DNA from: Acidobacteriota bacterium
Lineage (GTDB): Bacteria; Acidobacteriota; UBA6911; RPQK01; JAJDTT01
Assembly (NCBI GenBank): GCA_965209055.1
Contig: OZ242374.1
Coordinates: 5,216,001-5,280,000, forward strand
Length of the DNA: 64,000 nucleotides
Direction: 5' to 3'
Shown here: piece by piece, positions 1 to 64,000 of the stretch
Layout: each line of letters begins with the position of its first letter
Position numbering within the stretch: position 1 is the first letter of the stretch
Notes under the pieces: model-generated
Seen by the model: only the letters and a program-made list of their open reading frames with translations
The model's database searches: none
Told to the model about the DNA's origin: nothing
Program-made: the position numbers and the translations under genes

Positions 1-410
1 TCGAAAAATTCCGCCGCCAGCTTCCGGGCCATTCCTGAAAAGAGACGGCTGCCGACGGCCGCCAGGGTCCCGGCCACCAGGGCATTCCCCTGGTAGTGGA
101 CCACCGTCTCCTGGCCGTCCTCTTCCAGCCTCAGCTTTCCCTCGGCCCGGATTCCGCCCACGGTGCCGTTTCCCTGGACCCGCAGGGTCAGGTCCGAAGG
201 CTCCTTCTTGTCGCGAACTTCCACGTTTCCGCCGAAGACGCCGCGAATCGGACCGAGGGCCAACTCCAACTCCGCTCTGAAACGGTCTTCCCCGTCCGGC
301 ACCAGAGTCTTGACGCCGGGAGTGGCCCGGGCCAACACCTGGGGATCGTTCAATAGCTGCCAGACTCGGAGACGGGATAAGGCCAGTCGGTGGGTTCCCG
401 ATAGCTGCAT
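1..410 (-). CDS. coxG: CoxG/SRPBCC-family protein (CO dehydrogenase subunit G-like), runs off the left edge
   Basis: Own translation from ATG at 410: MQLSGTHRLALSRLRVWQLLNDPQVLARATPGVKTL...GNALVAGTLAAVGSRLFSGMARKLAAEFF. Typical CoxG pattern; an xdhC-family gene is nearby. Not in the ORF track. Confidence 0.8.
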   Translation of the reverse strand, partial: MQLSGTHRLALSRLRVWQLLNDPQVLARATPGVKTLVPDGEDRFRAELELALGPIRGVFGGNVEVRDKKEPSDLTLRVQGNGTVGGIRAEGKLRLEEDGQETVVHYQGNALVAGTLAAVGSRLFSGMARKLAAEFF

Positions 411-518
411 CAAGGGCCTCGAACAACGGTGACCAGAGGCGCCAACTCAGGGCGCTCCCTATTCTTCAACCGCCGTTTAGGTCTGTCAATCACTTTTCTC
501 GGAAACCAGGGGAAATTG

Positions 519-602
519 CTCCCCCACCGGCCTGGAGCGGCGATGTCCTAACCGCCGATTCTTGGACCATCGCGAAACCCGGCGCACGTGCGATTGGAAA
601 TC
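519..602 (+). repeat. Left part of a degenerate REP-like element interrupted by the integrative element
   Basis: ctcccccaccggcc-tggagcggcgatgtcctaaccgccga...gtgcGATTGGAAATC resembles the intact copies (e.g. 18744-18877) but lacks the terminal gcccctcct, which is found at 8149-8157. Confidence 0.7.
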
Positions 603-644
603 CGTTACTCTGTCCAGATGAGATAGGGGATTGGTCCTGTATTT

Positions 645-1760
645 TCAACAGTTTATCCCAATTCTCCCCTCTAAATGCTCCCTCTTGGTTCTTACTCGTT
701 GCCTGTTTGTTGCCGGTTGCGTTTGGGAGTCTTCGTTAGCCTGTGCCTCCCGAATGCTGGCCAGCGCATGAGAACTGACGTACCCCGCATACCGCATGGT
801 CGTGCTGATCGCCGAGTGGCCCATCAGCTTCTGCACCGTCCTCACGTCCACCCCCTGCATCAGCCAGTGGCTGCACCGGAATCGCCGCAGGTCGTGAAAT
901 CCGACCTCCAAGCCGACCCTCTCGCCGGCCCGGCGCAGTGGCATGTCGGGATTCACCCATCTCGTCCCGGTCCTGCTGTTGACAAAGACATATGAGGTGT
1001 TCAGGTACCGTGGGAGCCCTGCCAGATATCCGGTGGCGTACTGCGACAGCGGTATCTCCCTCGTCCTGTCGTTCTTGGTGAATTCCACCCATAGCAGCCT
1101 CCGGGATAGGTCCACCCGTTTCCAGGTGAGCGACAAAGCTTCGCCTTTTCGTATCCCCGTCTCGCCGATCGCCGCGATCATGGCTTGCAGGTAGGGATTC
1201 TCCACCGCCTCGACCAGGTCGCGGAACTGCTGGACCGTCAAAGGCCGGAAGACCTTCTTCGGCTCCTTCAGTTTGGGGAACCGAATCAACGGGTGCGTGT
1301 CCACCTCTCCGCACTCCAGCGCGTAGGAAAACAGCTTGCTGATGGCGGCAATGGCGCGGTTCACCGTGGCCGGTTTGACTTGCTTCTTCCTCTGGGCGAC
1401 GTAGCGGTGCAGGTCTTTGCGTTGGAACTCCTTCAGGGGAATGTTCCCCAGCATGGAGTTGAGGCTCTTGAACGAACCCTCATAGCTCCGCCAGGAGCGC
1501 AGACGAGGTTTGCAGTACTCCTCGAGAAAACGCTTGTAGAAGCTCTGGACCGTCCAGATGGAGCGTTTCCCGCCGGCGAGCTCCTCCTTGAGCTGCTTCC
1601 AGGTGCCGTCCAGGATGCTGGACTCGATTCGTGTTTGAAGCGCCTGTGCGCTCCGGTAGTTGGGGGCGTACATTCTGAGCCGACCGGATCCGTTCGGCCA
1701 GTACTTGCTGACGACGAAACGTCGTCTCCCCCGGCGATCCTTCACCTTGTAGATGCCCAT
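645..1760 (-). CDS. Tyrosine recombinase / phage-type integrase
   Basis: TGIRKGEALSL (R), KND (K), FHDLRR (HxxR), LMGHSAISTTMRY (H, Y). ATG at 1760 has SD GAAAGGAGG and is preferred over TTG 1829. Confidence 0.95.
   Translation of the reverse strand: MGIYKVKDRRGRRRFVVSKYWPNGSGRLRMYAPNYRSAQALQTRIESSILDGTWKQLKEELAGGKRSIWTVQSFYKRFLEEYCKPRLRSWRSYEGSFKSLNSMLGNIPLKEFQRKDLHRYVAQRKKQVKPATVNRAIAAISKLFSYALECGEVDTHPLIRFPKLKEPKKVFRPLTVQQFRDLVEAVENPYLQAMIAAIGETGIRKGEALSLTWKRVDLSRRLLWVEFTKNDRTREIPLSQYATGYLAGLPRYLNTSYVFVNSRTGTRWVNPDMPLRRAGERVGLEVGFHDLRRFRCSHWLMQGVDVRTVQKLMGHSAISTTMRYAGYVSSHALASIREAQANEDSQTQPATNRQRVRTKREHLEGRIGINC
700..718 (+). promoter_or_regulatory. Candidate integrase arm-type binding site (left)
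   Basis: tgcctgtttgttgccggtt, 17/19 identical to 8013-8031, about 100 bp inside the att core. Confidence 0.6.
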
Positions 1761-1803
1761 GCATCTCCTCCTTTCTGGATCCGGGTTCTTCGCCGTGGTG
1801 CGA

Positions 1804-1812
1804 ATCCTACCA
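1804..1812 (-). promoter_or_regulatory. Extended -10 promoter candidate for the integrase
   Basis: TGgTAGGAT on the minus strand about 45 nt upstream of ATG 1760. Confidence 0.4.
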
Positions 1813-1867
1813 CGGCTCAAGCAAATCAACGTCGGCGTTCAAGTCCTCCAGGGCGAGGACCCGGCAG

Positions 1868-2060
1868 CAACTTCTACCGCCAGTTTGGTGTGAACCCCGC
1901 CAAGGCCGGTGACAAAGCGGCCGCCAATAACTCTCGGAAGAGGTCGCTCCGCAAGTTGAAGAAGATCAAGGAGGCGTGGCCGGATCTTAACTTCGGGCTG
2001 GCGCGGGGCGTCCTCATTGTCGAGCCATCCGCTCCGTCGGTTCCCTCACTCACCCAGTAG
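1868..2060 (+). pseudogene. C-terminal remnant of a plasmid-encoded RepA-type replication protein
   Basis: FYRQFGVNPAKAGDKAAANNSRKRSLRKLKKIKEAWPDLNFGLARGVLIVEPSAPSVP* recalls the RepA_C C-terminus; no start codon or N-terminal part present. Confidence 0.6.
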
Positions 2061-2267
2061 GCGGCGCGCCGGCGGGAGGAAAGCCACGACCCTCTGGGAT
2101 CGGATCAGGGTCCGATAAGTGGATTTTATCGGACCTAAAAACTTTTCAGGAGGGGTTGTCCGGCGGCTCCGCGCTCCGTCCAGAAATGCGCCGCGCAGAT
2201 TCGCCTCGCCCATGACCGCCCCCGGGAGGTCCGTCCAGGAACGTCCGGCAGGAAAAGACTCCCCCGC

Positions 2268-5200
2268 CTATTTCACGGTCAGCCACCAGGAGGCGGCGAA
2301 GGTGGAGTTGGGGGTCAGGAACCTCAGGACGGCCTGTCCCGCCGTTACGAACGTCCGGCGGGCGGTCTCTTTCTCGACCACCAGGGTCCCGCCGATGAAC
2401 GATCGCTGGTCCTGAGTCGGGACTCCATCCGGAATCTCGATCGTGGTGAGGTCGGACGGGTCTCCGTCCCCGTAGTCCTCGGTGCAGGTCATCGTCGTCC
2501 GCTGGAACACCACCCACCCGGGAGAGGCGTTCCGGTTCGGGTCCAACCCGGCATCCAGGCCCTGGAAGTCCCCGTCGCCGGTCCGGACCGTGGGGACGAG
2601 ATCGGTCAGGTCGGACAGGCTCCACCCTTGGACCCGTGGGTTTCCGGTACAGCCCATCGGGGAAGCGTCCGGCATCACCCCGATGCCATCGACCAGAAGG
2701 TAGAGTCCCGGCAGGTGGGGCGGCACGATGGGTCCATACACGGGAGGGACCCAGACCGGGTCCGGCAATTCATTCCCCTTGGGATCGAACAGACGAACCC
2801 GGTAGATCGTCCTCGCCCCGATCAGCCGGTACTCCCCCGGCTCCCCGTAGTCATCCGCGACGGACAGGAACTGAATGCTCTGATCCATAAGGTCGTTGCC
2901 GTACAGTGAGGACCAGACGAGCGCGCCGCCGTTGACGACCCGGTTGTTCTCCGTGGGAGTCGGATCCAGGGCTACCGGCGAACCGTCGCCGCTGTCGTCT
3001 GCCCGGTTGTCCTCATCGGTAGCGGCGTTGACCGCCTCGACGCCTCCGTGCGTCCAAGGGGACAAACGGGCCTCGTTCGTGCCGTTCAGGACCGCGTAGG
3101 CGACACCGATCCGGTGGTCGGAACCGTTCTCGCCGTGCGCCGTGACGGCGGGGCGCACCAAGGCGTTGACGCCCCAGGCGATCCCGCCGGTGAGGGCGGA
3201 AACCTCGGCGGCGGTGTGATGGCCGACGAGGTCGTTGAAGGCGACGGGCTCGACGTTGTGAACCGTCAAGGGCCCGACGTTGCGGCCGGTGCGTTCTTTC
3301 TCGTATTCCTGAGGTTGTCGGTCGGTGGCGAACTGAGCGACGGTCTGGAATCCGAGATCTCCGATGGCGTCGATGTTGTCCGCGCCGTGCAGGCCCTCGG
3401 CCAGAAAGTCGGGGAAGAGGACGTTGGCCGTTTCCGGGGGGTCTCCCGGAGCGCGGTCGTCCTCTTCGGAGCGAGCCCCCACGGCGGTGACGGCGATGAG
3501 GAACCGACCCGAGTTGAACCCGGGTCGATCTTTTCCGGTCTCGTCTTTGAAACTCACGGCCGGGATCTCGTCGAAGAGGATCTCCCTCACGTTCACCGGT
3601 CCTGATCCGTCTTCCTGGTCCGTTCCCGGGATCTCGTGGTGAAAGGGATCGACCAGGACGTTGGCCCCGGCCCGCAGGACGCGCAGATACCAGAGCACCG
3701 GTTCCATCTGGTCGTTGTGGTACTGGACGAGCAGCGTGACGGCTTGCCCGTCCGCAGTGTTGGTGACGGAGATGAAGTTGCGCTGGGCGGCTTCGGTCGC
3801 TCCCAGCCATCCTGAGACGCTCCTGGAGGCCGTTGGGGCCAACGGGTCGGAGTGAGCATAAGCACGGGCGTCGATTCCCATATCGGCGAGAAACAGCAAC
3901 TGGGACCCGGGGTGATCGTCAACGGCACTTGTGCTTCCTATCGGTCCCCCGCCGGAGAGGTCCAGTCTCCCCCCCGGCAGAGAACCATCGTCGGCCAGGA
4001 TGGTCCCGGTGGCGGTCCGCCGCAGCGGGAAGACCGGAGCCCAGCCCGCCTCTGGGTCGGCCGGCAGCAGGGTCACGGTCAGGGTCTCACCATCGTCGGC
4101 AAGAGTGTCGGCTGTCGTGGGCACGCTGATGGCCGTGCTGCTCGTCGAATCATCGGTGTCGGTGTTGGCCGGGATCGTCACGCTGCCCGCCGCCGTGCCG
4201 GTGTAATCGGCGCTGCTGGCCGTGCCGTCTTCCGTCTCGTAGCTCAGCGTCAGGCCGCCCGTGGCCCCGGCCACCCCCCGCACCGGATAGGTCGAGTGCT
4301 CCACCATGAAGCTGAGCGCGCTGCCTTCGGGGGCGCTGGCGTCCTCGATGCGCAGACACGACCATACGGTCAGGTCGTCGTCCGTGCGGCGGGTCTCGAG
4401 GGCCGCCGGCAGCGTTGCGGTGGCGTCCAGATTCGTGCCGCACAGGGAGAGATCGGTCAGGTCGGCCAGACTGCCGAGTTGGCCCGGAATCCCTCCCGTG
4501 AGGGGGTTGCCGGCCAGATGCAACAATTGGAGGCTGGTCAAGGCACTCAAGTCCGGGATGCTCCCGCTGAGTCGGTTCTGGTCGAGGACGAGGCGTTGGA
4601 GGCTGGTCAGGGCACTCAAGTCCGGGATGCTCCCGCTGAGTCGGTTTCGGTTGAGATAGAGCCAAGTGAGGCTGGTCGGGAAAACGCTGGCGTCAATGCC
4701 CCCGCTCAATTCGTTGTCGAAGAGGACGAGCCTGTTGAGGCTGGTCAGGTCGCTCAGGTCCGGGATGCTCCCGCTGAGTCGGTTGCGGTGCAGGAAGAGG
4801 ACTCTCAGGCTGCCCGGGAGATCGCTGGCGTCAAGGCTCCCGGTCAATCGGTTGTCGTTGAGGATGAGGGTGTGGAGACGGGGGAGGCTGCTCAGGTCGG
4901 GGATCGGGCCGCTGAGCCGGTTGTAGCTGAGGTAGAGGATTCTGAGCTTGGAAAGGCCGCTGAGGTCGGGAAAGGGCCCGCTGAGTTGGTTGTGCTGGAA
5001 TTGGACGTTGGAAAGCTCGGTGAGACCGCTTAGGTCCGGGATTTCCCCGCTGAGCTGGTTATCGTAGAGGTGGATTTGGTTGAGATTGGTAAGAGCGCTG
5101 AGGTCCGGAATACTCCCGCTAAGTCGGTTCTGGTAGAGTTCGATTTGTCGGAGATTGGTAAGAGCGCTGAGGTCCGGAATGGACCCGCTCAACTCGTTGC

Positions 5201-5615
5201 TGGCGAGTAAGAGTTCTTCGAGGGCGGTCAGGCTGCTCAGGTCGGGAATCTCCCCGCTCAACTCGTTGCTGAAGAAGGCGAGGATTTGGAGGGCGGTCAG
5301 GCTATTCAGGGCCGCCGGAATCGTTCCGGTGAGTTGGCGGCTGCCGAGGACAAGCGAGGTGACCCGGCTCCCGGTCACGGTGATCCCGTCCCACGAGGCC
5401 ATGCTCAGGCTGTTGGCCCAGTTCAGGCTCGCCGTGCCCCGTAAGGCATCCATGAGCCCCAGCAGGGCGGCGCAGTCGCCGGCCAGGGCCGCGGGGTCGG
5501 AGGGAGCAGGTGTCACGCCGGTGATCGCGACGTCGGTCACCGCGCAAGAGGTCTGCGCACCAGCTTCGGTTGCCAGTCCCAACAGGAGGGCCGAGCTCGA
5601 CAAAGCCATCGCCAA
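2268..5615 (-). CDS. Secreted leucine-rich repeat protein (plant-type LRR + Calx-beta-like domain + unknown C-terminal domain); true start probably further upstream
   Basis: Signal peptide ending TEAGA|Q; LRRNT-like cap (DCAALL...LNW...WDGITV); 13-14 23-aa repeats LxxLxLxxNxLSGxIPDLSxL; Calx-beta-like YETEDGTASSADY...DDGETLTVTL. Confidence 0.9.
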   Translation of the reverse strand: MAMALSSSALLLGLATEAGAQTSCAVTDVAITGVTPAPSDPAALAGDCAALLGLMDALRGTASLNWANSLSMASWDGITVTGSRVTSLVLGSRQLTGTIPAALNSLTALQILAFFSNELSGEIPDLSSLTALEELLLASNELSGSIPDLSALTNLRQIELYQNRLSGSIPDLSALTNLNQIHLYDNQLSGEIPDLSGLTELSNVQFQHNQLSGPFPDLSGLSKLRILYLSYNRLSGPIPDLSSLPRLHTLILNDNRLTGSLDASDLPGSLRVLFLHRNRLSGSIPDLSDLTSLNRLVLFDNELSGGIDASVFPTSLTWLYLNRNRLSGSIPDLSALTSLQRLVLDQNRLSGSIPDLSALTSLQLLHLAGNPLTGGIPGQLGSLADLTDLSLCGTNLDATATLPAALETRRTDDDLTVWSCLRIEDASAPEGSALSFMVEHSTYPVRGVAGATGGLTLSYETEDGTASSADYTGTAAGSVTIPANTDTDDSTSSTAISVPTTADTLADDGETLTVTLLPADPEAGWAPVFPLRRTATGTILADDGSLPGGRLDLSGGGPIGSTSAVDDHPGSQLLFLADMGIDARAYAHSDPLAPTASRSVSGWLGATEAAQRNFISVTNTADGQAVTLLVQYHNDQMEPVLWYLRVLRAGANVLVDPFHHEIPGTDQEDGSGPVNVREILFDEIPAVSFKDETGKDRPGFNSGRFLIAVTAVGARSEEDDRAPGDPPETANVLFPDFLAEGLHGADNIDAIGDLGFQTVAQFATDRQPQEYEKERTGRNVGPLTVHNVEPVAFNDLVGHHTAAEVSALTGGIAWGVNALVRPAVTAHGENGSDHRIGVAYAVLNGTNEARLSPWTHGGVEAVNAATDEDNRADDSGDGSPVALDPTPTENNRVVNGGALVWSSLYGNDLMDQSIQFLSVADDYGEPGEYRLIGARTIYRVRLFDPKGNELPDPVWVPPVYGPIVPPHLPGLYLLVDGIGVMPDASPMGCTGNPRVQGWSLSDLTDLVPTVRTGDGDFQGLDAGLDPNRNASPGWVVFQRTTMTCTEDYGDGDPSDLTTIEIPDGVPTQDQRSFIGGTLVVEKETARRTFVTAGQAVLRFLTPNSTFAASWWLTVK

Positions 5616-5743
5616 GCCGCGCCAGCGAAGGCCAACACCGCCGCGGTCGCGGGAGAGCGCCGTTGCACCCCGACGGGCGGCCGGGCCAGCGCAATGCTCG
5701 GAAAAGGCAGCAAGGTCGCCAACTGGGTGCGGGCAGGCGACAG

Positions 5744-5795
5744 GGCTCCTGGCTCCTGGCTCCTGGCTCCTGGCTCCTGGCTCCTGGCTCCTGGC
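5744..5795. repeat. Heptanucleotide tandem repeat (GGCTCCT)x7 + GGC
   Basis: Seven perfect copies counted directly. Confidence 0.97.
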
Positions 5796-6274
5796 AAGAT
5801 CGTGTGCACTGAGCGTCCCCTTTAGTCAAGCATCCGTGCCGCCCCTTCCGCGGCAAATTTAGCACAGCTTGGCTCGAAAGGCCGTCACTAAGGTCAGGCA
5901 TGGGCGTGTGGCTGTCCGTCCAGCCTCCGCCAGCGGAGCGCGACGGAGCGGGGATCTCCGCGACCGGGTGTCACTCCTTGTTGACCTGGTCCAACTCCGA
6001 GCGTTTCCGAACGCCACCCAGCGGAGCGGTGTCGTGGCGTCCCCTCCCCTCGCCCAGTCGCAGATATAGGGGATTAACGGGGGCTGGGGGTCCAGACCGG
6101 ACACAGGAGAGGAAGAGCGACGAGTTCCTGGTGGAGTACCTGCGGGTGAACGAGGAGCACTGCCCCCGCTGAGTAGCCAGTAGAACAGTTCCCCCCTAAA
6201 GGCCTCTTCCAGCGGCGCGGCTCGATCCAGGTCCGCGAATCCGGCAAGGGATAGACTGGACAGGAAAGGATTCA

Positions 6275-6811
6275 ATGATCTGCTACGTGGCGACGCACAA
6301 TGAGAGTGGGAGGCGATATGTCGGCATCACCAAGGGCTCGCTGAGTCTCCGTAGGAGTACGCACGAAAGCCATGCCAAGAAGGAGGTGGACAATACCTTT
6401 TTCCACCAAGCCATCCGAGCATACGGTGCCGATGGATTTTCTTGGAAGGTGGTAGCTGAGGGAGACGAAGAAGTTATTAGGCTGCTAGAGAACGCCCTGA
6501 TTCACACATGGCAAACAAATTGGCCTGACCAAGGTTTTAACTCCAAGGGAGGGGCAGAATGGATTGACCAACCTCCGTTGACACAACCGCCAGAAGACTA
6601 TTCCGATTCGCCTTTCGGAAATGTGGATGTCTTGTACATGATGTATAGCTTGGACGCGATTGTCAGTTGGGTCGAGAGAAATTACCCGGACGGTGATCGT
6701 TGTAGCGACTTAAGGGAAATGGGCGACAGGTTACTGAAACGGCTGGATCGAATCGACCCCCCTCGTGGTCCAAGCAGCGCTGACGAACCTGACAGCCGAG
6801 AGAACCACTGA
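6275..6811 (+). CDS. GIY-YIG family endonuclease
   Basis: ICYVATHNESGRRYVGIT (GIY..YIG variant), conserved R (LRRSTH), E (LLENALI) and N (GFN); SD GGAAAGGA. Confidence 0.85.
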   Translation: MICYVATHNESGRRYVGITKGSLSLRRSTHESHAKKEVDNTFFHQAIRAYGADGFSWKVVAEGDEEVIRLLENALIHTWQTNWPDQGFNSKGGAEWIDQPPLTQPPEDYSDSPFGNVDVLYMMYSLDAIVSWVERNYPDGDRCSDLREMGDRLLKRLDRIDPPRGPSSADEPDSRENH

Positions 6812-7191
6812 GACGCCACAACATAGCCGGCCCATAGGATTTTCAGTAACCTTCTGCGGCTCACACGGCGGTGCCACTTCCGCCGCCGAAAAACTCCCGT
6901 AACAGATCAAGATGGCCTTCGCCAGAATTATTTCCGCCTCTCGGGGAAATCCTCCTCCCGCCACTCGATAGAGCAATAGACCAGGTTCTCGGGGAGCTTT
7001 TCGGTTTTGCCCAGGCAGGACGAATTCTAGGAGCCCTCTTCGAGCTTGTAGGGACCCCCCAACTCCGAAGCGGTGGTGCTTTCGTAGGTAGAGTTTCCGG
7101 GATAAGTGCCGCGTTGGGGGAATGAACTCCTTGGATGACCGCAACAAGTCTTCAGAAATCTTCGCAGGGGCCTTCCCGCAGGGATCAATTC

Positions 7192-7288
7192 GACGGGAGC
7201 GACCCCCCCAGGGGGTGTTGCGCAGATGTGAATCGCGCAACACCCCCGCGCCCGCACCGGGCAGCAAAAAGGGGGGGTCGCTCCCGTC
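7192..7288. repeat. Nested perfect inverted repeats (cruciform), possible origin
   Basis: 18-bp IR 7192-7209/7271-7288 enclosing a 13-bp IR 7211-7223/7235-7247. Confidence 0.85.
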
Positions 7289-7803
7289 CACCTCTATTTT
7301 CCCCGTGCGGCCACCCGGTGGCCGGAAATGGGGCCGTAACTGACTGAAAGAAAAGAAGCTCGGGGAGAGTGCATTTGTGAATCACCGGGACCGCTTTTTG
7401 TGAATCCACCCCCTTTGTCCCATTCACATCCCGGATCGGGCGCGAGACCCTCTTTTCGCACTGCCGAAACGAGCCTCCATTAGCCCTTGCGACTGCCAAA
7501 TGCGTTCAACGTCAATCACGACCTGGAAGGAGCGACTTTCCGCCGCTGGTTGCAACTCGACCGCCCGCTTCAGTGCGGCCGTCACCCCGCCACAAGAGAC
7601 GAATCGGGGGCAACCAGGTCTTTTTCGGCGTTACCGATGGTCACGGCGGTTTTACGCCCAACTGTCAAAACATTGGACGCGTAGGATGGCCCCTGTTGAC
7701 CTGAAACAGGCGGACGAAGGGTCTGGCGCCTTTGATTCGGAGGCGTGAGAAGGAACCCTGCGCACAATGGCGGCGCGGCGTATTTCGTGGTAGCGTCCAA
7801 CCC

Positions 7804-7974
7804 ATGATTCTGGCCCTTGCGCTTCTCCTCGCCGTCGTCGCCTGGGTCTGCTACGCCGTCGCCCGCGCCCTGGACGCGAGTCTTGAAGAGGCGGACCGCC
7901 AGGCGGCTGCGGTGTTGGCAAACGATCGTCGAATCGCATTCACGATGTCTCCGAGCATCGGGAATACGAGGTAA
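7804..7974 (+). CDS. Small single-TM hypothetical protein (56 aa)
   Basis: MILALALLLAVVAWVCYAVARALDASLEEADRQ..., hydrophobic N-terminus followed by a helical tail. Confidence 0.45.
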   Translation: MILALALLLAVVAWVCYAVARALDASLEEADRQAAAVLANDRRIAFTMSPSIGNTR

Positions 7975-8012
7975 GGGAAAAAAGCGTGTCGGCTTTCAGG
8001 AGCAAAATCTAC

Positions 8013-8031
8013 TGCCTGTTTGTCGCCTGTT
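8013..8031 (+). promoter_or_regulatory. Candidate integrase arm-type binding site (right)
   Basis: tgcctgtttgtcgcctgtt, matches 700-718, about 107 bp inside the right att core. Confidence 0.6.
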
Positions 8032-8137
8032 CAGCACGCCAGACATGGGGAGTCAACCACTTTACCGATTCGGCGAAGAACCCGGTATTCCATTGAAAAC
8101 GTTAATGTTTAGTAGTTATTGACTGAGGGACGGTTGG

Positions 8138-8157
8138 GATTGGAAATCGCCCCTCCT
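8138..8157 (+). repeat. Right att core plus the remaining end of the split REP-like element
   Basis: GATTGGAAATCgcccctcct; repeat homology stops immediately upstream. Confidence 0.75.
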
Positions 8158-8197
8158 CTTGAACCAATTCCGAGAAACCGGGACACCAAGGCAGGCA

Positions 8198-8206
8198 TGC
8201 TATGAT
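8198..8206 (+). promoter_or_regulatory. Extended -10 promoter, possibly giving a leaderless rhomboid mRNA
   Basis: TGcTATGAT ends 6 nt before GTG 8213; no SD; in-frame stop directly upstream of the GTG. Confidence 0.45.
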
Positions 8207-8212
8207 TCATGA

Positions 8213-8923
8213 GTGCGGTTTGGTTCCGGGTACCATGTGACGATCGGTCCCACCATGACCCCCATGGTCAAGTACCTGGTCATCGGCTGCGGGCTCGTCT
8301 TTCTCTACCAGTGGGCCGCCGGTCCGAGCCTCTTGCACATCTTCGGGCTGATTCCCATAGCGGTCCTGGCAAATCTCTACATCTGGCAACTGGGAACGTA
8401 CCTCTTTCTCCACGCCGACTTCTGGCACCTGTTCTGGAACATGTTCACGCTCTGGATGTTCGGGCGCGAGTTGGAACGGTACTGGGGCAGCCGGCAGTTC
8501 CTGCGCTTCTTCCTGATCACCGGAATCGGAGCGGGCCTGCTGTCGGTCGTGGCGGACCCGTGGGGAACGGTCCCCACCATCGGAGCCAGCGGGGCGGTCT
8601 ACGGGATCCTGATGGCCTACGGCATGATGTTTCCCAATCGCCGGATCTATCTCTACTTCCTTTTGCCGGTCAAGGTGAAGTACTTCGTGGCCGGCATAGG
8701 ACTCATCGCCTTCCTGTCGGCCCTCGGTTCGCCTGGAAGCACCATCGCCCACGTCGCCCACCTGGGCGGCATGATCTTCGCCTTTCTCTACCTGAAGCGC
8801 TGGCTCTCGCTCGGCGCCGTGCGCCAGGCGTACCATCGGTGGCGGCTGAAGCGCATACGCAGCCGATTCCGGGTGATGGACGAGGAGAGGCGGAACCGGA
8901 AAGACGATTACTGGATCCAGTGA
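8213..8923 (+). CDS. Rhomboid family intramembrane serine protease
   Basis: FLHADFWHLFWNM, catalytic IGASG, AHLGG, multiple TM helices. Confidence 0.95.
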   Translation: MRFGSGYHVTIGPTMTPMVKYLVIGCGLVFLYQWAAGPSLLHIFGLIPIAVLANLYIWQLGTYLFLHADFWHLFWNMFTLWMFGRELERYWGSRQFLRFFLITGIGAGLLSVVADPWGTVPTIGASGAVYGILMAYGMMFPNRRIYLYFLLPVKVKYFVAGIGLIAFLSALGSPGSTIAHVAHLGGMIFAFLYLKRWLSLGAVRQAYHRWRLKRIRSRFRVMDEERRNRKDDYWIQ

Positions 8924-8966
8924 CGAAGTGCGCCGCGAGTCCTGTTTTCATCCCTCCCACGCCGGA

Positions 8967-10085
8967 TTACGGCGCAGGGGACACTTCGTGGATCCCCCCG
9001 GATCGCGCCGCCAGGAAACCGCCGCCGAAGCCGTTGTGGACGGCCAGGATCTCCGCCAGGATGCTGACGGCGATCTGCTCCGGGCCCTCGGCTCCGATGT
9101 CCAGCCCCACCGGGTTGTGAATCCGATCCAAGGCATCCCGACGGGGGCGAAAACCCTCGTCGGCCAGCTCGTCCATGAGCTTCTGGAACCGCGGTCGAGG
9201 TCCCAACACACCCACGTAGAGAGCCCCGCTCTCCAAGGCGTAGCGGATCCCGGCGCCGTCCCGGTCCAACTGGTGGTTCATGATCAGGGCGTAGCTGCCG
9301 GCGGACATCGCCACCTTCTCCGGGAATTCCGTGGGATGGGAGATGGTGGTCCGCGCGCCCGGGAAGCGCTCCGGCCGGTTCAATGAGGGCCGGGGATCGA
9401 CGACGTTCACGGAAAAACCCAGACTCAGCGCCAACCGGACCACCGGTACCGCGTCCATGCCGGCCCCGAAGACGACCAGCTCCAAGGGGGGGCGATTGAC
9501 GTCCAGAAAGACATGGAAATCCCCGGAGGTGTAGATCCGGGACTGCGGAAGAGGCCGGCCCAGCATCTCGAGGGCCGCCGGAATCACTTCCTGGCCCAAC
9601 GCATCCCGGGCCAGGGGACCGGCCGCCGACTCGGCGGGAGCCACAAAAAGCCAACGCCCCAGGGCCTCGGATTCCGGTTCGGGCGCGCAAATGACGGCCC
9701 GTACGGCCCTTTCACCGTTCCTCAGGGCGCTCAGCCAACGTTTCCAGACCGGATCCCGTCCGATGGGTTCCAACAGGACCCGGACCACTCCCCCGCAACC
9801 CAAACGCAATCCCCAGATGGCGTCCTCGGTGAGGTCGAACACCTCCGTCGCGGCTTGTCCCGTTTTGAAGACCCGGCTGGCCGCCCGGGCGACTTCCGGT
9901 TCGAGGCACCCTCCCGAGATCATGCCCCGGAAGTCGCCGTCGGAGCCGATGACGAGCTTGGCCCCCTGCCGGCGGTACGCCGAACCGGTGATCTCGATGA
10001 CGGTCGCCAGGACGGCGCCGCGGCCGCTTTCCAGGATTTCGTCGATGGCTCCGGCCAGTTCGGCAGACTCTCTCACGATGGGCAC
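8967..10085 (-). CDS. xdhC: XdhC/CoxI family molybdenum-cofactor insertion protein
   Basis: GSAYRRQGAK, ISGGCLE, LGCGG, VFGAGMDA, PVGLDIGAEGPEQIAVSILAEI. Confidence 0.93.
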   Translation of the reverse strand: MPIVRESAELAGAIDEILESGRGAVLATVIEITGSAYRRQGAKLVIGSDGDFRGMISGGCLEPEVARAASRVFKTGQAATEVFDLTEDAIWGLRLGCGGVVRVLLEPIGRDPVWKRWLSALRNGERAVRAVICAPEPESEALGRWLFVAPAESAAGPLARDALGQEVIPAALEMLGRPLPQSRIYTSGDFHVFLDVNRPPLELVVFGAGMDAVPVVRLALSLGFSVNVVDPRPSLNRPERFPGARTTISHPTEFPEKVAMSAGSYALIMNHQLDRDGAGIRYALESGALYVGVLGPRPRFQKLMDELADEGFRPRRDALDRIHNPVGLDIGAEGPEQIAVSILAEILAVHNGFGGGFLAARSGGIHEVSPAP

Positions 10086-10105
10086 AGTCTACCGGAGAGA
10101 CGTTC

Positions 10106-10133
10106 GTAGGGGCACCCCTGGTGTGGGTGCCTC
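10106..10133 (+). repeat. GTAG-type REP hairpin (second repeat family)
   Basis: gtaggggcacccctggtgtgggtgcctc; near-identical copy at 58465. Confidence 0.7.
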
Positions 10134-10150
10134 TTCGTCCCTCTTCATGG

Positions 10151-10258
10151 GGAGCGGCGGTTTCCTAACCGTCGAACTGGAGCGGCGATTTCCAATCGCC
10201 GAACTCCTGACTAACAAACTTGGCGACGAAGACTGGGCGATTGGAAATCGCCCCTCCT
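10151..10258 (+). repeat. REP-like element with a duplicated first hairpin
   Basis: ggagcggcggtttcctaacc..., ggagcggcgatttccaatcgcc..., gggcgattggaaatcgcccctcct; abuts the metK stop codon. Confidence 0.9.
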
Positions 10259-11409
10259 TAGAGCCCGGCGGCTTGTCGCAGGGCGTCGGCCCGGTCGGTC
10301 CGTTCCCATGCAAAGCCCTCTTCCTCCCGGCCGAAGTGCCCGAAGGCGGCCGTCCGCCGGAAGATGGGACGCCTGAGCTGCAGGGTCTCGATGATGTCCC
10401 TGGGGGTCAGACGGAAGTGCTCCTGAACCAGATTTCCGATGGTCTCCTCGGCCACGGCTTCTGTCCCTTCCGCGTCCACGGTGACGGAGACCGGTTCGGC
10501 CACGCCGATGGCATAGGCCAGTTGGACCTTCAAGCGTTGGGCAAGTCCCGCGGCGACACAATTCTTGGCGATGTAACGGGCCATGTAGGAGGCGGAACGG
10601 TCGACCTTGGACGGGTCCTTCCCCGAGAAAGCGCCCCCTCCGTGCCCTCCCATGCCACCGTAGGTGTCGACGATGATCTTCCGGCCCGTCACCCCGCAGT
10701 CACCCTGAGGGCCGCCCGTCACGAACCGTCCCGTCGGATTGATGTGGATGGTCGTGCCGCCGTCCATGAGTCCGGCAGGAACAACTGCGCGAATGACCTG
10801 TTCCCGTATGCCGTCGCACAGATCCCCGTAGGAGACGTCGGGGCTGTGCTGCGTCGAGACCACGACGGTGTCGACACGGACCGGTTCCGTCCCGTCGTAT
10901 TCCACCGTCACCTGCGACTTTCCGTCGGGACGCAGCCAGTCGAGCGTTCCCTGACGCCGGGACTCGGACAGACGGCGGGTGAGGGCGTGGGCCAGCATGA
11001 TGGGCAGCGGCATCAACTGAGGGGTCTCGGTGCAGGCGTAGCCGAACATCAGACCCTGGTCGCCGGCTCCCCCGGTGTCCACTCCCAGGGCGATATCGGG
11101 CGACTGCCGGTCCACGGAGCAGATCACACCGCAGGTCTCGCAGTCGAACCCGTACTTGGCGCGCGTATATCCCACGTCCCGGATGACTTCCCGAGCGATC
11201 TTGGGATAGTCCAGAGTGCACGTGGTCGTGATCTCCCCGGCGATGACCACCAGGCCGGTCGTCACCAGGGTCTCGCAGGCCACGCGTCCCTGAGGGTCTT
11301 CCGTCAGGACCGCGTCGAGAACGCCATCGGAAATCTGGTCCGCGATCTTGTCCGGATGCCCTTCGGTGACCGATTCCGAGCTAAACAGGTGTCGACTCTT
11401 TGGCGCCAT
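10258..11409 (-). CDS. metK: S-adenosylmethionine synthetase
   Basis: [37 protein letters not shown]. Confidence 0.99.
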
Positions 11410-11551
11410 GCACTCGTCCTTTGTTTTGGGAATTTCTCAGGTGACCGCCGGAGATGGCAATAACTAGCACAGGGGCCCGCAGAGTGTCAACGCGGACGGA
11501 GCGCCGGGTCAGCCCGCCAGACTCGCGGGAAGGAAGGATACAAATCGCTCT

Positions 11552-13054
11552 CTAGGCGATGATTGTGTCGAGAACCTTTCCACCGATATCGGTGAGCCTT
11601 CTGAAGCGGCCGTCGTGGAGGTAGGTCAGCCGTTCGTCATGAAGACCGAGGAGATTCAAGATGGTCGCGTGGACGTCGCGCATGTGAATGGGCTGGCCGA
11701 TTTGGCCGATGCCGAAATCATCCGTCTCGCCGACTCGTGAACCGCCCTTGACGTCTCCGCCGGCCAGCCACATGCACAGTCCATACTGATTATGGTCCCG
11801 GCCGGGCTTGTCGCCGTACAGATCGTTGATGAATGAAGTGCGCCCCATTTCAGACGCCCAGACGACAAGCGTCTCTTCCTGCAGTCCCTCCCTCTTCAGG
11901 TCCTTGAGCAGCGCAGCGACGGGTTGATCCACCTCGATGCAGTGCCGTGGAAGCCGGCCCTTGATATTGCCGTGGTCGTCCCAACTGCTCTTGCCGTTCT
12001 CGACTCCGTGAACCACGAGACTGTAGCGGACTCCCTTTTGCACCAGGCGCTTGGCCAGCAGGCATTGACGTCCGAATGCCTCCGTAAGCGGATTGTCAAG
12101 GCCGTACATCTTCTTGGTGACTTCCGATTCCTTGGACAGATCCACAACTTCCGGGGCTTCGGCCTGCATGCGGAAAGCCAGTTCATAGGCGTTGATGCGG
12201 GCCTCCAGCTCCGCGGCGGCCGGCCGACCGGCCTGATGCCGGCGGTTGAGCCACGTCAACAGGTCGAACTCTTCACGCTGCTGTTTTCGACTGATCCTTA
12301 CCGGCGGTTTCAGGTCGAGAATGGGTGTGCCGACGGAGCGAAAGAGGGTCCCTTGATATGAAGCGGGCAAGTATCCGCTTCCGCGCACGGCCGCGCCGTT
12401 GATGGGAGCTCCCCTCGGGTCCTGAATGACGACGTAGCCGGGAAGATTCCGGTTGGAGCTCCCCAACCCGTAGGTGATCCAGGCACCGACTGAAGGGTCG
12501 CCCGGAAACTGCGAGCCGGTGTTCACGTGGAGCGTGGCCGGTCCGTGATTGTTGTTATCCACCTCGATGCCGAAAATGAATGCCAGGTCGTCGACACATT
12601 CGCTGAGGTGCGGAAACAGGGTGGAAATATGGTGTCCCGACTTACCGGCCCTCTTGAATTCCCAGGGGCTGGGAATGACCTGGTGGGGCGTATTCAGAAA
12701 TCCGTCGATTTCACCGCTGAAGCCGGTCATTTTGGGAACCCGCCGTCCCGCGTATTCCTTCAGTGCCGGCTTGTAGTCGAAGGTGTCCATCTGGCTCACG
12801 CCTCCGGACATGAAAAGGAAAATGCAGTGCTTTGCCTTGCGGGGAAAGTGCGGCGCACGGGCGGCGAGCGGACTTTGCAGCGTCGGTGACGCACCCAACC
12901 GCTCGGCGAGAATCCCGGCCAGGGCGAGGGCTCCGATCCCGTTATAGGAACGGGACAGGAATTCCCGGCGAGAGTGGGCATTGGGACCGAAACCGGAACA
13001 CTGTCCACCCCATTGATTCGCGGAAAACTGCGGAACTTCTGCTCTTTTCTTCAC
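11552..13054 (-). CDS. DUF1501 domain protein (Tat-exported, sulfatase/alkaline-phosphatase-like fold)
   Basis: SRREFL Tat motif, IFLFMSGGVSQMDTFDYKP, WDDH, SEMGRT, GRDH. Confidence 0.92.
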   Translation of the reverse strand: MKKRAEVPQFSANQWGGQCSGFGPNAHSRREFLSRSYNGIGALALAGILAERLGASPTLQSPLAARAPHFPRKAKHCIFLFMSGGVSQMDTFDYKPALKEYAGRRVPKMTGFSGEIDGFLNTPHQVIPSPWEFKRAGKSGHHISTLFPHLSECVDDLAFIFGIEVDNNNHGPATLHVNTGSQFPGDPSVGAWITYGLGSSNRNLPGYVVIQDPRGAPINGAAVRGSGYLPASYQGTLFRSVGTPILDLKPPVRISRKQQREEFDLLTWLNRRHQAGRPAAAELEARINAYELAFRMQAEAPEVVDLSKESEVTKKMYGLDNPLTEAFGRQCLLAKRLVQKGVRYSLVVHGVENGKSSWDDHGNIKGRLPRHCIEVDQPVAALLKDLKREGLQEETLVVWASEMGRTSFINDLYGDKPGRDHNQYGLCMWLAGGDVKGGSRVGETDDFGIGQIGQPIHMRDVHATILNLLGLHDERLTYLHDGRFRRLTDIGGKVLDTIIA

Positions 13055-13063
13055 GACGTACTC

Positions 13064-15616
13064 CTAGTCGACATAGAGTAACTCGTTACTGTTCAAGAGA
13101 ACCCGGCACAGGGCCACCAAGGCCTCCCGGCCGGATTCCCGGGTGCTGACGAACGTTTGAGCCTCGTTGAGTTCATCCGGGTCCGGATTGCGTCCGAACG
13201 CCAGTTGAAACGCTCTCCGGACATGTCCGCCGTTTTCAGCGCTGCTCTCTCTGGCAATTCGTTCGGCGATGGCTTCGGCTTCCGTATTCACGAAACCACT
13301 ATCGTACATGGTCAGAGCCTGCAACGGGGTGACCGACGTTTCCCGGCGTTCGCACGGAAGCGTCAGGGGAGGCGAGTCGAAAACTTCCAGGAAAGGCAGC
13401 GGCTGTGAGCGTCGCTGGTAAACGTAAACGCTCCGTTTCCATGCATCAGCCCCGTGGGATGTGTCCCAGCGGGCCGCCCCGCGGGTTTCGGCCGAAAGCT
13501 GCTGGGCCAACCCGTCCGGCAGCGGCGGAAAGACGGGCGGGCCGCCTCTTTCTCCATTCAGGTGTCCGCTCACCTCCAATATCGTGTCTCGAAGGACTTC
13601 GGCTTCCAGGCGGCGTCGGTCAAAACGCCATAGCAACCTGTTTTCGGGATCGATTTCTTCAGCCATCAGGTTACCCCGCAAGGATGACTGACGGAAGGTG
13701 CTCGAAGTCAGGATCAACCTTTGGATGGCCTTGATGCTCCATTTTTCCTCGACGAAACGAAGGGCCAGCCAATCCAGCAACTCGGGATGAGTCGGAAGCT
13801 TGCCGTTCATCCCAAAGTTGCTTGCCGTTTCCACTATGCCGCGGCCGAAGTTGAACTGCCAGAGACGGTTGACCATGACGCGCGCCGTCAGCGGATTCTC
13901 CGAACTGGCGATCCAGCTCGCCAGAGCCATGCGGCGGCCCCGGCTCGGATGTTTCTTGTAACGGTCGATTTCAATGGTTGCGGGTTCGGAGTGACCCGTG
14001 ACGGCACTGGGAAATCCCGGCTCGACCGGTTCTCCCGGTTGGTCATGCTGTCCCCGGTTGAGGACGTAGATGGTGGGAACGCTGGGTGCGTACGGGGGGC
14101 CGTCGAAGTTGGTCAGGGACATGGCCATCGGCTCAAGCCGCTCGACAGCCCTTTCGAGAGCCAGGATATCGGAGGTGTACCGATTGAACTGTTCCTTCTC
14201 TGCCGGCGAGAACAACTCCTCCCGCTTCTCGAACCCAACCGTATTGTCCGCTTCGTTGTTGATGGCTTTCTTCAGGTCGCGGAGCGTCACCACGGGCTCC
14301 CGGCCCGGCTGGTCTTCCAGTTTCGAAGATTCACGGAGCTTGACGGCTTTCAGCCGTTCCATGAGGGGCTGATTGAAGCTTTCCGATTGCGCCTTCAAAT
14401 CCTTCAGCCGGTTTTCGTGCTGAGCCCGGCGCGCGTCGAATCGCGCCTTGTCTCCGGGGCGGTAAAACTCGGCGGGAAGCGGTCCGCCGACCTCGATCTT
14501 GGCCCTCGGAATCCTGACCGCCGCGAAGAAGGCCTTCATCCGGTAGAAGTCCCGGGCCGGGATCGGGTCGTACTTGTGGTCGTGACATTTGGCGCAACCC
14601 ATGGTCAGACCCAGGAAGACGGTGCTGACGGTGGTCGCCATTTCGCTCAGCAACAGGTCGCGGGATTCCTCTCCGCGCGGCTCCGTAAAAGGGGCCAGTC
14701 GAAGAAAGGTCAGTGCGACCGCCTGCTCCGGTTCTGCCGGCGGCGGATAACCCGCCGCGGAAGTGACTTTGAAGAACTCGTCGCCCGCGATCTGTTCCTT
14801 GACGAACCGGTCGTAAGGTTTGTCATGGTTGAAAGCGTCGATAACGTAGTCCCGGTAACGCCAGGCATGCGGAAAATCCCGATCCCCTTCGTAGCCGTTG
14901 GTGTCCGCATAGCGAGCCAGGTCCAGCCAGTGACGGGCCCAGCGTTCGCCGTAGCGCGGATCGGCCAGCAGACGGTCGACCAGATCCTCGTAGGCGGTGG
15001 GAGAGGGATCAGCGACAAACTTTTCGACCTCTTCGTACGGCGGCGGCAGTCCGATCAGGTTGAAATAGAGCCGGCGAATGAGAACACTGCGTTGAGCCTC
15101 GGGTGAGGGAGACAACTCCTTGTTCTCGAGCCTGCTGAGAATGAAGTGGTCGATCTCGTTCCTCGCCCAGTCTCTCGCCTGGACGGCCGGGATCGTGGGT
15201 CGGACGGGCTTCTTGAAGGCCCAGAAATCGCGCCCGGGACCGGCTTCACTGTCCGGCTTCAATTCCCGGATCCAGGCTTCAATCGCGGCAATATCGCTCT
15301 CGGGCAGCGACACCGACGAGTCGAAGGGCATCCGCGGTGTCAGTCGGCCCCGCAGGAGGTGGACGAGCGGGCTATCCTCGGGCCGGCCCGGTTCGACGGC
15401 GGCTCCATGCCGGGCGCCTCCCTGCAGAATCGACTCCAGGCTCTCGATGGAGAAGCCACTCATTCTGGTCGATTCGTCATGGCAGGAAAGACACTTGGAC
15501 GCCAGGATGTCCCGAACTGCTTCGGGCGGTTCGTCACCGGGAGGTGACGCGCCCAAGAGGACGCCAAGCCCCATCAGAAAGGCCAGGTTTGCTGCGAGCA
15601 CCCTGAAAAGGCTCAA
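13064..15616 (-). CDS. Planctomycete cytochrome c / DUF1549 (PSCyt2) + DUF1553 (PSD1) protein
   Basis: CLSCH and CAKCH haem motifs; YGERWARHWLDLARYADT; NPLTARVMVNRLW; HPELLDWLA. Confidence 0.93.
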   Translation of the reverse strand: MSLFRVLAANLAFLMGLGVLLGASPPGDEPPEAVRDILASKCLSCHDESTRMSGFSIESLESILQGGARHGAAVEPGRPEDSPLVHLLRGRLTPRMPFDSSVSLPESDIAAIEAWIRELKPDSEAGPGRDFWAFKKPVRPTIPAVQARDWARNEIDHFILSRLENKELSPSPEAQRSVLIRRLYFNLIGLPPPYEEVEKFVADPSPTAYEDLVDRLLADPRYGERWARHWLDLARYADTNGYEGDRDFPHAWRYRDYVIDAFNHDKPYDRFVKEQIAGDEFFKVTSAAGYPPPAEPEQAVALTFLRLAPFTEPRGEESRDLLLSEMATTVSTVFLGLTMGCAKCHDHKYDPIPARDFYRMKAFFAAVRIPRAKIEVGGPLPAEFYRPGDKARFDARRAQHENRLKDLKAQSESFNQPLMERLKAVKLRESSKLEDQPGREPVVTLRDLKKAINNEADNTVGFEKREELFSPAEKEQFNRYTSDILALERAVERLEPMAMSLTNFDGPPYAPSVPTIYVLNRGQHDQPGEPVEPGFPSAVTGHSEPATIEIDRYKKHPSRGRRMALASWIASSENPLTARVMVNRLWQFNFGRGIVETASNFGMNGKLPTHPELLDWLALRFVEEKWSIKAIQRLILTSSTFRQSSLRGNLMAEEIDPENRLLWRFDRRRLEAEVLRDTILEVSGHLNGERGGPPVFPPLPDGLAQQLSAETRGAARWDTSHGADAWKRSVYVYQRRSQPLPFLEVFDSPPLTLPCERRETSVTPLQALTMYDSGFVNTEAEAIAERIARESSAENGGHVRRAFQLAFGRNPDPDELNEAQTFVSTRESGREALVALCRVLLNSNELLYVD

Positions 15617-15881
15617 CTCAATCCACTCTCTGGAGTATTGGCCGCCACGGTACGGTAATTTCGCCTAAAGTACAGTCGATACAGAGGTTATGTCAAGCCG
15701 CACGGGCATCATGGAAGTGGGCTCTGGCTCGCGGCCCACCCCCCGGCCGCTCACTTGACTCCCTGCTGCGTGATCGTACCCCACTACCGGGACTATAATT
15801 TGCCGCAGACCCATCATCCACAAGGCTGCATTCCGGACTGGAAACGGTCTTACGGAGTTCCATTCATGAGGAGCCAAGACA

Positions 15882-17378
15882 ATGCTGAGACGCAAATTCA
15901 TCGAACTCGGGGTCGGGTCGGGACTGGCGGGCGCTGCCGCAACCGGGCGAGTCTCCCTGGGGAGTCCCAAAACCGCGAGAGGCCGGAAAGTCGAATCTCC
16001 GCCGATTCTGAGTTCCTACACCTCTGAGGATCATCGGCGGCGACTGCAGAACATCGCACGCTGCGAGGCGGCAATCCCGAAATACGCTCGAAGGCACCTC
16101 ATCACCGACTACATTCCGGGTCAGGCGGTCTACAACCTGGGCGAATACCCCTGCCGAAAACCGTGGGATCCGGACGAGTATGACGAACGTCAATTGGACG
16201 AGCTGTGGAACAACGGGATTCGGCTCGTCCAGGTCATGGAGGATTGGAACGATCTGCTCAGGCTCTTCGGCGGCGACAAATACACCTCCGTCAATCCGGC
16301 CGGTCTCAGGCGATTCATCGACATGGTTCACCAGAGGGGCATGAAAATCCTCCTCTACACTTCGACGGGCCACTTCCAGATCACAGACCCTGAATACAAT
16401 CCTGAGTGGGCTCGGCCCGGATTCTCGACCAAGGCGGCTCACTGGCAGTTGATGCATTGCTCCGCGGCCAGCGCCGGCTGGCGGGCCTACGTTCTCCCCC
16501 GGACTCTGGGGCTCATGGACGAGTATGAGATCGACGGCCTTTACAACGACGCCGGTTCCAGGCGACTGCACCGGGATCCGGAACTCGCCACCAGCGATGA
16601 GGTGCTGGCCTTCGAGGAAAGCCCGGAAGTTGACGGAGCCTTGGGCGACATGCTCTCCCTGATCTACTCCGAGGTCAAACGGCGAGGCGGCATCTACAAG
16701 ATTCATCTGCATGATTCCCAGCACCCGAGCACGTCGGAACAACTCTGGGACTATCTGTGGGTGGGAGAGGGCCTATCGAATGCGGACCGGCTGCGGGAGG
16801 AAACCAAGAGGCATGATCCTTACCTGGTCCCTATTTTCGACTGGCGCGATGGAAAACTGGAAAGCGACGAGGAGATGTTCCTGCACACCGTTCCTTTTAT
16901 GCAGTTTCCGGGGCTTCTGGCGGGCCGGCCCTTCACGGGCGAGAGGTCTGTCATTCCGGGCGTCGACTACCAGCCGCACCGCCTGCTTGACAATTGGCGG
17001 GAGAGATGGCGCTTCCACCAGGCAAACCCCGACGGGCCTTACAGTTACGGTCCCTGGGACGCCTTTCCCGGCAGACCCAGCATCCGAACTTCCCACGCGC
17101 AGTGGCTCAAGTGGTATTACCCTCTGGTCGAACCGGGCACATACGCCTACCTGGAGATCGAGAACAGCCCATTGCTGGCCAAGCGGCCGGCCAGTGACTT
17201 TGTGGCGTCCGTGTTCGTGAATCTCGACACCCACCTGGTGCTGGCGAACTACGCAAGAACGTCGGCGCAAGTTGAAACGGCCGATTCCTATCTGTCCGTT
17301 GCCGACGATTCGGCCCCGCCCGGGAAGAGGTTCGTGCTGCCGCCGCGCTCCCTGATCATACTTCGACAAGCGGCGTGA
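15882..17378 (+). CDS. Tat-exported putative glycoside hydrolase (TIM-barrel-like)
   Basis: LRRKFI Tat signal; LRRFIDMVHQRGMKILLY and IDGLYND resemble GH catalytic barrels. Confidence 0.65.
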   Translation: MLRRKFIELGVGSGLAGAAATGRVSLGSPKTARGRKVESPPILSSYTSEDHRRRLQNIARCEAAIPKYARRHLITDYIPGQAVYNLGEYPCRKPWDPDEYDERQLDELWNNGIRLVQVMEDWNDLLRLFGGDKYTSVNPAGLRRFIDMVHQRGMKILLYTSTGHFQITDPEYNPEWARPGFSTKAAHWQLMHCSAASAGWRAYVLPRTLGLMDEYEIDGLYNDAGSRRLHRDPELATSDEVLAFEESPEVDGALGDMLSLIYSEVKRRGGIYKIHLHDSQHPSTSEQLWDYLWVGEGLSNADRLREETKRHDPYLVPIFDWRDGKLESDEEMFLHTVPFMQFPGLLAGRPFTGERSVIPGVDYQPHRLLDNWRERWRFHQANPDGPYSYGPWDAFPGRPSIRTSHAQWLKWYYPLVEPGTYAYLEIENSPLLAKRPASDFVASVFVNLDTHLVLANYARTSAQVETADSYLSVADDSAPPGKRFVLPPRSLIILRQAA

Positions 17379-17412
17379 CTAATCCCGCTTCGGGGCCGGG
17401 CATTGCCCCGCC

Positions 17413-18270
17413 CTATGTTTGAAGAAGTTTCTCGACCTCCCTTTTCATCTTCGGGGTCTCGACCATGACGTCTACGCCGCAGGCCGTGGTGTCGTCGCAA
17501 TCGACGTATTCGACCGCGACGACTCCGTTGTAGGCGGAAGACTTCAGCAATTCGAATATCCTCCCGAAGTCGATGGTCCCCTCTTCGACCGTTTCTACCC
17601 GTTTGCCCGGAGCCGCCTGGCGGATGTGAAAATGCCTGGCGTAGGCATGCAACGGTTCGACTTCGGCTTGGGAATGCCCGGGGTCGACAAAGTGGGAATA
17701 GTCCAGAGTGAGCCCGAGCCCGGGCACCTCCCGGCAGATCCGGAGAGCGTCCTGGGGATCTTCAGCCACCGACGGTTCGCATGCTTCGATATTGAGATCC
17801 AGCCCGCCGTCATTGGCGATTCCCACCAATGCCCTCAACTCCTTCGCGGACAACCGGAAGGACTCCTGCCGGCCCAGTTCAGCGTGGACCACCCCCGGAA
17901 TCAACATGATGCTTGTACACCCGACTTTGCTGGCAAACCGGACCAGGCCCGGGAAAAGACGCCGCGTCCTGGCCCGGATCTCGGGATCCGGATGATTGAC
18001 CGGATCTCCAAAGTCCAGGACGAAGCATTCGTTCAGTTTAAATCCCCACGGTTCCAATGCGCGCAATACCTGATCGGCAGAGCCATCCGGGTCGCCGGCA
18101 GCCACGATGGGATCGACTTGGGCATTCTCGTTGCTGCAGACGCCCAAATCGATGGTCTGGAATCCAAAAGTGGCAAGTATGGAAGCGGCTTCTTCCAGAC
18201 TGCGGGGCCCAAAAGCAAATGTGCAGCCGCCAATTCTCATATCGGCGCTTTCGCTATAGAACCCATGCAA
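17413..18270 (-). CDS. Sugar phosphate isomerase/epimerase (xylose isomerase-like TIM barrel)
   Basis: LNIE, LDYSH, HFHIR, GTIDF, YNGVVAVEY metal-ligand pattern. Confidence 0.88.
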   Translation of the reverse strand: MHGFYSESADMRIGGCTFAFGPRSLEEAASILATFGFQTIDLGVCSNENAQVDPIVAAGDPDGSADQVLRALEPWGFKLNECFVLDFGDPVNHPDPEIRARTRRLFPGLVRFASKVGCTSIMLIPGVVHAELGRQESFRLSAKELRALVGIANDGGLDLNIEACEPSVAEDPQDALRICREVPGLGLTLDYSHFVDPGHSQAEVEPLHAYARHFHIRQAAPGKRVETVEEGTIDFGRIFELLKSSAYNGVVAVEYVDCDDTTACGVDVMVETPKMKREVEKLLQT

Positions 18271-18277
18271 TCGACCA

Positions 18278-18595
18278 TCACTCGACGTGAAACACCTCGG
18301 TCAGAATGGGAAACATCTCGCCTTCGCGGCAGGCCGGGTGTTTTTCCATGATGGGCTCCATTTTTTCAGCCCATTTTTCATAAAGTGGGTGGGTGACCAA
18401 GGCTTCCAGCGATCGCTCGAAATCCTCAACCTCCACATAGACGAAGAGGTCGAGCCCTCTCTTGAAGATCGAATAGTTGTGAAAACCCACGTCCTGCAGG
18501 TGTTGGATCAGGTCCGGCCAGACATTCCGGTGGGCCTCCACGTACTCTTCCTCCATCCCCTCTCGAATCCTCAACAGGTAGGCGACTCTCATCAT
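18278..18595 (-). CDS. rhaM: L-rhamnose mutarotase
   Basis: EEYVEAHRNVWPDL...GFHNYSIF...EVFHVE, 105 aa. Confidence 0.88.
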   Translation of the reverse strand: MMRVAYLLRIREGMEEEYVEAHRNVWPDLIQHLQDVGFHNYSIFKRGLDLFVYVEVEDFERSLEALVTHPLYEKWAEKMEPIMEKHPACREGEMFPILTEVFHVE

Positions 18596-18743
18596 CCCTT
18601 AACCTCGTACCCCGCGCCGCCCGTCACCCCAGATCATTCGACGGTGTTGAAGAATAGCAGGCTGCTTGCTATGAAGACAGAAGCAGTGAAGAGAACGCAC
18701 TTGGTGACTTTTTTCGTAGGTTAGAGCAATCCGATAACTATCG

Positions 18744-18877
18744 CAGAAGCTTCCCCACCGGCCCGGGCCGGCGGACGCCCGGCAGAAAAAAGGAAAGGAG
18801 CGGCGGTTTCCTAACCGCCGAACTCCAGTGTGACAAACTTGGCGACGAAGACCGGGCGATTGGAAATCGCCCCTCCT
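18744..18877 (+). repeat. Full-length ~134-bp REP-like/MITE element
   Basis: cagaagcttccccaccggcc...ggaaaggagcggcggtttcctaaccgcc...gggcgattggaaatcgcccctcct; homologous to 36022-36153 and 58574-58703. Confidence 0.92.
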
Positions 18878-18898
18878 TTTTCTTCGAAGCGATAGGAG

Positions 18899-20116
18899 TT
18901 GAGAATGAAACCCAACAAATCTCGAAGGACTTTTCTCAAAACCGTGGCGGCATCCACATACGTGGCCGGCGTGAGCGGCCTGAGCCTGCAGGCCAACGCG
19001 GCACAGGAAAAGACGATTCAAGGGTTCGACGATACGGAAACGACGCTCCGGAATGATGCGGTGTGGCGGCTCGTGTCCGAACGGAAGATACGCGTCGGCA
19101 TCGCCGGCTATGGGGTCTGCAAGTTCGGGGCGCATTTCGGTTTCCAAGACCATCCCAACGTAGAGGTGGCGGCGGTCACCGACTTGATCCCCGAACGATG
19201 CCAAGGCTTGGCCAAGGCATGCCGCTGTGAAAGGACCTACCCGAGCCTTGAAGAGATGGTGAAAGACGATTCCCTGGAAGCGATTTTCGTCGCCACCGAC
19301 GCGCCCAGCCATGCACAACACTGCATCGATGCTCTTGAGCACGGGAAGCATGTCTGTACCGCGGTACCCGCCGTGTTCGGGTCGCTCGAAGAGGCCGACC
19401 GTGTCTTCGAGGCGGTGAAGAGAACCGGACTCAAGTACATGATGTTTGAGACTTCGGCCTTTCACGGCGAGTGCTATGCCATGCGTGCCCTCTATAATGC
19501 GGGCGAGTTCGGAAGGATGGTCTATTCGGAGGGCGAGTACTATCACTATATGGCCACGCCCATCGACTCCTACAAGGGATGGCGTGTCGGCCTGCCGCCT
19601 CAGTTTTACCCGACTCACTCCAACGCCTACTACACGTGCGTGACCGGAGGGAGCTTTACGGAGGTGTCGTGCATGGGCATTCCCAGTACCATCCCGCACC
19701 TTCAGAAAGAGAACAATGCATTCGGGAACCCCTTCGGCACTGAAATCGCCCTGATGCGCACCAGCGAAGGAGGCATGGCCCGTATGGCCGTAAGTTGGGA
19801 CACCCCAGGCAACGGGGGCGAAATGGGCCGCGTCCGCGGAGAAAAAGGTTCGATGGATGGCTTGGCCATCTCCCCGGAGCGGAAGGTGGCGGGCCTGAAC
19901 CTGGCGAAACCGCCGCTGCCGCCGTCCGTCGACCCCGGTGGCCACGGTGGTTCCCATGGCTATCTTATGAACGAATTCGTCACGGCGATCCTCCAGGACC
20001 GCACCCCGCTGGTGAACGTCGCCTGGGCGCTCAACATGTCGGTGGCGGGGGTGGTCTCCCACCAGTCCGCGCTCAAAGATGGTGAGTTGCTCAAGATCCC
20101 CCAATACACAGTCTGA
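18899..20116 (+). CDS. Tat-exported Gfo/Idh/MocA oxidoreductase
   Basis: SRRTFLK; IRVGIAGYG Rossmann fold; GKHV; GGHGGSH. Confidence 0.9.
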   Translation: MRMKPNKSRRTFLKTVAASTYVAGVSGLSLQANAAQEKTIQGFDDTETTLRNDAVWRLVSERKIRVGIAGYGVCKFGAHFGFQDHPNVEVAAVTDLIPERCQGLAKACRCERTYPSLEEMVKDDSLEAIFVATDAPSHAQHCIDALEHGKHVCTAVPAVFGSLEEADRVFEAVKRTGLKYMMFETSAFHGECYAMRALYNAGEFGRMVYSEGEYYHYMATPIDSYKGWRVGLPPQFYPTHSNAYYTCVTGGSFTEVSCMGIPSTIPHLQKENNAFGNPFGTEIALMRTSEGGMARMAVSWDTPGNGGEMGRVRGEKGSMDGLAISPERKVAGLNLAKPPLPPSVDPGGHGGSHGYLMNEFVTAILQDRTPLVNVAWALNMSVAGVVSHQSALKDGELLKIPQYTV

Positions 20117-20247
20117 GTCCCCTGCTCCAAACCTTCAGCATCACCGACCATTCCACCCGGATTGCTCATGGGACATGTTGATGAGGGCTTCCGCCTGAGC
20201 CGATGGCGAGTCGAGGAGACCATCCGCTCCATCAAAGGGAGTAACTC

Positions 20248-22393
20248 ATGAGCACCGTTGACGTGCTGATCTTCTTCTCCTATTTCGTCGGCGTCGTGAT
20301 ATTCGCCACCACCATTGCCGCCCGCAGTAAGACCAAGTCAGCATCCGACTACTTTCTGGCCTCGAAAAAGCTGCCCTGGTATGTCGTCGGCGCTTCATTT
20401 ATCGCCTCGAACATCTCCACTGAACACTTCATCGGCATGGTGGGCTGGGGGTTTCTGTACGGGATGGCTGTGGCCAATTGGGAGTGGGGTAACGTCGCGA
20501 CGTTTACCCTTTTGATCTGGGTCTTTCTTCCTTTCTATATGCGGGGCAAAGTGGCGACGATGCCCGAGTTCCTGGAGCGTCGTTTCAACAGCTTTTGCCG
20601 TTACATTTATGCCGCGGTCATGATCGTCGGGCTCGTGTTCGCCATGCTGGGTGGGGTTCTTTTCGCAGGGGCCAAAGCGGTCAGCGTCTTCTACCCGGAG
20701 CTGCCCGTACTCTGGGCGATTGTCTTGCTGGCGGTGGTCTCAGGGATATACACGGTCTACGGGGGGCTGCTGGCGGCGGTGTGGGCGGACGTGCTGCAGT
20801 ACACACTGCTGATGACAGCGGGAATTGTGGTAACGGTGTTCGGTCTCTATCACGTGGGCGGGCTGAATGTTCTGTTTTCAGAGTTGCCTGAGAGATTCAT
20901 CGTATTCCATCCACCCTCTCACGAGATGATCCCCTGGACCGGAATCGTCCTGGGCATATTCTCAGTGGGCGTCTGGTACAACTGTGCCAATCAATTCATG
21001 ATCCAGCGTTGTCTGGGGGCCCGCAGCGAGTGGGATGCTCGGATGGGGATCGTGATGGCGGGGTTCAGCAAGGCCGTTCTTCCACTGATCGTCGTAGTTC
21101 CGGGCATCATAGCCTTCTACCTCTTTCAGGATCGGATCAGCGACGGGGACCAGTCGTGGCCCTTTCTCGTCCAACAATTCCTTCCGTCAGGCTTGGTTGG
21201 TCTTGTTCTTGCGGGACTCGCCAGCGCCATCCTTTCCACACTGAGCGCCATTACCAATTCCTCCTCGACGATATTCACGCTGGACCTTTACCGGGCGATT
21301 CTGCGCCCCGCAGCGGATGACCGGGAGCTGCACATGGTGGGACGAATCAGTGCGGCCGCAGCCATGCTGATTGGCGTGTTCGTGGCGACTATTGCCGCCT
21401 CGGCAAAAGGTGTCACGGTTTTTGGATTGATCCAACAAATATTCTTCTATATCGCTCCGCCCATATCGGCGGTCTTTCTGGCGGGTATCCTGTGGCCAGG
21501 AGCCACATCTGCAGCTGCAACGATCACACTGATCGCAGGCTTTACCATCCTTCTGCCCCTGGTGGCCTTTGTGATCTTTCCTGGTTTTGCCTTTCTGCAG
21601 CCCTACGACAATTTCATGCACCACACCTTCACGGTTTTTGTTCTTTCCGTGATTCTGCTCGTAGTCGTCTCTCTATATTACTAAACCGAAGTCGCGGCAG
21701 GAGTTGGAGGGCGTGATCTGGACCAAGAGCGCTTTTGGCATTCTGGCAGATGAAAAAAGCAGATACCGTGGAATCCGCAGTCTGCCGCTGTGGTGGGCGG
21801 TGATGGTTCTGATCATCGTAAGCCTCTACGTTTACACCAACTCCAGGGGAGCGCAGACGCAAGTGATGGAAGCGGAAGAGCTGGAGTACATCATCCCGGA
21901 TTCAGCCACGGCAGGTCTCCAGGCCCGCCAGGAATTGGAGGACTTCAATCTGTGGACAGGCAGCGGTCAAGTACTATTCACACCGGGTAGCCCAGGCGAT
22001 GCAATAACGTTCCGGCTTCCGATTGACCGCGCCGGTCAGTATCGGATCGCTGCCATTGTGACACGAGGTCCTTCTTACGGCCGGTTCCGGGTTACTCTCG
22101 ACGGCAAGGAGGCTCAGATCAGTTACCCGGTCTCCAGGCGAACGCCGCAGGGAGACATCGAGATCTCCTATGCGAAGGACTCAGCTTATGATTCCAGGCG
22201 AGTGGCAGGTGAAGAACCCTCTGCGGCCGACAGGTCGAGCATCGCCGGCGCCCATGTGGTGCAGCGACTGTCGTTGGGTGAGTTCATGTTGGAGGCAGGC
22301 CCTCATCTTGTCGTGTTCGAAGCGATCGATCTGCTGGAAGCAGGTTCGCAGATTGGTGTCGACCAGCTCATAATCACCCCGGAGTGGCATTAG
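20248..22393 (+). pseudogene. Sodium:solute symporter (SSS/SLC5) with C-terminal soluble domain, split by one extra base near 21677
   Basis: ASNISTEHFIG, MPEFLERRF, NQFMIQRCLGA. ORF1 20248-21684 and ORF2 21704-22393 join as VVSL-F-TKPKSRQELEGVIW if one base is removed. Confidence 0.8.
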
Positions 22394-22430
22394 CCAGCAA
22401 CTGGTCCAGCAGGTCTCCGAGGTCAAGTCG

Positions 22431-23936
22431 TCAGGCCATGATCGAATGAATCGGGTCTCCGTAATCGATTTTCAGCCGTTTCCGACCTGGAACCTCCAGC
22501 TTGTGCGGATCAAGACCCAACTGATGTAGTACGGAGGCATGAATGTCGGTCACATAGTGGCGATTTTCTACGGCGTGGAAACCCAACTCGTCAGTGGCGC
22601 CGTGCGTTATGCCGCCCTTGATTCCACCTCCGGCCAACCAGACCGAGAAACCGTAGGGATGGTGGTCCCGCCCCGGTTCTCCTCCTCCTTCCGCAGGCTG
22701 AGACCCGGGTGTTCTTCCAAACTCGGTAGCCCAAACCACCAAGGTCTCTTCCAACATTCCCCGCTGCTTGAGGTCCTTCAGCAGCGCGGCTATAGGCCGG
22801 TCAACCTCGGCGCACCGCTTGCTGTGGCTGCTCTTCAGACTTTTGTGTGAATCCCAGGATCCAGCTCCTCCATTGCTTCCGTGATAGACCTGAACAAACC
22901 GCACTCCTCTTTCCACCAAGCGCCGAGCGGTCAGGCAAATCTCACCGAACGGCTGAGTGTTCTCCTGATCCAGCCCGTAGAGCCTGCGAGTGGCTTTGCT
23001 TTCCTCCTGGAAGCGAAAAACCTCCGGCACGGCGGTTTGCATTCGAAAGGCAAGCTCATACGACCGAATACGCGCTCGCATCGCCCGGTCCTCAGGGTAC
23101 TCCACCCCAGCCAGCCGGTTGAGCTCCGCAAGCAATTGAAACTCAGCTTCCTGCTCCTCCTTGTAGAGTTGGGTCTCGGGAGACGCAAAGGGCAGCGGAT
23201 TCTCCGGATCGACTGCGAGTTGCACCCCGTTGTGTTCCGGCCCCAGATACCCGGCGCCATGGACAGCTATGCCTCCACAACAGGTGTCGATGGGCTCTCC
23301 CAAGGCGACAAACTGAGGCAGGTTTTCGTTCAACGAGCCGAGCCCGTAGTGAACCCAGGAGCCCACGGTCGGCAAGCTCCCCTCGAGGACATGTCGGCCG
23401 GTGTGGAACTGAAGTTGAGCCCCGTGATTGTTGTCGGTTGTCCAAACAGATCGGACGACAGCGATATCATCGATGCACCCGCCAAGATGTGGCCACCAAT
23501 CGCTGACCTCAATCCCACTTTTGCCGCGTTTTCTGTAACCGATTTGCAGCGGAAATATCGTCTGTCGAACCTTGTGTTGACTTGCAGGTGCTCGAACGCC
23601 CTCCTCGACGTAGGGCGAGTCCAGGGTATCCTTGTAGGGCGTCTCAGCGATGCTCTTGCCCGCATATTTGTTGAGAGCGGGTTTCGGATCGAAACTCTCC
23701 ATATGGCTGGTGCCGCCAACCATGAAGAGCCAGATCACGCTTTTCGCCTTGGGAGCAAAATGGGGCGTACCGTCCGGTCGTTGCCAAGGTCCATCGGCTT
23801 CGGCTCGCACGATTCCTTCCCGCTCGAGCATAGCCCCCAGGACGAGACCCGTGAAACCCATGCCACAGTCCGCCAGGAAGTTCCTTCGCCTGATGTTGGA
23901 ACAGCCATCGTAGCTGAGCGGATTTCTTCCTTTCAT
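22431..23936 (-). CDS. DUF1501 domain protein (second copy)
   Basis: RRRNFL Tat motif, IWLFMVGGTSHMESFDPKP, WDSH, TEFGRTP, GRDHHP. Confidence 0.93.
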   Translation of the reverse strand: MKGRNPLSYDGCSNIRRRNFLADCGMGFTGLVLGAMLEREGIVRAEADGPWQRPDGTPHFAPKAKSVIWLFMVGGTSHMESFDPKPALNKYAGKSIAETPYKDTLDSPYVEEGVRAPASQHKVRQTIFPLQIGYRKRGKSGIEVSDWWPHLGGCIDDIAVVRSVWTTDNNHGAQLQFHTGRHVLEGSLPTVGSWVHYGLGSLNENLPQFVALGEPIDTCCGGIAVHGAGYLGPEHNGVQLAVDPENPLPFASPETQLYKEEQEAEFQLLAELNRLAGVEYPEDRAMRARIRSYELAFRMQTAVPEVFRFQEESKATRRLYGLDQENTQPFGEICLTARRLVERGVRFVQVYHGSNGGAGSWDSHKSLKSSHSKRCAEVDRPIAALLKDLKQRGMLEETLVVWATEFGRTPGSQPAEGGGEPGRDHHPYGFSVWLAGGGIKGGITHGATDELGFHAVENRHYVTDIHASVLHQLGLDPHKLEVPGRKRLKIDYGDPIHSIMA

Positions 23937-23949
23937 ATACGTGGGACCC

Positions 23950-26900
23950 TCACCGAATGGTAATGAACTCGTTGTGATTGAATAAAACGTGAATCAGATT
24001 CTCCCGGGCTCTCAAATGAGGCTCTGGCGCCGGAGGAATCGCTTTGGGCTCATCGGCAGCCTCGACCCACAAGGGAGTCAGCTCTTCCGGTCTGCCCAAC
24101 AATTCAGCCTGTCGCTGCAAAAAGTCCTCCGTCTTGGCCAGTTCCAGTGCGGACGGGGGCCGCCCCAAGACTGTTTCGAAGCCAGCCTTGACGAAATGCT
24201 CCGCAGACAATGGATTTCCATCGCCGGCCGAAGAGAGACGACGGGCCAGAAGCCGCGCCTGATCAAAGCTCACCTGGCTGTTGGCCATAGCCAGTGACTG
24301 GTGGGGCGTTATACTTTCCTTACGACGATAGCAATCGCCCGGATCAGCGGCGTCGAACAACTTGAGAAACTCAAGCTGCGCATCCGGTGCATGCTGAAAG
24401 TAGATGCTACGGCGCCGGGAGGTGTTTTTTTCGCCGATAGCAATCTCCGGTCCCCCCATTGTAGTGTCCAGATGGCCGGCGACGAGGAGTATGCTGTCAC
24501 GGACTACCTCAGCTTCCATGCGGCGGGGATTCATGCGCCACAGGTAGCGATTTTCGGAATCAGCAGCGCGACTCAAGTGATTCTCCTCGTCGGTCCATGA
24601 CTGCATGCGGTAAGTGTTGCTGGTGAGGATCAACCGGTGCATGGACTTCATGCTCCAACCGCTTTCCATGAGCTCCACGGCCAGCCAGTCCAGCAACTCA
24701 GGGTGACTCGGCGGCTCACCATTCGCACCGAAGTCGGTGACACTGGGCACCAGTGCGCTACCGAAGTGGCGAAGCCAGATATGGTTGACGGCCACGCGGG
24801 CCGTCAACGGGTTTTCCCGACTTGCAATCCATCTGGCCAGCGCCAACCTCCGACCCGTGCTCGTCTTCGGGTAAACCTCCCCGATCGGGCTGTAATCTGA
24901 TCTGTCCTTCAAGGCATCGAGAGCGGCCTGCAGTTGCTTCCGCACCTCCTGCACTTTTTTCTTTGCATCCTTCCTTGCGTCTTGACTCCCAGACTCCTTG
25001 CTGCTTCTGGCCTCCGCCAATTGTTGGCGAGCTTGCAGCAAGTTCTCTTCCGCCGCGGCCAGATTCGCCTCTTGTTCCGCCTCCATGGCGGCCAGGGCCA
25101 GTGCGTCAGCTCTTTGGTCGGGAGTATTCCTGAACTTTGCCCTGTCGGCCGCAATACGGGCTTCCATGGCCGTCAGGTATGCACGTGCATGGGCCAGCAC
25201 TTTCTCGGCCATTTCCAAAGCAGCTTGCGCTTGGGACACTGTGGGGACGGCCGTGTCATCCTCTCCTTCTTCTGCCGAGGCCTCGCCCGATTCACTCTCA
25301 TCTGCACCAGAAGGAGTCGTGACGGAAGTCCCGCCGTCTTCGAGAAGGCTCATACGGGCCCGTGCGCTTGCGGCGCCCAGCTCCTGGCCGGCCTTCAGAA
25401 GGTTTCTCTCCGCCTTCTCGATCTTTGTTTTCGCTTGAGCAATCAAATCTTTATGCACGTAATCCCGGATATCAGGGTAATAGGCATCCAGCGGCAAGTG
25501 GACCGGCTGAATGTCGAACTTCAAATCCCCGAAAACTTCGGGTATATCGGGTGAAAGGACGTTTGCCTTATCCGGATTTGTCTCATCACCCCGAATCAAA
25601 AGGTAGGTCGGGGCGCCAGGATCAGACTCGAACGCCCGTGGAAGACCGTCCCTTCCAAGGTCCGGCTCACCCGATACCCTGTCGGTCCGCACGCCGTGGG
25701 GCTCGAAAAACGCCCAGAAGCGATAATAATCTTCCTGTGAAATCGGATCGTATTTATGGTCATGGCAGCGAGCGCAATTGAGGGTGACTCCCAAAAAGGC
25801 CGCAGCCGTATGGTCCACGGTGTCCTGAAGCCAGACGTGTCGATTGCGCCTCCAGTTTCGTGCCAGGAATCCCGTGGCACGCACTGTTTCGGAATCCGTG
25901 GGCGCGATTTCATCTCCTGCCAACATCTCGACGATCATCCGATCGTAGCTTTTGTCGTCGTTGAGTGATTCGATGATCCAGTCGCGCCATCGCCAGATGT
26001 GTCTCCTGCTGTATCGGACATCGTTGGTTTTTCGCCAACCGTACCAATCGCTGTAACGCCAGACATCCATCCAATGACGGCCCCAACGTTCTCCGTAACA
26101 AGGACTGGCCAGGAGCCGATCAACAACCTTCTCATAGGCGTCTGCCGATGAATCGGCCAAAAAGGTCTCAACCTCCTCTCGAGTCGGGAGAAGACCAATC
26201 AGGTCCATGTAGATACGCCGCACCAATACGCGTTTGCCTGCGGGGGGCACCGGCTTCAGCCCGAGCTTCTCGTGACCAACCGCTATGAATGCGTCTATGG
26301 GATTGAGAACCCAGTCCTGCCTGTCGACCCGAGGAACCGGCGGCCGGGCCGGAGGCTGAAAGGACCAGTGATCGCTTCGCACCGGCTTTCGTGGGAGAGC
26401 CTCAGCAACCAGCGGTTTATCGTAGAAAACCCCGGAATCAATCCATTTGGCAATATTTGCGACGGCCTCCTTACTGAGCTTCTCACCCCCCAAGGGCATG
26501 TGAGGTTTCTCAGCGTGAGACACCAATTTGTATAGCAGGCTCGCGTTTGAATTCCCGGGAACAACGTCGGGTCCCCGGTCACCTCCCCTCAGCAGGCGGT
26601 CTCGCGTGGAGAGGTCAAGTCCGGAGGATTTTTCCGAACCGCCACCATGGCATCCCAGACAATGGGTCTCGAGGATCGGACGAATTTGAGTGGTAAAGAA
26701 AGTCGCATCATCTTCCGACGAAGCCGTTTGCTCCCTTGCATCCAGAGTTTTGCCCAACAGGATGGCAACGAAACCCAGCAACGTAAGGGATACCACTCCC
26801 TTCCAATGTCCAGACCGGGATCCAACAAAGATGCCGGTTTCAGGATCTTCACGATTAGTGTCCATTGTGATGTTCCGGTTGCCCATGATTCCATCGGCCA

Positions 26901-26961
26901 CAGAAGCAGACTGTCGACGCCGTATTCTCCTCGTAGCCTCGTATCCCTCGCCACCTGTCAC
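23950..26961 (-). CDS. Planctomycete cytochrome c / DUF1549 + DUF1553 protein (second copy, coiled-coil insert); start uncertain
   Basis: CLGCH, CARCH, YGERWGRHWMDVWRYSD, HPELLDWLA. Confidence 0.92.
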   Translation of the reverse strand: MTGGEGYEATRRIRRRQSASVADGIMGNRNITMDTNREDPETGIFVGSRSGHWKGVVSLTLLGFVAILLGKTLDAREQTASSEDDATFFTTQIRPILETHCLGCHGGGSEKSSGLDLSTRDRLLRGGDRGPDVVPGNSNASLLYKLVSHAEKPHMPLGGEKLSKEAVANIAKWIDSGVFYDKPLVAEALPRKPVRSDHWSFQPPARPPVPRVDRQDWVLNPIDAFIAVGHEKLGLKPVPPAGKRVLVRRIYMDLIGLLPTREEVETFLADSSADAYEKVVDRLLASPCYGERWGRHWMDVWRYSDWYGWRKTNDVRYSRRHIWRWRDWIIESLNDDKSYDRMIVEMLAGDEIAPTDSETVRATGFLARNWRRNRHVWLQDTVDHTAAAFLGVTLNCARCHDHKYDPISQEDYYRFWAFFEPHGVRTDRVSGEPDLGRDGLPRAFESDPGAPTYLLIRGDETNPDKANVLSPDIPEVFGDLKFDIQPVHLPLDAYYPDIRDYVHKDLIAQAKTKIEKAERNLLKAGQELGAASARARMSLLEDGGTSVTTPSGADESESGEASAEEGEDDTAVPTVSQAQAALEMAEKVLAHARAYLTAMEARIAADRAKFRNTPDQRADALALAAMEAEQEANLAAAEENLLQARQQLAEARSSKESGSQDARKDAKKKVQEVRKQLQAALDALKDRSDYSPIGEVYPKTSTGRRLALARWIASRENPLTARVAVNHIWLRHFGSALVPSVTDFGANGEPPSHPELLDWLAVELMESGWSMKSMHRLILTSNTYRMQSWTDEENHLSRAADSENRYLWRMNPRRMEAEVVRDSILLVAGHLDTTMGGPEIAIGEKNTSRRRSIYFQHAPDAQLEFLKLFDAADPGDCYRRKESITPHQSLAMANSQVSFDQARLLARRLSSAGDGNPLSAEHFVKAGFETVLGRPPSALELAKTEDFLQRQAELLGRPEELTPLWVEAADEPKAIPPAPEPHLRARENLIHVLFNHNEFITIR

Positions 26962-28808
26962 TGGGCGCCGATTCGAACAAGATTCGTTCCCGAGAAGTCT
27001 TCAGTGACGAACAGGTAGTCTCGCTCCCGGACGGTCTTGGCGGACGCAGTGACCTGCCGACCGTCGATCTGGACGGTCTGCCCTGCCTGTTGCGCAGGGA
27101 TCATCAGACTCAACCCGTGGACCTGCCGGGGGGCGTCAACCAAAAATTCATAGCCGCTTTCATTCTCGCGGAACCCGCGGATTCTGACTTGACTGCGGGC
27201 CCGAACGAAGTCGTGCCACTGGTCGCCACTCACAATGGGAACTCCCAATTCTTTGGCGATCTCGATGCAGCCAAGCGTCCAGGCCTTGTTGGAATTGACG
27301 GAATCGGGGATCGGGAACAGGTAGAACGGCGGGTGAAAGTTAATCGCAACCGCGGTATGAAAGCGAGCGATGCTGTTGTTGAGCAGCTCGCGGAATCTGG
27401 TCAGGGCTTCCTCGGTGCTCCAGTTGGAGGAATAGAACATTTGAGAAATGATGACATCGTCCTCGTACTGCGTAAGCTGCTGATAAATATCGGCAATCTT
27501 GCCGAACCGGTTCACAAAACGCATCGGCAGTCCACTGCCGGTCATGTACCCGTCGTAAACGGGAATGAAATTGACGTAGGTGAAGTCCATTCCGACACCA
27601 ACTTCAGCCAATAGGCGCGCCTGCGTGACCCAACCCATCCAGCGCAAATTGTGCATCCGGGTGGTATGAACGGGAAGTCCGTAGATCTCTCGGAACTCCC
27701 GGACGTCTCTCTGCAATATCGACCGCATTTGCGCCTGGTTCGGAAACAGAACGTCGGAGCCGCCCTCGAAATGAACCCCAAATGAGATCTGATTCGGTTC
27801 CCACGATTGATGGAAGAGGTGGACTGACGGGGCTCCACCTTCACCGAAGGGACGGGTCAAGTAGATGGTCAACGGGACACCGAGTGCCACAATGTCTTTT
27901 CGAACTGCTTCCATGTCACTTGCAGTTCCAAATTCGTGGTCACTCGTCAGGATGAAGACAGCATCGGCGCCGGCCGGAAAGTACCAGAGCCTCGGCAGCG
28001 TTTGCGGCTCCGTCAAACTCCGGAGAATTCCGGTCAAGAAATGCATTTGCTCGTCTGCCTGGGGGATCATCACCTTGGCCGAATCGATCCAATGGTCTTT
28101 ACCGCTCAAAAACATGTCGTTGGGCCGGAGACCCCCGACCGCATCATTTTCCTGGTCGGCCCACGCCGGATTGCCTTGGCGGGTGAGGGCGATGCTCCAG
28201 GGAAGATCGTAGGCGAAGACGACAAACCGTCCTTGGCCGAGATCGCCTTCGAGAATCGCAACATCCTGGGACGGCCGTTCTTCCCCGAACCAAGCCAACG
28301 GGCGGATTCCGGGAGCAGTGTAAAGGCGACTGGAGCCGTGGATCTGAAGGCTCTCGGAAACCAATCCAAGTGCCTCGGACCGGCTTGATTCAAATTGGAT
28401 ATATGCGTGGTCGGCATCCAACTCCGGTCCGGCTTCGAGGCCCAGTCTTTTGCCGAGGTTCGGCTGGGGTAGAAACGAAACGAGGTGGCCTCCGGACTTC
28501 ACGTAGGATTCGATCCGATCCAGTTGGTCGTCCGTGTAGGATCCCGAAGGGAGGATCGCGACACGATATTTTCCAAGATCGCCGGGCGCCAACTCCGCCA
28601 GACGCTTGAGGTCGTGTTCGACGAGACCTTCAGCAAGCAGGATCTCTGCGATATAGGCGCTGAAGTCCCGTACTCCTTCGTTTTGTTGAACGATCAGAAT
28701 TCGCGGCGACTGACTGTGGACGTCAGGACACAAAACCAGGAGCAGTCCCAGAATCAGCAACGTCCTGAACGGGTTGCGAGCGATGAACAGTCTTTTCCGG
28801 CATTGCAT
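26958..28808 (-). CDS. Secreted protein with GATase-like/trimerisation and polysaccharide-deacetylase-like domains
   Basis: Signal peptide after ATG 28808; ILTSDHE, FGVH, RMHNLRW, GSGLP, NFHP pattern. Confidence 0.6.
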   Translation of the reverse strand: MQCRKRLFIARNPFRTLLILGLLLVLCPDVHSQSPRILIVQQNEGVRDFSAYIAEILLAEGLVEHDLKRLAELAPGDLGKYRVAILPSGSYTDDQLDRIESYVKSGGHLVSFLPQPNLGKRLGLEAGPELDADHAYIQFESSRSEALGLVSESLQIHGSSRLYTAPGIRPLAWFGEERPSQDVAILEGDLGQGRFVVFAYDLPWSIALTRQGNPAWADQENDAVGGLRPNDMFLSGKDHWIDSAKVMIPQADEQMHFLTGILRSLTEPQTLPRLWYFPAGADAVFILTSDHEFGTASDMEAVRKDIVALGVPLTIYLTRPFGEGGAPSVHLFHQSWEPNQISFGVHFEGGSDVLFPNQAQMRSILQRDVREFREIYGLPVHTTRMHNLRWMGWVTQARLLAEVGVGMDFTYVNFIPVYDGYMTGSGLPMRFVNRFGKIADIYQQLTQYEDDVIISQMFYSSNWSTEEALTRFRELLNNSIARFHTAVAINFHPPFYLFPIPDSVNSNKAWTLGCIEIAKELGVPIVSGDQWHDFVRARSQVRIRGFRENESGYEFLVDAPRQVHGLSLMIPAQQAGQTVQIDGRQVTASAKTVRERDYLFVTEDFSGTNLVRIGAQ

Positions 28809-28855
28809 AGTGAACCTGCCTTTGTCACTCATATGTCCGCTGAGAATACAGCGAT

Positions 28856-30586
28856 CTATTCCGGTTCCACGACGGTCAAAATTTGATCTGCTTCCACATT
28901 CCGAAGTGTTTGGACGGCTCCGGTCGGCCACCTGATAAATAGTTCATCGATTTTGTTTCTGTGGCCCAGGCCGAAAAATAATCGACGATCGCTGCCGGAG
29001 AGGTAACTGTCTCCGCTGGCGACCTCTTGAACTTGGTTTCGGTGGTGATCCGACTTCAACCAGGCCCGGGCGCCGATGGCATCGCGATTGCTCCGGGTTC
29101 CGACCAGTTGCAGCAGGAGCCAGTGTCGATCGCCGGTTCCCTGATTGTAGAGCAGATTCGGACGCCCATCCAAATTTGAGACGACGATGTCCAGTGCGCC
29201 GTCGTTATTCAGGTCTCCGACCGCTGACCCGCGGCCGACCCGTTTCGGTTGGGCCAGAATATGAGACTCGTTGGAAAAAGTGCCGTCTCCCAGGTTTCGG
29301 TAGAAAAGGTCTTCCTGCGGATAGGTCAGGTCCGTCTCTCGCTCGACTTCGGGATAGAGATGACCGTTAACGACCGAGAGATCTTTCCACCCGTCGCCAT
29401 CGTAATCCAGGAATGCGCTGCCCCAGCCCATGTAGGAAAAACTGTCGGTGAGTTTGGCGCGGGCAGTGACGTCGATGAAGAATCCATTGCCCAGATTCTT
29501 ATAGAGCGTGTTGGTGTCTTGCGCGAAGTTGGTCACGAAGAGGTCGAGATGGTCATCGCCGTCGTAATCCCCAAAGGCCACGCCCATCCCGGCTTGCTCC
29601 AACCCGTCTCCGCTCAGAGCCACACCGGTTAGCAATCCAACTTCCGAGAAGGTTCCATCCCCTTGATTTTGAAAGAGGAAATTCGGGTTCGAATCATTGG
29701 CAACGTAAATGTCCAAATCCCCGTCGTCGTCATAATCGAGAGAGACGACTCCCAGGCCGTAGTAGCCCGGGTCCTCGATCCGGCTGGCCCGTGTGGCCTC
29801 GGCGAATGAACCGTCGCCCAGATTCCGGAAGAGAACGTCTTCGTCTCCCGGCAGCCCCTGTGGCCCGCACATGACGTTCAGGCCCATGTATGAGCAGAAA
29901 CGATTCTCATCCGGGTTCGGAGGCGGCAGGCTCAGGTCAAGCCTCACGTAGGCCGCGACGTAAAGATCGAGCAGGCCGTCGCGATCATAGTCGCCCCAGG
30001 AACAACCCGTGCTCCAGCCGCCATGAGCGGTTCCGGATTTATCGCTGATGTCTGCGAAAGTCCCGTTTCCAAGGTTTTCGAAGAGGACGTTGGGACCCAG
30101 ATTGGTCACGTAGAGATCCTGATCTCCGTCGTTGTCGAAGTCGGCAGCCGCACACCCCATCCCCCAACCCGGATCACCGACCCCGGTCTTCGCCGTCACG
30201 TCCTTGAAATGACCATTCCGCAGATTCTTGAAGAGGTAATTCTGGAGACGCGCCGGGCCTGATTTCTGAGATTGACCGGGAACGGTGGAACCATTGACGA
30301 CATAGACATCGAGCCAGCCGTCGTTGTTGTAGTCAAACAGGCAGACCCCTCCGGTCATGCCCTCCACCAGGTATTGCTTGTTGTCGGGATCGCCGGCGCG
30401 AATCTCGGCGTGAAGACCATGGCGGGCGGCCGTGTCCCGGAAAACCTCCGGCTGCCCGTTACCGGAGGCCTGGGCGCGGCCCTGGATGGGAGCGAGCAGA
30501 ATCAACAGGAGGTTCCATGACAATCGACGGATGGTGGAACGCCGCCGCCGCGTCAGAGCATCGGGCCGGCTACGAGGTGTCGACAA
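28856..30586 (-). CDS. CRTAC1-family protein (FG-GAP/VCBS repeats + ASPIC/UnbV)
   Basis: DYNNDGWLD, DFDNDGDQD repeats; SNRDAIGAR; SYLS; FFGLG; RWPTG. Confidence 0.93.
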   Translation of the reverse strand: MSTPRSRPDALTRRRRSTIRRLSWNLLLILLAPIQGRAQASGNGQPEVFRDTAARHGLHAEIRAGDPDNKQYLVEGMTGGVCLFDYNNDGWLDVYVVNGSTVPGQSQKSGPARLQNYLFKNLRNGHFKDVTAKTGVGDPGWGMGCAAADFDNDGDQDLYVTNLGPNVLFENLGNGTFADISDKSGTAHGGWSTGCSWGDYDRDGLLDLYVAAYVRLDLSLPPPNPDENRFCSYMGLNVMCGPQGLPGDEDVLFRNLGDGSFAEATRASRIEDPGYYGLGVVSLDYDDDGDLDIYVANDSNPNFLFQNQGDGTFSEVGLLTGVALSGDGLEQAGMGVAFGDYDGDDHLDLFVTNFAQDTNTLYKNLGNGFFIDVTARAKLTDSFSYMGWGSAFLDYDGDGWKDLSVVNGHLYPEVERETDLTYPQEDLFYRNLGDGTFSNESHILAQPKRVGRGSAVGDLNNDGALDIVVSNLDGRPNLLYNQGTGDRHWLLLQLVGTRSNRDAIGARAWLKSDHHRNQVQEVASGDSYLSGSDRRLFFGLGHRNKIDELFIRWPTGAVQTLRNVEADQILTVVEPE

Positions 30587-30641
30587 GGACTTACCGGACC
30601 GGAGAGCTTCTCTCGCAGAGAAAAAGAGTCGAATCGATCGA

Positions 30642-30699
30642 AACCGCCTGCCAAAGGTGATGCTTCACGCCAATCCCGGTCTTGTTTTAGCAGGCGGTT
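30642..30699. other. Intergenic stem-loop downstream of the TonB receptor gene
   Basis: aaccgcctgccaaa ... tttagcaggcggtt, 13/14 bp complementary. Confidence 0.45.
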
Positions 30700-30759
30700 C
30701 CCGATACCGCAGTCACATCCCAACGGCGTCCTACAAATGTAAATCCGGTAGCGCGTCGG

Positions 30760-33700
30760 TCAGAACCTGAATTTCAAAGCAAACTGAATCTGCCGTCCTG
30801 TTCCGGCGCCCCGGATGGTTCCCACAGTGCCCGAAGCCAGATTGCTGACCGGATTGGCGAAATTCGGACGATTCAACAAGTTAAAGAACTCTCCCCGCAA
30901 CTGCAGGCTGCTGGTTTCGGTCACAGTAAAGTTCTTCATCAATCCGAAATCAACATTGGCAAATCCGGGTCCCACGAGAGTGTTTCGCCCCAAGGTTCCA
31001 AACGTCAATACGGGATTGGGTTCGAACGCGTCCGGATTGAAATACCTCCGTATGAGCTGCCCCCGGTCGCGCCCGGTATCCAGTTTCGCATTTCCAAACT
31101 GATTGGGCCGGTCCTGGCCGAGCGCCGTCCGGGAGTTGTCCAGACCTGTCATCACCGTGAAAGGACTTCCACTCTGCATGCTGACCAAGCCCGTAAACTG
31201 CCAGCCGCCCAGCGTATTCCTAATGATGACCGAATCATGCTGGGCGAGCCAGCCCGGACTCCAGACCCACGAAGCAGAGAAGATCTGGCGCCGGTCAAAC
31301 AACGCCGGTCCCCGGTCCAGTCCGGGGTTGTCCGAATCCTGATGGACGCCACGATTTTGGTACCCCGTACGGGTTGTATCGATCCATTTGCTCCAAGTGT
31401 AGTTCACATTGAGCAGGTAGTTGTTGGTAAACCGTTTGCTCAACACCATCTGCAGTGCGTTGTAGTTGGAAGACGCACCGTCTTCGAAGCGCCGAATGGT
31501 GCCTATGCCGGCCGGGTTATAACGGCGGCGCTGCTGGCGGTTCCCCAACGTGCATTCCTCAGGGTTCCGGGATGGACAACTTGCGGGATTCCTTTCCACG
31601 GTGTCGGCCAGTTTACGCACCGTATTTCCTACAAACGCAACCTCAAGAAGATAGTCTCCCGGCAATTGCTGCTGCACGGCAAGACTGTAATGCTGAATGT
31701 AAGGGTTTCGGATTTCCGGTTCGATCGCCCAAGCCGAGATCGGTTTAGAAAAGATCACGACTCCGGTTTCCGGACAAAATGTCGATATTGTTCCCGGGCA
31801 AGCACTGGGCAAGGGATTCTCTCGAAAGGGATTGGAAAACTCGCTCAAGAGGTCCGATGTCAGCGAGAAGATGGGAAGAAACGGCTGGTTCAGCGCCGAA
31901 AACTGAGAGTAGCCATTGGTGCTGAACTGGTAAAAGACACCCCACCCGGCACGGACACTCGTCTTTCCGGTTCCGAACACGTCCCAGGCCAAGCCCAAGC
32001 GGGGGGCGAAGTTGTTCTTGTCGGCCAAATAGGTCGCTCCCGAAATACCCGGATCATTTCCATACGCCATCCCCTCGGGGGCTGTGGGGAAAAGCGTGGA
32101 CTGGTATCCCGGTATCCACGTCGCAATCCTATCGTCCTGTTCCCGAACGGGATCGTCGTACTGATATCTCAATCCCAGATTGAGAGTGACGTTGCTCGAG
32201 ACCTGGTAGTCGTCCTGAACGAAGAAGTTCAGGAACCAGGAACGGTGATCTTCCCGCTCCAGGAGCAAGAGGAGGTTGCTGACGTGGCCGAGCATGAAGT
32301 CGCCCAAGGTATTGCCGGTGAGCTCCCCGTTAAAGGTAAACAGTCCCTGGTCGAAATTGGGACGACCCACCATGTGAAGCTTCTCAAAGGAGAACCCGAA
32401 CCGAACCGTGTGGTCTCCCTCAGTGACATGGACCGTATCTTGCGCCTGCCACGTGTTGTCGAGTCTCACGTGGTTCCCGAGAAAACTCGAGGAGAGATTG
32501 AAACGGCCCACGACATTGATGTTGGGAGGGAACGGAATTTCAGTGTTGACGCCCTGGATGCCGTAGTCAGCCGGTCCCCGCTCATTCGAGTGAAGTTGGG
32601 ACTCGTCCCGGCGCCCGTATGAAATCTGAGCCTCATTGATCACCCGGGGACTGAATGTGTGAGTGTTTTGCAACGTGGCGTTGTGTACGGAATAGGGCGT
32701 CGTCTTGGTGGTCCAGGGAATATTCCCATCGTTACGGAAGAAGTCCGATTTGTCTCTCCAGAACCGTCCCGTCAGTCGATTGTTCTCGGTGAACTGATGA
32801 TCCACACGTATCAGATACTGATCGCCGTTGGATCCCGCGCTCGTATTCAATGCGAACCCGCCACCCGGAGCGTTGGCATTCGGAAGTTCCGAAATCACGT
32901 TCAGTGCGGCCGGGTCCAGCCTACTTGAAGGAATGACGTCCCCCGGGAATCGTTCGCCCGTCACTGGATCGATGGGAGGATTGGAGGAAGCGGAGAAATC
33001 TCCCTGCCGCTCGAGGGCGCTGGGAGGAATGGCGCCTGACATCACCCGCGACTGGCGGATGCGGGTTCCCTGGTAGCCAAAGAAGAAGTGGGTCTTGTCC
33101 TTGATGACCGGTCCACCCACGGTTCCGCCAAACTGGTTGTACACCAGAAAGGGAGACGAAGGAGCGAAGAAGGAACGGGCGTTCAATCCGCCATTGCGAT
33201 GGAACTCGAAAGCGCTCCCATGAAATTGGTTGGTTCCTGACCTGGTGACGACGCTGAAACTGGCCACCGAACCGCGGCCTTTCGAGGCATCGTAACTGTT
33301 GGTTTCCGCTCGAAACTCCTTGACCATGTCCGGCGGCGGCATGGGCAGCCCTCTGGCTCGTTGGACATTGTTGAATTGAGCTCCATCGAGCTGGAAAGAG
33401 TTCATCTGCCCGTTTCCGCCACTGATGTTCACCGTGATGTCCCGCGTGCCCTGTTCCGGCATCCGAATGAGTGCTGCGCCCGGAATCAAGGTGATCAATG
33501 CCAAGGGGTCTCGACCCCTCAGTGGCAGTTCGTCGACTCTCTTCTCGTCCATGAGTCGACTGATGGACGCGCTTCTGGTCTCCACCTGTATGGCCGTCGA
33601 GGCTACGGTGACCTCCTCCGCGACTTCGCCGATCCTCAAGACCAGATCGACCCGCGAGTTCTCCTCGACCGTGAGATGAATTCCTCCCATCACGAGTTTC

Positions 33701-34053
33701 TTGAACCCGCTCAATTCGGCTTCTACCCGGTAGTCTCCCAAGGGCAGGAGGGTGATCCTGTAAAGTCCCTCATCGTTGGAAAGGGACGACCGTTGGAAGC
33801 CGGTTCCCTCGTTGACGGCGACGACTTCCACGCCGGGAATCACGCCCCCGGTTTCATCCTGGACCCTGCCCAGAATCGTCGCGGTCTGTTGCGCCTGCAC
33901 AGATACCGTCGCAACCACCAGCAGCAAGAGCCCCATAACGATCTGAAGGCAGGGTGGGTTTGACCTCATGGCCCATACAGTTCTACTTGCCATTGCTAAA
34001 AGACTCCTTGGCAGGGGGTGGATCCCCATGGGCAACACGCCTGTAGTTTCCAC
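30760..34053 (-). CDS. TonB-dependent receptor, Oar-like, with carboxypeptidase-regulatory-like N-terminal domain; start uncertain
   Basis: DETGGVIPG, TRSGTNQFHG, NQFGGTVGGP, NNFAPRLGLAW, C-terminal RQIQFALKFRF. Confidence 0.95.
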   Translation of the reverse strand: METTGVLPMGIHPLPRSLLAMASRTVWAMRSNPPCLQIVMGLLLLVVATVSVQAQQTATILGRVQDETGGVIPGVEVVAVNEGTGFQRSSLSNDEGLYRITLLPLGDYRVEAELSGFKKLVMGGIHLTVEENSRVDLVLRIGEVAEEVTVASTAIQVETRSASISRLMDEKRVDELPLRGRDPLALITLIPGAALIRMPEQGTRDITVNISGGNGQMNSFQLDGAQFNNVQRARGLPMPPPDMVKEFRAETNSYDASKGRGSVASFSVVTRSGTNQFHGSAFEFHRNGGLNARSFFAPSSPFLVYNQFGGTVGGPVIKDKTHFFFGYQGTRIRQSRVMSGAIPPSALERQGDFSASSNPPIDPVTGERFPGDVIPSSRLDPAALNVISELPNANAPGGGFALNTSAGSNGDQYLIRVDHQFTENNRLTGRFWRDKSDFFRNDGNIPWTTKTTPYSVHNATLQNTHTFSPRVINEAQISYGRRDESQLHSNERGPADYGIQGVNTEIPFPPNINVVGRFNLSSSFLGNHVRLDNTWQAQDTVHVTEGDHTVRFGFSFEKLHMVGRPNFDQGLFTFNGELTGNTLGDFMLGHVSNLLLLLEREDHRSWFLNFFVQDDYQVSSNVTLNLGLRYQYDDPVREQDDRIATWIPGYQSTLFPTAPEGMAYGNDPGISGATYLADKNNFAPRLGLAWDVFGTGKTSVRAGWGVFYQFSTNGYSQFSALNQPFLPIFSLTSDLLSEFSNPFRENPLPSACPGTISTFCPETGVVIFSKPISAWAIEPEIRNPYIQHYSLAVQQQLPGDYLLEVAFVGNTVRKLADTVERNPASCPSRNPEECTLGNRQQRRRYNPAGIGTIRRFEDGASSNYNALQMVLSKRFTNNYLLNVNYTWSKWIDTTRTGYQNRGVHQDSDNPGLDRGPALFDRRQIFSASWVWSPGWLAQHDSVIIRNTLGGWQFTGLVSMQSGSPFTVMTGLDNSRTALGQDRPNQFGNAKLDTGRDRGQLIRRYFNPDAFEPNPVLTFGTLGRNTLVGPGFANVDFGLMKNFTVTETSSLQLRGEFFNLLNRPNFANPVSNLASGTVGTIRGAGTGRQIQFALKFRF

Positions 34054-34199
34054 CTCGAAGAGGATGACTGGGTGTTGGAGTTAGCACTCCAAAACATGGT
34101 TGGAAAAAGTATCGACCAGGATGACCGCTCGGGTCAAGGGAAAATCGCGACGAAGCGGTCCCATTCCCGCGCTCCCGATAATCCGGCGCCGGAACCGGA

Positions 34200-35828
34200 T
34201 CAGGGCGTCCGAGCGAGGTCGGTCTCCAGGCTGGAGAGTTCGAATGTCGTCGAACAGGTTGCCGAGCGGTCCGAGATCGCGTCGGAAATCGTGATTTCGA
34301 GCCGGTACTCGCCGGGTCCCAGGTCATCCATTTGCAGCGCGTTGGCGACAATGACCCGGTCTCGAAGGCGGAATGTCGAGCCCTTGACACGCTCGGTCAT
34401 GGCTTGCGATTTGCCGGCGCCTTGCCGGACCCGGTACTCGATTTTCAGATCCGGTTCGCCGGTCGACCCGTCCAAGCCGAAGTTGTACACCTCGAAATAG
34501 ACAATGAGTGGCTCACCGGAACGGTAACGCCGATCGACTCGAGGGACGACCTTGAAGTGTCCCATCACAAACGGTTCCGCAACGAGCTCGGGATCTGCCG
34601 CGGATTCGACGCGTCGAGCCAGAAAGACTGCGCTGGTGAGGAGCCGTTGTGAGTTCGGCCGGCGGAGGGAGACGCGTTGCCTCGCCATGCCCATCTGCTC
34701 GTTGTTGGCGTCCCGTACGACCAGTTCCACCTTGTACAGGCCTGGCCCCAGACTGATCTTCTTTTGATACATCGAATGTTGCCGGGCCAGATCGTCGAGG
34801 TTCGGCAGATAGGTCGAGACGGTGTCGTCGAATTCGTAGACAATCCGTCCCTGCAGGGAGGTCACGGCACCATAAATGTCGATCGTTGCCTTGTGAGCGC
34901 CTGAGTGTTCCTTGAATTGCAGATAGCGATCCTGGATCCTCACCGTAATCGGAACCAGCATCTCCTTCTCGGTCAACCGGATGTGGTGAATGGCCGACTC
35001 GACCGGAATGTGATCAAAGTAAACTTGTGAAGTCACGACCCGCTGAAGGTCCTTGAACTTGATTTCGGCAGGCCGGCTCAACTGAAAGATCCGTTGCATT
35101 CTCTGGAACGGCAGGTCCTGCATCCGGAGAGTGCCGTACATGGGCTGTATCGGATCCGCGACAATCTGGTTGCGTATCCGATCGCCTCGATCCATGGTTC
35201 CGGCGAGCTCAGCCAGCGTCATCCCGCCGACGCCGCCCACATGCATGAGGGCGTCCTTTTCGTCCGGATTTCGCGCCAGCCGGAATTCTCCCGTCATGGT
35301 CGGATCCACGAACTCGATCTCGACCTCACCGCCGATTCCCTCAATGTAGTCGTAGCGCCAGACCTCAAATGGAAAAGCCGCGGTAAAACCGCCTCCTTCC
35401 CAGGGCTCTCTTCGATAGTGGCCTCCTTGGTGGGTCTTCTTGCTGGTGGGAGGCCCGTGCATGATGTAGATTCTTCCCCGGTCCGTCAGCCAGCCCGCAA
35501 CTCCTGACTTGAAATTCTCGTTTGCATAAGCGAATCGCCGAAAATGCTCTTCCCGGTACTCGTTGATGGCCGTTCTGAGGTCCGGATCACGACGCCTCCA
35601 GAACTGCTCAATGAAGCTTTCACGTTCGTCATCCGTGCGCAGTTTCTGGAAGGATTTCTTTTCTTCGTCGGTAATGATGTACTTGACGTCCTGCTCAATC
35701 CATTTCTTGTAATAGTCCACAGGCTCCTCAGACTGTTGAGCCCATGGAAGGAGCGATGAAATCCCAATGATGACGCTAATGATGCAGGTCGTCAGAAGAC
35801 GCGACTTCGTCGGTTGGTTCATGCTCAT
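34200..35828 (-). CDS. GWxTD domain-containing protein
   Basis: GWLTDRGRIYIMHGPP; YYKKWIEQDVKYIITDEE. The ORF-track start at 35897 lies inside a repeat, so ATG 35828 is preferred. Confidence 0.92.
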   Translation of the reverse strand: MSMNQPTKSRLLTTCIISVIIGISSLLPWAQQSEEPVDYYKKWIEQDVKYIITDEEKKSFQKLRTDDERESFIEQFWRRRDPDLRTAINEYREEHFRRFAYANENFKSGVAGWLTDRGRIYIMHGPPTSKKTHQGGHYRREPWEGGGFTAAFPFEVWRYDYIEGIGGEVEIEFVDPTMTGEFRLARNPDEKDALMHVGGVGGMTLAELAGTMDRGDRIRNQIVADPIQPMYGTLRMQDLPFQRMQRIFQLSRPAEIKFKDLQRVVTSQVYFDHIPVESAIHHIRLTEKEMLVPITVRIQDRYLQFKEHSGAHKATIDIYGAVTSLQGRIVYEFDDTVSTYLPNLDDLARQHSMYQKKISLGPGLYKVELVVRDANNEQMGMARQRVSLRRPNSQRLLTSAVFLARRVESAADPELVAEPFVMGHFKVVPRVDRRYRSGEPLIVYFEVYNFGLDGSTGEPDLKIEYRVRQGAGKSQAMTERVKGSTFRLRDRVIVANALQMDDLGPGEYRLEITISDAISDRSATCSTTFELSSLETDLARTP

Positions 35829-35849
35829 CGTGGTCCAATAACCCCTAAA

Positions 35850-36153
35850 AGGAAGGGCGATTTCCAATCGCCCAGTCTTCGTGGCCAAGTTCGTCACACC
35901 GGAATTCGGCGGTTAGGAAACCGCCGCTCCCCATGAGGAAGGGCGATTTCCAATCGCCCGGTCTTCGTCGCCAAGTTTGTCATACTGGAGTTCGGCGGTT
36001 GGGAAACCGCCGCTCCCCACGAGGAGGGGCGATTTCCAATCGCCCGGTTTTTTGTCGCCAGTTTGTCATACTGGAGTTCGGCGGTTAGGAAGCCGCTGCT
36101 CCTTTCCGTTTTCTACCGGGCGTCCGCCGGCTCGGGCCGGTGGGGGAGCTTCT
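35850..36153 (-). repeat. Tandem array of three 86-bp REP doublets plus element tail
   Basis: Units start at 35850, 35936 and 36022; each has gggcgatttccaatcgccc and a ggcggtt(a/g)ggaa(a)ccgc hairpin. Confidence 0.93.
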
Positions 36154-37816
36154 GACTTGAAGATCCCTCTTCAACCACGACGACCTGATTGGCTTGGATC
36201 TGCTCCAGCCGGTCCACCACACCGCTGGGCCAGGAGATTTCAACCAGGTCGATAGACTTGTTCCTGCCCAGGCCGAAATGCATCCGCATGTCGTGAGCCG
36301 AAAGATACGATCCGCCTCCCGTCATCTGGTCGAACCGGGTTTGCTCACCGGCCACGACTCGTACCCTGGACCCGATCCCATTCCGGTTGCTGGACCGCCC
36401 CACCAAGTGGAGCGAAATCCAATTCCCGTGGGGCGTGCTCTGATTCACCAACAGTTCCGGAGAGTCATCGATGTTGGTCACGACCAGATCGACGTCTCCG
36501 TCGTTGTCGAAATCGCCGAATGCCGTACCACGGCTGACTCTGCTGCTCCGCAGGGCCGGACCTGCATCCTTTGAAACATCGTAAAAGCGTCCGCCCCGGT
36601 TTTCCAGTAGCTGGTTGGGTTGGGCGTAAGAAATGTTGTTCCGATACCTGGAAATATCGTCCAGTACATGGCCGTTGGCAACGAACAGGTCCAAGTCTCC
36701 ATCGTTGTCGTAGTCAAAGAAACCGGTTCCGAATCCGAGCAGCCGGATGCTGGCTTTGGCGACACCTTGGACCCAACGATCGTCACTGAAGATCTCTTGC
36801 CCCAGGTTCCGATAAAGGCCATTGGTCTCCATGTCGTAATTCGTGACGACGATATCGAGAAGCCCGTCACCGTCGAAGTCGCCGAAATCCGTGCCCATCC
36901 CGGCTTCGGCCTCGCCCGCGGAGTTGTAGCCGGTCAAGGAAAAATAGCTGATATCCGTATAGGTCAGGTCCCCATTGTTCTTGAAGAGGAAATTCCGCGT
37001 CTTGTCGTTTGCCACATAGATGTCCATCCAGCCGTCCGAATCGATATCGGCCATCACCACGCCCAACCCTTTTCCTTCGGGATTCGCGATCCCGCTCCCC
37101 TCGCTGATGTCGTCAAAGGTCCCGTCCCCCCGGTTCCTATAGAGCCGGTCGGCCACTCCCGCGAAAGCGTCGGGGTCGCAGTAGCTGCGCCGGGCCGGTG
37201 CATCGGTTCCACATACCGGATGGGTCTCATATTTGAGATCCAAGTAATTGGTGACGTAGAGATCCAAGTAACCGTCATTGTCAAGATCGAAGAACCCCGC
37301 ACTTTGGCCCCAGAACGGATCATCGACTCCCGCCTGCCGGGAAACGTCGGAAAAGGTCCCGTTGCCGAGATTGCGATACAAGACGTTGGGACCATAGTGA
37401 GCGACAAAGAGATCGGGCCAACCGTCGTTGTCGATGTCACCCACCGCTACGCCCGTTCCGTACCTTCCATACCCTCCCACGCCGCTTTCACTGGTGACAT
37501 CCGAGAATCGTCCATTCCCGAGATTGCGGTAAAGAGCGTGTCTCGTTGTCCGAGTCCCTTCGCCGCCGGGTTTCCCCGCGCCATTGACCAAGTAGATGTC
37601 GAGCCATCCGTCCTGGTCATAGTCCATCAGGGCGACCCCGGAACCCATGGTCTCGACCAGGTACTTCTGCGGCGAAGCCCCGCTGAAATGCCGGAAGGTG
37701 ATCCCGGCCGAGATGGTGCGGTCTTCAAAATGGGCGGCGGACGTGCGAGGCGGCTGGGACTGACTGTGAAGTGGCGCCAGCAAGAACGAAAAGAACGGAA
37801 GGACGAAACGAATCAT
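36113..37816 (-). CDS. CRTAC1-family protein (FG-GAP + ASPIC/UnbV)
   Basis: KYLVETMGSG, multiple DxDxDGxxD motifs, SNRNGIGSR, SYLS, HFGLG; stop codon lies in the repeat tail. Confidence 0.93.
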   Translation of the reverse strand: MIRFVLPFFSFLLAPLHSQSQPPRTSAAHFEDRTISAGITFRHFSGASPQKYLVETMGSGVALMDYDQDGWLDIYLVNGAGKPGGEGTRTTRHALYRNLGNGRFSDVTSESGVGGYGRYGTGVAVGDIDNDGWPDLFVAHYGPNVLYRNLGNGTFSDVSRQAGVDDPFWGQSAGFFDLDNDGYLDLYVTNYLDLKYETHPVCGTDAPARRSYCDPDAFAGVADRLYRNRGDGTFDDISEGSGIANPEGKGLGVVMADIDSDGWMDIYVANDKTRNFLFKNNGDLTYTDISYFSLTGYNSAGEAEAGMGTDFGDFDGDGLLDIVVTNYDMETNGLYRNLGQEIFSDDRWVQGVAKASIRLLGFGTGFFDYDNDGDLDLFVANGHVLDDISRYRNNISYAQPNQLLENRGGRFYDVSKDAGPALRSSRVSRGTAFGDFDNDGDVDLVVTNIDDSPELLVNQSTPHGNWISLHLVGRSSNRNGIGSRVRVVAGEQTRFDQMTGGGSYLSAHDMRMHFGLGRNKSIDLVEISWPSGVVDRLEQIQANQVVVVEEGSSSQKLPHRPEPADAR

Positions 37817-37847
37817 CGGGGTCGGGCTCTTGGTTGGAACGACGGAG

Positions 37848-39329
37848 TCATTTCCTGACCACAGGATTTTTCTTTTCCCTTCGCGCACTTTGCAGACGCT
37901 CGAAAATTTCGAATCCTTTGCGTGCCTCTTCGATTCGACCGAGCTTCAACAGGGCCGTGGCGTGTACGAATCTCGGTTCCGGGTTGCCGCGGTCGAGACT
38001 CATAGCCTGTTCCAACAACGGAAGAGCTTTCTCCGGATCGCCATTCTGAATGTGACCATGGCTGAGTTCGAGGAGGGCCGCCGGTTCAGGCCGTTCCTTG
38101 ACAACCTGGCTCAAAAGCTCGATCGATTTCCGAAACGCTCCTTCTTTTCGCAGAATCGACGCCAAATGAAATGCAGCCTGAGCCCACAAGTCCCGATTGG
38201 CGGCCGATTCCGCATCGGTAGCCAATATAAGAGATCGTTCGAACAGGGGCTTGGCCTCATCGAATCTTCCGTCCAGCTTGAGCCCTGTCCCCAGATTCAA
38301 GTAGGAGCCGGGATGATCAGGGAAACGCCTGACCAATCGCCGGGCGAGGTCAACGGCGGCTCGGGCGTCGCCCTTGAGATGATAGGCCTCGACCAGCTCG
38401 AACGAATATTCAGGATTGTTGGGAGTCAGCTCCGCTGCCTTGCGGAGGAATTGAAGGCTCTCCTCATGACGTCCCTGCTCAAGCAAAAGCTGACCCAATA
38501 GAAAAGAGCCTTGAGCATGAATTGGGTTGAGGGCCAGGACCGACCTTAGAATCTCCTCGGCTCTTGGCCGCTCGCCCATCTTCAGCAGTGCAATGCCCAG
38601 TGCCATTCGTGTTTTTGCGGAATTTGGATTGAGGGCCGACGCCCGGTCAAGAGCCCGAACCGCCTCTTCCGAACGGCCGAGTTGAAAGAGAGTGACCCCA
38701 AGCCCGTGACTCGCCGAATAGGAATCGGCTTGGAGCACCTCCGGCAGCCTCAGCAGACGTTCAGCCCTTTCCCAATATCCCTTTGACATCAACAGACTGG
38801 CGAGCGAGAGAAGGGCCCGGCCATTTCCCGGATGGTTCGACTGGATCTCACCCGCGATTTGAAGACCGTCTTCGCCGCGTCCAGTCTCCAGGTACGATCG
38901 GCTCAGGTAGAAGAGGGCCTCCGGATCCTCCTTGATCCGCTGAAGGACGGGTTCCAGAAGAGCGATGCACGGCGCGAACTTGCGCTGTTTACCATTCAGA
39001 ATCCCCAGCCGAAGGCGCGGCAGCAGGATGGATTCGTCCGACTCGATGGCGCGCCCGTAGGCGCTTTCCGCCGGCGCAATCCGGCCAAGCGATTCCAAAG
39101 CGTATCCCTGCAGGGCATGAGCCATGGCCAGGCGAGGATCCCGGTCAATGACTTCCTGAGCCGCCGCAACGGCCAGTTGATGCCGGCCGCTATCGATCAG
39201 CTCGATGATCCTTTCGACCTCTTGCCCCGAAGATTGACCTGAGGCCGTGACGACGACGGCCAAATGCGCAAGCAAGAGTGGAACGGGCAGCCAGTGCTGC
39301 CGCTTGACCAGGAGACGATGTTTCACCAC
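37848..39329 (-). CDS. Secreted tetratricopeptide repeat protein
   Basis: Signal peptide and repeated TPR patterns (LG..L...GR.EEA...L..A..LNP). Confidence 0.9.
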   Translation of the reverse strand: MVKHRLLVKRQHWLPVPLLLAHLAVVVTASGQSSGQEVERIIELIDSGRHQLAVAAAQEVIDRDPRLAMAHALQGYALESLGRIAPAESAYGRAIESDESILLPRLRLGILNGKQRKFAPCIALLEPVLQRIKEDPEALFYLSRSYLETGRGEDGLQIAGEIQSNHPGNGRALLSLASLLMSKGYWERAERLLRLPEVLQADSYSASHGLGVTLFQLGRSEEAVRALDRASALNPNSAKTRMALGIALLKMGERPRAEEILRSVLALNPIHAQGSFLLGQLLLEQGRHEESLQFLRKAAELTPNNPEYSFELVEAYHLKGDARAAVDLARRLVRRFPDHPGSYLNLGTGLKLDGRFDEAKPLFERSLILATDAESAANRDLWAQAAFHLASILRKEGAFRKSIELLSQVVKERPEPAALLELSHGHIQNGDPEKALPLLEQAMSLDRGNPEPRFVHATALLKLGRIEEARKGFEIFERLQSARREKKNPVVRK

Positions 39330-39403
39330 TATGAATTCAATAGTTCAATTCGATAGCCACTCTTTCACGGCTAGCCGTTTCGATCGGGGGACAGGTCAAT
39401 TCC

Positions 39404-41155
39404 ATGAAGTACTACGCCGCGTTGACTCTGTTGGTTCTTGTCACAACCACCTGCAGGATCGCCACGGGTCCATCGTCGGCGCCTGACTTGATCTTAGCGC
39501 AAGGCGGCGAATCGGAGTTGAAGATCGTCGTTTCACCCGATGCCGAGGCGCCCGTACGGTTCGCCGCCGAGGAACTCCAGCGCTACCTGTCCCGGATCTC
39601 GTCCATAGAAATTCCCATCACGACCGGTCCGGCACGGGGCCCGTCCATTCGGGTTGGCCTGGATGACGAGGGGAGGGTCCACGACTCTCTCCGGGGCCGG
39701 CCTGAAGACTCCTTTCTGGTCCTTGTAGACGAAGGAACACTTCATTTGGGCGGGAACACTCCGCGAGGCACGCTCTACTCCGTCTACTATTTCCTGGAGA
39801 GGTATCTGGATTGCGGTTGGATCAAGCCCGGTGAAGACGTCGTCCCGAAACGGGATTCTATTGTATTGGCGGGGGATACCCGGGATATCCAGAGCCCTGA
39901 TTTCAGTCACCGGAGCGTCAACCTTTATCCCTTTATCGCCGACCGGAATCTTCGCAACGTCGATTGGGCCGCCAAGAACCGTCTCAACTGGATTCATGCC
40001 TGTGCCAACAGTTCCCCACTTTGGGAGGATCTCAACAGCCGCTCCGAGCTGGTGCCCGAAGTCGAGAAACGGGGACTGTTGATCAACTATGGCGGACACA
40101 CCTTCCACAAGTGGGTTCCGCCCGCCCGGTATTTCAACGACCACCCGGAGTACTTCAGCTTGCTGGATGGGAAGCGGGACAGCCGGCAGCTCTGCGTCTC
40201 GAACGAGGAGGTTGCGGAAGTCGCAGCCCAAAATATCAACTCATTCCTGGATCAGAACCCTGAAATAGACATGGTCGACGTGTGGCTCAGTGATGTCATC
40301 GAATGGTGTGAGTGCGGGCCGTGCGAGGAGATGGAAGGGGGCAAGAGGATCAGCGTTTTCGACCTTCGTGGATCTGTCGAGAGTCGTTCCGACTCGAACA
40401 TCATGTTTATCAACCGAATCGCAGAAGGAGTATCTGCCCGGCATCCCGAGGTGTTGGTCCAGACGCTGGCCTATTTCATGCTCATGGACGCGCCCCTAAG
40501 AGCCACACCGGCCCCCAATGTCATGGTGGGATTTGCGCCGATCATGAGGCAGCCATCGCAGAAAGTGATTAACCGAACCGGTTACTGGTACGCGATTTAC
40601 GATCCTCGTCACGAGGTCAACCGTTCCCGGCTGCGGGAGATCAGGAAATGGCTTGAGATCATCGATCCAAAGCGTTTCTTTACCTACGAATACTACTCCC
40701 ATTTCAGCACGGCCTTGGCCATGATCAAGCAAGAAACGACCGCTGAGAACCTGGAAGCAAAGCTCATCGATCCAAGCCAGAGGACGTTTCACGTTTACTC
40801 GGATACGGTCGCCAAGGACATCTGGTACTACACCCAGATCGGAATGGAAGGACTCGGCTCGGAGGAATGGGACTGGAACGAGATCAACATGTACCTCTAC
40901 CCCAGGCTGATGTGGGATCCGGGGCGGTCCTCGGTCTCTCTATTGGAGGAGTACTGCAACCGAGCGTACGGCCAAGCGGCTGAGCCGATGACCCTGCACT
41001 GGCTGATTCTGCAGGAATCACGGGAGAAATATCCTGCCGAAAAGAGTCGTTGCCTGGCTATGCTGGACCAGGCGGAGCAACTGACGCAGGACGGCGACGT
41101 GCTGCGGCGCATTGGCGAACTCCGCGAAATTTGGAGCCACATTCCGAGCGAGTGA
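39404..41155 (+). CDS. DUF4838 domain protein with GH20/GH67-like N-terminal domain
   Basis: FAAEELQRYL, RGTLYSVYYFLE, HPEYFSL, QLCVSN, WCECGPC, LMWDP. Confidence 0.82.
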   Translation: MKYYAALTLLVLVTTTCRIATGPSSAPDLILAQGGESELKIVVSPDAEAPVRFAAEELQRYLSRISSIEIPITTGPARGPSIRVGLDDEGRVHDSLRGRPEDSFLVLVDEGTLHLGGNTPRGTLYSVYYFLERYLDCGWIKPGEDVVPKRDSIVLAGDTRDIQSPDFSHRSVNLYPFIADRNLRNVDWAAKNRLNWIHACANSSPLWEDLNSRSELVPEVEKRGLLINYGGHTFHKWVPPARYFNDHPEYFSLLDGKRDSRQLCVSNEEVAEVAAQNINSFLDQNPEIDMVDVWLSDVIEWCECGPCEEMEGGKRISVFDLRGSVESRSDSNIMFINRIAEGVSARHPEVLVQTLAYFMLMDAPLRATPAPNVMVGFAPIMRQPSQKVINRTGYWYAIYDPRHEVNRSRLREIRKWLEIIDPKRFFTYEYYSHFSTALAMIKQETTAENLEAKLIDPSQRTFHVYSDTVAKDIWYYTQIGMEGLGSEEWDWNEINMYLYPRLMWDPGRSSVSLLEEYCNRAYGQAAEPMTLHWLILQESREKYPAEKSRCLAMLDQAEQLTQDGDVLRRIGELREIWSHIPSE

Positions 41156-41198
41156 TCACTGCTGCTGCCGAGTGTGCCCGCCGGCGAGGAGGGATTCC

Positions 41199-41840
41199 GG
41201 TGATTATTCACTTGACGCCATCCGGGGGCGTCCAGTCCCTTCCACTGGGTCCACAGCGAGGGCATGGAAGTGGTGCTAAACCTCCGTATCGAAATATGGG
41301 TGAACAACGTTGAGGAGTCCTGGACATGCCACTACCGGTTTTGGCGGCATGGACGCGAGATAATGGCAGAAGAGGTCGAGTCCCCGAGCAACGTCGGGGG
41401 GCGTAACCTATGCCTTCGCCCACTGGGAAGGAGGTTGCTTGAAAAAGTCTCAGTTTGTCGGATTTTTACTAACACTCTTCTTTGGACCTTTCGGGTTGCT
41501 CTATTCGAGTGTTCCGATGGCACTGATATTGATCGTAATCGGATTCCTGTTTGGATTGATGACCGCAGGATTGGGGGCCATCGTGATTTGGCTCATCTCA
41601 ATCTTAGTCGGGTTCTTCACTGTGTCTCGGTGGAACGAAAAAGTGTCTCGGCGGATGGATAATTGAGACTACGCGACGGCCGTCTCCGTCTCTGCCTTCC
41701 CGTGGACCAGTTCCTTGTAGGTTAGGGTGTCGGCATGGACGATCTTTCGCACGGCATCCCGGAAGATGTAGGGGTTTTCCCGGTTGTTGAACCTCCACTC
41801 CAGTTCTTCCAGGTAGCGGTCCAGGTGCTTCCGGCTGATG
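41199..41840 (-). mobile_element. Truncated IS1595-family element (terminal part with passenger ORF)
   Basis: Transposase C-terminus ISRKHLDRYLEELEWRFNNR...LTYKELV at 41669-41840; TIR-like ggtgattattcacttgac at 41199-41216. Confidence 0.65.
41439..41666 (+). CDS. Small membrane protein (TM2-like)
   Basis: KKSQFVGFLLTLFFGPFGLLY, 2-3 TM helices, SD GGAGG. Confidence 0.7.
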   Translation: MKKSQFVGFLLTLFFGPFGLLYSSVPMALILIVIGFLFGLMTAGLGAIVIWLISILVGFFTVSRWNEKVSRRMDN

Positions 41841-42812
41841 TTAGCTGCTGAACATCCGGTAAGCCTGTTCAATGATCCTCTGACTGCGAAGCGCCAATTC
41901 CGGACGGGGGTCCGGTTCTCGTCCCTCCTGCACGGCGCGGACGAACTCGCTCAGGGCCCCCCGCATGCCGACAAGGGCACGTTCGGCGATGGTTGACCGG
42001 CTCGAAAAGGAAACGTTTTCTCTCTCCTCGTCGGTGCCGCGCAACTTCCATCCTTTCCAAGGCTGGACCTCAAGAGTGCCCTTCTCACCGAAAATCCGTA
42101 GTTCTCCTTCCATTCCAGGACCACCCGGACGCCAGGACAGGGCGATATGAACAGGAGCGCCATTCTCGAGGCGCAGGAAAAAGGCTGCCGTATCTTCCAC
42201 ATTTCCCATTCCCTGCGAATACCCGAAACAAGCGGACTCCAAACTGAGGTTCTGGCCGGTCAGCCAGCTCACGTGATCGAGCAGATGCACACCGCTGGTC
42301 AGGCCCACGCCGCCTCCAGCCTCTGTCCGCGTGAACATCCATGACGGCAACGAACCGAACAACCCGACGTTTTCCAGCAACAGGTCATCGACGGCCAGCA
42401 CGTTTCCGATGAGTCCATCGGCGATCAATTCTCGGGCTTCCACGACCGGAGGCATGAAACGATGGGTCATCTCGACCATCAGGACCAGGGACGCCCGCTT
42501 CGCCAACTCACAAAGCTGTTCGCCGGCTTCAACCGTGAGCGCCAAAGGCTTTTCCACCAGGACATGTTTGCCTGCCTTCAGGGCAGCGGATGCAACCGGT
42601 TGGTGGGCCGAATGGGGCAAACAGACAGTGATGGCGTCGATGGTGGGGTCGCCGAGCAGAGCTCGATAGTCGTCAAATGATTTGACGGTGCACTCCGACC
42701 GTCTCTCAGGACTGGTCTCCGCGACACCTGCCAGTGAGGCGGATTCGATCTGTTCCAGAGCCCGGGCGTGTTGCTTGCCCGTATAGCCGTATCCGATGAT
42801 GCCGATCTTCAC
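41841..42812 (-). CDS. Gfo/Idh/MocA oxidoreductase
   Basis: KIGIIGYG, GKHVLVEKP, GGGV...HLLD. Confidence 0.92.
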   Translation of the reverse strand: MKIGIIGYGYTGKQHARALEQIESASLAGVAETSPERRSECTVKSFDDYRALLGDPTIDAITVCLPHSAHQPVASAALKAGKHVLVEKPLALTVEAGEQLCELAKRASLVLMVEMTHRFMPPVVEARELIADGLIGNVLAVDDLLLENVGLFGSLPSWMFTRTEAGGGVGLTSGVHLLDHVSWLTGQNLSLESACFGYSQGMGNVEDTAAFFLRLENGAPVHIALSWRPGGPGMEGELRIFGEKGTLEVQPWKGWKLRGTDEERENVSFSSRSTIAERALVGMRGALSEFVRAVQEGREPDPRPELALRSQRIIEQAYRMFSS

Positions 42813-43014
42813 GAGTCACGACCTCTTACAGTCCGTGGAAGAAGTCCCGCGAGCACCGAGACCGGGGCTGCGCCCGCCGGACAAGGCACTCTGAGGGAGC
42901 ATACCGGGAGTATGTGACCGCGGAGCGCCGCAGTCCTCCAGGCCGCTGGCAGAATACGTCAGCTAGGGAGCGGCTGGGGCAACTGCTTCCCAAACGCGCT
43001 AGACAGATCAGCTG

Positions 43015-43260
43015 TCAGTATACGAGCACTCGGGCCAAGAGCCCAATGCTGACCCATAGAGCCAGGGTCAGCCTAAGTGCTTCACCGAAACGCAAGCTGC
43101 GAAGCATTTGCAAGGCAACGAGGAAAAACAATACGATCCACACTAACTCGACACGAGGACCCCGGTCGAGGTGATTGGAGTAAACTTGCTCTGCCAACAG
43201 AATGAGGGCCGACGTGGCTGCGATCCAGAAGGACATCGCCGGCGTCCGGCGGCTGTTCCG
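43015..43260 (-). pseudogene. Possible membrane protein fragment at the island boundary
   Basis: Hydrophobic stretches (FWIAATSALILL, LVWIVLFFLVAL, LTLALWVSIGLL) with no credible start. Confidence 0.3.
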
Positions 43261-43282
43261 GTTCGAAGCGGAGTAAAATAGG

Positions 43283-44029
43283 ATGGGAAGAAGGTCAATA
43301 CCCAAGGGAGCGGTAATAATCGATGCTCGTCTGGCCCTATTGCGGATACGCATCAGAACATTGAGGCACTTTTACGTGGAAGGCGAGGAGATTTTTAGCC
43401 GGAGGTTCAATGAACTAACGAAGTGGATGGACGATTTTCCAGACGATCAAATGGAAGGCGCCGTGGATTTTTTCGTCGGAGAGCGGGACGATCTGGAGGA
43501 TCTTCGAGAATTGAAGAGACACTTCTCAGTCATCGGATTATTCAGAGTGATTGAAATGTTCCTGCGTCGAACGTTGCGCCACCTTCGAAATGCAGGCGCG
43601 CCGGTGGAGGGTCGCATTCGAAGGATGTCGCTGGACAAGATGAAAAAAGCATTCAGGAGCATCGATGTTCCCATAACAGAACCTAACGACGACTGGCACG
43701 CTCTGATGGGACTGAAATTGGTTAGGCATTGCATTGTTCACTACGACGGTCGTCCTCCTAAGGAGATGGCGTATCAGTTAAGGGATGCCTATGGGTTCCC
43801 CGTGATCGAAAAGCGGTGGAGACGGACGAAGGGAGGGCACGACGAACCGGTTGCGTGGAAGCTACAGATTTCCAACGACTATTTTGAGAAGAGCGCTGAT
43901 CTCGTGGAGCGTATCTGTGGGCGAGCCGTCAGGGGGTACCGCAAAAATTTTGGTCGGCGCAGGAAAAAGACATGGGTGACTCGAATTTCCGAATTTTATC
44001 AAAAAATTCGGGCAATCATTTTCCCATAA
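43283..44029 (+). CDS. Hypothetical protein with HEPN-like Rx4H motif
   Basis: LKLVRHCIVHYDG in a helical protein; lower GC than the backbone. Confidence 0.65.
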   Translation: MGRRSIPKGAVIIDARLALLRIRIRTLRHFYVEGEEIFSRRFNELTKWMDDFPDDQMEGAVDFFVGERDDLEDLRELKRHFSVIGLFRVIEMFLRRTLRHLRNAGAPVEGRIRRMSLDKMKKAFRSIDVPITEPNDDWHALMGLKLVRHCIVHYDGRPPKEMAYQLRDAYGFPVIEKRWRRTKGGHDEPVAWKLQISNDYFEKSADLVERICGRAVRGYRKNFGRRRKKTWVTRISEFYQKIRAIIFP

Positions 44030-44037
44030 AGGTAGAA

Positions 44038-44190
44038 ATGGCAACACAATTGGTGAACTGGAACATCTCGAAACGTCACGCGCCCTGGAGGCAACTGGTG
44101 ACAATGGAGCCGGATGTCGCCTTGCTCCAAGAAGCCAGCGCAATAGCACCAACCAACGTTGCCAGCACGGTCCGGACCGGTGGCAGGTAG
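44038..44190 (+). pseudogene. N-terminal fragment of an endonuclease/exonuclease/phosphatase (EEP) protein
   Basis: LVNWNI...PDVALLQEA, then stops after 50 aa. Confidence 0.6.
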
Positions 44191-44561
44191 CACTGACGCC
44201 CCTCCGAAGGCGAACCTCGCCCGCCCCGGCGTCACTTGGCGCAGCTCCAGCCCCTCCCGCTCGCACCAGGCGAGAAACCGCCCCGTCTGATGAGCGTAGA
44301 CGGTTCGCTTATGGGGGTGGAGATCCGGGCCCGGCGTCCCTGGTGGACGTCCCGCGGTGGCCCGTCCCGTTAACTGAAATAGATCTGAGGCCGACTTGGA
44401 TTAACTGCTACCACAGGCGGAAATCCCCCGTCAACAATAATCGTCCGGGGCGCAGGGATTCAGGGGAAATCAGGCCCTAGACGCTGGCGGGGAAGCCCAA
44501 GAGTTCGGGAATTTCGTAGTCAGGGATTTCTAGTAGACTCACGGAAACAGAACAGAAACCA

Positions 44562-45029
44562 ATGGATATTTCAAAACTAGCCGATTACATACTAGATTAT
44601 ATCCTGGATCAGAATAATCTGCTCTTCCTGCTTGTAGTCTTGGGATTTCTCGGCTATAAGCTGGACCTTCGAGCCTATTTCCAAAAGCGTAAACATATAC
44701 GCAACATCAGGAAAATCATCCATGATAGTATATGCAAAATTCGTGCCGACTATCCAACGGAAGATCCTAACACGGGAAAACCGGAACGTGAGGTGAGATA
44801 CGATCACTTCAAAGCTATGCGTTCCGATTTGAAAGCTGTGCTGGACAATCCTTCGGCTAACCTTCCGCAAGAGATACGGACAGCCATTCAGCACATATAC
44901 TCTGAAGTAGACCGTATTATCGGATTTGAAAGAAAATACGGTAGAGGCGCAACAAAGCATGTCTATGAGATATTCCTAGTCAAACCAATGCGGAAATGGA
45001 AATGGCTCAAGCTGAAAATGGAACTGTAA
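44562..45029 (+). CDS. Hypothetical membrane-anchored protein, AT-rich
   Basis: 155-aa ORF with one N-terminal TM helix; visibly low GC. Confidence 0.65.
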   Translation: MDISKLADYILDYILDQNNLLFLLVVLGFLGYKLDLRAYFQKRKHIRNIRKIIHDSICKIRADYPTEDPNTGKPEREVRYDHFKAMRSDLKAVLDNPSANLPQEIRTAIQHIYSEVDRIIGFERKYGRGATKHVYEIFLVKPMRKWKWLKLKMEL

Positions 45030-45152
45030 TTTAAGGGTATAAGTCAGCTAGGCATCTAATCAACATCACGGACGCACTTCGAGCCATGGCGTGAAAGACC
45101 AACGGCATAGCCCGTCTTTGTCGGCTTCCATCTTGTGGGGATCCGCTTCTAC

Positions 45153-45772
45153 CAGCCCGCGGCAAAAGTCCTGATTTCTCCGGCTAATGTTCTTTCCTCT
45201 AGCTGACGTGGAGATGGTTTATTGATGGGTCCGAGGAGCCCCAAACAGCGGAAAAAGACGCGCCAGGACACCGGCATGCAAACTCCGGGGCGTACCGATC
45301 CCCGTCAGTCGGCGCATCAGCAGTCCCAGGTTGAAACCACACACGTGGATCAGCAATCGCTTCCGGACATTGGCGTGGCCCCGGACGAAGATGCGGCGCA
45401 ACCCGCCCGTGGTGAACTGATGCGCGAACGGCCGCTCGACCAACTCGCTTCGCTGCCGCTGCAACCGTCGTCCCCGGCGGCCCCGAATCCGTCTCCGATT
45501 CGCGTACACGGGCCCCTGGGACTTCCGGTTCTTCCCCTACCAGTTGCGGCGGCCCCGATCCGTTTCCGACAGATACCCCCGCAATCCCAGTTCCTTCAAT
45601 TCCAGCACCGTCTCGTTGCTGTGGTACCCCTTGTCCGCCACCACTTCCCGGACCTGTGCGCCCGACCCGACGGCTTCCATTTCCTCCTGTGCCATCCGGA
45701 CGGTTTCCCCCAGGGTCTGAGGATCGCCGAACCCCTCCCGTGCGGTCACTGCCACCACCGCTCCCGAAGTAG
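45153..45772 (-). pseudogene. DDE transposase 3' remnant (IS1182/IS5-like) with its terminal end
   Basis: VVADKGYHSN, RSELVERPFAH, GGLRR...RG, FNLGLLMR; in-frame TAG at 45537-45539; end-like ttttgccgcgggctg. Confidence 0.75.
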
Positions 45773-46039
45773 CCGGGATTACTCCTGCTTCTTGGAAAAC
45801 CCGCCGTAGATCCAGCGAACTGCCCAACCGAGTGCCAGAAGGAACAGGCAAGGAGCAAGTCAGAAGCAAACCCACAAAAGAAAAATCAGACCAATAGACA
45901 GGCCCCTCCCATAGAGCAATAGCACCACCAAACATCATCACGAGTGGCCACAGCACACTTGTAGCAATCCAAAGCCTCGTCCAACCTGAGATTCTGGCGC
46001 GCAATCTTGCTGGTAGAGACCAATTCCCCCGGTATATTC

Positions 46040-46140
46040 CCATGATGTGAACCGGCTTGTTCCAAGCGGTCCCGTCGCCGAATTCCTTCGTCATCTGTGC
46101 GTACTGCACGTCCGTGCCGAAGGTCCACTCCACGGCATGG
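46040..46140 (-). pseudogene. Short IS1-like transposase fragment
   Basis: AVEWTFGTDVQYAQMTKEFG recalls the AVExxFGxxVDYAQLxKxYG segment of single-ORF IS1-family enzymes. Confidence 0.35.
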
Positions 46141-46445
46141 AACCGGACGGCCTTTCGGTTGAGCACCAAATGGTCTCCTATGGTCATGGACCTGGAGAAT
46201 GGATCCGGGGAGGTGTACGAGTCTCTGACGGCCGAGAAGCTATTCTGGGGAACGCATGGTAGCATCAATACTTGAGGGGAATCGCTGAGGGCGATGCAGG
46301 GCGATGCAGGCCAATAGAGAATGGCCGGTGATGCTTCGGACGGGGATTTACGGCTTCTCCCACCTGGATACGGATGTGTTCCCGAGCCACCACAGGGATG
46401 GTTTGATGGCGGGAGGCATCCCAAACGGAAACCGAAGCCAGGGAG

Positions 46446-46919
46446 GTGCCAATCATGTCAAGCTGGATGATCCAATGTTCGAGCGAGAAGTGCGGAGAAA
46501 AAAGTTGGCCGGAAAACATTGTTGATCTGGTGAACAACTACAAGGATGCTCAAGGCTGGATCGTTTGCGGTGCTTGCGGGTGTCCCGGATACATACAAAA
46601 GCAGTACGACGTTCAAGAGGGCGGACAATTCCAGCCCTATTTGAAGGCCATCCTACAACCGGACTACACCCAGGAGGGTTACACGGAAATCTATCGTCCC
46701 TTCGCCTTCTTGGCCAGCTACGGTCCAGACGAACCCCTTACGGATATCTGGTTTGTTTACTATAAGGACATGAGAGAGTACGACGGCCGCCTCAAAATGG
46801 GACATGGCCCGGGTGGTCCTCCCATTTTCTTCATTACCGACATTGTGGATATTCTCTCCAAGATGCTCACGCGTGGGGACGTATCCGAGGCTGAAGTCAA
46901 GAAACGTCTGGGCATATGA
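46446..46919 (+). CDS. Hypothetical protein with putative Zn ligands
   Basis: CSSEKC and CGAC motifs; SD GGAGG upstream (ATG 46455 likely). Confidence 0.7.
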   Translation: MPIMSSWMIQCSSEKCGEKSWPENIVDLVNNYKDAQGWIVCGACGCPGYIQKQYDVQEGGQFQPYLKAILQPDYTQEGYTEIYRPFAFLASYGPDEPLTDIWFVYYKDMREYDGRLKMGHGPGGPPIFFITDIVDILSKMLTRGDVSEAEVKKRLGI

Positions 46920-47194
46920 CAATAATGAAAATTCCGCATCGCAACCCCGAAGAGTTTCCGTTCCACTCCAGGTTTCTGGATCACCTGATGACAGACTGCG
47001 GCCCTATTTCCTGGACGGACATGGTGAGACTGTCGGCGCAAATAGCTCCTGTTGTCTGGGGAGTCAAACCGTACAGCAGAGCCCAGATGAGAGCTCACGC
47101 CCAACATCGACATAGAGAGTGGGGCTGGGAGTTCCGCGTGTTCGACAATAAGCGGGTTTGGATGGCCAGTCGCTATCACGGCCAGGGAATCTAG
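46916..47194 (+). CDS. Small hypothetical protein coupled to the upstream gene
   Basis: ATGA start/stop overlap at 46916-46919. Confidence 0.55.
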   Translation: MTIMKIPHRNPEEFPFHSRFLDHLMTDCGPISWTDMVRLSAQIAPVVWGVKPYSRAQMRAHAQHRHREWGWEFRVFDNKRVWMASRYHGQGI

Positions 47195-47197
47195 GTT

Positions 47198-48792
47198 GTT
47201 CCCATCCGGAAATCCGTAAGTTATTGGGAAATAAGAACTAAGAGGCATTTTCAAGCCCCGGTTTTGTCATGGTCGCTTGGTAGTCTATCGGTGCCAAAGA
47301 AAAGAAACCAAACGACTTACGCAAAACAGAGGACTTGAAACATGCGGCGAAAACGGGAAAATCAGCTTCCGCTTTCCGGGCTCTGGCCCGATTTCCGACT
47401 CGCCCAGGAACTGAGAGTCATTTCCAAGATATTGGACGACAACCCCTCGATCCTGGATCTGGTTTTACACGATCTGTGTGACAACGCCAACTCCGGTCAA
47501 GGGGCTCCGGGTCTCTCCGCGGAGCAGGTCCTGCGCGCGGCCATCCTCAAGCACCGGCAGCAACTGTCCTACACCCAACTGGCGTTCCTCTTGCACGACT
47601 CTCAGTGCCATCGCCGCTTCACCCGTCTTTCTTTTTGCTGGACCCCCAGTGCCTCCTGCCTCCAAGAGAACATCAGCCGTATCCAAGCCGGCACCTTGCA
47701 GCAGGTCATCCGGCTCCTGGTCCAATGGGCCGAGAGCCAGGGACTGGAACGGGGCCGCAAGATTCGAGTCGATGACACGGCCGTGGAAAGCCCCATCCGC
47801 CATCCCCTCGATTCCCAGTTGTTGAACGATTCGGTCCGAGTCCTTACCCGGCTGCTTCGCCGCTTGGCCCGTCATCACAAGATCGTCTTTCACGATCACC
47901 GGCGCCGGGCCAAGCGACGTTGTCTGAACATCGCCAACCACCGCGGCAAGCGTCGGAAGCAAGCCTATCGGGACCTGTTGAAGGTCACTTCCAAGACGAC
48001 TCATTGCGCCACGATGGCCCTGCAGCAAGTGGGCCAGTGGAAGCACCTTCCCAGTCAGGTTATGGTGGGAAAGTTACGCCATTACTTGGACTTGACGGCC
48101 AGGATCATCGCTCAGACCGAGCGCCGGGTCCTGCGGGGGGAGACGGTTCCGGCCGACGAGAAGGTCCTCTCCCTGTTCGAGGAGCGCATCGACATCATCA
48201 AAAAGAAACGCCGGGAAACGGTCTTTGGGCACAAGTTGTTTCTGACTGGTGGCGCCTCCGGCCTGATGCTGGATGCGCAGGTCATGCAGGGAACCCCAAC
48301 GACGCCGCTCAGTTCCAGCCCTGGCTCCAGCGCCAGCATGATCTGTACGGTCGCTGGCCTCGACAGGTCAGTTGCGATGGCTGCTTTGCCAGCCGCCCCA
48401 ATCTGGACTGGGCCAAGAAGCAAGGGATCCAGGATGTCGCCTTTGCCAAGAAACGCGGGCTGAAGGTCACTGAGATAAGGATGCATCTCGTGGCTCAAGC
48501 AAGTCTTCGGCCTCGGACGCTACACTCGGAAGGGCTGGGCCCACTTCCAGCAGTACGTTTACCTCTCGATCACCAGCTTCAACTTGCTGGTTCTGGCCCG
48601 TCTGCTGGTGTAATCGCGGTTGGGGATCGATCTCCGATGTCGTTCCAGGGACCCGTGTCTTCAAAATCTGGAATCCGCTCTCAACAGACTGGACGTTCCA
48701 ACTGCCGGCCCAAGTCGAGCCCGTTTATTCCAGTTTCTCCGCCTTCCTTACGCCTACCCGATCCCCCAAAACCTGTCTTTACGGATGAGAAC
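47198..48792 (+). mobile_element. ISNCY/IS5-like element, copy 1 (inactivated transposase 47342-48613)
   Basis: TIRs gttcccatccggaaa / tttacggatgagaac; RVDDTAVES, EKVLSLFE, FGHK, DGCFAS; frameshift near 48292 and an internal deletion near 48476. Confidence 0.88.
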
Positions 48793-50065
48793 TAGTTGAC
48801 TAACCCGATTAACGCACGATACTCACGTTCAAAGCCAGTTGTATGCCTCGGAGCAGGCCGAGCTTAGAGTGGCCTGCAAGTCAATTTGTCGTTGGTAATC
48901 CTACGCGCTTGCGAACACGCCGAAAGGAAGTTGGTAGGTCTCTTTAAGGTAGTTCTCCGTAACGCCCAAAAGCCTCAACTGGTCTTCGGTCACTAACGCC
49001 TTTGATACACCTGGCTGGACGATGAAGACACTGAGAGCAACCCGACAGAGACGACTCATCTCCCGGATGGAGTGCAACAGTTCCACATCTCCTATCTCAA
49101 AGCGAGTTGGCCGCCCAGCGTCCCTCCGCAACGCCTCCCGACGCATTAGGTGCGTGAACAAATCCGTTCGCTTTTCGGAAGAGATCATCCACGAGACACT
49201 CTTCTGTGCTTGGCCACAGACCTCGTATAAATCCTTGATTCGACGGCCTGCAAAAGATCCCTGAGAGAACTTGCAATGGAAGAACTCAACGTGAATGTTC
49301 TCCGGAGCTTCTTGGTCGCCAGCCAATCGAATTGTGACCACATCCGCGGCCTCGCCCTTTCCATCGTCGTCGAAAATGACCTCGTAGGACTGTTCCTTCA
49401 GATAGCGAATCAAACGAGCCTGGATCGAGTCTGCTTCCCTAGCGTCGCCCTGAGCCTCCTTTCGGAGGTTGACCCCCGCCCATTCCAGTACCTGGATTCT
49501 CGAGGCGTCGTACGGTTGTCGGTTCGTTCTTGGCTCCAGATACTGGTTCCCCTCAAGGGCCGAACCGTCTGCGAACCAGATGGCCGGCGGATTGTCGTAA
49601 AAGAACTCGTCTATTGATACTTTCGACTGACGACTGAGGAACAGCTCGGCTGTGGTGTCCCCTTGAGGGTGTCCCGTTTTCGTGGACGGTTTATTGGTGC
49701 GGTCTACGTTGTCCTTAGGTTTAATACTCCTTCTGTCGGTGGGGAGCAAGACTTCCCCCCGACGACGGTCAATGGCCATCGAGGATGTCAGGGTTTTGGC
49801 CATTGACAACGGACAGAGCGCTCTTTCTTTCGTGTGAGGGGCGACCTATGGACGGGTCAGCAAAAGGGCTCACGTTGTGGGAAATCTCTGATTTTCCACA
49901 ATGGGATACCGCTTAACGAGGGGGCCTCGGTCTCTCTTCCCAGGGATTTAAGAGTTTTTTATGTCTCTTTGCATCCGGGGGTCTCAGGGGGGCAGCGCCC
50001 CCCTGCCCCCTTCAATCGTGTCGCGCGCGACGCTGGGTGCGACGGTGGCCGTGCCGGCGTCGTTC

Positions 50066-50983
50066 TCAGGCAGCTCGAAGACGGCGTTGGTCCGCCGCCG
50101 CCTGCTGCTCGTAGTGGACCGGTGACTCGTAGCCCAGCGCCGAGTGCCGGCGCCGCCGGTTGTAGAATCCCTCAATAAAGTCGAACACGGCCCGCCTTGC
50201 CTCGCTCGGGTTCCGGAACCGGTGACGATCCAGCAACTCGCACTCCAGCGTCGCGAAGAAGCTCTCGCACATCGCGTTGTCGTAGGCGTCCCCGACGGAG
50301 CCCATCGACGGCCGCACTCCCGCCTCCCGGCATCGTTTGCCGAAGGCAGCCGAGGTGTACTGCGTTCCCTGGTCCGAGTGGTGGATCACCTGCTTGGGCT
50401 GGCGCTGGATCACCGCCATGGCGAGCGCCTTCTCCACCAGTTCGGATCGCAGATGGGTCGCCATTGCCCACCCCACGATCCGGCGGCTCCAAGCGTCCAG
50501 AACCACGGCCACGTACAACCAGCCCGCCTTTGTGCGGACATAGGTGAGGTCCGCGACCCAGAGTTGATCCGGTCCCTCAACCGCGAAGTTCCGGTTCACC
50601 AGGTCCGGTGCCGGGCGCGCCTTCCGGTCCCTCCGGGTGAGCCCGGCCTTGCGGCGCCTCCGGCTCGCCCCCTGGATCCCGGCTTCCTTCATCAATCGAC
50701 CTACGCGCTTCGGGCTCGTCCGTTCCCCTCGAGCTCTCAGCTCGGCATGCAGACGAGGCCGACCGTACACTCTCCGGTTCTGGTTCCAGATCCACACGAT
50801 CGTTTCCCGAAGCGTCTGGTCCCGGCGAGCCCGCTTCGAAGGGGGCCGCTTCAGCCAAGCGTAGTACCCGCTGGGGGAGAGACCCAGAACGCGGCACATC
50901 ACCCGGATCGGAAACCGGGCTCGGTACGCCTTCACGAATTTGAATCCTTTTCGGGGATCGAGTCGCTCTCCCGGGCGAACCAA
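50066..50983 (-). CDS. IS3 transposase OrfB (rve DDE domain)
   Basis: WVADLT, HHSDQGTQY, DNAMCESFF, YNRRRRHSALG. Confidence 0.95.
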   Translation of the reverse strand: MVRPGERLDPRKGFKFVKAYRARFPIRVMCRVLGLSPSGYYAWLKRPPSKRARRDQTLRETIVWIWNQNRRVYGRPRLHAELRARGERTSPKRVGRLMKEAGIQGASRRRRKAGLTRRDRKARPAPDLVNRNFAVEGPDQLWVADLTYVRTKAGWLYVAVVLDAWSRRIVGWAMATHLRSELVEKALAMAVIQRQPKQVIHHSDQGTQYTSAAFGKRCREAGVRPSMGSVGDAYDNAMCESFFATLECELLDRHRFRNPSEARRAVFDFIEGFYNRRRRHSALGYESPVHYEQQAAADQRRLRAA

Positions 50984-51246
50984 GCCGCGGCTTTTTTTAA
51001 GATGTCCCGCTCCATCCGCAGCCGCTTGATCTCGCGCCGCGCCTGGCGCAACTCCTGGCGCTCGAACGTCGTCAACCCGTCGTTACGGTGCCCCTCGTCC
51101 AGATCGGCCTGCTTGACCCACTTGCGGATCGCCGACGCCGAGGGCTCGAACTCCCGCGCCAGCGCCTCGGGCGATCGCCCCGAGCGCACCAGCGCCACGA
51201 TCTCCTGGCGGAACTCCGGCGGGTACCGCCGCTGCTTTCTTGCCAT
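50932..51246 (-). CDS. IS3 transposase OrfA (HTH) with -1 frameshift signal
   Basis: RRYPPEFR...ERDILKKA; slippery AAAAAAAG near 50993-51000; SD GGAGGAG. Confidence 0.93.
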   Translation of the reverse strand: MARKQRRYPPEFRQEIVALVRSGRSPEALAREFEPSASAIRKWVKQADLDEGHRNDGLTTFERQELRQARREIKRLRMERDILKKAAAWFARESDSIPEKDSNS

Positions 51247-54075
51247 CGTGGACTCCTCCTTTCACTTCCTTACTTTGGATGTGTCCACGAAAGCGGGTCA
51301 ACTCCACCTCGGGGCACAAAGCGGTAGTTCGGGGCTCCATCCTCCTCAAAGAACTGAACCTCAATCTCCGCCTGCGCACCTTCAGAGGCAAGGCAGATTC
51401 GAAGCGGTCCGTCAAGGTCCGGGCTTACGATGCTGATGTCCACCTCACACAACTGGCATTCCTGTTCACCGATAGTGATGGTCCACGTATGTTCAAATTT
51501 CCGGTACATTTCCTCTGGCCAATCAACCCCGATGGGCATCTTGGATGGTCGCTCGGTGATGGTCCGTACCTCAAGCGTCCCCTTGAGCACCTCGTCAGGA
51601 TCGATGTCTTCGTTGAGCAGCTTGTCACCGACTCTTTTGCACCAAGCAACCAGATCACCCACATGGTCTCGCTTATGGGTCCAGATCCGACCCTTCTGGG
51701 AAGCGCCGATTGTCACGCGCTGACCGCCTTCGTATCCTGTCCCTACCAGCACAGACTTGCGCGCGCGTCCCCGATGGAGATCGCTGATCGCGGGCTCCAC
51801 GTCAGAACCCATCCTTCCCGTGTACCGAACGTTTCGGCCGAGTTGCTCGGTCAAGCCGACGTTTTGCAGGCGCAACCGGTTGACAGCCGCAAACGTGCGG
51901 AAGACCTGTTGGCCACGCACGAGAGCGACTTCCTTCCCGGCAATGGCCTGTGCAAGTGCTCTGTATTCACCCGCTTTCTCGGAGCTATGGATGAAGAGGA
52001 GATCCTGCTCCGGCGACCATACGACCACATAAAGCTCCCACTGCCAGCTAAATAGAGTCTCAACGTCCGTCCAGTCCAACGGTACACGCCGCGCGGCTAC
52101 CACAACCAGCGAATGATCCCTATGGTTGATCGTTTCGTGAACTTGTTCACAGTGCTGGATAGCAGGAAGGCCATTCCGGAACCTTTCGGGGGACCAGTTC
52201 TCGCACGTCGTGCGGTAGACCACCGCACTAATCGCGGGTCGAACTGTCTTCAGCGGGATCTCCTTAGTGAAGTCTGTAAATCCACAAAGGAAATCATGAA
52301 GGGATTGCTGCTCGCCGATCAAGCGATCGCTGAGTTCAGGGAGCAGCGCATTCCAGTCTGGATCACGTGTATACAGCTTCCGCAATTCATCTCGAACGTC
52401 TACGTCTGCGGTATTTGCGATGAATGTCGCGTCCCCGAGGTCTGGACGTGACCGAGTAAAGCGACCCGCCAGCTGAAGAGTGACCGCGAGTGACTTGCGA
52501 ATGTCATGGAATGCCGCAATCTTGAGTTCCGGTAAGTCAAACCCCTCGCCTAGCATGTCCACGCACACAACAACTCGCGATTCTCCGGTCAGGAGTTGTT
52601 TGCGAATGGCCGCTCGCTCGCGAATTGATTTGATCCCCGTGTGGAGTTGCACCGGCTTGAACTCAAGATATTTATTGTAGACTTTGAAAACCTCTTCGGC
52701 ACGCGCAACACTCTGGACCCGTGCCATGAGAATATGGCCTTTTGCCGCGTCCCTTCGAAGTTGCGCAACAGCCTTTTCTGCAATCGCAACGTCAGATCGC
52801 GTCTGGTTGAACTCGATCACTGGATGAAAGTGGATCTGCTTGAAGTAGCCCTCCTGCTGCGCCTTCCTGAGTGGATAGTTAAAGATGATCTCACCGTCGA
52901 GCGGTTTACCGTCCTCGCGGAACGGCGTGGCAGTAAATTGAAGTACTTTTCGATCTTTGAAACGCGCCTTGAAAGTGCTCCACGTGGGTGCCTCAGCGTG
53001 ATGCGCTTCGTCGATGAACAGGTAGGGGCAGAGAGCTGCCATCCGGTTCTGGACGGCGGGCGTGCACCGGCCCGCGATCGTGCTCGTCGTGACGACTACC
53101 TGGGAGTGGGCAAACAGGTCGTCCACGTCGCGAACTTCACGCGGGATGTGGCGCAACATGGCGACGATCGGATATTTGGCGTTCCCATCCAGCACTCCGC
53201 AACTAGGCTCCTTTAGTACGCCAAGCGTAAGGAACTTTTCGGTGATCTGAGCCCTTAGAGCGTCCGTCGGGACAACGACAAGCAGCCTCTCGCATCGGGC
53301 CGAGACGAGTATCGAAAGCATCGTCTCGGTTTTTCCCGTACCTGTGGGCATCACAATCGTTCCAGGCGAGTCAGTGACGGCCCAGTGGGCGTGGACTGCA
53401 TGGACGGCACCTATTTGGGGACCCCTGAGACCCAGGGTGCCCCTGCTCAGATCCTCCTGCACATACCTGAATGCGCCGATCCAAGAGTCCAACACCTCTT
53501 GGATAGCCCTAGTGTGGTCATAACCCTCGGGTGTTAGCAACGGATGCCTTAACCACTTGCCTTGCCGCAAATCGACAGTCCCGGCCGGATTTCCAACCGC
53601 AGACTTGATGATGCGGTTGTGGTGGTTAGGCACCGCCACAGCCTTGGGGATCACCAGGGTTTCTTCACCGTTGGCATCCGCGCGAAACAAGAAACCCTTG
53701 GTGCGATTCAAGGTAAACGGGATGAGGGTTCCCTCCGAGTTGTCCGTACGGAGACCGATCTGGCGGACTAGACTATTGCATCTGCGTTCGTCGAGCGCTA
53801 AAACGTGCGGCAAATTGACTCGCATGAGAATAGTGCATTCGGCGCTGGTCGCAAGACGATTCGGATTTATGTGTACTCTCTGCTACACGAGGTGACCGGG
53901 AGTTTGACGTCGTTGCATGGGTCTTACAGTTTTTGTCAATAACTCCTTCAGAGTCGCTGGATCCGTCACTAGTTCACGGCAATGCTAGCATTCAGAAAGA
54001 AAGTTGGTGAGCGAAATTGGGCTCTTACGACGGACAGCTAGCTCTGCGCTCACGCCAATGAAGCGATTCAAGAAT

Positions 54076-54720
54076 TTATCGGTCAGCATAACTACCGCTT
54101 GTCAATAGCTTATCGAGAGTAGCCAACAATCTGGGTCCAACATCTAGTGCCCATTGCGCGGATTGTAGGTCGGCCATCGCGCCGTGTGCTGCGGAATTTA
54201 GAAGCCCAACCATGTCCTCTAGGACACTACGCTGCTTGTGCGTTAGAATCCCGTGGTTCCCCAGTAGTCGAAGCAAACGACCTATACTCAGCTTTGTGTT
54301 GCCAATACCAGCACTTTCCGCCAAACTGCCCAACCGTCTCTCGATTTCAATCCGCAATCCGGCGAGCGCTAAATTTGCATCTTCGTCAGCAACTACCTGG
54401 AAAGAGTATTCATGAGATGGGGCAGGGTCAGGAGATTCGTCTAGCAGACCGGCCTCAGCAGCACGCTGCTCGGTGGCTTGCAGTTCCTGAAATTCGATCT
54501 TCACACCGCCGGGAAGCTCGATCCGCTTAAACAGGGGCAGTAGCCACGGAATGGCGGCCGCCGCCAGCAAAATCAGCGTTATGGCATCAATTTTGAGATC
54601 TGGCCAAAGGAGATGAACTCCGGCCAAAACAAGTGAAAAAATCGTAATTAGGACTTGCGTCTTGCGCTGAGACGTCACGGCACTTTTCTCTATATGTGAA
54701 CGGGCGCTGCTATTTAGCAT
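54076..54720 (-). CDS. Hypothetical 2-TM protein with helical C-terminal domain (degenerate HEPN-like)
   Basis: Two N-terminal TM helices, IELPGGVKIEF linker, ALAGLRIEIERRL, LLNSAAHG. Confidence 0.7.
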   Translation of the reverse strand: MLNSSARSHIEKSAVTSQRKTQVLITIFSLVLAGVHLLWPDLKIDAITLILLAAAAIPWLLPLFKRIELPGGVKIEFQELQATEQRAAEAGLLDESPDPAPSHEYSFQVVADEDANLALAGLRIEIERRLGSLAESAGIGNTKLSIGRLLRLLGNHGILTHKQRSVLEDMVGLLNSAAHGAMADLQSAQWALDVGPRLLATLDKLLTSGSYADR

Positions 54721-54814
54721 CTGGTGGCCCGAAAAGAATGCGAACCCGAATTGGCAATCTCCACGATAGAAAAACTGATCGCTTGCCTGGAACGAACTGG
54801 CGGCAATTTAACTA

Positions 54815-55958
54815 GTTCCCACCCGGAAATCCGTAAGTTATTGAAAAATAAGGAGTAAGGAGGCATTTTCAAGCCCCGGTTTTGTCATAGTCTTTTGCTA
54901 GCCCATTGGTACCAAACAAAAGAAAACAAACGACTTACACAATACCGAGGGCTTGAACAATGCGTCGAAAACGGGAAAATCAGCGTCCGCTCTCCGGGCT
55001 TTGGCCCGATTACCGACTCGCCCGGGAACTGAGAGCCGTTTCCAAGATCTTGGACGAAAACCCCTCGATCCTAGATCCATTTCTACACGATCTGTGTGAC
55101 ACCGACAGCTACGGCCAGGGAGCTCCCGGGCTCTCCGCGGAGCAGACCCTGCGCGCGGCCATCCTCAAACAATGTCAGCAACTGACCTACACCCGGTTGG
55201 CGTTCCTCCTGAACGACTCTCAGTGCTATCGCCGCTTTGCTCGTCTTTCGTTTTGTTGGACTCCCAGTGCCTCCTGCCTCCAGGAGAACATCAGCCGCAT
55301 CCAAGCCAGCTCCTGGCAGCAGATCAACCGGCTCTTGGTGTAATGGTCCAATGGCCAGGGGCTGGCACGGGGCCGGCAGATTCGAGTCGACGCCACGACC
55401 GTGGAAAGTCCCATCCCCTATCCGACCGATTCCCAGTTGTTCTGCGACTCGGTTCGAGTCCTTACCCGGCTGCTTCGCCAGCTGGCCCACCATCACAAGA
55501 TCGTCTTGCACGATCACCGGCGCCGGGCCAAGCGGCGGTGTCTGGAGATCAAGAACCTTCGAGGAAAGCGTCGGCTGCGAGCCTATCGGGATCTGCTGAA
55601 GGTCGCTCGCAAGTCCGCTCATTACACCACGATGGCCCTGCAGCAAGCGGACTCGTGGAAGGACCTTCCCAGTCAGGTCATGGCGAGAAAGTTACGCCAT
55701 TTCTTGGACTTGACGGCCAGGATCATCGCTCAGACCGAGCGCCGAGTCCTGCGGGGGGAGACGGTTCCGGCCGACGAGAAGGTTCTCTCCTTGTTCGAGG
55801 AACACACCGACATCATCAAAAAGAAGCGCCGGGAAACGGTCTTTGGACACAAGCTGTTTCTGGCCGGTGGCGCCTCCGGCCTGATGCTGGATGCGGAGGT
55901 CATGCGGGGAAACCCCAACGATGCCGCTCATTTCGCGCCCTGGCTCCAGCGCCAGCAC
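54815..55958 (+). mobile_element. ISNCY/IS5-like element, copy 2 (truncated pseudogene)
   Basis: Left end gttcccacccggaaatccgtaag preceded by CTA; highly similar to copy 1; TAA at 55341-55343; homology ends near 55958. Confidence 0.88.
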
Positions 55959-56031
55959 AAGTTTCTGCTGAGCGAGGGTTTGAGATGTGATTGGCAGTCA
56001 GGTGATGCCTACATTATGAGCCGTCCAACCA

Positions 56032-56321
56032 TCACTTCTCGCTGAGCCGGTGCCAGAGTTCCCTGACAAAGGGTGACACCTGATGCTTGGTATACATGAT
56101 GTGTATTGCGCGCTTGACACGTGTGAATCCGACGTAGAATAGACGACGTGCTTCAAGTAGGCGGGCTCCGGTAACCCCACGTCGTGGCACAAGACCGGCA
56201 TCCATGCCAAAGAGCACCACCAAGTCAAATTCGCGACCCTTGGAGCTGTGGAGGGTAGATAGGTTCAGACGGTCTCCACTGTCTCCCAGGCCGGAGAACT
56301 GACCGAGGGTCATTTCCGCGA
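56032..56321 (-). pseudogene. C-terminal fragment of a UvrD/Rep-type SF1 helicase (GajB-like)
   Basis: LSTLHSSKGREFDLV (motif V) and EARRLFYVGFTR (motif VI); N-terminus missing. Confidence 0.8.
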
Positions 56322-56359
56322 GATCCGGGGGCGCCGGGTGCACCCGGCGCCCCCGGATC
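56322..56359. repeat. Perfect 38-bp palindrome with no loop
   Basis: gatccgggggcgccgggtg|cacccggcgcccccggatc. Confidence 0.97.
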
Positions 56360-56793
56360 GCTGGCCATGATTCCCGTCGGGTCGGAGTCCTCGGGAAACC
56401 AACAGGGAGAACAGAGAACCTCTGGAGTATTGAAGCTATTTTTTGCCCCGTGGTGGGTCACTTTTGCGTGATCACGCCGGGTCACTTTTCCAAAGACGTT
56501 TCCAAATGAATAAGTCGGCAAATGAGACGAATGAGACTTTGTATCTCTGCCCTTTCAGTGTCTAGGAGTTCTATCTTGGGATTTTCAACCCTCGAATTGC
56601 TCTCGACCAAGGGATTTCGAGATTGGCTTGAGATGGATGTCGGCACAGTGCACGGTACGGCCCACGCATTTGATGATGAGGGTTTTCAAGGGATCGGGAA
56701 TTCTATGGACCTAGTCTTCCCTTGAAGAGGTTTTTCGACTCGCTCAGGAGGGCCAGCAGAGTTCGATAGTCCATCCGATTCATCGGGCTCCTT

Positions 56794-57198
56794 TCAGTGC
56801 AGCGTTACCTCGTCGCCGCTAAAGAGACCGGATGCCCCCGTGGCGATCTTGATGCCTTCCCACTCGACATGCACCTTGACATAATCGATTCCCCAAGCTC
56901 GCTTCCATCCCTTCATTAAGTCCAGAATCAGGCGCTTGCCCTCGAACCGATCACGCGTAATGGCGATCCGCGTGTTCCGGTCCACGCTGATCCACAGTAC
57001 CGTCCCGACTGCATGCACCCCTTTTATGTACGGGCGGGCCGCCTTCTTGAAAGTGATGTCGCAAAACTTCCGGATCCTTTGCAGATCCTCCGAACTAATT
57101 CCGCTTATTTGTCCACAAGTGGGATGAACGTCTTGTGGGACACTCGCGAGCCCGGAACTCATAACGAACCCTGCCACCAACCACCACTTGGGTTTCAT
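56794..57198 (-). CDS. Hypothetical exported protein
   Basis: Signal-like N-terminus MKPKWWLVAGFVM; SD GGAGG. Confidence 0.65.
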   Translation of the reverse strand: MKPKWWLVAGFVMSSGLASVPQDVHPTCGQISGISSEDLQRIRKFCDITFKKAARPYIKGVHAVGTVLWISVDRNTRIAITRDRFEGKRLILDLMKGWKRAWGIDYVKVHVEWEGIKIATGASGLFSGDEVTLH

Positions 57199-57389
57199 TT
57201 TTTCCTCCGATTTACAGAATGAGGTAGTGGAAAGAACGGGAGAAAGAGTGTCACCGTAAAATATGTAACTCTTTTATGGTAAATGGGTTATAGAGATTAC
57301 GGAATCAGTCCTCCGATATGCAGATCCGGTCGAATGCCGTGACGATTTTTTCCCACGGGCTGCTATCCAGCCGTGCGCCCAAGCCAGGA

Positions 57390-57809
57390 TCAAGCGAACG
57401 TGAGGATTCCCAGGGCCGCCATCCCGATTACGATCCCGGCCACCCCGTAGACGGAAACACGTTCCTTAAAGAAGAGAATGCCGGCCAGGACGACAAAAAA
57501 CAGCCCGCCTCCCGGCGCCACTTGAAAGACGACGAACCCGGGGATTCCGTGGTCCAGGGACAATGCCATTCCCAGTTGCCCCAGCACAGCGCTGGAGGCC
57601 AATCCGATGCCAACGAGAACCTCTTGCTTGGTGAAGCGGCGATTCTTGGAGAAAAAGATGGCCGCCGAAAGGATGAATCCAGCCCAAAACCAGAGCATCA
57701 GGTAGGGGAACTTGAATGTCTCGGATAGCCCCATCCCGGACATGATCCTCAGTCCGAAGGCTCCCAACCCATTGGTCACGAAGCAGATCAGCATCATGCG
57801 GAGCCACAT
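57390..57809 (-). CDS. EamA/DMT-family half transporter
   Basis: About 5 TM helices, GILFFKERV motif. Confidence 0.8.
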   Translation of the reverse strand: MWLRMMLICFVTNGLGAFGLRIMSGMGLSETFKFPYLMLWFWAGFILSAAIFFSKNRRFTKQEVLVGIGLASSAVLGQLGMALSLDHGIPGFVVFQVAPGGGLFFVVLAGILFFKERVSVYGVAGIVIGMAALGILTFA

Positions 57810-57812
57810 GGG

Positions 57813-58316
57813 TCAATTCCCTTTCGGCGAACTGGAGGCTGCGGCGGCCGGTTCGAGGCCGGCGGCGGCCGCTTCGTCGATTTGCTTGTCCTTCCAGAGC
57901 AGGAGAACAGCGGCAACGACCAGAATGAGCCCGACGATCTTCCAGGGGCTGACGGGTTCCTTGTAGATCACGATCGAGAGAATTGTGGGAAGCGACGTCG
58001 ACAGGTTGATGACAACCCAGCTCGTGGCAATTTTTCCCTTCCCATAGCGCAACCCGGCTTGGAAAGCCAGGATCGCCGCGGCCGCCAGGAAACCGCATAC
58101 TGCGGCCACCAAGTAAAGCATCCCGGGCGTTTCCGTAACCAGAGGGGCCTTCCCCGTAGCGAAGAGGTAAACAGTCGTAAAGAGTCCCGCCCAAAAGAAA
58201 ATGCTCACCGAGATCGCCCGGGGACGGCACCGATACTGATCCGCCACTTTATGGAAGATGCCGATCAGTCCGAGAGCCACCAGGGCCATGCCCAGGAACA
58301 AATGCCCCAAATGCAA
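57813..58316 (-). CDS. EamA/DMT-family half transporter
   Basis: About 5 TM helices, IYKEPVSPWKIVG motif. Confidence 0.8.
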   Translation of the reverse strand: MHLGHLFLGMALVALGLIGIFHKVADQYRCRPRAISVSIFFWAGLFTTVYLFATGKAPLVTETPGMLYLVAAVCGFLAAAAILAFQAGLRYGKGKIATSWVVINLSTSLPTILSIVIYKEPVSPWKIVGLILVVAAVLLLWKDKQIDEAAAAGLEPAAAASSSPKGN

Positions 58317-58464
58317 GTTTCGATTCCTCCAGATGTTTCCTTAGGAAACGTCAGCGGTTTTCAGTGGGCGCTCCCACGTAACTGTGCGCAATATAGTCCG
58401 GGAAGATTGTGAAGTCCATTCCAGCACCGTCCGGGACTTTCCCCGTTTTTCCGGTGTTTCGGGT

Positions 58465-58553
58465 GTAGGGGCACCCCTTGTGTGTGGGTGCCCTCTTTCG
58501 TTCCCGCATCGATCGACGGCCCGGGGAGGGCGACACACAAGGGTCACCCGTAC
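58465..58553. repeat. GTAG-type REP doublet in inverted orientation
   Basis: gtaggggcaccccttgtgtgtgggtgccc ... agggcgacacacaagggtcacccgtac. Confidence 0.75.
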
Positions 58554-58573
58554 TTCTAAGTTCTAAGAAAAAC

Positions 58574-58703
58574 GAGGGACGATTTCCAATCGCCCAGACT
58601 TCGTCTCCAAGTTTGTCAGTCAGGAGTTCGGCGATTGGAAATCGCCGCTCCTTTCCTTTTTCTGCCGGGCGTCCGCCGGACCGGGCCGGTGGGAGAGCTT
58701 CTG
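58574..58703 (-). repeat. Full-length REP-like/MITE element
   Basis: Reverse-complement homologue of 18744-18877. Confidence 0.92.
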
Positions 58704-60386
58704 AGAGGAACCATGAGAGCCCTCTATGACCTGGAGACGCTGATTGGCCCGAATTCCCGTCAGTGTATCCACGGTGCCGGATGGCCATCGGATCGTCAGC
58801 TCATCCACTTCGCTCCCTTCTCCCAGCCCCAGGTGCACCCAATAGGGCGAGGCTGAAAGATAGCTGGCCCCGCCCAGCACCTGTGTTCGAAACCGCTCCT
58901 CTCCGACCCGCGACTCGATCCTTGCGCCGATCCCATTCGAGTTGGACTCGACTCCCTTCAGGCGAACTTCCAGCCAATTCTTTCCATTCCCGTGGTCGTT
59001 GGACAAGAGCATGGGACCCTGGCCGCAATTGCTGACCACGGCGTCGAGATCCCCGTCCTGATCGAAGTCACCCACGGCCAGACCGCGGCTCACCTGGGGT
59101 CCCGACAAGGGATCTCCCGGCTTGCCTGCCTGGTTGACGAATCGCCCGTCCCGATTCTCGAACAGCAGCTTGGGCTGAGCGTAGGATGATCCTGGCCGGA
59201 TCTGAACGATGTTGTCGATGATGTGTCCGTTGACAGCCAGGATATCCAGGTCGCTGTCGTTGTCGAAATCGAGGAATCGAACACCGAAACCCACCAGATT
59301 CCGGGACGCCAGTTTGACTTCGAAGAGGGCCGCGACCTCCTCGAAGAAAGACTCGTGATTCAGGTAAAGGGCAAGATACTCAACGTCCAGATTGGTGACC
59401 GCAATATCGGGCAAGCCGTCTCCGTTGAAGTCGGCCATATCGGTTCCCATGCCGGCCTGGGGCGCCCCGTTCTCATCGAAAGCCACACCCATATTGAGGC
59501 CGATCTCATCGAACGCACCGTTCCCGAGATTCCTGAACAGGTAGTTCCCCTGGGAATCGTTCGCGACGTAGATGTCGATCCATCCATCCCAGTCGAAGTC
59601 CCCGGCGACGACTCCCAGGCTCTTGCCGGCATATCGGGCGATTCCCGCCTGCTCGCTGATATCGGTGAAGGTGCCGTTTCCGTTGTTCCGGTAGAGCAGG
59701 TCCGGGAGCCCGTCGTAGACCTTGGGCGAGCAATAGGTTCGAATGCCCTTCTCCAGCCACGGTCCACAAACGCGATTGTTGCCGAAGTTGTGGTCGAGGT
59801 ACCTGGTGACATAGAGATCCAGGTCCCCGTCGTTGTCGAAGTCCAGGAATGTCGCGCTTGCCGACCAGCGCCCGTCCCCTGCCACTCCGGCTGGGTCGGT
59901 TCGGTCTTCAAACGTCCCGTCCCCCTGATTCGCATACAGGACATTGCGTCCTTCGAAGTTGGTGATCAGGAGGTCGTCGTCCCCGTCGCCGTCGTAGTCC
60001 GCCACCGCAGCTCCTTGTCCATAGCCCTGGCTGTCCTTGATTCCCGAGACGCTGGTCTGGTCGCGGAATCGCCCCTCCCCCAGGTTCCGGTAGAGTGCGT
60101 GCCGGACGGGTGAAGGATCGGTCACACCCGGAACGCGTCCGCCATTGACAAAGAAGATGTCCAGCCGGCCGTCCCCGTCGTAGTCGAAGAGCGCCACGCC
60201 GGAGCCCATCGTCTCAACCAGGTACTTCTCGGGACTGGCGGAGTTCACATGTCGAAAGCGGATTCCAGCGCGCTCGGTGATATCTGAAAAATAGGCGTTT
60301 GGGGAAGACTGGGAAGCTGGCGCACCAGCGGTAACGACCAACAGGTTCGTCCAGATGAATGCGTTTCGCCCAACGGCAATCCTCAA
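58620..60386 (-). CDS. CRTAC1-family protein (FG-GAP + ASPIC/UnbV)
   Basis: KYLVETMGSG, DxDxDG repeats, SNSNGIGAR, SYLS, RWPSG; last ~28 codons lie inside the repeat. Confidence 0.93.
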   Translation of the reverse strand: MRIAVGRNAFIWTNLLVVTAGAPASQSSPNAYFSDITERAGIRFRHVNSASPEKYLVETMGSGVALFDYDGDGRLDIFFVNGGRVPGVTDPSPVRHALYRNLGEGRFRDQTSVSGIKDSQGYGQGAAVADYDGDGDDDLLITNFEGRNVLYANQGDGTFEDRTDPAGVAGDGRWSASATFLDFDNDGDLDLYVTRYLDHNFGNNRVCGPWLEKGIRTYCSPKVYDGLPDLLYRNNGNGTFTDISEQAGIARYAGKSLGVVAGDFDWDGWIDIYVANDSQGNYLFRNLGNGAFDEIGLNMGVAFDENGAPQAGMGTDMADFNGDGLPDIAVTNLDVEYLALYLNHESFFEEVAALFEVKLASRNLVGFGVRFLDFDNDSDLDILAVNGHIIDNIVQIRPGSSYAQPKLLFENRDGRFVNQAGKPGDPLSGPQVSRGLAVGDFDQDGDLDAVVSNCGQGPMLLSNDHGNGKNWLEVRLKGVESNSNGIGARIESRVGEERFRTQVLGGASYLSASPYWVHLGLGEGSEVDELTIRWPSGTVDTLTGIRANQRLQVIEGSHGSSQKLSHRPGPADARQKKERSGDFQSPNS

Positions 60387-61765
60387 TTTGGACTCGATCC
60401 CGTGGACAGGAGTTGCTCAAAAATCTGTCTCTGGCGCGCGGCTTCCTGCACTCTTCCCAATCGTTGGAGAACCGATGAGAGGTTGAGGTGAAACAGGGCG
60501 TTCCTGGAGTCGAGCTGGATCGCTCTCTCGTAGGCGGCCCGCGCCTCCTCGAATGCATTGGCCGAAAAATGGAGGTTTCCCAACTGGTTATGGAGCGATC
60601 CGTTGGACGGCTCCAAGCTGACAGCCTGGCTGAGAGCTTCGATGGCCTCGGCGGTTCTCTGCACGCTTTGCAGGATGTCGGCGAGAGAACGATAGTAGGC
60701 TGCGCTGTACGGTCTGGCTTCTATGGCTTTTTGCAGCGCAGCGATGGCGCCCCCGGAGTCCCCCTTCAGCGCGAGCACTTGAGCGATCCCGTAGTGACAG
60801 ATGTCCTGATTGGGATGTGGTCCCAGTGCCTCCCGGAATGCTTCCAGAGCAGGTTCCAGCCTTCTCTCCTGCAGAAGTTTCATGCCTTTCTGGTAGAGGC
60901 TCTGACTTCTGGCAATCTCTTCGTTCAGTCGGCTGGTCTGTTCTTGCAGCTCTCGATAACGTTCGAGGGCCTCACCGGACTCTCTGAAGGCGCCGGACCT
61001 CCTGTAGGCGCGGCTGAGAAGATAGTAGGCCTCCGGAGCCAACCGGTTTAGTTCGACAGCCTTCTCCAGGTGCCGGAGAGCGGTACCGATTTGGTTCCGT
61101 TTCAGGTGAAGAGCTCCCAATTGCAGGTGGAGCTTGAAGTTTCCCAATCCCAGAGCTTGAGCTCGCTCCAGGGAACGCAGGCCCTGTTCGAAAGTGGATT
61201 TCTCCTGACTGTAGTAAGTCCCAAGTTCCAGGTGTGCGTGGGCGAGTTCGGAATTAAATTCAATCGCCTTGCGAAGCCGTGCTTCGCCTTGAGTCTCGTC
61301 ATTGATGGCCAAACGATTTCTTCCGGACACGTACCACGCCTCGGCATTTTGCGGGTCCGATTCCATGATTCGTTCTGCGATCTCTTCTGATCGAGCGTGT
61401 TCCCCCTTCTCGCCCAGGACATAGGCCAGCGTGAGCTGCGCTGCCGGGCAATCCGGCGCCAGGGTGGAGCAGGCCGCGGCGTTCTCCTCCGCAGCGCCTG
61501 GTTCATTGAGCCGGAGGTAGATCCTTGCCACGTAGAGGCAATAGGGCCACTGCCGGCCCGAAGAAGCCGCCTTCAGATAGGCCGACAGGGCATTCCTGTA
61601 GTCGCCTCGGCTTTCCAGTGACTTGGCAGATTCGAAGTGAACTTGACCCGGCCCCTCCGAGACCGGCCTTGCGCAAACATACGTCAACCAAGGCATCTCG
61701 TCGGGCTGTTGCGGCTGCGAGGAAATCGTGCTGACCGCAACCAGGAGCAGGTGCAGGCTAATCAT
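60383..61765 (-). CDS. Secreted tetratricopeptide repeat protein
   Basis: Signal peptide and many TPR units; stop overlaps the CRTAC1 start. Confidence 0.9.
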   Translation of the reverse strand: MISLHLLLVAVSTISSQPQQPDEMPWLTYVCARPVSEGPGQVHFESAKSLESRGDYRNALSAYLKAASSGRQWPYCLYVARIYLRLNEPGAAEENAAACSTLAPDCPAAQLTLAYVLGEKGEHARSEEIAERIMESDPQNAEAWYVSGRNRLAINDETQGEARLRKAIEFNSELAHAHLELGTYYSQEKSTFEQGLRSLERAQALGLGNFKLHLQLGALHLKRNQIGTALRHLEKAVELNRLAPEAYYLLSRAYRRSGAFRESGEALERYRELQEQTSRLNEEIARSQSLYQKGMKLLQERRLEPALEAFREALGPHPNQDICHYGIAQVLALKGDSGGAIAALQKAIEARPYSAAYYRSLADILQSVQRTAEAIEALSQAVSLEPSNGSLHNQLGNLHFSANAFEEARAAYERAIQLDSRNALFHLNLSSVLQRLGRVQEAARQRQIFEQLLSTGSSPN

Positions 61766-61788
61766 GGTCCGGTGAGGTCTCCGCCCAG

Positions 61789-64000
61789 TCAGCCATGTGC
61801 CACGGAATATGCCGACTCGGCTGTCAAACCACCCTGGAGCTCATCGATCTTCTCGCCGATCAGCGTCAGATAATGACGCCAACTGGATTGATCCCCTCCG
61901 CTGGCGTCGGTCATCTGAAACTCGAAATTGTCGTTCATGAAGGTGACGGTTTCGGCAAGCCGATCGCGGGCCCGTTGAAGAGCCTCTTGGGCGGCGTCGG
62001 AGTTCTTGGTTGCGCAATCCCGGTAGGCAGCGTGCAGAGCTGACACGCTTTCGGCATACCGGTATCCAAGATTAAGCCGGGCGAACAGGTGCTCAAGATC
62101 TCCTTTGGCCTCCGGTCTCAAGTCCTTCGATTGCAAGGCCGTCTGAACCAGCTCCGACGCCTCCCGGGTGACGGCGGCTCGCAGGTTCCAGACCCTCGAC
62201 AGTTTGTCATGCAGCACCGCGCCGGTAATTTCCGTGGCCTCCCCCGCGGCCGCCAGGGCCATGCTCACCAACCGCCGGTCGGCTTCGGCCAGGTCCGGCC
62301 TCCAGGTGCGTGAAGCCCGCGCAGAATTATAGGCAAGGGTGTGCATGGGGTAGATTCGCCGGCTGGCCCAGTGGGGCGTGGTTTCATTCACCCTTTCCTT
62401 TTCGGTGGCAAACTCGCGCTGGACCCGGTAGAGCCGGTTGTACCGATACATGAAGGCGCCGGCCTGTTCGCCATAGATCTTCCTGCAGGCCTGGCCCAGA
62501 AAACCGTTTTCGCCGACGATCTCCTCCGGCTCATGCAGATTGAAGGTCCCGCGCATGTAGTTTTGCCGCGACTCGCTGTGCGTCGTCGCGGCAACGAAGA
62601 TGCCGTGCGCTCGGGTGTTCCAACCATAAGCCGCGTTGAGCAATTGCATCGGTTCCTGCGCGAATGAGCCGGAACTGTTTTCGATGGTGGTCGCCCCCTC
62701 GAACATCACATTGGTCAGCGGCGACGTCACGAACGGGTAGTCGTTGTAGGTGAAATCCGCGCCCTGAAAGACGAGAAAGTAGGTCCCGATCTCCAGGCCG
62801 TTTCTGTCGAACCGGGATTGGAGCGCCGGAATCCACCTTTCCCGCGTCTCTTCAAGCGGCCAGATTTCCCGAAATCCGATCTGGACCTCAGGCGTCTGGT
62901 AATTCAAAAGCTTGCCGGCGTTTGTCCACAGCGCCAATAGATTGTTCCAGTCTTCGTGCGCCTCCGGCACCGTTTTGATGCTGTACAGCTCCGACTCTCC
63001 CGTTCCATAGGTCACGTAACCGGGAGAAATCAGCCCCACGAAGCAGTCTCTCCTGGCGTCATAGCCGGTCTCCTCGTTCCGGACGCTGAAGACCGCGTCC
63101 ACAAGCGCGTTGAAGCCGTGAGCCACTGCGCCGGCCCCTCCGTCGGGCGCTTTGAAGTCGTCATTCGGCCATTTCCTGCGGCAACGATCACAGCGGCGAT
63201 TCTTCCACTCCGGCTCCGCGTCCCGGTAGTTGTCCACGTCTTCGTTGTGAATATAGAGACCGCCGGGCTCCAGGGCGCGAACATACGCCGCAAGTTCCTC
63301 CGCCTTCAATCGGTTGAGCGGTTCGTTGGCCCGGCAGGTGCCGAGACCGCGGGTGAAATCCGCAGGCAGGCGTCCGAAATATTGCTGGTCCTCGTAAGGA
63401 TGTCCGAGGCAACTATAGATCTCGCCGTCCGGATAGGATTCCCGGTTGTAGAAGATCCTTCCCTGATACGAAGGCGCCCCTCCTTCGCTGGTTCCACCGA
63501 AGAACTGGTACGTGCCCAACGCGTATCCGGCGCCGTAACCCCCGTGGAAAAGCCGAATTCCCCTTTGCCTCGCGTACTTTGCCAGTTCCCTGATCAGGGA
63601 GTTGTACCCCGGGGACCGGTCGATGGCCCAACCAAAGCCCTCGAAACGAACCGCGTTTATCTTGTGGAGGAGACAGAAATCGAGTTTTCTCTTCGCTCGC
63701 GCGAGGTACTTCTCGCGGCCGTCGCCGTAGTCGTATGCCCAACGGTTGATCTCATTGTTGAGCAGCCAATCCGAGGCGACCCGGTATTTGAAAGAGGGGA
63801 AATCCCGAATCTGGGCCGTCGCGATCCGGATCTCCTCTTCCCGCCGATCGATCAACTGGATCAGCGTCGTGGCAGCATAGAGGAGGCCCTGATCGTTGGA
63901 TCCCACCAGAAAAACTGTATTGCCTTGGGTACGGATCACATAATTCTGTTCGAGATTCCGGGGGTCATCGATGACCTGACGGTCTTCCTCGTCCAGCGGC
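61789..64000 (-). CDS. Glycoside hydrolase family 20 zincin-like domain protein, 5' end beyond the window
   Basis: QNYVI...GSNDQGLLYAATTLIQL...IRDFPSFKYR; frame stays open to the window edge. Confidence 0.75.
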   Translation of the reverse strand, partial: PLDEEDRQVIDDPRNLEQNYVIRTQGNTVFLVGSNDQGLLYAATTLIQLIDRREEEIRIATAQIRDFPSFKYRVASDWLLNNEINRWAYDYGDGREKYLARAKRKLDFCLLHKINAVRFEGFGWAIDRSPGYNSLIRELAKYARQRGIRLFHGGYGAGYALGTYQFFGGTSEGGAPSYQGRIFYNRESYPDGEIYSCLGHPYEDQQYFGRLPADFTRGLGTCRANEPLNRLKAEELAAYVRALEPGGLYIHNEDVDNYRDAEPEWKNRRCDRCRRKWPNDDFKAPDGGAGAVAHGFNALVDAVFSVRNEETGYDARRDCFVGLISPGYVTYGTGESELYSIKTVPEAHEDWNNLLALWTNAGKLLNYQTPEVQIGFREIWPLEETRERWIPALQSRFDRNGLEIGTYFLVFQGADFTYNDYPFVTSPLTNVMFEGATTIENSSGSFAQEPMQLLNAAYGWNTRAHGIFVAATTHSESRQNYMRGTFNLHEPEEIVGENGFLGQACRKIYGEQAGAFMYRYNRLYRVQREFATEKERVNETTPHWASRRIYPMHTLAYNSARASRTWRPDLAEADRRLVSMALAAAGEATEITGAVLHDKLSRVWNLRAAVTREASELVQTALQSKDLRPEAKGDLEHLFARLNLGYRYAESVSALHAAYRDCATKNSDAAQEALQRARDRLAETVTFMNDNFEFQMTDASGGDQSSWRHYLTLIGEKIDELQGGLTAESAYSVAHG

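Follow-up and report, generated by a model that had tools for sequence, protein, structure and literature searches.

A tyrosine-integrase element inside a REP hairpin

Positions 603-8148 of the window (the whole 64,000-nucleotide stretch of DNA analysed here) are a 7.5-kb integrative element that carries its own tyrosine integrase and lies inside the loop of a REP hairpin. The best explanation of this arrangement, and one that we hold to be very probable, is an integrase-driven insertion into the hairpin by a member of a tRNA-Arg-derived lineage that has spread to many copies. Tyrosine integrases are the textbook case of single-site, single-copy integration, usually in tRNA genes. The lineage described here is caught between two states in one genus, with one member in tRNA-Arg and dozens in REPs, at 10 cores or more. 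The element and its flanks are laid out as follows.

3..413, minus strand: CoxG family host gene, left flank (PF06240, 2.9e-25, on L002:826-1266(-), the same gene)
534..591, plus strand: left part of the host REP, comprising the foot ggag, the first hairpin ggcgatgtcctaaccgcc, the spacer and the outer stem of the second hairpin
592..602, plus strand: attL copy of the 11-bp core GATTGGAAATC, with an inferred 7-bp overlap TTGGAAA at 594-600
603..637, minus strand: left arm of the element, a degenerate likeness of the tRNA-Arg 5' half that covers the D-arm and the anticodon stem's 5' strand
643..655, plus strand: IHF-like motif TTTCAACAGTTTA, position kept in the left-arm alignment
645..1760, minus strand: tyrosine integrase, 371 aa from ATG (PF00589, 4.9e-26; SAM-like N-domains)
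700..714, plus strand: the 15-bp motif TGCCTGTTTGTTGCC as it occurs in the left arm, within the 3' end of the integrase gene; a candidate arm-type site for Int
2268..5615, minus strand: cargo, leucine-rich-repeat protein of 1115 aa (LRR_4, 1.6e-31; LRR_8, 1.6e-14)
5859..6275, minus strand: cargo ORF of 138 aa, no Pfam or NCBIfam match
6275..6811, plus strand: cargo ORF of 178 aa with a weak GIY-YIG nuclease match (PF01541, 1.6e-4, just under cut-off; TIGR01453, 8.9e-5, below cut-off)
7168..7591, plus strand: conserved non-coding module, its start a long three-way-junction fold
7973..8137, plus strand: right arm of the element, kept in 26/26 elements; the 15-bp motif recurs in it at 8013-8027
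8138..8148, plus strand: attR copy of the core GATTGGAAATC
8149..8156, plus strand: right part of the host REP, closing stem and foot gcccctcc
8213..8923, plus strand: rhomboid protease host gene, right flank (PF01694, 2.8e-28)

The CoxG gene extends past the start of the window, and the integrase ORF stays open as far as 1829 if a TTG start is used.

By alignment, window 534-602 corresponds to the first hairpin and spacer of a repeat of ~80 bp, and 8149-8156 are its missing foot; 534-591 matches other genomic REP copies at 74-87%, many of the alignments beginning at 534. The first-pass annotation had proposed just such a split REP, with the left part and spacer before the first 11-mer and the missing end after the second, and the alignment bears it out. 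The 11-mer GATTGGAAATC itself was found on the plus strand at 592-602 and 8138-8148 and at all 8 further places where it had been listed, giving 10 matches in the window against 0.05 expected; as many as 10 were reached in 0 of 100 shuffles. A repeated motif had also been reported inside both ends. As a 15-bp sequence (700-714 and 8013-8027) it is real, specific and present once per arm; in the genome TGCCTGTTTGTYGCC occurs 53 times, 51 of them inside the 26 elements described below, where it forms an invariant block in 26/26 left arms and is found once per arm in 25/26. The IHF-like TTTCAACAGTTTA is present at 643-655 as had been noted, where the integrase gene's final codons and stop run into it, and keeps its position among left arms.

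The integrase matches PF00589 over residues 197-348 with 92 bits (cut-off 27.1, E 4.9e-26) and has a SAM-like core-binding domain (PF02899, 25.6 bits, cut-off 22.3; PF14659, 23.3 bits, cut-off 22.6). GIRKGE, HDLRR, GHS and MRYAGY were seen by eye in its translation as candidates for the catalytic pattern R..K..HxxR..H/W..Y, and the closest solved structures are XerA/XerC-like proteins and XerD. Its N-terminal extension of ~85 aa had no match in Pfam or NCBIfam. The N-terminus of the leucine-rich-repeat cargo protein, MAMALSSSALLLGLATEAGAQ, looks by eye like a putative signal peptide.

Empty sites and a family of related elements

The empty coxG-rhomboid allele whose existence had been predicted was found in G008, a genome of the same genus, where window 1-602 runs straight on into 8138-9600 with a single 11-mer in common. 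The intergenic region there is an uninterrupted orthologous REP with a homologous spacer, its boundaries falling as predicted, and the element is absent from this locus in 8/8 same-genus genomes. For E4644, an element of a second core type, the orthologous place in the relative G001 is exactly the rebuilt hairpin gtgggggtaggaaaacccccac, and in G004 it is gtgggggtaggaaaacccccac with one change. In 5 relatives the hairpin orthologous to that of E2974 (type D) keeps the stem but not the loop (AGGAAA and others, not TAACA), and no identical pre-existing site for the E2974 insertion was found among them.

Near-full-length integrase copies number 26 in this genome, a metagenome assembly with a contamination estimate of 7.4% in which the contig ends within one element. 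They are 85-100% identical, and each heads an element of 2.7-25 kb; left arm, non-coding module and right arm are conserved across all 26. Wherever both junctions could be read (25/25 elements), removing the element in silico yielded a perfect hairpin with a stem of 5-16 bp, and the arms directly abut the core on both sides. The expectation that homologous integrases would be flanked by split hairpins held for these 25 copies and for 2 minimal elements of a second genome, at both junctions; elsewhere in the genus, 10 more loci (12 with the minimal elements) have an integrase-side junction that ends in core and hairpin half.

The sequence shared by attL and attR is 7, 10, 11, 14 or 15 bp long (n=25) and always includes the same 7 positions, which correspond to the anticodon loop of the tRNA-Arg relic in the left arm; in 4 elements the identity is exactly 7 bp, in constant register. 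E3141 and the type-B elements gave the register of the 7-bp overlap. The attP of E3141 is that of the window element, yet its hairpin belongs to another stem family, with only TTGGAAA in common, and types C and D occupy one hairpin in opposite orientations, their overlaps being reverse complements of each other. Core variants in the genome amount to 5 (4 types and one single-base variant), with 5 further cores elsewhere in the genus.

Cargo across the elements, reaching about 22 kb, consists mostly of restriction-modification and other defence genes, and conjugation genes were absent from the 78 ORFs of it that were scanned. No ORF besides int matched a protein family in the 2.7-kb minimal elements, and no excisionase was found in them by a search that a very small or novel Xis might escape. 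The non-coding module is present in all 26 elements and in ~40 other places (about 65 copies), has a sharp start at 7168-7170, and shows compensatory changes in its alignment; it matched no Rfam family, and its ORFs matched no Pfam family.

Descent from integrases that target tRNA-Arg

Beside the integrase gene of every element lies a decayed 5' half of tRNA-Arg. The left arm of the window element is 87% identical to the genome's tRNA-Arg(TCT) over 31 nt and that of the sister element E4644 96.6% over 29 nt; the matches span tRNA positions ~4-41 at 87-97% and are decayed and non-functional. ARAGORN called no tRNA in window 1-12000, and a predicted tRNA gene was found at the attL junction in 0/26 copies. 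In G003, of the same genus, an integrase with 82% identity heads an element bounded by a 42-bp repeat made up of the tRNA-Arg(TCT) 5' half and anticodon loop, and an intact tRNA-Arg(TCT) adjoins int where the window element has the relic. At 69-70% identity, int adjoins a co-directional tRNA-Arg in both G010 and G038, and among homologues at 34-82% identity a tRNA gene stands on the 3' side of int in 21/23.

The first-pass annotation had named homologous integrases in tRNAs as an observation that would count against REP targeting. The 82% relative is literally such a homologue, seated in tRNA-Arg(TCT), but it does not contradict the REP targeting of its kin; this relative shows the origin of the REP-targeting lineage. 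Within the family, the site of insertion seems to have shifted from a tRNA gene to REPs.

A model for insertion and retargeting

We propose that the element's own tyrosine integrase would have put it into the pre-existing REP hairpin loop gggcGATTGGAAATCgccc between coxG and the rhomboid gene by conservative site-specific recombination. We infer strand exchange, and with it the exact cleavage points, across the 7-bp overlap (TTGGAAA in the window element), at the position of the anticodon loop in the tRNA-Arg relic. In the attP of the elements a palindromic core is flanked by arms of ~110 bp on the left and ~165 bp on the right, and the whole looks lambda-like, the 15-bp motif present once per arm being a candidate arm-type site and any role of the IHF-like motif likewise putative. 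The ancestors were integrases that entered the tRNA-Arg anticodon loop and supplied a replacement 5' half. Because REP hairpins resemble the anticodon stem-loop, each having a GC stem round a short loop, changes in the overlap may have redirected descendants to other REP loop variants; and because the targets are multicopy, the elements would behave like transposons, with 26 copies and their defence cargo scattered.

The overlaps can be placed in a series that begins with the tRNA-Arg loop CTTCTAA, passes through TTTCTAA, TTTCCAA and TTTCCTA, and ends in unrelated loops, of which CTAACAG is one. A bolder and tentative proposal, to which we would give somewhat less than even weight, is that the element is a re-programmable tyrosine-integrase transposon which accepts almost any anticodon-like hairpin with a GC stem, the 7-bp attP overlap mainly setting REP family and orientation. 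If so, altering a base or two of attP would be enough to make a fresh group of landing pads accessible, and the elements would ride RAYT-spread repeats, REPs becoming docking sites for defence islands. Another stem family, GGCGG...CCGCC, has ~93 hairpins with a TTGGAAA/TTTCCAA loop, and none is occupied by any of the 5 elements having the TTGGAAA overlap; the overlap is therefore not the sole determinant of the target. The lineage provides a natural series in which the shares of overlap sequence and protein in the evolution of integrase target specificity can be compared, and it suggests a new role for REPs in the multiplication of defence islands within the chromosome. It may also offer a small tool, consisting of int and about 300 bp of att and retargeted by a seven-base edit, tests of which the 2.7-kb minimal elements would ease.

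Recognition of the target as a folded single-stranded hairpin, in the manner of integron attC sites and chosen mainly by structure and loop sequence, is an unlikely variant. Every rebuilt target (25/25) is a perfect hairpin, the longest stem measuring 16 bp, the stem may differ wholly while the loop is kept (E3141 against the window element), and the attP core is palindromic, all of which would suit it. Both junctions, however, carry the full core, and taking the element out restores the target without any change, which is what duplex exchange predicts; the ancestors use a duplex tRNA gene; and the integrase scores 63.8 bits with the integron-integrase model TIGR02249 (NCBIfam), far below the cut-off of 265.

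Evidence for mobility

E4497 and E6056 are identical at 2790/2790 positions, E3007 and E6077 differ at 1 base in 2656, and the flanks of these twin copies differ right up to the core. Such twins argue against the elements being fossils, that is, old or segmentally duplicated copies which the integrase no longer moves, a reading that we rate as quite improbable. The same holds for the 3/3 insertion sites compared with relatives, which are filled in this genome only, for the 19/26 integrase frames that are open, and for the sharp differences in integrase copy number within the genus (26, 11, 0-3). Signs of decay do exist, in that 7/26 integrase matches contain in-frame stops and an insertion encoding a reverse transcriptase splits 3 copies, and the predicted attP junction was not recovered from the source-sample reads, four runs of which yielded neither a circular junction nor an excised allele. 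The one joint present in all four runs, 566 to 8138, comes from a further copy of the REP, located at genome position 698341.

The target repeats

In the integrase-driven reading the hairpins pre-exist as host repeats. GATTGGAAATC occurs 104 times in the genome, often as doublets, and 80 copies lie within the intact hairpin GCGATTGGAAATCGC; hairpins related to this type A run to hundreds. A RAYT-like gene at genome 1142970-1143203(-) matches PF01797 with 30.8 bits (cut-off 23), HUH and Y..NP motifs being read by eye. On one side of it stand two GCGATTAGGAAATCGC hairpins, at 1143679 and 1143725, followed by the element E1143; the 2-kb stretch scanned on the opposite side contained no such hairpin. 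Given this gene and its adjoining hairpins, the target repeats are genuine REPs. The many landing pads claimed in the first-pass annotation exist for the core type of the window element, with 80 intact hairpins, and less so for the other types, with 0-8.

We consider it very unlikely that the hairpin halves are terminal inverted repeats of the element's own and the free hairpins its footprints or miniature derivatives. Element-free relatives keep the intact hairpin at orthologous sites of types A and B, there are 80 type-A hairpins for 4 type-A elements, one attP is found within two unrelated stems (window element and E3141), and the hairpins adjoin a RAYT-like gene, a known disperser of REPs. 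Conservative tyrosine recombination, moreover, leaves no footprint. What speaks for such terminal repeats is that occupied hairpins exceed intact ones in type B (5 against 0) and types C/D (16 against 5-8), and that relatives have a hairpin with another loop at the E2974 locus. That two independent decayed REPs happen to bracket the island, with no site-specific insertion, is extremely improbable even though the 11-mer is common, often in doublets, and the left-half spacer has diverged from the REP consensus, since the empty site of G008 excludes it, being a single REP with the same diverged spacer in which the flanks join sharing exactly 11 bases, and since in 25/25 elements the conserved arms run directly up to the core, left and right.

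Comparison with known systems

A literature search found no tyrosine integrase targeting REPs. IS1397/ISKpn1, ISPpu9/ISPpu10 and IS621 reportedly insert specifically into REPs by means of DDE or IS110-type DEDD transposases, IS621 using a guide RNA. Our elements resemble these IS in their insertion into a REP palindrome and their many intergenic sites, but have a tyrosine recombinase with att arms as the sole conserved gene, no DDE/DEDD transposase, and up to about 22 kb of cargo. With lambda-type integrases they share long asymmetric arms, a palindromic core, a candidate arm-site motif that occurs singly in each arm, and an IHF-like motif; unlike them, they had no excisionase gene that we could find, and the ~85-aa N-terminal region of the integrase is without a match to an arm-binding family.

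Sublocation classes of integration within tRNA genes are said to have been distinguished by Williams in 2002. Islands and prophages in tRNA anticodon loops use the same enzyme class, have the overlap at a 7-nt loop between symmetric stem arms, and carry part of the tRNA, exactly as the G003 sister does. Here, in contrast, no tRNA gene is hit (0/26) and what survives of the tRNA copy is a relic; insertion is into an extragenic palindrome present in many copies, so that this one genome has 26 elements and not a single one. The Islander database (PMC4383910) is concerned with islands of the tRNA kind.

The elements are also like IntI and attC (PMC4792948) in that imperfect palindromes, multicopy and able to fold as hairpins, are the substrate of a tyrosine recombinase. 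attC sites are borne by cassettes arrayed next to intI and recombine in folded single-stranded form, whereas the targets here are dispersed REPs near a RAYT-like gene, and the integrase lies far under the cut-off of the integron model.

Transposons of the Tn916/Tn1549 and CTnDOT kind have a tyrosine recombinase, many sites and stem-loop-symmetric targets with an AT-rich preference, and accept coupling sequences that are not identical (PMC12229494; for the mismatch tolerance of CTnDOT, the meeting report PMC2936281). The likeness lies in the tyrosine recombinase, the many sites and the symmetry round a short central segment, while our elements differ in attL and attR cores that are identical in 25/25, in a GC-rich REP target, and in the lack of conjugation genes in the scanned cargo. 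REP/RAYT systems (PMC2817692, PMC3333891) have in common with the repeats studied here short GC-rich palindromes, frequent inverted doublets, hundreds of copies, and two of them near a Y1-transposase-like gene; the difference is that RAYT supplies the targets and does not move these elements.

The window's element lies inside a split REP hairpin

The core GATTGGAAATC occurs in the window at 592-602, at 8138-8148 and at eight other places, making ten matches where 0.05 were expected; none of 100 shuffles gave ten. The other eight copies sit within a two-hairpin repeat of ~80 bp, read as ggag-cggcggtttcctaaccgccg, a spacer and gggcGATTGGAAATCgccc-ctcc. To the left of 592 lie the foot, first hairpin and spacer of this repeat, and to the right of 8148 its closing stem and foot, so that the first-pass annotation's proposal of a REP broken in two by the element, with one half on each outer side, was borne out. 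The genes concerned are as follows.

645-1760, minus strand: tyrosine recombinase gene, int (PF00589, 4.9e-26)
Host flanking genes: CoxG on one side, rhomboid protease on the other

ARAGORN found no tRNA gene at the element junction. The sole Rfam match, Plastid-psbJ-5, reached 27-30 bits where the gathering score is 53, and was taken as a chance match to a long hairpin.

Twenty-five of 26 related elements rebuild hairpins on removal

The genome (6.08 Mb in one contig, 62.8% G+C) harbors 26 integrase copies that are near full length and 85-100% identical, every one of which heads an element of 2.7 to 25 kb. Common to all elements are the left arm with int (window 608-1868), a non-coding module (7168-7591) and the right arm (7973-8137). 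When the element was removed in silico, a perfect hairpin re-formed in 25 of 25 cases, its stem 5-16 bp long, as anticipated if homologous integrases are flanked by split REPs; the 26th element is truncated where the contig ends. Four core types can be told apart at the junctions.

Core types at the element junctions
Type A: GATTGGAAATC (window's element and three others)
Type A variant: GATTAGAAATC (single variant)
Type B: TAGGAAA
Type C: GGGACTGTTAGTCC
Type D: GGGACTAACAGTCCC

Elsewhere in the genus, cores include GACTGGAAGTC, GACTAGAAATC, GACAGGAAAGTC, GACTAAAAGTC and GACTGAAAGTC, each followed by a REP-like half hairpin, and both junctions could be read in two minimal elements of a second genome. 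The idea of one integrase clade per att type was dropped, the types tracking the integrase tree in part only: the int of E4661, an element with type D arms, is 98% identical to that of the type C element E2828, and E3141 falls with type A. This is read as arms having been swapped between elements. As to the 26th element, E6077 (6074457-6077182, at the genome end), the sole contig stops inside it, so that no left junction is available; this repeat is probably where the assembly broke off.

The target repeats are real REPs. A gene for a RAYT-like (REP-associated) Y1 transposase is present at genome 1142970-1143203 on the minus strand (307-aa open frame; PF01797, 30.8 bits against a cut-off of 23), its translation showing HUH and Y..NP motifs when read by eye. 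Two REPs lie to one side of it (1143679 and 1143725), and element E1143 is inserted in the next. Intact type A hairpins number 80 in the genome, alongside hundreds of related hairpins with other stems and loops. The many landing pads foreseen by the first-pass annotation thus exist for type A but are scarce for the other types, intact free targets numbering zero for type B and 5-8 for types C and D.

Related genomes carry the unoccupied target

Window positions 1-9600 were compared with 30 relatives; no claim draws on the unpublished genome G016. In all eight same-genus genomes, the two flanks are adjacent and the element is absent from the coxG-rhomboid locus. In one of them, G008, the match to 1-602 stops at contig position 12470 and that to 8138-9600 begins at 12460, so the flanks overlap by exactly the 11-mer. 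Between the flanks, G008 has an uninterrupted REP with a spacer similar to the window's diverged one. Together, the intact REP and the 11-mer overlap indicate that the REP predates the element and that the boundaries are those predicted for an empty allele. Of the seven remaining genus genomes, six were read at this locus (all but G005), and in each the intergenic sequence differs and lacks a REP.

For the type B element E4644, the orthologous site holds the rebuilt hairpin unaltered in G001 and with one change in G004. For the type D element E2974, five relatives share the stem of the orthologous hairpin with differing loops, and an identical prior site is absent among them. No empty site was readable for the type C element E835, its flanks being non-syntenic in the relatives. 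All three insertion sites examined in relatives are filled only in this genome. The two flanks of E835 (genome 834000-840700) lie at separate loci in relatives, and at contig C8, 58956-60599, of the relative G006, the left-flank gene of E835 is next to the right end of an oppositely oriented element, an arrangement which may reflect either a rearrangement between elements or the use of one hairpin in both orientations.

Seven shared bases probably contribute to target choice

The stretch shared by attL and attR measures 7, 10, 11, 14 or 15 bp. It is exactly 7 bp in four elements, as TTGGAAA in E3141 and TAGGAAA in E2810, E4644 and E3711, and in 25 of 25 elements it includes one fixed set of seven positions when counting starts at the conserved left arm. 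Types C and D use one hairpin family in opposite orientations, their seven central bases being reverse complements. E3141 has a window-type attP and occupies a hairpin with an unrelated stem (gtggggg...cccccac), TTGGAAA alone being in common. This pattern fits a 7-bp overlap that would fix both the site and the direction of insertion, with cleavage points placed by inference. About 93 hairpins with a GGCGG...CCGCC stem bear the same loop, and none of the five elements with that overlap occupies one; the overlap is thus not the sole determinant of the target.

A putative lambda-type attP

The motif TGCCTGTTTGTYGCC occurs once per arm (window 700-714 and 8013-8027), in agreement with the repeated motif noted earlier inside each element end; 51 of its 53 genomic occurrences are within the 26 elements and two are in remnants. 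The IHF-like motif pointed out at 643-655 is likewise present and conserved in position, though it overlaps the end of int. The candidate arm sites and the IHF-like motif, taken with the palindromic core, form what is to all appearances a lambda-type attP layout. No excisionase was found, six ORFs of the minimal element E2974 being without a Pfam match.

The 7168-7591 module exists in ~65 genome copies, in 26 of 26 elements and at ~40 places outside them, with a sharp start and variable ends. It opens with a three-way-junction fold closed by a stem of ~17 bp, compensatory changes being seen among copies, and it matched no Rfam family. Some copies outside elements are ~1.15-kb units flanked by inverted copies of the module's first 50 nt.

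A candidate origin in a tRNA gene

Beside the core, the minus strand of the left arm reads as the 5' half of a tRNA; against the genome's tRNA-Arg(TCT), the match is 96.6% over 29 nt for the arm of E4644 and 87% over 31 nt for that of the window's element. In this register, the anticodon loop corresponds to the seven shared bases. Relative to the tRNA-Arg loop CTTCTAA, E1143 (TTTCTAA) carries one change, the window's element (TTTCCAA) two and type B (TTTCCTA) three. The sole full copy in the same-genus genome G003 (82% identity) resides inside a real tRNA-Arg(TCT) gene, with a complete tRNA next to int; the right arm lies ~47 kb off, and beyond it the tRNA 5' half and loop recur as a 42-bp repeat. 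In G010 and G038 (69-70% identity), a co-directional tRNA-Arg adjoins int. The first-pass annotation had regarded homologous integrases in tRNA genes as evidence against REP targeting; such residence is seen in G003, and a tRNA gene lies 3' of int in 21 of 23 homologues at 34-82% identity (7 Arg, 10 Leu, 3 Thr and 1 Asp), but in none of three loci at 89-91% identity. By these sequence comparisons, the family originates from integrases that target tRNA genes.

The displaced tRNA 5' half expected at attR was not found on the contig of G010; a second contig match in this genome was rejected as a displaced half, being a separate, complete tRNA-Arg(TCT). In G010 (C21:311000-330000, at 3385-3432 and 10280-10356 of this stretch), the tRNA-Arg(TCG) beside int has a displaced copy of its 3' half and loop 6.9 kb off on the other side, which suggests tandem islands at the same tRNA, the second of another kind. 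Genome-wide, the ARAGORN calls included seven for tRNA-Leu(TAA) at 88 nt and several of excessive length; two of them, at 2104898 (E2095) and 5203736 (E5198), lie inside elements and may represent either cargo tRNAs or the structured module miscalled as tRNA.

Relation to known systems

The family shares its enzyme and att layout with ordinary integrases, and the sister element of G003 is an ordinary tRNA island; it differs from them in target class, copy number and variety of overlaps. Among insertion sequences, DDE and IS110-type elements are known to insert specifically into REPs. Integron integrases also act on hairpin repeats, but do so within cassette arrays, and the protein studied here scores far under the cut-off of the integron model. 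Tyrosine transposons with many sites, of the Tn916 and CTnDOT types, accept unlike coupling sequences (PMC12229494, PMC2936281), whereas here the two ends of an element have identical cores in 25 of 25 cases. A full-text literature search, which cannot prove the absence of a prior description, found no tyrosine integrase targeting REPs; the matches concerned RAYTs, Tn916, integrons and an unrelated RNA-guided system.

Mobility and cargo

Over 2790 bp, no difference separates E4497 from E6056, and there is one base change in 2656 between E3007 and E6077; in both pairs, the flanks differ up to the core. Against 26 integrase copies in this genome, G004 has 11 and the six remaining genus genomes have 0-3; 19 of the 26 frames are open. 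Copy number could rise under a conservative recombinase by re-insertion after passage of the replication fork; alternatively, the excised circle might replicate, or elements might re-enter from other cells.

Excision was searched for in assembled contigs of four public runs, and the attP junction predicted for the circular form was not among the joints listed. A joint 566->8138, present in all four runs, was rejected as an empty site since its 16 inserted letters are those of another REP copy (genome 698341); it is no evidence of excision. A joint 567->8138 with 25 other letters, in two sponge-metagenome runs only, may be the empty locus of a related strain; one side is just 21 letters, and it was not counted as evidence. 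Runs containing window DNA were mostly labelled sponge metagenomes.

In the window's element, the cargo comprises a leucine-rich-repeat protein of 1115 aa and two small ORFs. Encoded at 2268-5615 on the minus strand, this eukaryote-like repeat protein has an N-terminus that looks signal-peptide-like by eye and a 93-97% identical copy in a sister element (genome 1118780-1127395). Among 78 larger ORFs from 17 other elements, type I restriction-modification subunits were commonest (ResIII 5, HSDR_N 5, N6_Mtase 4 and Methylase_S 3), further cargo including type IIG enzymes, GmrSD, AbiTii, NotI and a Cas1.

In three elements, int is split at one position (window-equivalent ~1750) by an insertion of ~1.9 kb.

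5306068-5307983 (genome): insertion in E5304
784165-786078 (genome): insertion in E783
3708107-3710022 (genome): insertion in E3711

This insertion codes for a reverse transcriptase of 499 aa (RVT_1, 2.8e-36), pointing to a group II intron that homes into int.

Follow-up and report, generated by a model that had tools for sequence, protein, structure and literature searches.

On the minus strand of the window (the whole stretch of 64,000 nucleotides that was analysed), a perfect heptanucleotide repeat, (AGGAGCC)n, lies in an upstream frame through which ribosomes would read on into the signal peptide of a secreted LRR protein, and we propose, giving this reading a probability of about one half, that the slippage-prone tract is a frame-dependent translational switch. 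The copy in the window is probably OFF at present, or crippled for export. The repeat itself, the frames around it, a difference in unit number from a paralog and in-frame fused readings in relatives are established; from these we infer that the tract may be translated, that its length may change within a population and that expression may follow its length.

The repeat and its reading frames

Features of the locus, in window coordinates:
589..8148, no strand assigned: mobile element, approximate span, between the 14-nt direct repeats TGCGATTGGAAATC (589-602) and TGGGATTGGAAATC (8135-8148); boundaries tentative
645..1829, minus: tyrosine recombinase (phage-integrase family) of the element (PF00589, 4.9e-26)
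2268..5615, minus: LRR protein ORF, TTG start, 1115 aa, with plant-type LRRs in about the first 375 residues
4490..5743, minus: divergent block, 59-96% identical to the paralog in each 100 columns; it takes in the spacer, the signal peptide and all of the LRR domain, with the repeat as its 5' boundary
5553..5615, minus: signal-peptide hydrophobic core and predicted cleavage region, (M)AMALSSSALLLGLATEAGA with cleavage before Q, the site placed by eye from the A-x-A rule
5616..5743, minus: 128-nt spacer from the repeat to TTG 5615, lacking a start codon; its 3'-most 27 nt (5642-5616) specify the basic n-region GGVGLRWRG
5744..5795, minus: heptanucleotide repeat (AGGAGCC)7.4, stop-free in all six frames; the three sense frames encode the cyclic peptide SQEPGAR
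5807..5823, minus: GTG 5809-5807 with SD-like AAAGGGGA at 5823-5816, opening the frame ..VHTILPGARSQEPGAR..; continuous with the LRR frame when the tract has 5 or 8 units
5822..5828, minus: two stops, TGA 5828-5826 ending the LRR frame upstream and TAA 5824-5822 ending the GTG frame upstream
5899..5901, minus: third-frame ATG (MPDLSDGL...), which 6 or 9 units would bring into the LRR frame
6275..6811, plus: divergent neighbouring gene whose GIY-YIG match is weak (E = 1.6e-4; 22.4 bits, cut-off 22.6), part of the cargo that only the paralog also carries

Tandem Repeats Finder describes the tract at 5744-5795 as (GGCTCCT)7.4 with a period of 7 and 100% matches, which reads (AGGAGCC)7 on the gene (minus) strand. 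As expected of phase-variable loci, it is a perfect tandem repeat (7.4 copies) whose 7-nt unit is not a multiple of three. The repeat is not due to chance; heptamers in at least three copies occur at three loci in the whole 6.08-Mb genome, of which only the window locus (7 full units) and its paralog (6) are long. Two of the seven codons that the repeat would use are rare in this genome, AGG making up 8% of Arg codons and CCA 5% of Pro codons.

The LRR ORF matches LRR_4 (1.6e-31, 108 bits against a cut-off of 27), LRR_8 (1.6e-14) and LRR_1 (1.1e-17), all above curated cut-offs, while its C-terminal ~740 residues match no Pfam family. Translation of the minus strand from 5828 to 5400 gives *LKGTLSAHDLARSQEPGARSQEPGARSPVAC...GGVGLRWRGLAMALSSS..., in which no stop interrupts the LRR frame between TGA 5828-5826 and 5615, and the 70 in-frame codons at 5825-5616 include no ATG, GTG, TTG, CTG, ATT, ATC or ATA. 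Both results agree with the original prediction, which had read this frame as open through (GGCTCCT)7 to the stop at 5826-5828 and start-less before 5615; the basic n-region, which it had placed upstream of 5615, is seen there in the same translation. Its arithmetic is also right: GTG 5809, with its SD-like motif, lies 194 nt (2 mod 3) from TTG 5615 and is out of frame, and 8 units (201 nt) or 5 units (180 nt) would put it in frame. The third-frame start, ATG 5901, was absent from that prediction; it lies 286 nt from 5615, and its leader resembles the MPD/MPE starts of leaders that precede AGGAGCC repeats in G076, P0124, P0128 and P0123. An open upstream frame having a start is available in two of the three phases of the repeat, and at the present 7 units the LRR frame connects to the sole upstream frame that has a stop and lacks a start.

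The signal-peptide region itself holds two candidate starts, TTG 5615 and ATG 5609, and neither has an SD-like motif. Open frames as long as those seen here carry no significance at 63-75% GC, for which we estimate ~2.5% stops per codon. The GC content of the spacer by codon position, read in the LRR frame over its 42 codons only, is 0.83/0.71/0.69 against 0.64/0.49/0.83 in the gene, and GC at the second position is at least 0.67 whichever frame is taken, which is not coding-like.

Element copies, homologues and other carriers of the unit

The original prediction had placed a eukaryote-like surface protein on a mobile element, and the gene does encode a secreted LRR protein on an integrase-bearing element present in several copies. 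The integrase has 27 genomic copies of at least 900 nt, the window copy included, and the combination of integrase, several copies and flanking repeats is that of a tyrosine-recombinase integrative element, the 14-nt repeats being tentative. Identity to the paralog spans ~591 to ~7505 of the window. From ~7200 down to the repeat, the two copies differ by 1 mismatch and 1 gap column (counted in 100-column blocks); the tract then has 6 full units in the paralog (6.4 by periodicity) against 7 in the window, and divergence starts at most 2 nt past the repeat, while the backbone is almost wholly 100% identical. Besides its 7-nt difference in the repeat, the paralog is distinguished by insertions of 12 nt and, in the spacer, of 1 nt; the net change of +6 nt preserves the overall frame relation, and from the repeat to the 1-nt indel the two copies would read different frames. 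The proximal ATG used by the paralog is missing in the window, where the aligned codon is GCG (5660-5658), and both copies are in the phase that lacks an upstream start.

Among predicted proteins of other assemblies, P0136 (1253 aa) and P0139 (1135 aa) read ..AVHTVLPGARSQEPGARSQE-RGVGLRWRGLAMALS.., also written ..LDKRGSAVHTVLPGARSQEPGARSQE-RGVGLRWRGLAMALS.., and correspond to the GTG frame fused via ~6 units, with 14 repeat-encoded residues, to the LRR signal peptide. Their distance from V to L is 28 codons, equal to 194 - 7 - 103 nt, and both have Lys at the position of TAA 5824-5822. A MHTILPGARSQE-type reading had been predicted from the window, and it is present in these relatives, which read ..AVHTVLPGARSQEPGARSQERGVGLRWRGLAMALS.. 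in frame with the LRR protein. The same 103-nt skip, with the repeat joined to 5641, is found in the sponge metagenome contigs X5 (depth 67) and X7 (two other studies), and X5 contains two junction alleles 1 nt apart; metagenome contigs are built from 31-letter words and end inside the tract, where unit numbers are not readable from them.

The window and the repeat-abutting alleles have no start codon separating repeat and n-region. In P0147, Lys replaces Met at MALSS and the protein starts at MGGMAHSRGGVGLRRRG, so that its n-region is predicted to be translated, and P0019, P0138 (the paralog) and P0006 likewise start 5' of the basic n-region. Most homologues keep the MALSS ATG, and gene callers begin there. 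In P0138, P0019, P0147 and P0124 the signal peptide has a normal length when translated from a proximal start. Comparison of homologue N-termini, which had been suggested as a check, supports the prediction in part: P0136 and P0139 are fused through the repeat, and several homologues start just upstream of the signal peptide. P0139 is 100% identical to P0004 across 1091 aa and differs from it at the N-terminus, which is probably a gene-caller effect and not a polymorphism. P0002 and P0136 agree at 1182 of 1184 residues and have unlike N-termini. Such N-terminal variants are concealed within 90% protein clusters and surfaced only when cluster members were listed; a second look-up gave no more, and residues 1-70 of P0139 matched none of the cluster representatives. 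Genome contigs contained no match to the exact 28-nt flank plus repeat, and a protein-guided search of them returned distant relatives only: 27 of 28 loci had identities no higher than 54%, and the remaining one matched at 65% over just 31 residues. None of them informs the leader. A family-level genome search found no close ortholog among 14 relatives, and a degenerate pattern for TDVAITGVTPAP had no match in metagenome contigs.

The unit recurs before proteins of another kind. A related short leader (MPDFPSTRPLTTAGSVLTHF and similar) followed by (AGGAGCC)n and a signal peptide is found in secreted fn3 proteins, including in a Longimicrobiales MAG, with n of ~29 to 65 and tracts that are perfect up to 65 units. 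An AGGAGCC tract behind a related leader and before a signal peptide occurs at no fewer than nine loci (A, B, G076, P0121, P0122, P0123, P0124, P0128, and P0136/P0139 as one allele type), which head different families (LRR, fn3), with at least one in another phylum. Of these other carriers, P0121, P0123 and P0124 have the repeat in frame, whereas G076 and P0128 have it in another phase; random phases would put about one third of copies in frame. The leader ORF of G076 stops 16 codons past the repeat and has no start codon nearby. Similarity of the upstream flanks of the window and G076 is modest, its score being reached by 4 of 1000 shuffles for the last 45 nt and by 35 of 300 for 150 nt, and the conserved blocks 5' of the repeat stand in different reading frames in the two, which argues for conservation at the level of DNA or RNA. 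Among the 80 loci with DNA compared, the upstream flank of the window was common to only one (L126 = G076).

AGGAGCC was also considered as a specially widespread unit. (AGGAGCC)5 is found in at least 119 stretches of genome contigs from many phyla and the control unit (CCGAGGA)5 in 56, and the idea was rejected, the occurrences being mostly background. Mixed AGGAGCC/AGGAGTC/AGAATCC arrays in three genomes of the same order (G065, G066, G043) were rejected as equivalents; they are STRR-like, with inverted partner arrays. On the loci retained, we tentatively suggest a portable phase-variation cassette, in which a conserved leader (ATGCCYGAC..CTTGACWA..GCTCRGTGCWCACG) and (AGGAGCC)n would have been grafted before the signal peptides of differing eukaryote-like surface proteins (LRR here, giant fn3 proteins in the Longimicrobiales MAG and other assemblies) in at least two phyla, probably of co-resident sponge symbionts, to place host-interaction proteins under stochastic ON/OFF control. 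The cassette repeat may double as a recombination anchor for the exchange of ligand-binding domains.

A frame switch and competing readings

Because the unit has 7 nt and no frame contains a stop, each unit gained or lost shifts the upstream frame that feeds the gene by one. With n = 2 mod 3 (5 or 8 units), GTG 5809 and its SD-like motif would be linked to the gene; with n = 0 mod 3 (6 or 9 units), ATG 5901 would be; and with n = 1 mod 3 (the present 7 units), the gene would be linked to the start-less frame shut by TGA 5828. Since the window copy has 7 units and has lost the proximal ATG of the paralog type, TTG 5615 and ATG 5609 are the starts that remain. Either would give a truncated signal peptide that lacks the basic n-region, and as either could still yield protein, the OFF state may be incomplete. 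An in-frame product would carry junction peptides such as ..SQE-R-GVGLR.. or ..SPVACPHPVGDLAAFSEHCAGPAAR.

The original prediction had described a slipped-strand switch set to OFF, and several features of the locus are consistent with it. The tract is perfect and nearly unique in 6.08 Mb, its unit number changes faster than its surroundings (7 against 6 between element copies), the phase is start-less and the paralog's ATG is missing. Judged from their sequences, P0136 and P0139 are in-frame alleles with the same junction as X5 and X7, and the basic n-region appears to belong to the protein in LRR homologues. Other features argue against a switch, namely the lack of coding-like GC periodicity in the spacer, the 1-nt spacer indel between paralogs, the 1-nt difference between the X5 junction alleles, the two rare repeat codons, the start-less phase of both genome copies and the own starts of several homologues; an extension of at least 65 residues before a signal peptide would also be unusual, and it would reach 150 to 250 residues at the fn3 loci.

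Proximal ATGs in the paralog and in several relatives would allow the repeat to lie in a 5' UTR, and the non-coding-like spacer, the 1-nt indel and the homologues' own starts together mean that the tract could be a non-translated leader element. Translation would then start beside the signal peptide (at ATG 5609 or TTG 5615, or in the paralog at the ATG 15 codons upstream), and a tract in the 5' UTR or between promoter elements would tune transcription, mRNA stability or ribosome loading by its length, in a graded and frame-independent manner. We regard this as a serious competitor of the switch, possible but with the odds clearly against it. The tract's distance of 128 nt from TTG 5615 and 134 nt from the called start ATG 5609 recalls the position of the hmw1A/2A repeat, and the normal-length signal peptides given by proximal starts and the mostly kept MALSS Met fit as well. 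SD-like motifs precede the first ATG in 38% of long ORFs of this genome against a background of 19%, and a motif that we take to be the anti-SD-containing 3' end of 16S rRNA occurs 7 times in the genome, counted by motif alone with rRNA context aside; initiation in this genome is SD-led, so a leader containing seven AGGAG cores would bind 30S subunits. A leader of this kind is less easily reconciled with a scan that found no sigma-70-like promoter and no terminator in 5500-6400, with a leader RNA fold that is not unusual (z = +0.96) or with Rfam, which gave nothing at E <= 1 in 5400-6400 and nothing at gathering score in the whole window (a tRNA scan of 1-12000 was also empty). It would also leave the window's signal peptide without the conserved basic n-region, which is translated in P0147, a homologue without the MALSS Met, and which in the repeat-abutting alleles is translatable only if ribosomes traverse the repeat.

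That both genome copies are in the start-less phase would also suit a neutral, hitch-hiking repeat with no regulatory role, marking the junction of a constant backbone and an exchangeable LRR-domain cassette and serving at most as an identity patch that resolves recombination between diverged alleles. The abrupt divergence of the element copies within 2 nt of the repeat and through the LRR domain, beside a near-identical backbone, and the common bacterial background of heptamer repeats point the same way, but we consider it unlikely, as the unit recurs at the same place before LRR and fn3 proteins, in at least one other phylum, and tracts remain perfect up to 65 units where decay or loss would be expected. 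In the paralog (6 units), the ORF from the GTG has 25 codons and its TGA overlaps an in-frame ATG of the LRR frame (..GTTTGATGG..) in a classic stop-start overlap, whereas in the window (7 units) it extends for 90 codons, passing the LRR start out of frame and ending at 5537. This could suggest that the short ORF is a regulatory uORF, whose stop site, set by n mod 3, would deliver ribosomes to the true LRR start or block it. Such coupling seems very improbable: the overlap is made by the 12-nt insertion, which only the paralog has and whose relative in the X9 contig has GAC for ATG, the G076 leader ORF ends soon after its repeat with no start nearby, and the idea is post hoc and draws on one locus.

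Known repeat-controlled genes and the symbiotic setting

A frame switch at this locus would probably be of a kind already known, with differences in the details of the variant. In neuO of Escherichia coli K1 (CUS-3 prophage), (AAGACTC)n lies in the 5' coding region in 3-53 units and is OFF in 42 of 64 genomes (PMC13001214). The resemblance lies in a 7-nt unit located close to the 5' end, a gene of surface-related function, a mobile element and a wide range of units (3-53 in neuO, 6-65 for AGGAGCC). In neuO the full-length reading is set by n mod 3. The neuO repeat, however, lies within the N-terminus of the mature enzyme and its translation is proven, whereas the repeat described here is putatively translated ahead of a signal peptide, together with which it would be cleaved off. 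The window locus also has two upstream starts in two frames, which could give two ON phases, and its host is a probable sponge symbiont and not an enterobacterium.

The hmw1A/hmw2A genes of Haemophilus influenzae have (TGAAAGA)13-38 at 69-106 bp upstream, with different numbers in the paralogous loci of one genome (PMC2651432). As at the window locus, the heptanucleotide precedes the called start by ~70-130 nt, the product is a very large adhesin-like protein that is secreted, and paralogs differ in unit number, but the hmw repeats act on transcription, in a graded manner and outside the gene's open frame, whereas the tract here is open in all frames and is fused to the signal peptide in relatives. 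The opa genes of Neisseria carry (CTCTT)n in the signal-peptide coding region. They are likewise a multi-copy family with a non-triplet repeat between start codon and mature surface protein, where slippage toggles translation; in opa the hydrophobic core of the leader is itself repeat-encoded, whereas here the repeat lies before the n-region and would encode a hydrophilic peptide. Tandem heptamers near gene starts are also known from cyanobacterial STRR sequences. The same holds for the TAACTGA repeats of Beggiatoaceae, for which a role in translation has been proposed and of which one genome has 169 sets (PMC4679880). Both differ from the present case in their many loci per genome; STRR-like arrays have many loci, mixed units and often an inverted partner, whereas the window genome has two loci, a single pure unit and no inverted partner.

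The bacterium of the window is a probable sponge symbiont. Eukaryote-like proteins of the ankyrin, TPR and LRR types abound in sponge symbionts and are believed to mediate host contact (PMC6306507). The full-text literature searched contained no paper linking sponge symbionts to phase variation, and papers outside that literature may exist. To our knowledge, contingency loci are known almost only from host-adapted pathogens and animal commensals. The idea is directly testable, as SQEPGAR is a ready-made tryptic peptide that a translated tract would yield and unit number is readable in long reads. If the repeat is a true switch, individual symbiont cells would differ in their display of a given host-binding protein, and one device would be common to several phyla in one habitat.

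The heptamer tract and reading frames at the LRR gene

The genome holding the window (its bases 5,216,001-5,280,000) is a single contig of 6.08 Mb (62.8% GC), and the heptamer tract lies ahead of an LRR gene within the following features.

Features of the window element and the repeat of its paralog
589-8148 (approximate): element
645-1829: integrase
2268..5615, minus strand: LRR protein ORF (1115 aa; strong LRR matches, LRR_4 1.6e-31)
5744-5795: (GGCTCCT)7.4, 100% matches (Tandem Repeats Finder)
6275-6811: GIY-YIG neighbour (weak match)
G000:C1:1,122,117-1,122,158: repeat of the paralogous element copy in the same genome, 6 units

Read on the minus strand, the tract is (AGGAGCC)7 and lies 5' of the ORF, whose product has a hydrophobic N-terminus (..GLRWRGLAMALSSSALLLGLATEAGAQ..). 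The original prediction described an LRR frame that stays open from TGA 5828-5826 to 5615 without a start; translation bears this out, and none of the 70 codons upstream of 5615 in that frame is a table-11 start. Equally correct was its placing of GTG 5809, with the SD-like AAAGGGGA just ahead, at 194 nt from 5615. To this we add ATG 5901, in the third frame and 286 nt from 5615. Where n is the number of AGGAGCC units, GTG 5809 is in frame with the LRR gene at n = 2 mod 3 and ATG 5901 at n = 0 mod 3, while at n = 1 mod 3, the present 7 units, the gene is joined to the frame that contains a stop and lacks a start. The tract has no stop in any of its six frames, and by direct reading all three of its sense frames yield the cyclic peptide SQEPGAR.

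Only three loci in the whole genome repeat any heptamer at least three times, the two long ones being the window locus and the paralog, and a long tract at the LRR locus is more than chance. Across species-representative genomes, at least 119 stretches from many phyla contain (AGGAGCC)5 and 56 contain a control unit, (CCGAGGA)5, so heptamer repeats are a common background; among 80 loci fetched from the matches listed, only L126, in a Longimicrobiales MAG (G076), shares the upstream flank. Within the order of the window genome, (AGGAGCC)4 was found in 3 of 75 other genomes, at loci set aside as a different phenomenon, namely mixed, STRR-like arrays with inverted partners. At five such loci (L066, L067, L070, L075 and L077, in G065 and G066), mixed intergenic arrays of AGGAGCC, AGGAGTC, AGAATCC and AGAATTC precede their inverted complements, giving long potential hairpins between genes; the arrays resemble cyanobacterial STRR elements but belong to Chloroflexota relatives. 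STRR and opa are further systems for comparison. Pure repeat words were deeper than flanking sequence in four metagenome runs, several-fold in X5, X7 and X9 and ~50-fold in X1 (991-1404 versus 23-27), as would be expected if tracts are numerous or long in these communities.

A paralogous copy and the element family

A second copy of the ~7-kb element carries the integrase, the LRR gene and the weak GIY-YIG neighbour, and aligns with the window as a mosaic of identical and diverged blocks. Identity per 100-column block is 98-100% over ~591-2790, 3191-4490 and 5796-7200, with most blocks at 100%, and falls to 87-94% at 2791-3190 and to 59-96% from the repeat to ~4490, a stretch comprising the spacer between tract and gene, the signal peptide and the entire LRR domain. 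From ~7200 down to the repeat the copies differ by 1 mismatch and 1 gap column, and the initial mismatch beyond the repeat comes after 2 nt; unit number thus differs (7 versus 6) between copies with an essentially identical upstream flank. The paralog spacer carries a 12-nt and a 1-nt insertion, which together with its 6 units sum to +6 nt, so that paralog and window copy share one phase. In-frame ATGs stand 19 and 15 codons upstream of its TTG, and its protein (P0138) is annotated from the latter (MLSRARGGVGLRWRGLAMALSS..). The window codon matching this annotated ATG is GCG, and the window copy is without a proximal start.

Over the paralog region compared (G000:C1:1,120,406-1,127,407), the LRR (ligand-binding) domain has been replaced wholesale between otherwise identical copies, within the block 4490-5743, and the C-terminal part differs in a second patch (2791-3190). 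Another homolog, P0008, is the closest (89%) to the N-terminal half of the window protein and has an unrelated C-terminal half. Such comparisons point to probable domain shuffling within the LRR family.

The integrase (~600-1860) has 27 genomic copies of at least 900 nt, counting the window's own, at 83-93% identity, and there are likewise many copies of a non-coding segment of ~420 nt (7168-7591), which 33 other BLAST matches at least 150 nt long overlap; between the two lies differing cargo of 2-9 kb. The copies make up a large family of small elements with a tyrosine recombinase. Within the segment, 7192-7209 and 7271-7288 form a perfect inverted repeat of 18 nt, and the segment matched no Pfam or Rfam entry. 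Direct repeats of 14 nt flank the tentative span of the element (TGCGATTGGAAATC at 589-602, TGGGATTGGAAATC at 8135-8148). They resemble GGCGATTTCCAATCGCC, a REP-like palindrome present as tandem arrays elsewhere in the window (10151-10205 and 35850-36102), and the elements may target this palindrome.

N-termini of relatives and a shared leader and repeat

The nearest matching proteins, 80-83% identical along the full length, are from metagenome assemblies, and some bear the names Caldilineaceae or Chloroflexota; the runs containing the stretch are sponge metagenomes. Judged by these names, the organism is probably a sponge-associated Caldilineaceae. Most homologs are called from a MALSS start, with N-terminal variation among members inside 90% clusters. 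P0136 (1253 aa; ..VQGLDKRGSAVHTVLPGARSQEPGARSQERGVGLRWRGLAMALSSPALLL..) and P0139 (1135 aa; MEETVQELDKRGSAVHTVLPGARSQEPGARSQERGVGLRWRGLAMALSI..) have N-termini corresponding to the window's GTG-5809 frame (..MLD*RGRSVHTILPGARSQEPGAR..), running through ~6 units (14 residues) straight into the basic n-region of the signal peptide. Contigs from X5 (depth 67) and X7 have the same junction, with the repeat joined to 5641 and a 103-nt spacer skipped; in another X5 contig (depth 129) the repeat meets 5642, 1 nt apart. With 6 units, 194 - 7 - 103 = 84 nt, or 28 codons, in agreement with the count in P0139. P0139 is identical to P0004 over 1091 aa, so their differing starts are probably a gene-caller difference, and P0136 matches P0002, from a different contig, at 1182 of 1184 residues, a pair whose start difference may or may not reflect phase.

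P0147 begins MGGMAHSRGGVGLRRRGLAKALSS.., with Lys in place of the MALSS Met, indicating that the arginine-rich n-region is translated in the family and that this Met is not a universal start. Among pairs drawn from the 90%-identity clusters, called N-termini lie 6 to 30 residues apart (P0016/P0148/P0150 versus P0147, P0008 versus P0146, P0007 versus P0142), and some calls start inside the hydrophobic core (MLGLATG..). These starts suggest that 5'-end disruption of frame or start is frequent across several lineages.

A query with the translated leader found other proteins with long SQEPGAR tracts before a signal peptide.

Proteins with SQEPGAR tracts
P0121: ~57 units; fn3 and SWM_repeat domains
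P0122: ~33 units; ORF ends after tract
P0123: ~34 units
P0124: ~40 units; many fn3 domains (precomputed Pfam list)
P0128: ~29 units; ORF ends after tract

The sole such locus studied as DNA, one only in G076, has 65.4 perfect units preceded by a leader (MPDFPSTRPLTTAGSVLTHF). A spacer comes next, then a twin-arginine-like signal (..DSSRRRFARSLATLARHAAATVLLLLGILSTVPAQAQ) and an ORF of fn3 repeats that stays open for >2612 aa. The leader ATG of G076 is out of frame, with a stop 16 codons beyond the tract, and P0124 has the same leader in frame. MPD or MPE opens the leaders of P0123, P0124, P0128 and the window's ATG-5901 frame. The window and G076 align over 30 nt directly 5' of the tract (CTTGAC..GCTC.GTGC.CACG), a modest similarity whose score was reached by 4 of 1000 shuffles over the last 45 nt and 35 of 300 over 150 nt. 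In G076 (L287, G076:C5:419000-435000), the opposite strand carries a hybrid histidine kinase/response regulator ~0.6 kb upstream, and VirB11-like (T2SSE) and TraG-like genes lie ~5.6-7.7 kb upstream, by which the locus may be on or near a conjugative element.

Is the tract translated?

We give a probability of about 0.5 to a translational switch that depends on frame, the tract being part of an upstream frame that is translated; fusion of the tract in frame to the signal peptide would then be ON and the present 7 units OFF or export-crippled. The tract is in frame with the downstream signal peptide in P0121, P0123, P0124 and P0136/P0139 (one allele type) and out of frame in the window copy, the paralog, G076 and P0128 (P0122 is in neither list), roughly the random-phase expectation; the split proves nothing either way, because the search that found these loci favours in-frame ones. 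Several features argue against translation: spacer GC by codon position in the LRR frame is non-coding-like (0.83/0.71/0.69 versus 0.64/0.49/0.83 in the gene; GC2 at least 0.67 in every frame; 42 codons only), AGG and CCA are rare in this genome (8% of Arg and 5% of Pro codons), and alleles differ by 1-nt indels, though one repeat unit compensates one base. The flank blocks shared with G076 are read in different frames in the two genomes, a point against any conserved leader peptide.

A non-translated leader repeat like that of hmw1A/hmw2A, where (TGAAAGA)13-38 lies 69-106 bp upstream (PMC2651432), is a less likely but serious alternative. It is neither helped nor hurt by a promoter scan of 5500-6400 that found none, a leader RNA fold with nothing unusual and an Rfam search of the leader that returned no family. 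Since this genome uses SD-led initiation (38% versus 19% background), a run of AGGAG cores in the mRNA would not be inert. That the tract is neutral, marking and perhaps anchoring the junction at which an exchangeable LRR cassette recombines, we consider unlikely, and stop-start coupling to a uORF, suggested by a TGATG overlap in the paralog, highly improbable.

For the translational switch, PMC13001214 offers a parallel in neuO, a gene of the CUS-3 prophage whose 5' coding region contains (AAGACTC)n of 3-53 units; it is ON if n is divisible by 3 and was OFF in 42 of 64 genomes. TAACTGA arrays are compared as a tandem heptamer system (PMC4679880), and eukaryote-like proteins are described in sponge Chloroflexi (PMC6306507); among the full texts searched, nothing relevant connected sponge symbionts with phase variation. 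The sequence observation behind the original prediction of a slipped-strand ON/OFF switch, currently OFF and on a mobile element, is confirmed, and its interpretation as a switch is partly supported. That interpretation is also sharpened by two possible upstream starts, a proximal ATG lost in the window copy, in-frame alleles in relatives, and a leader-plus-repeat module shared with other secreted proteins.
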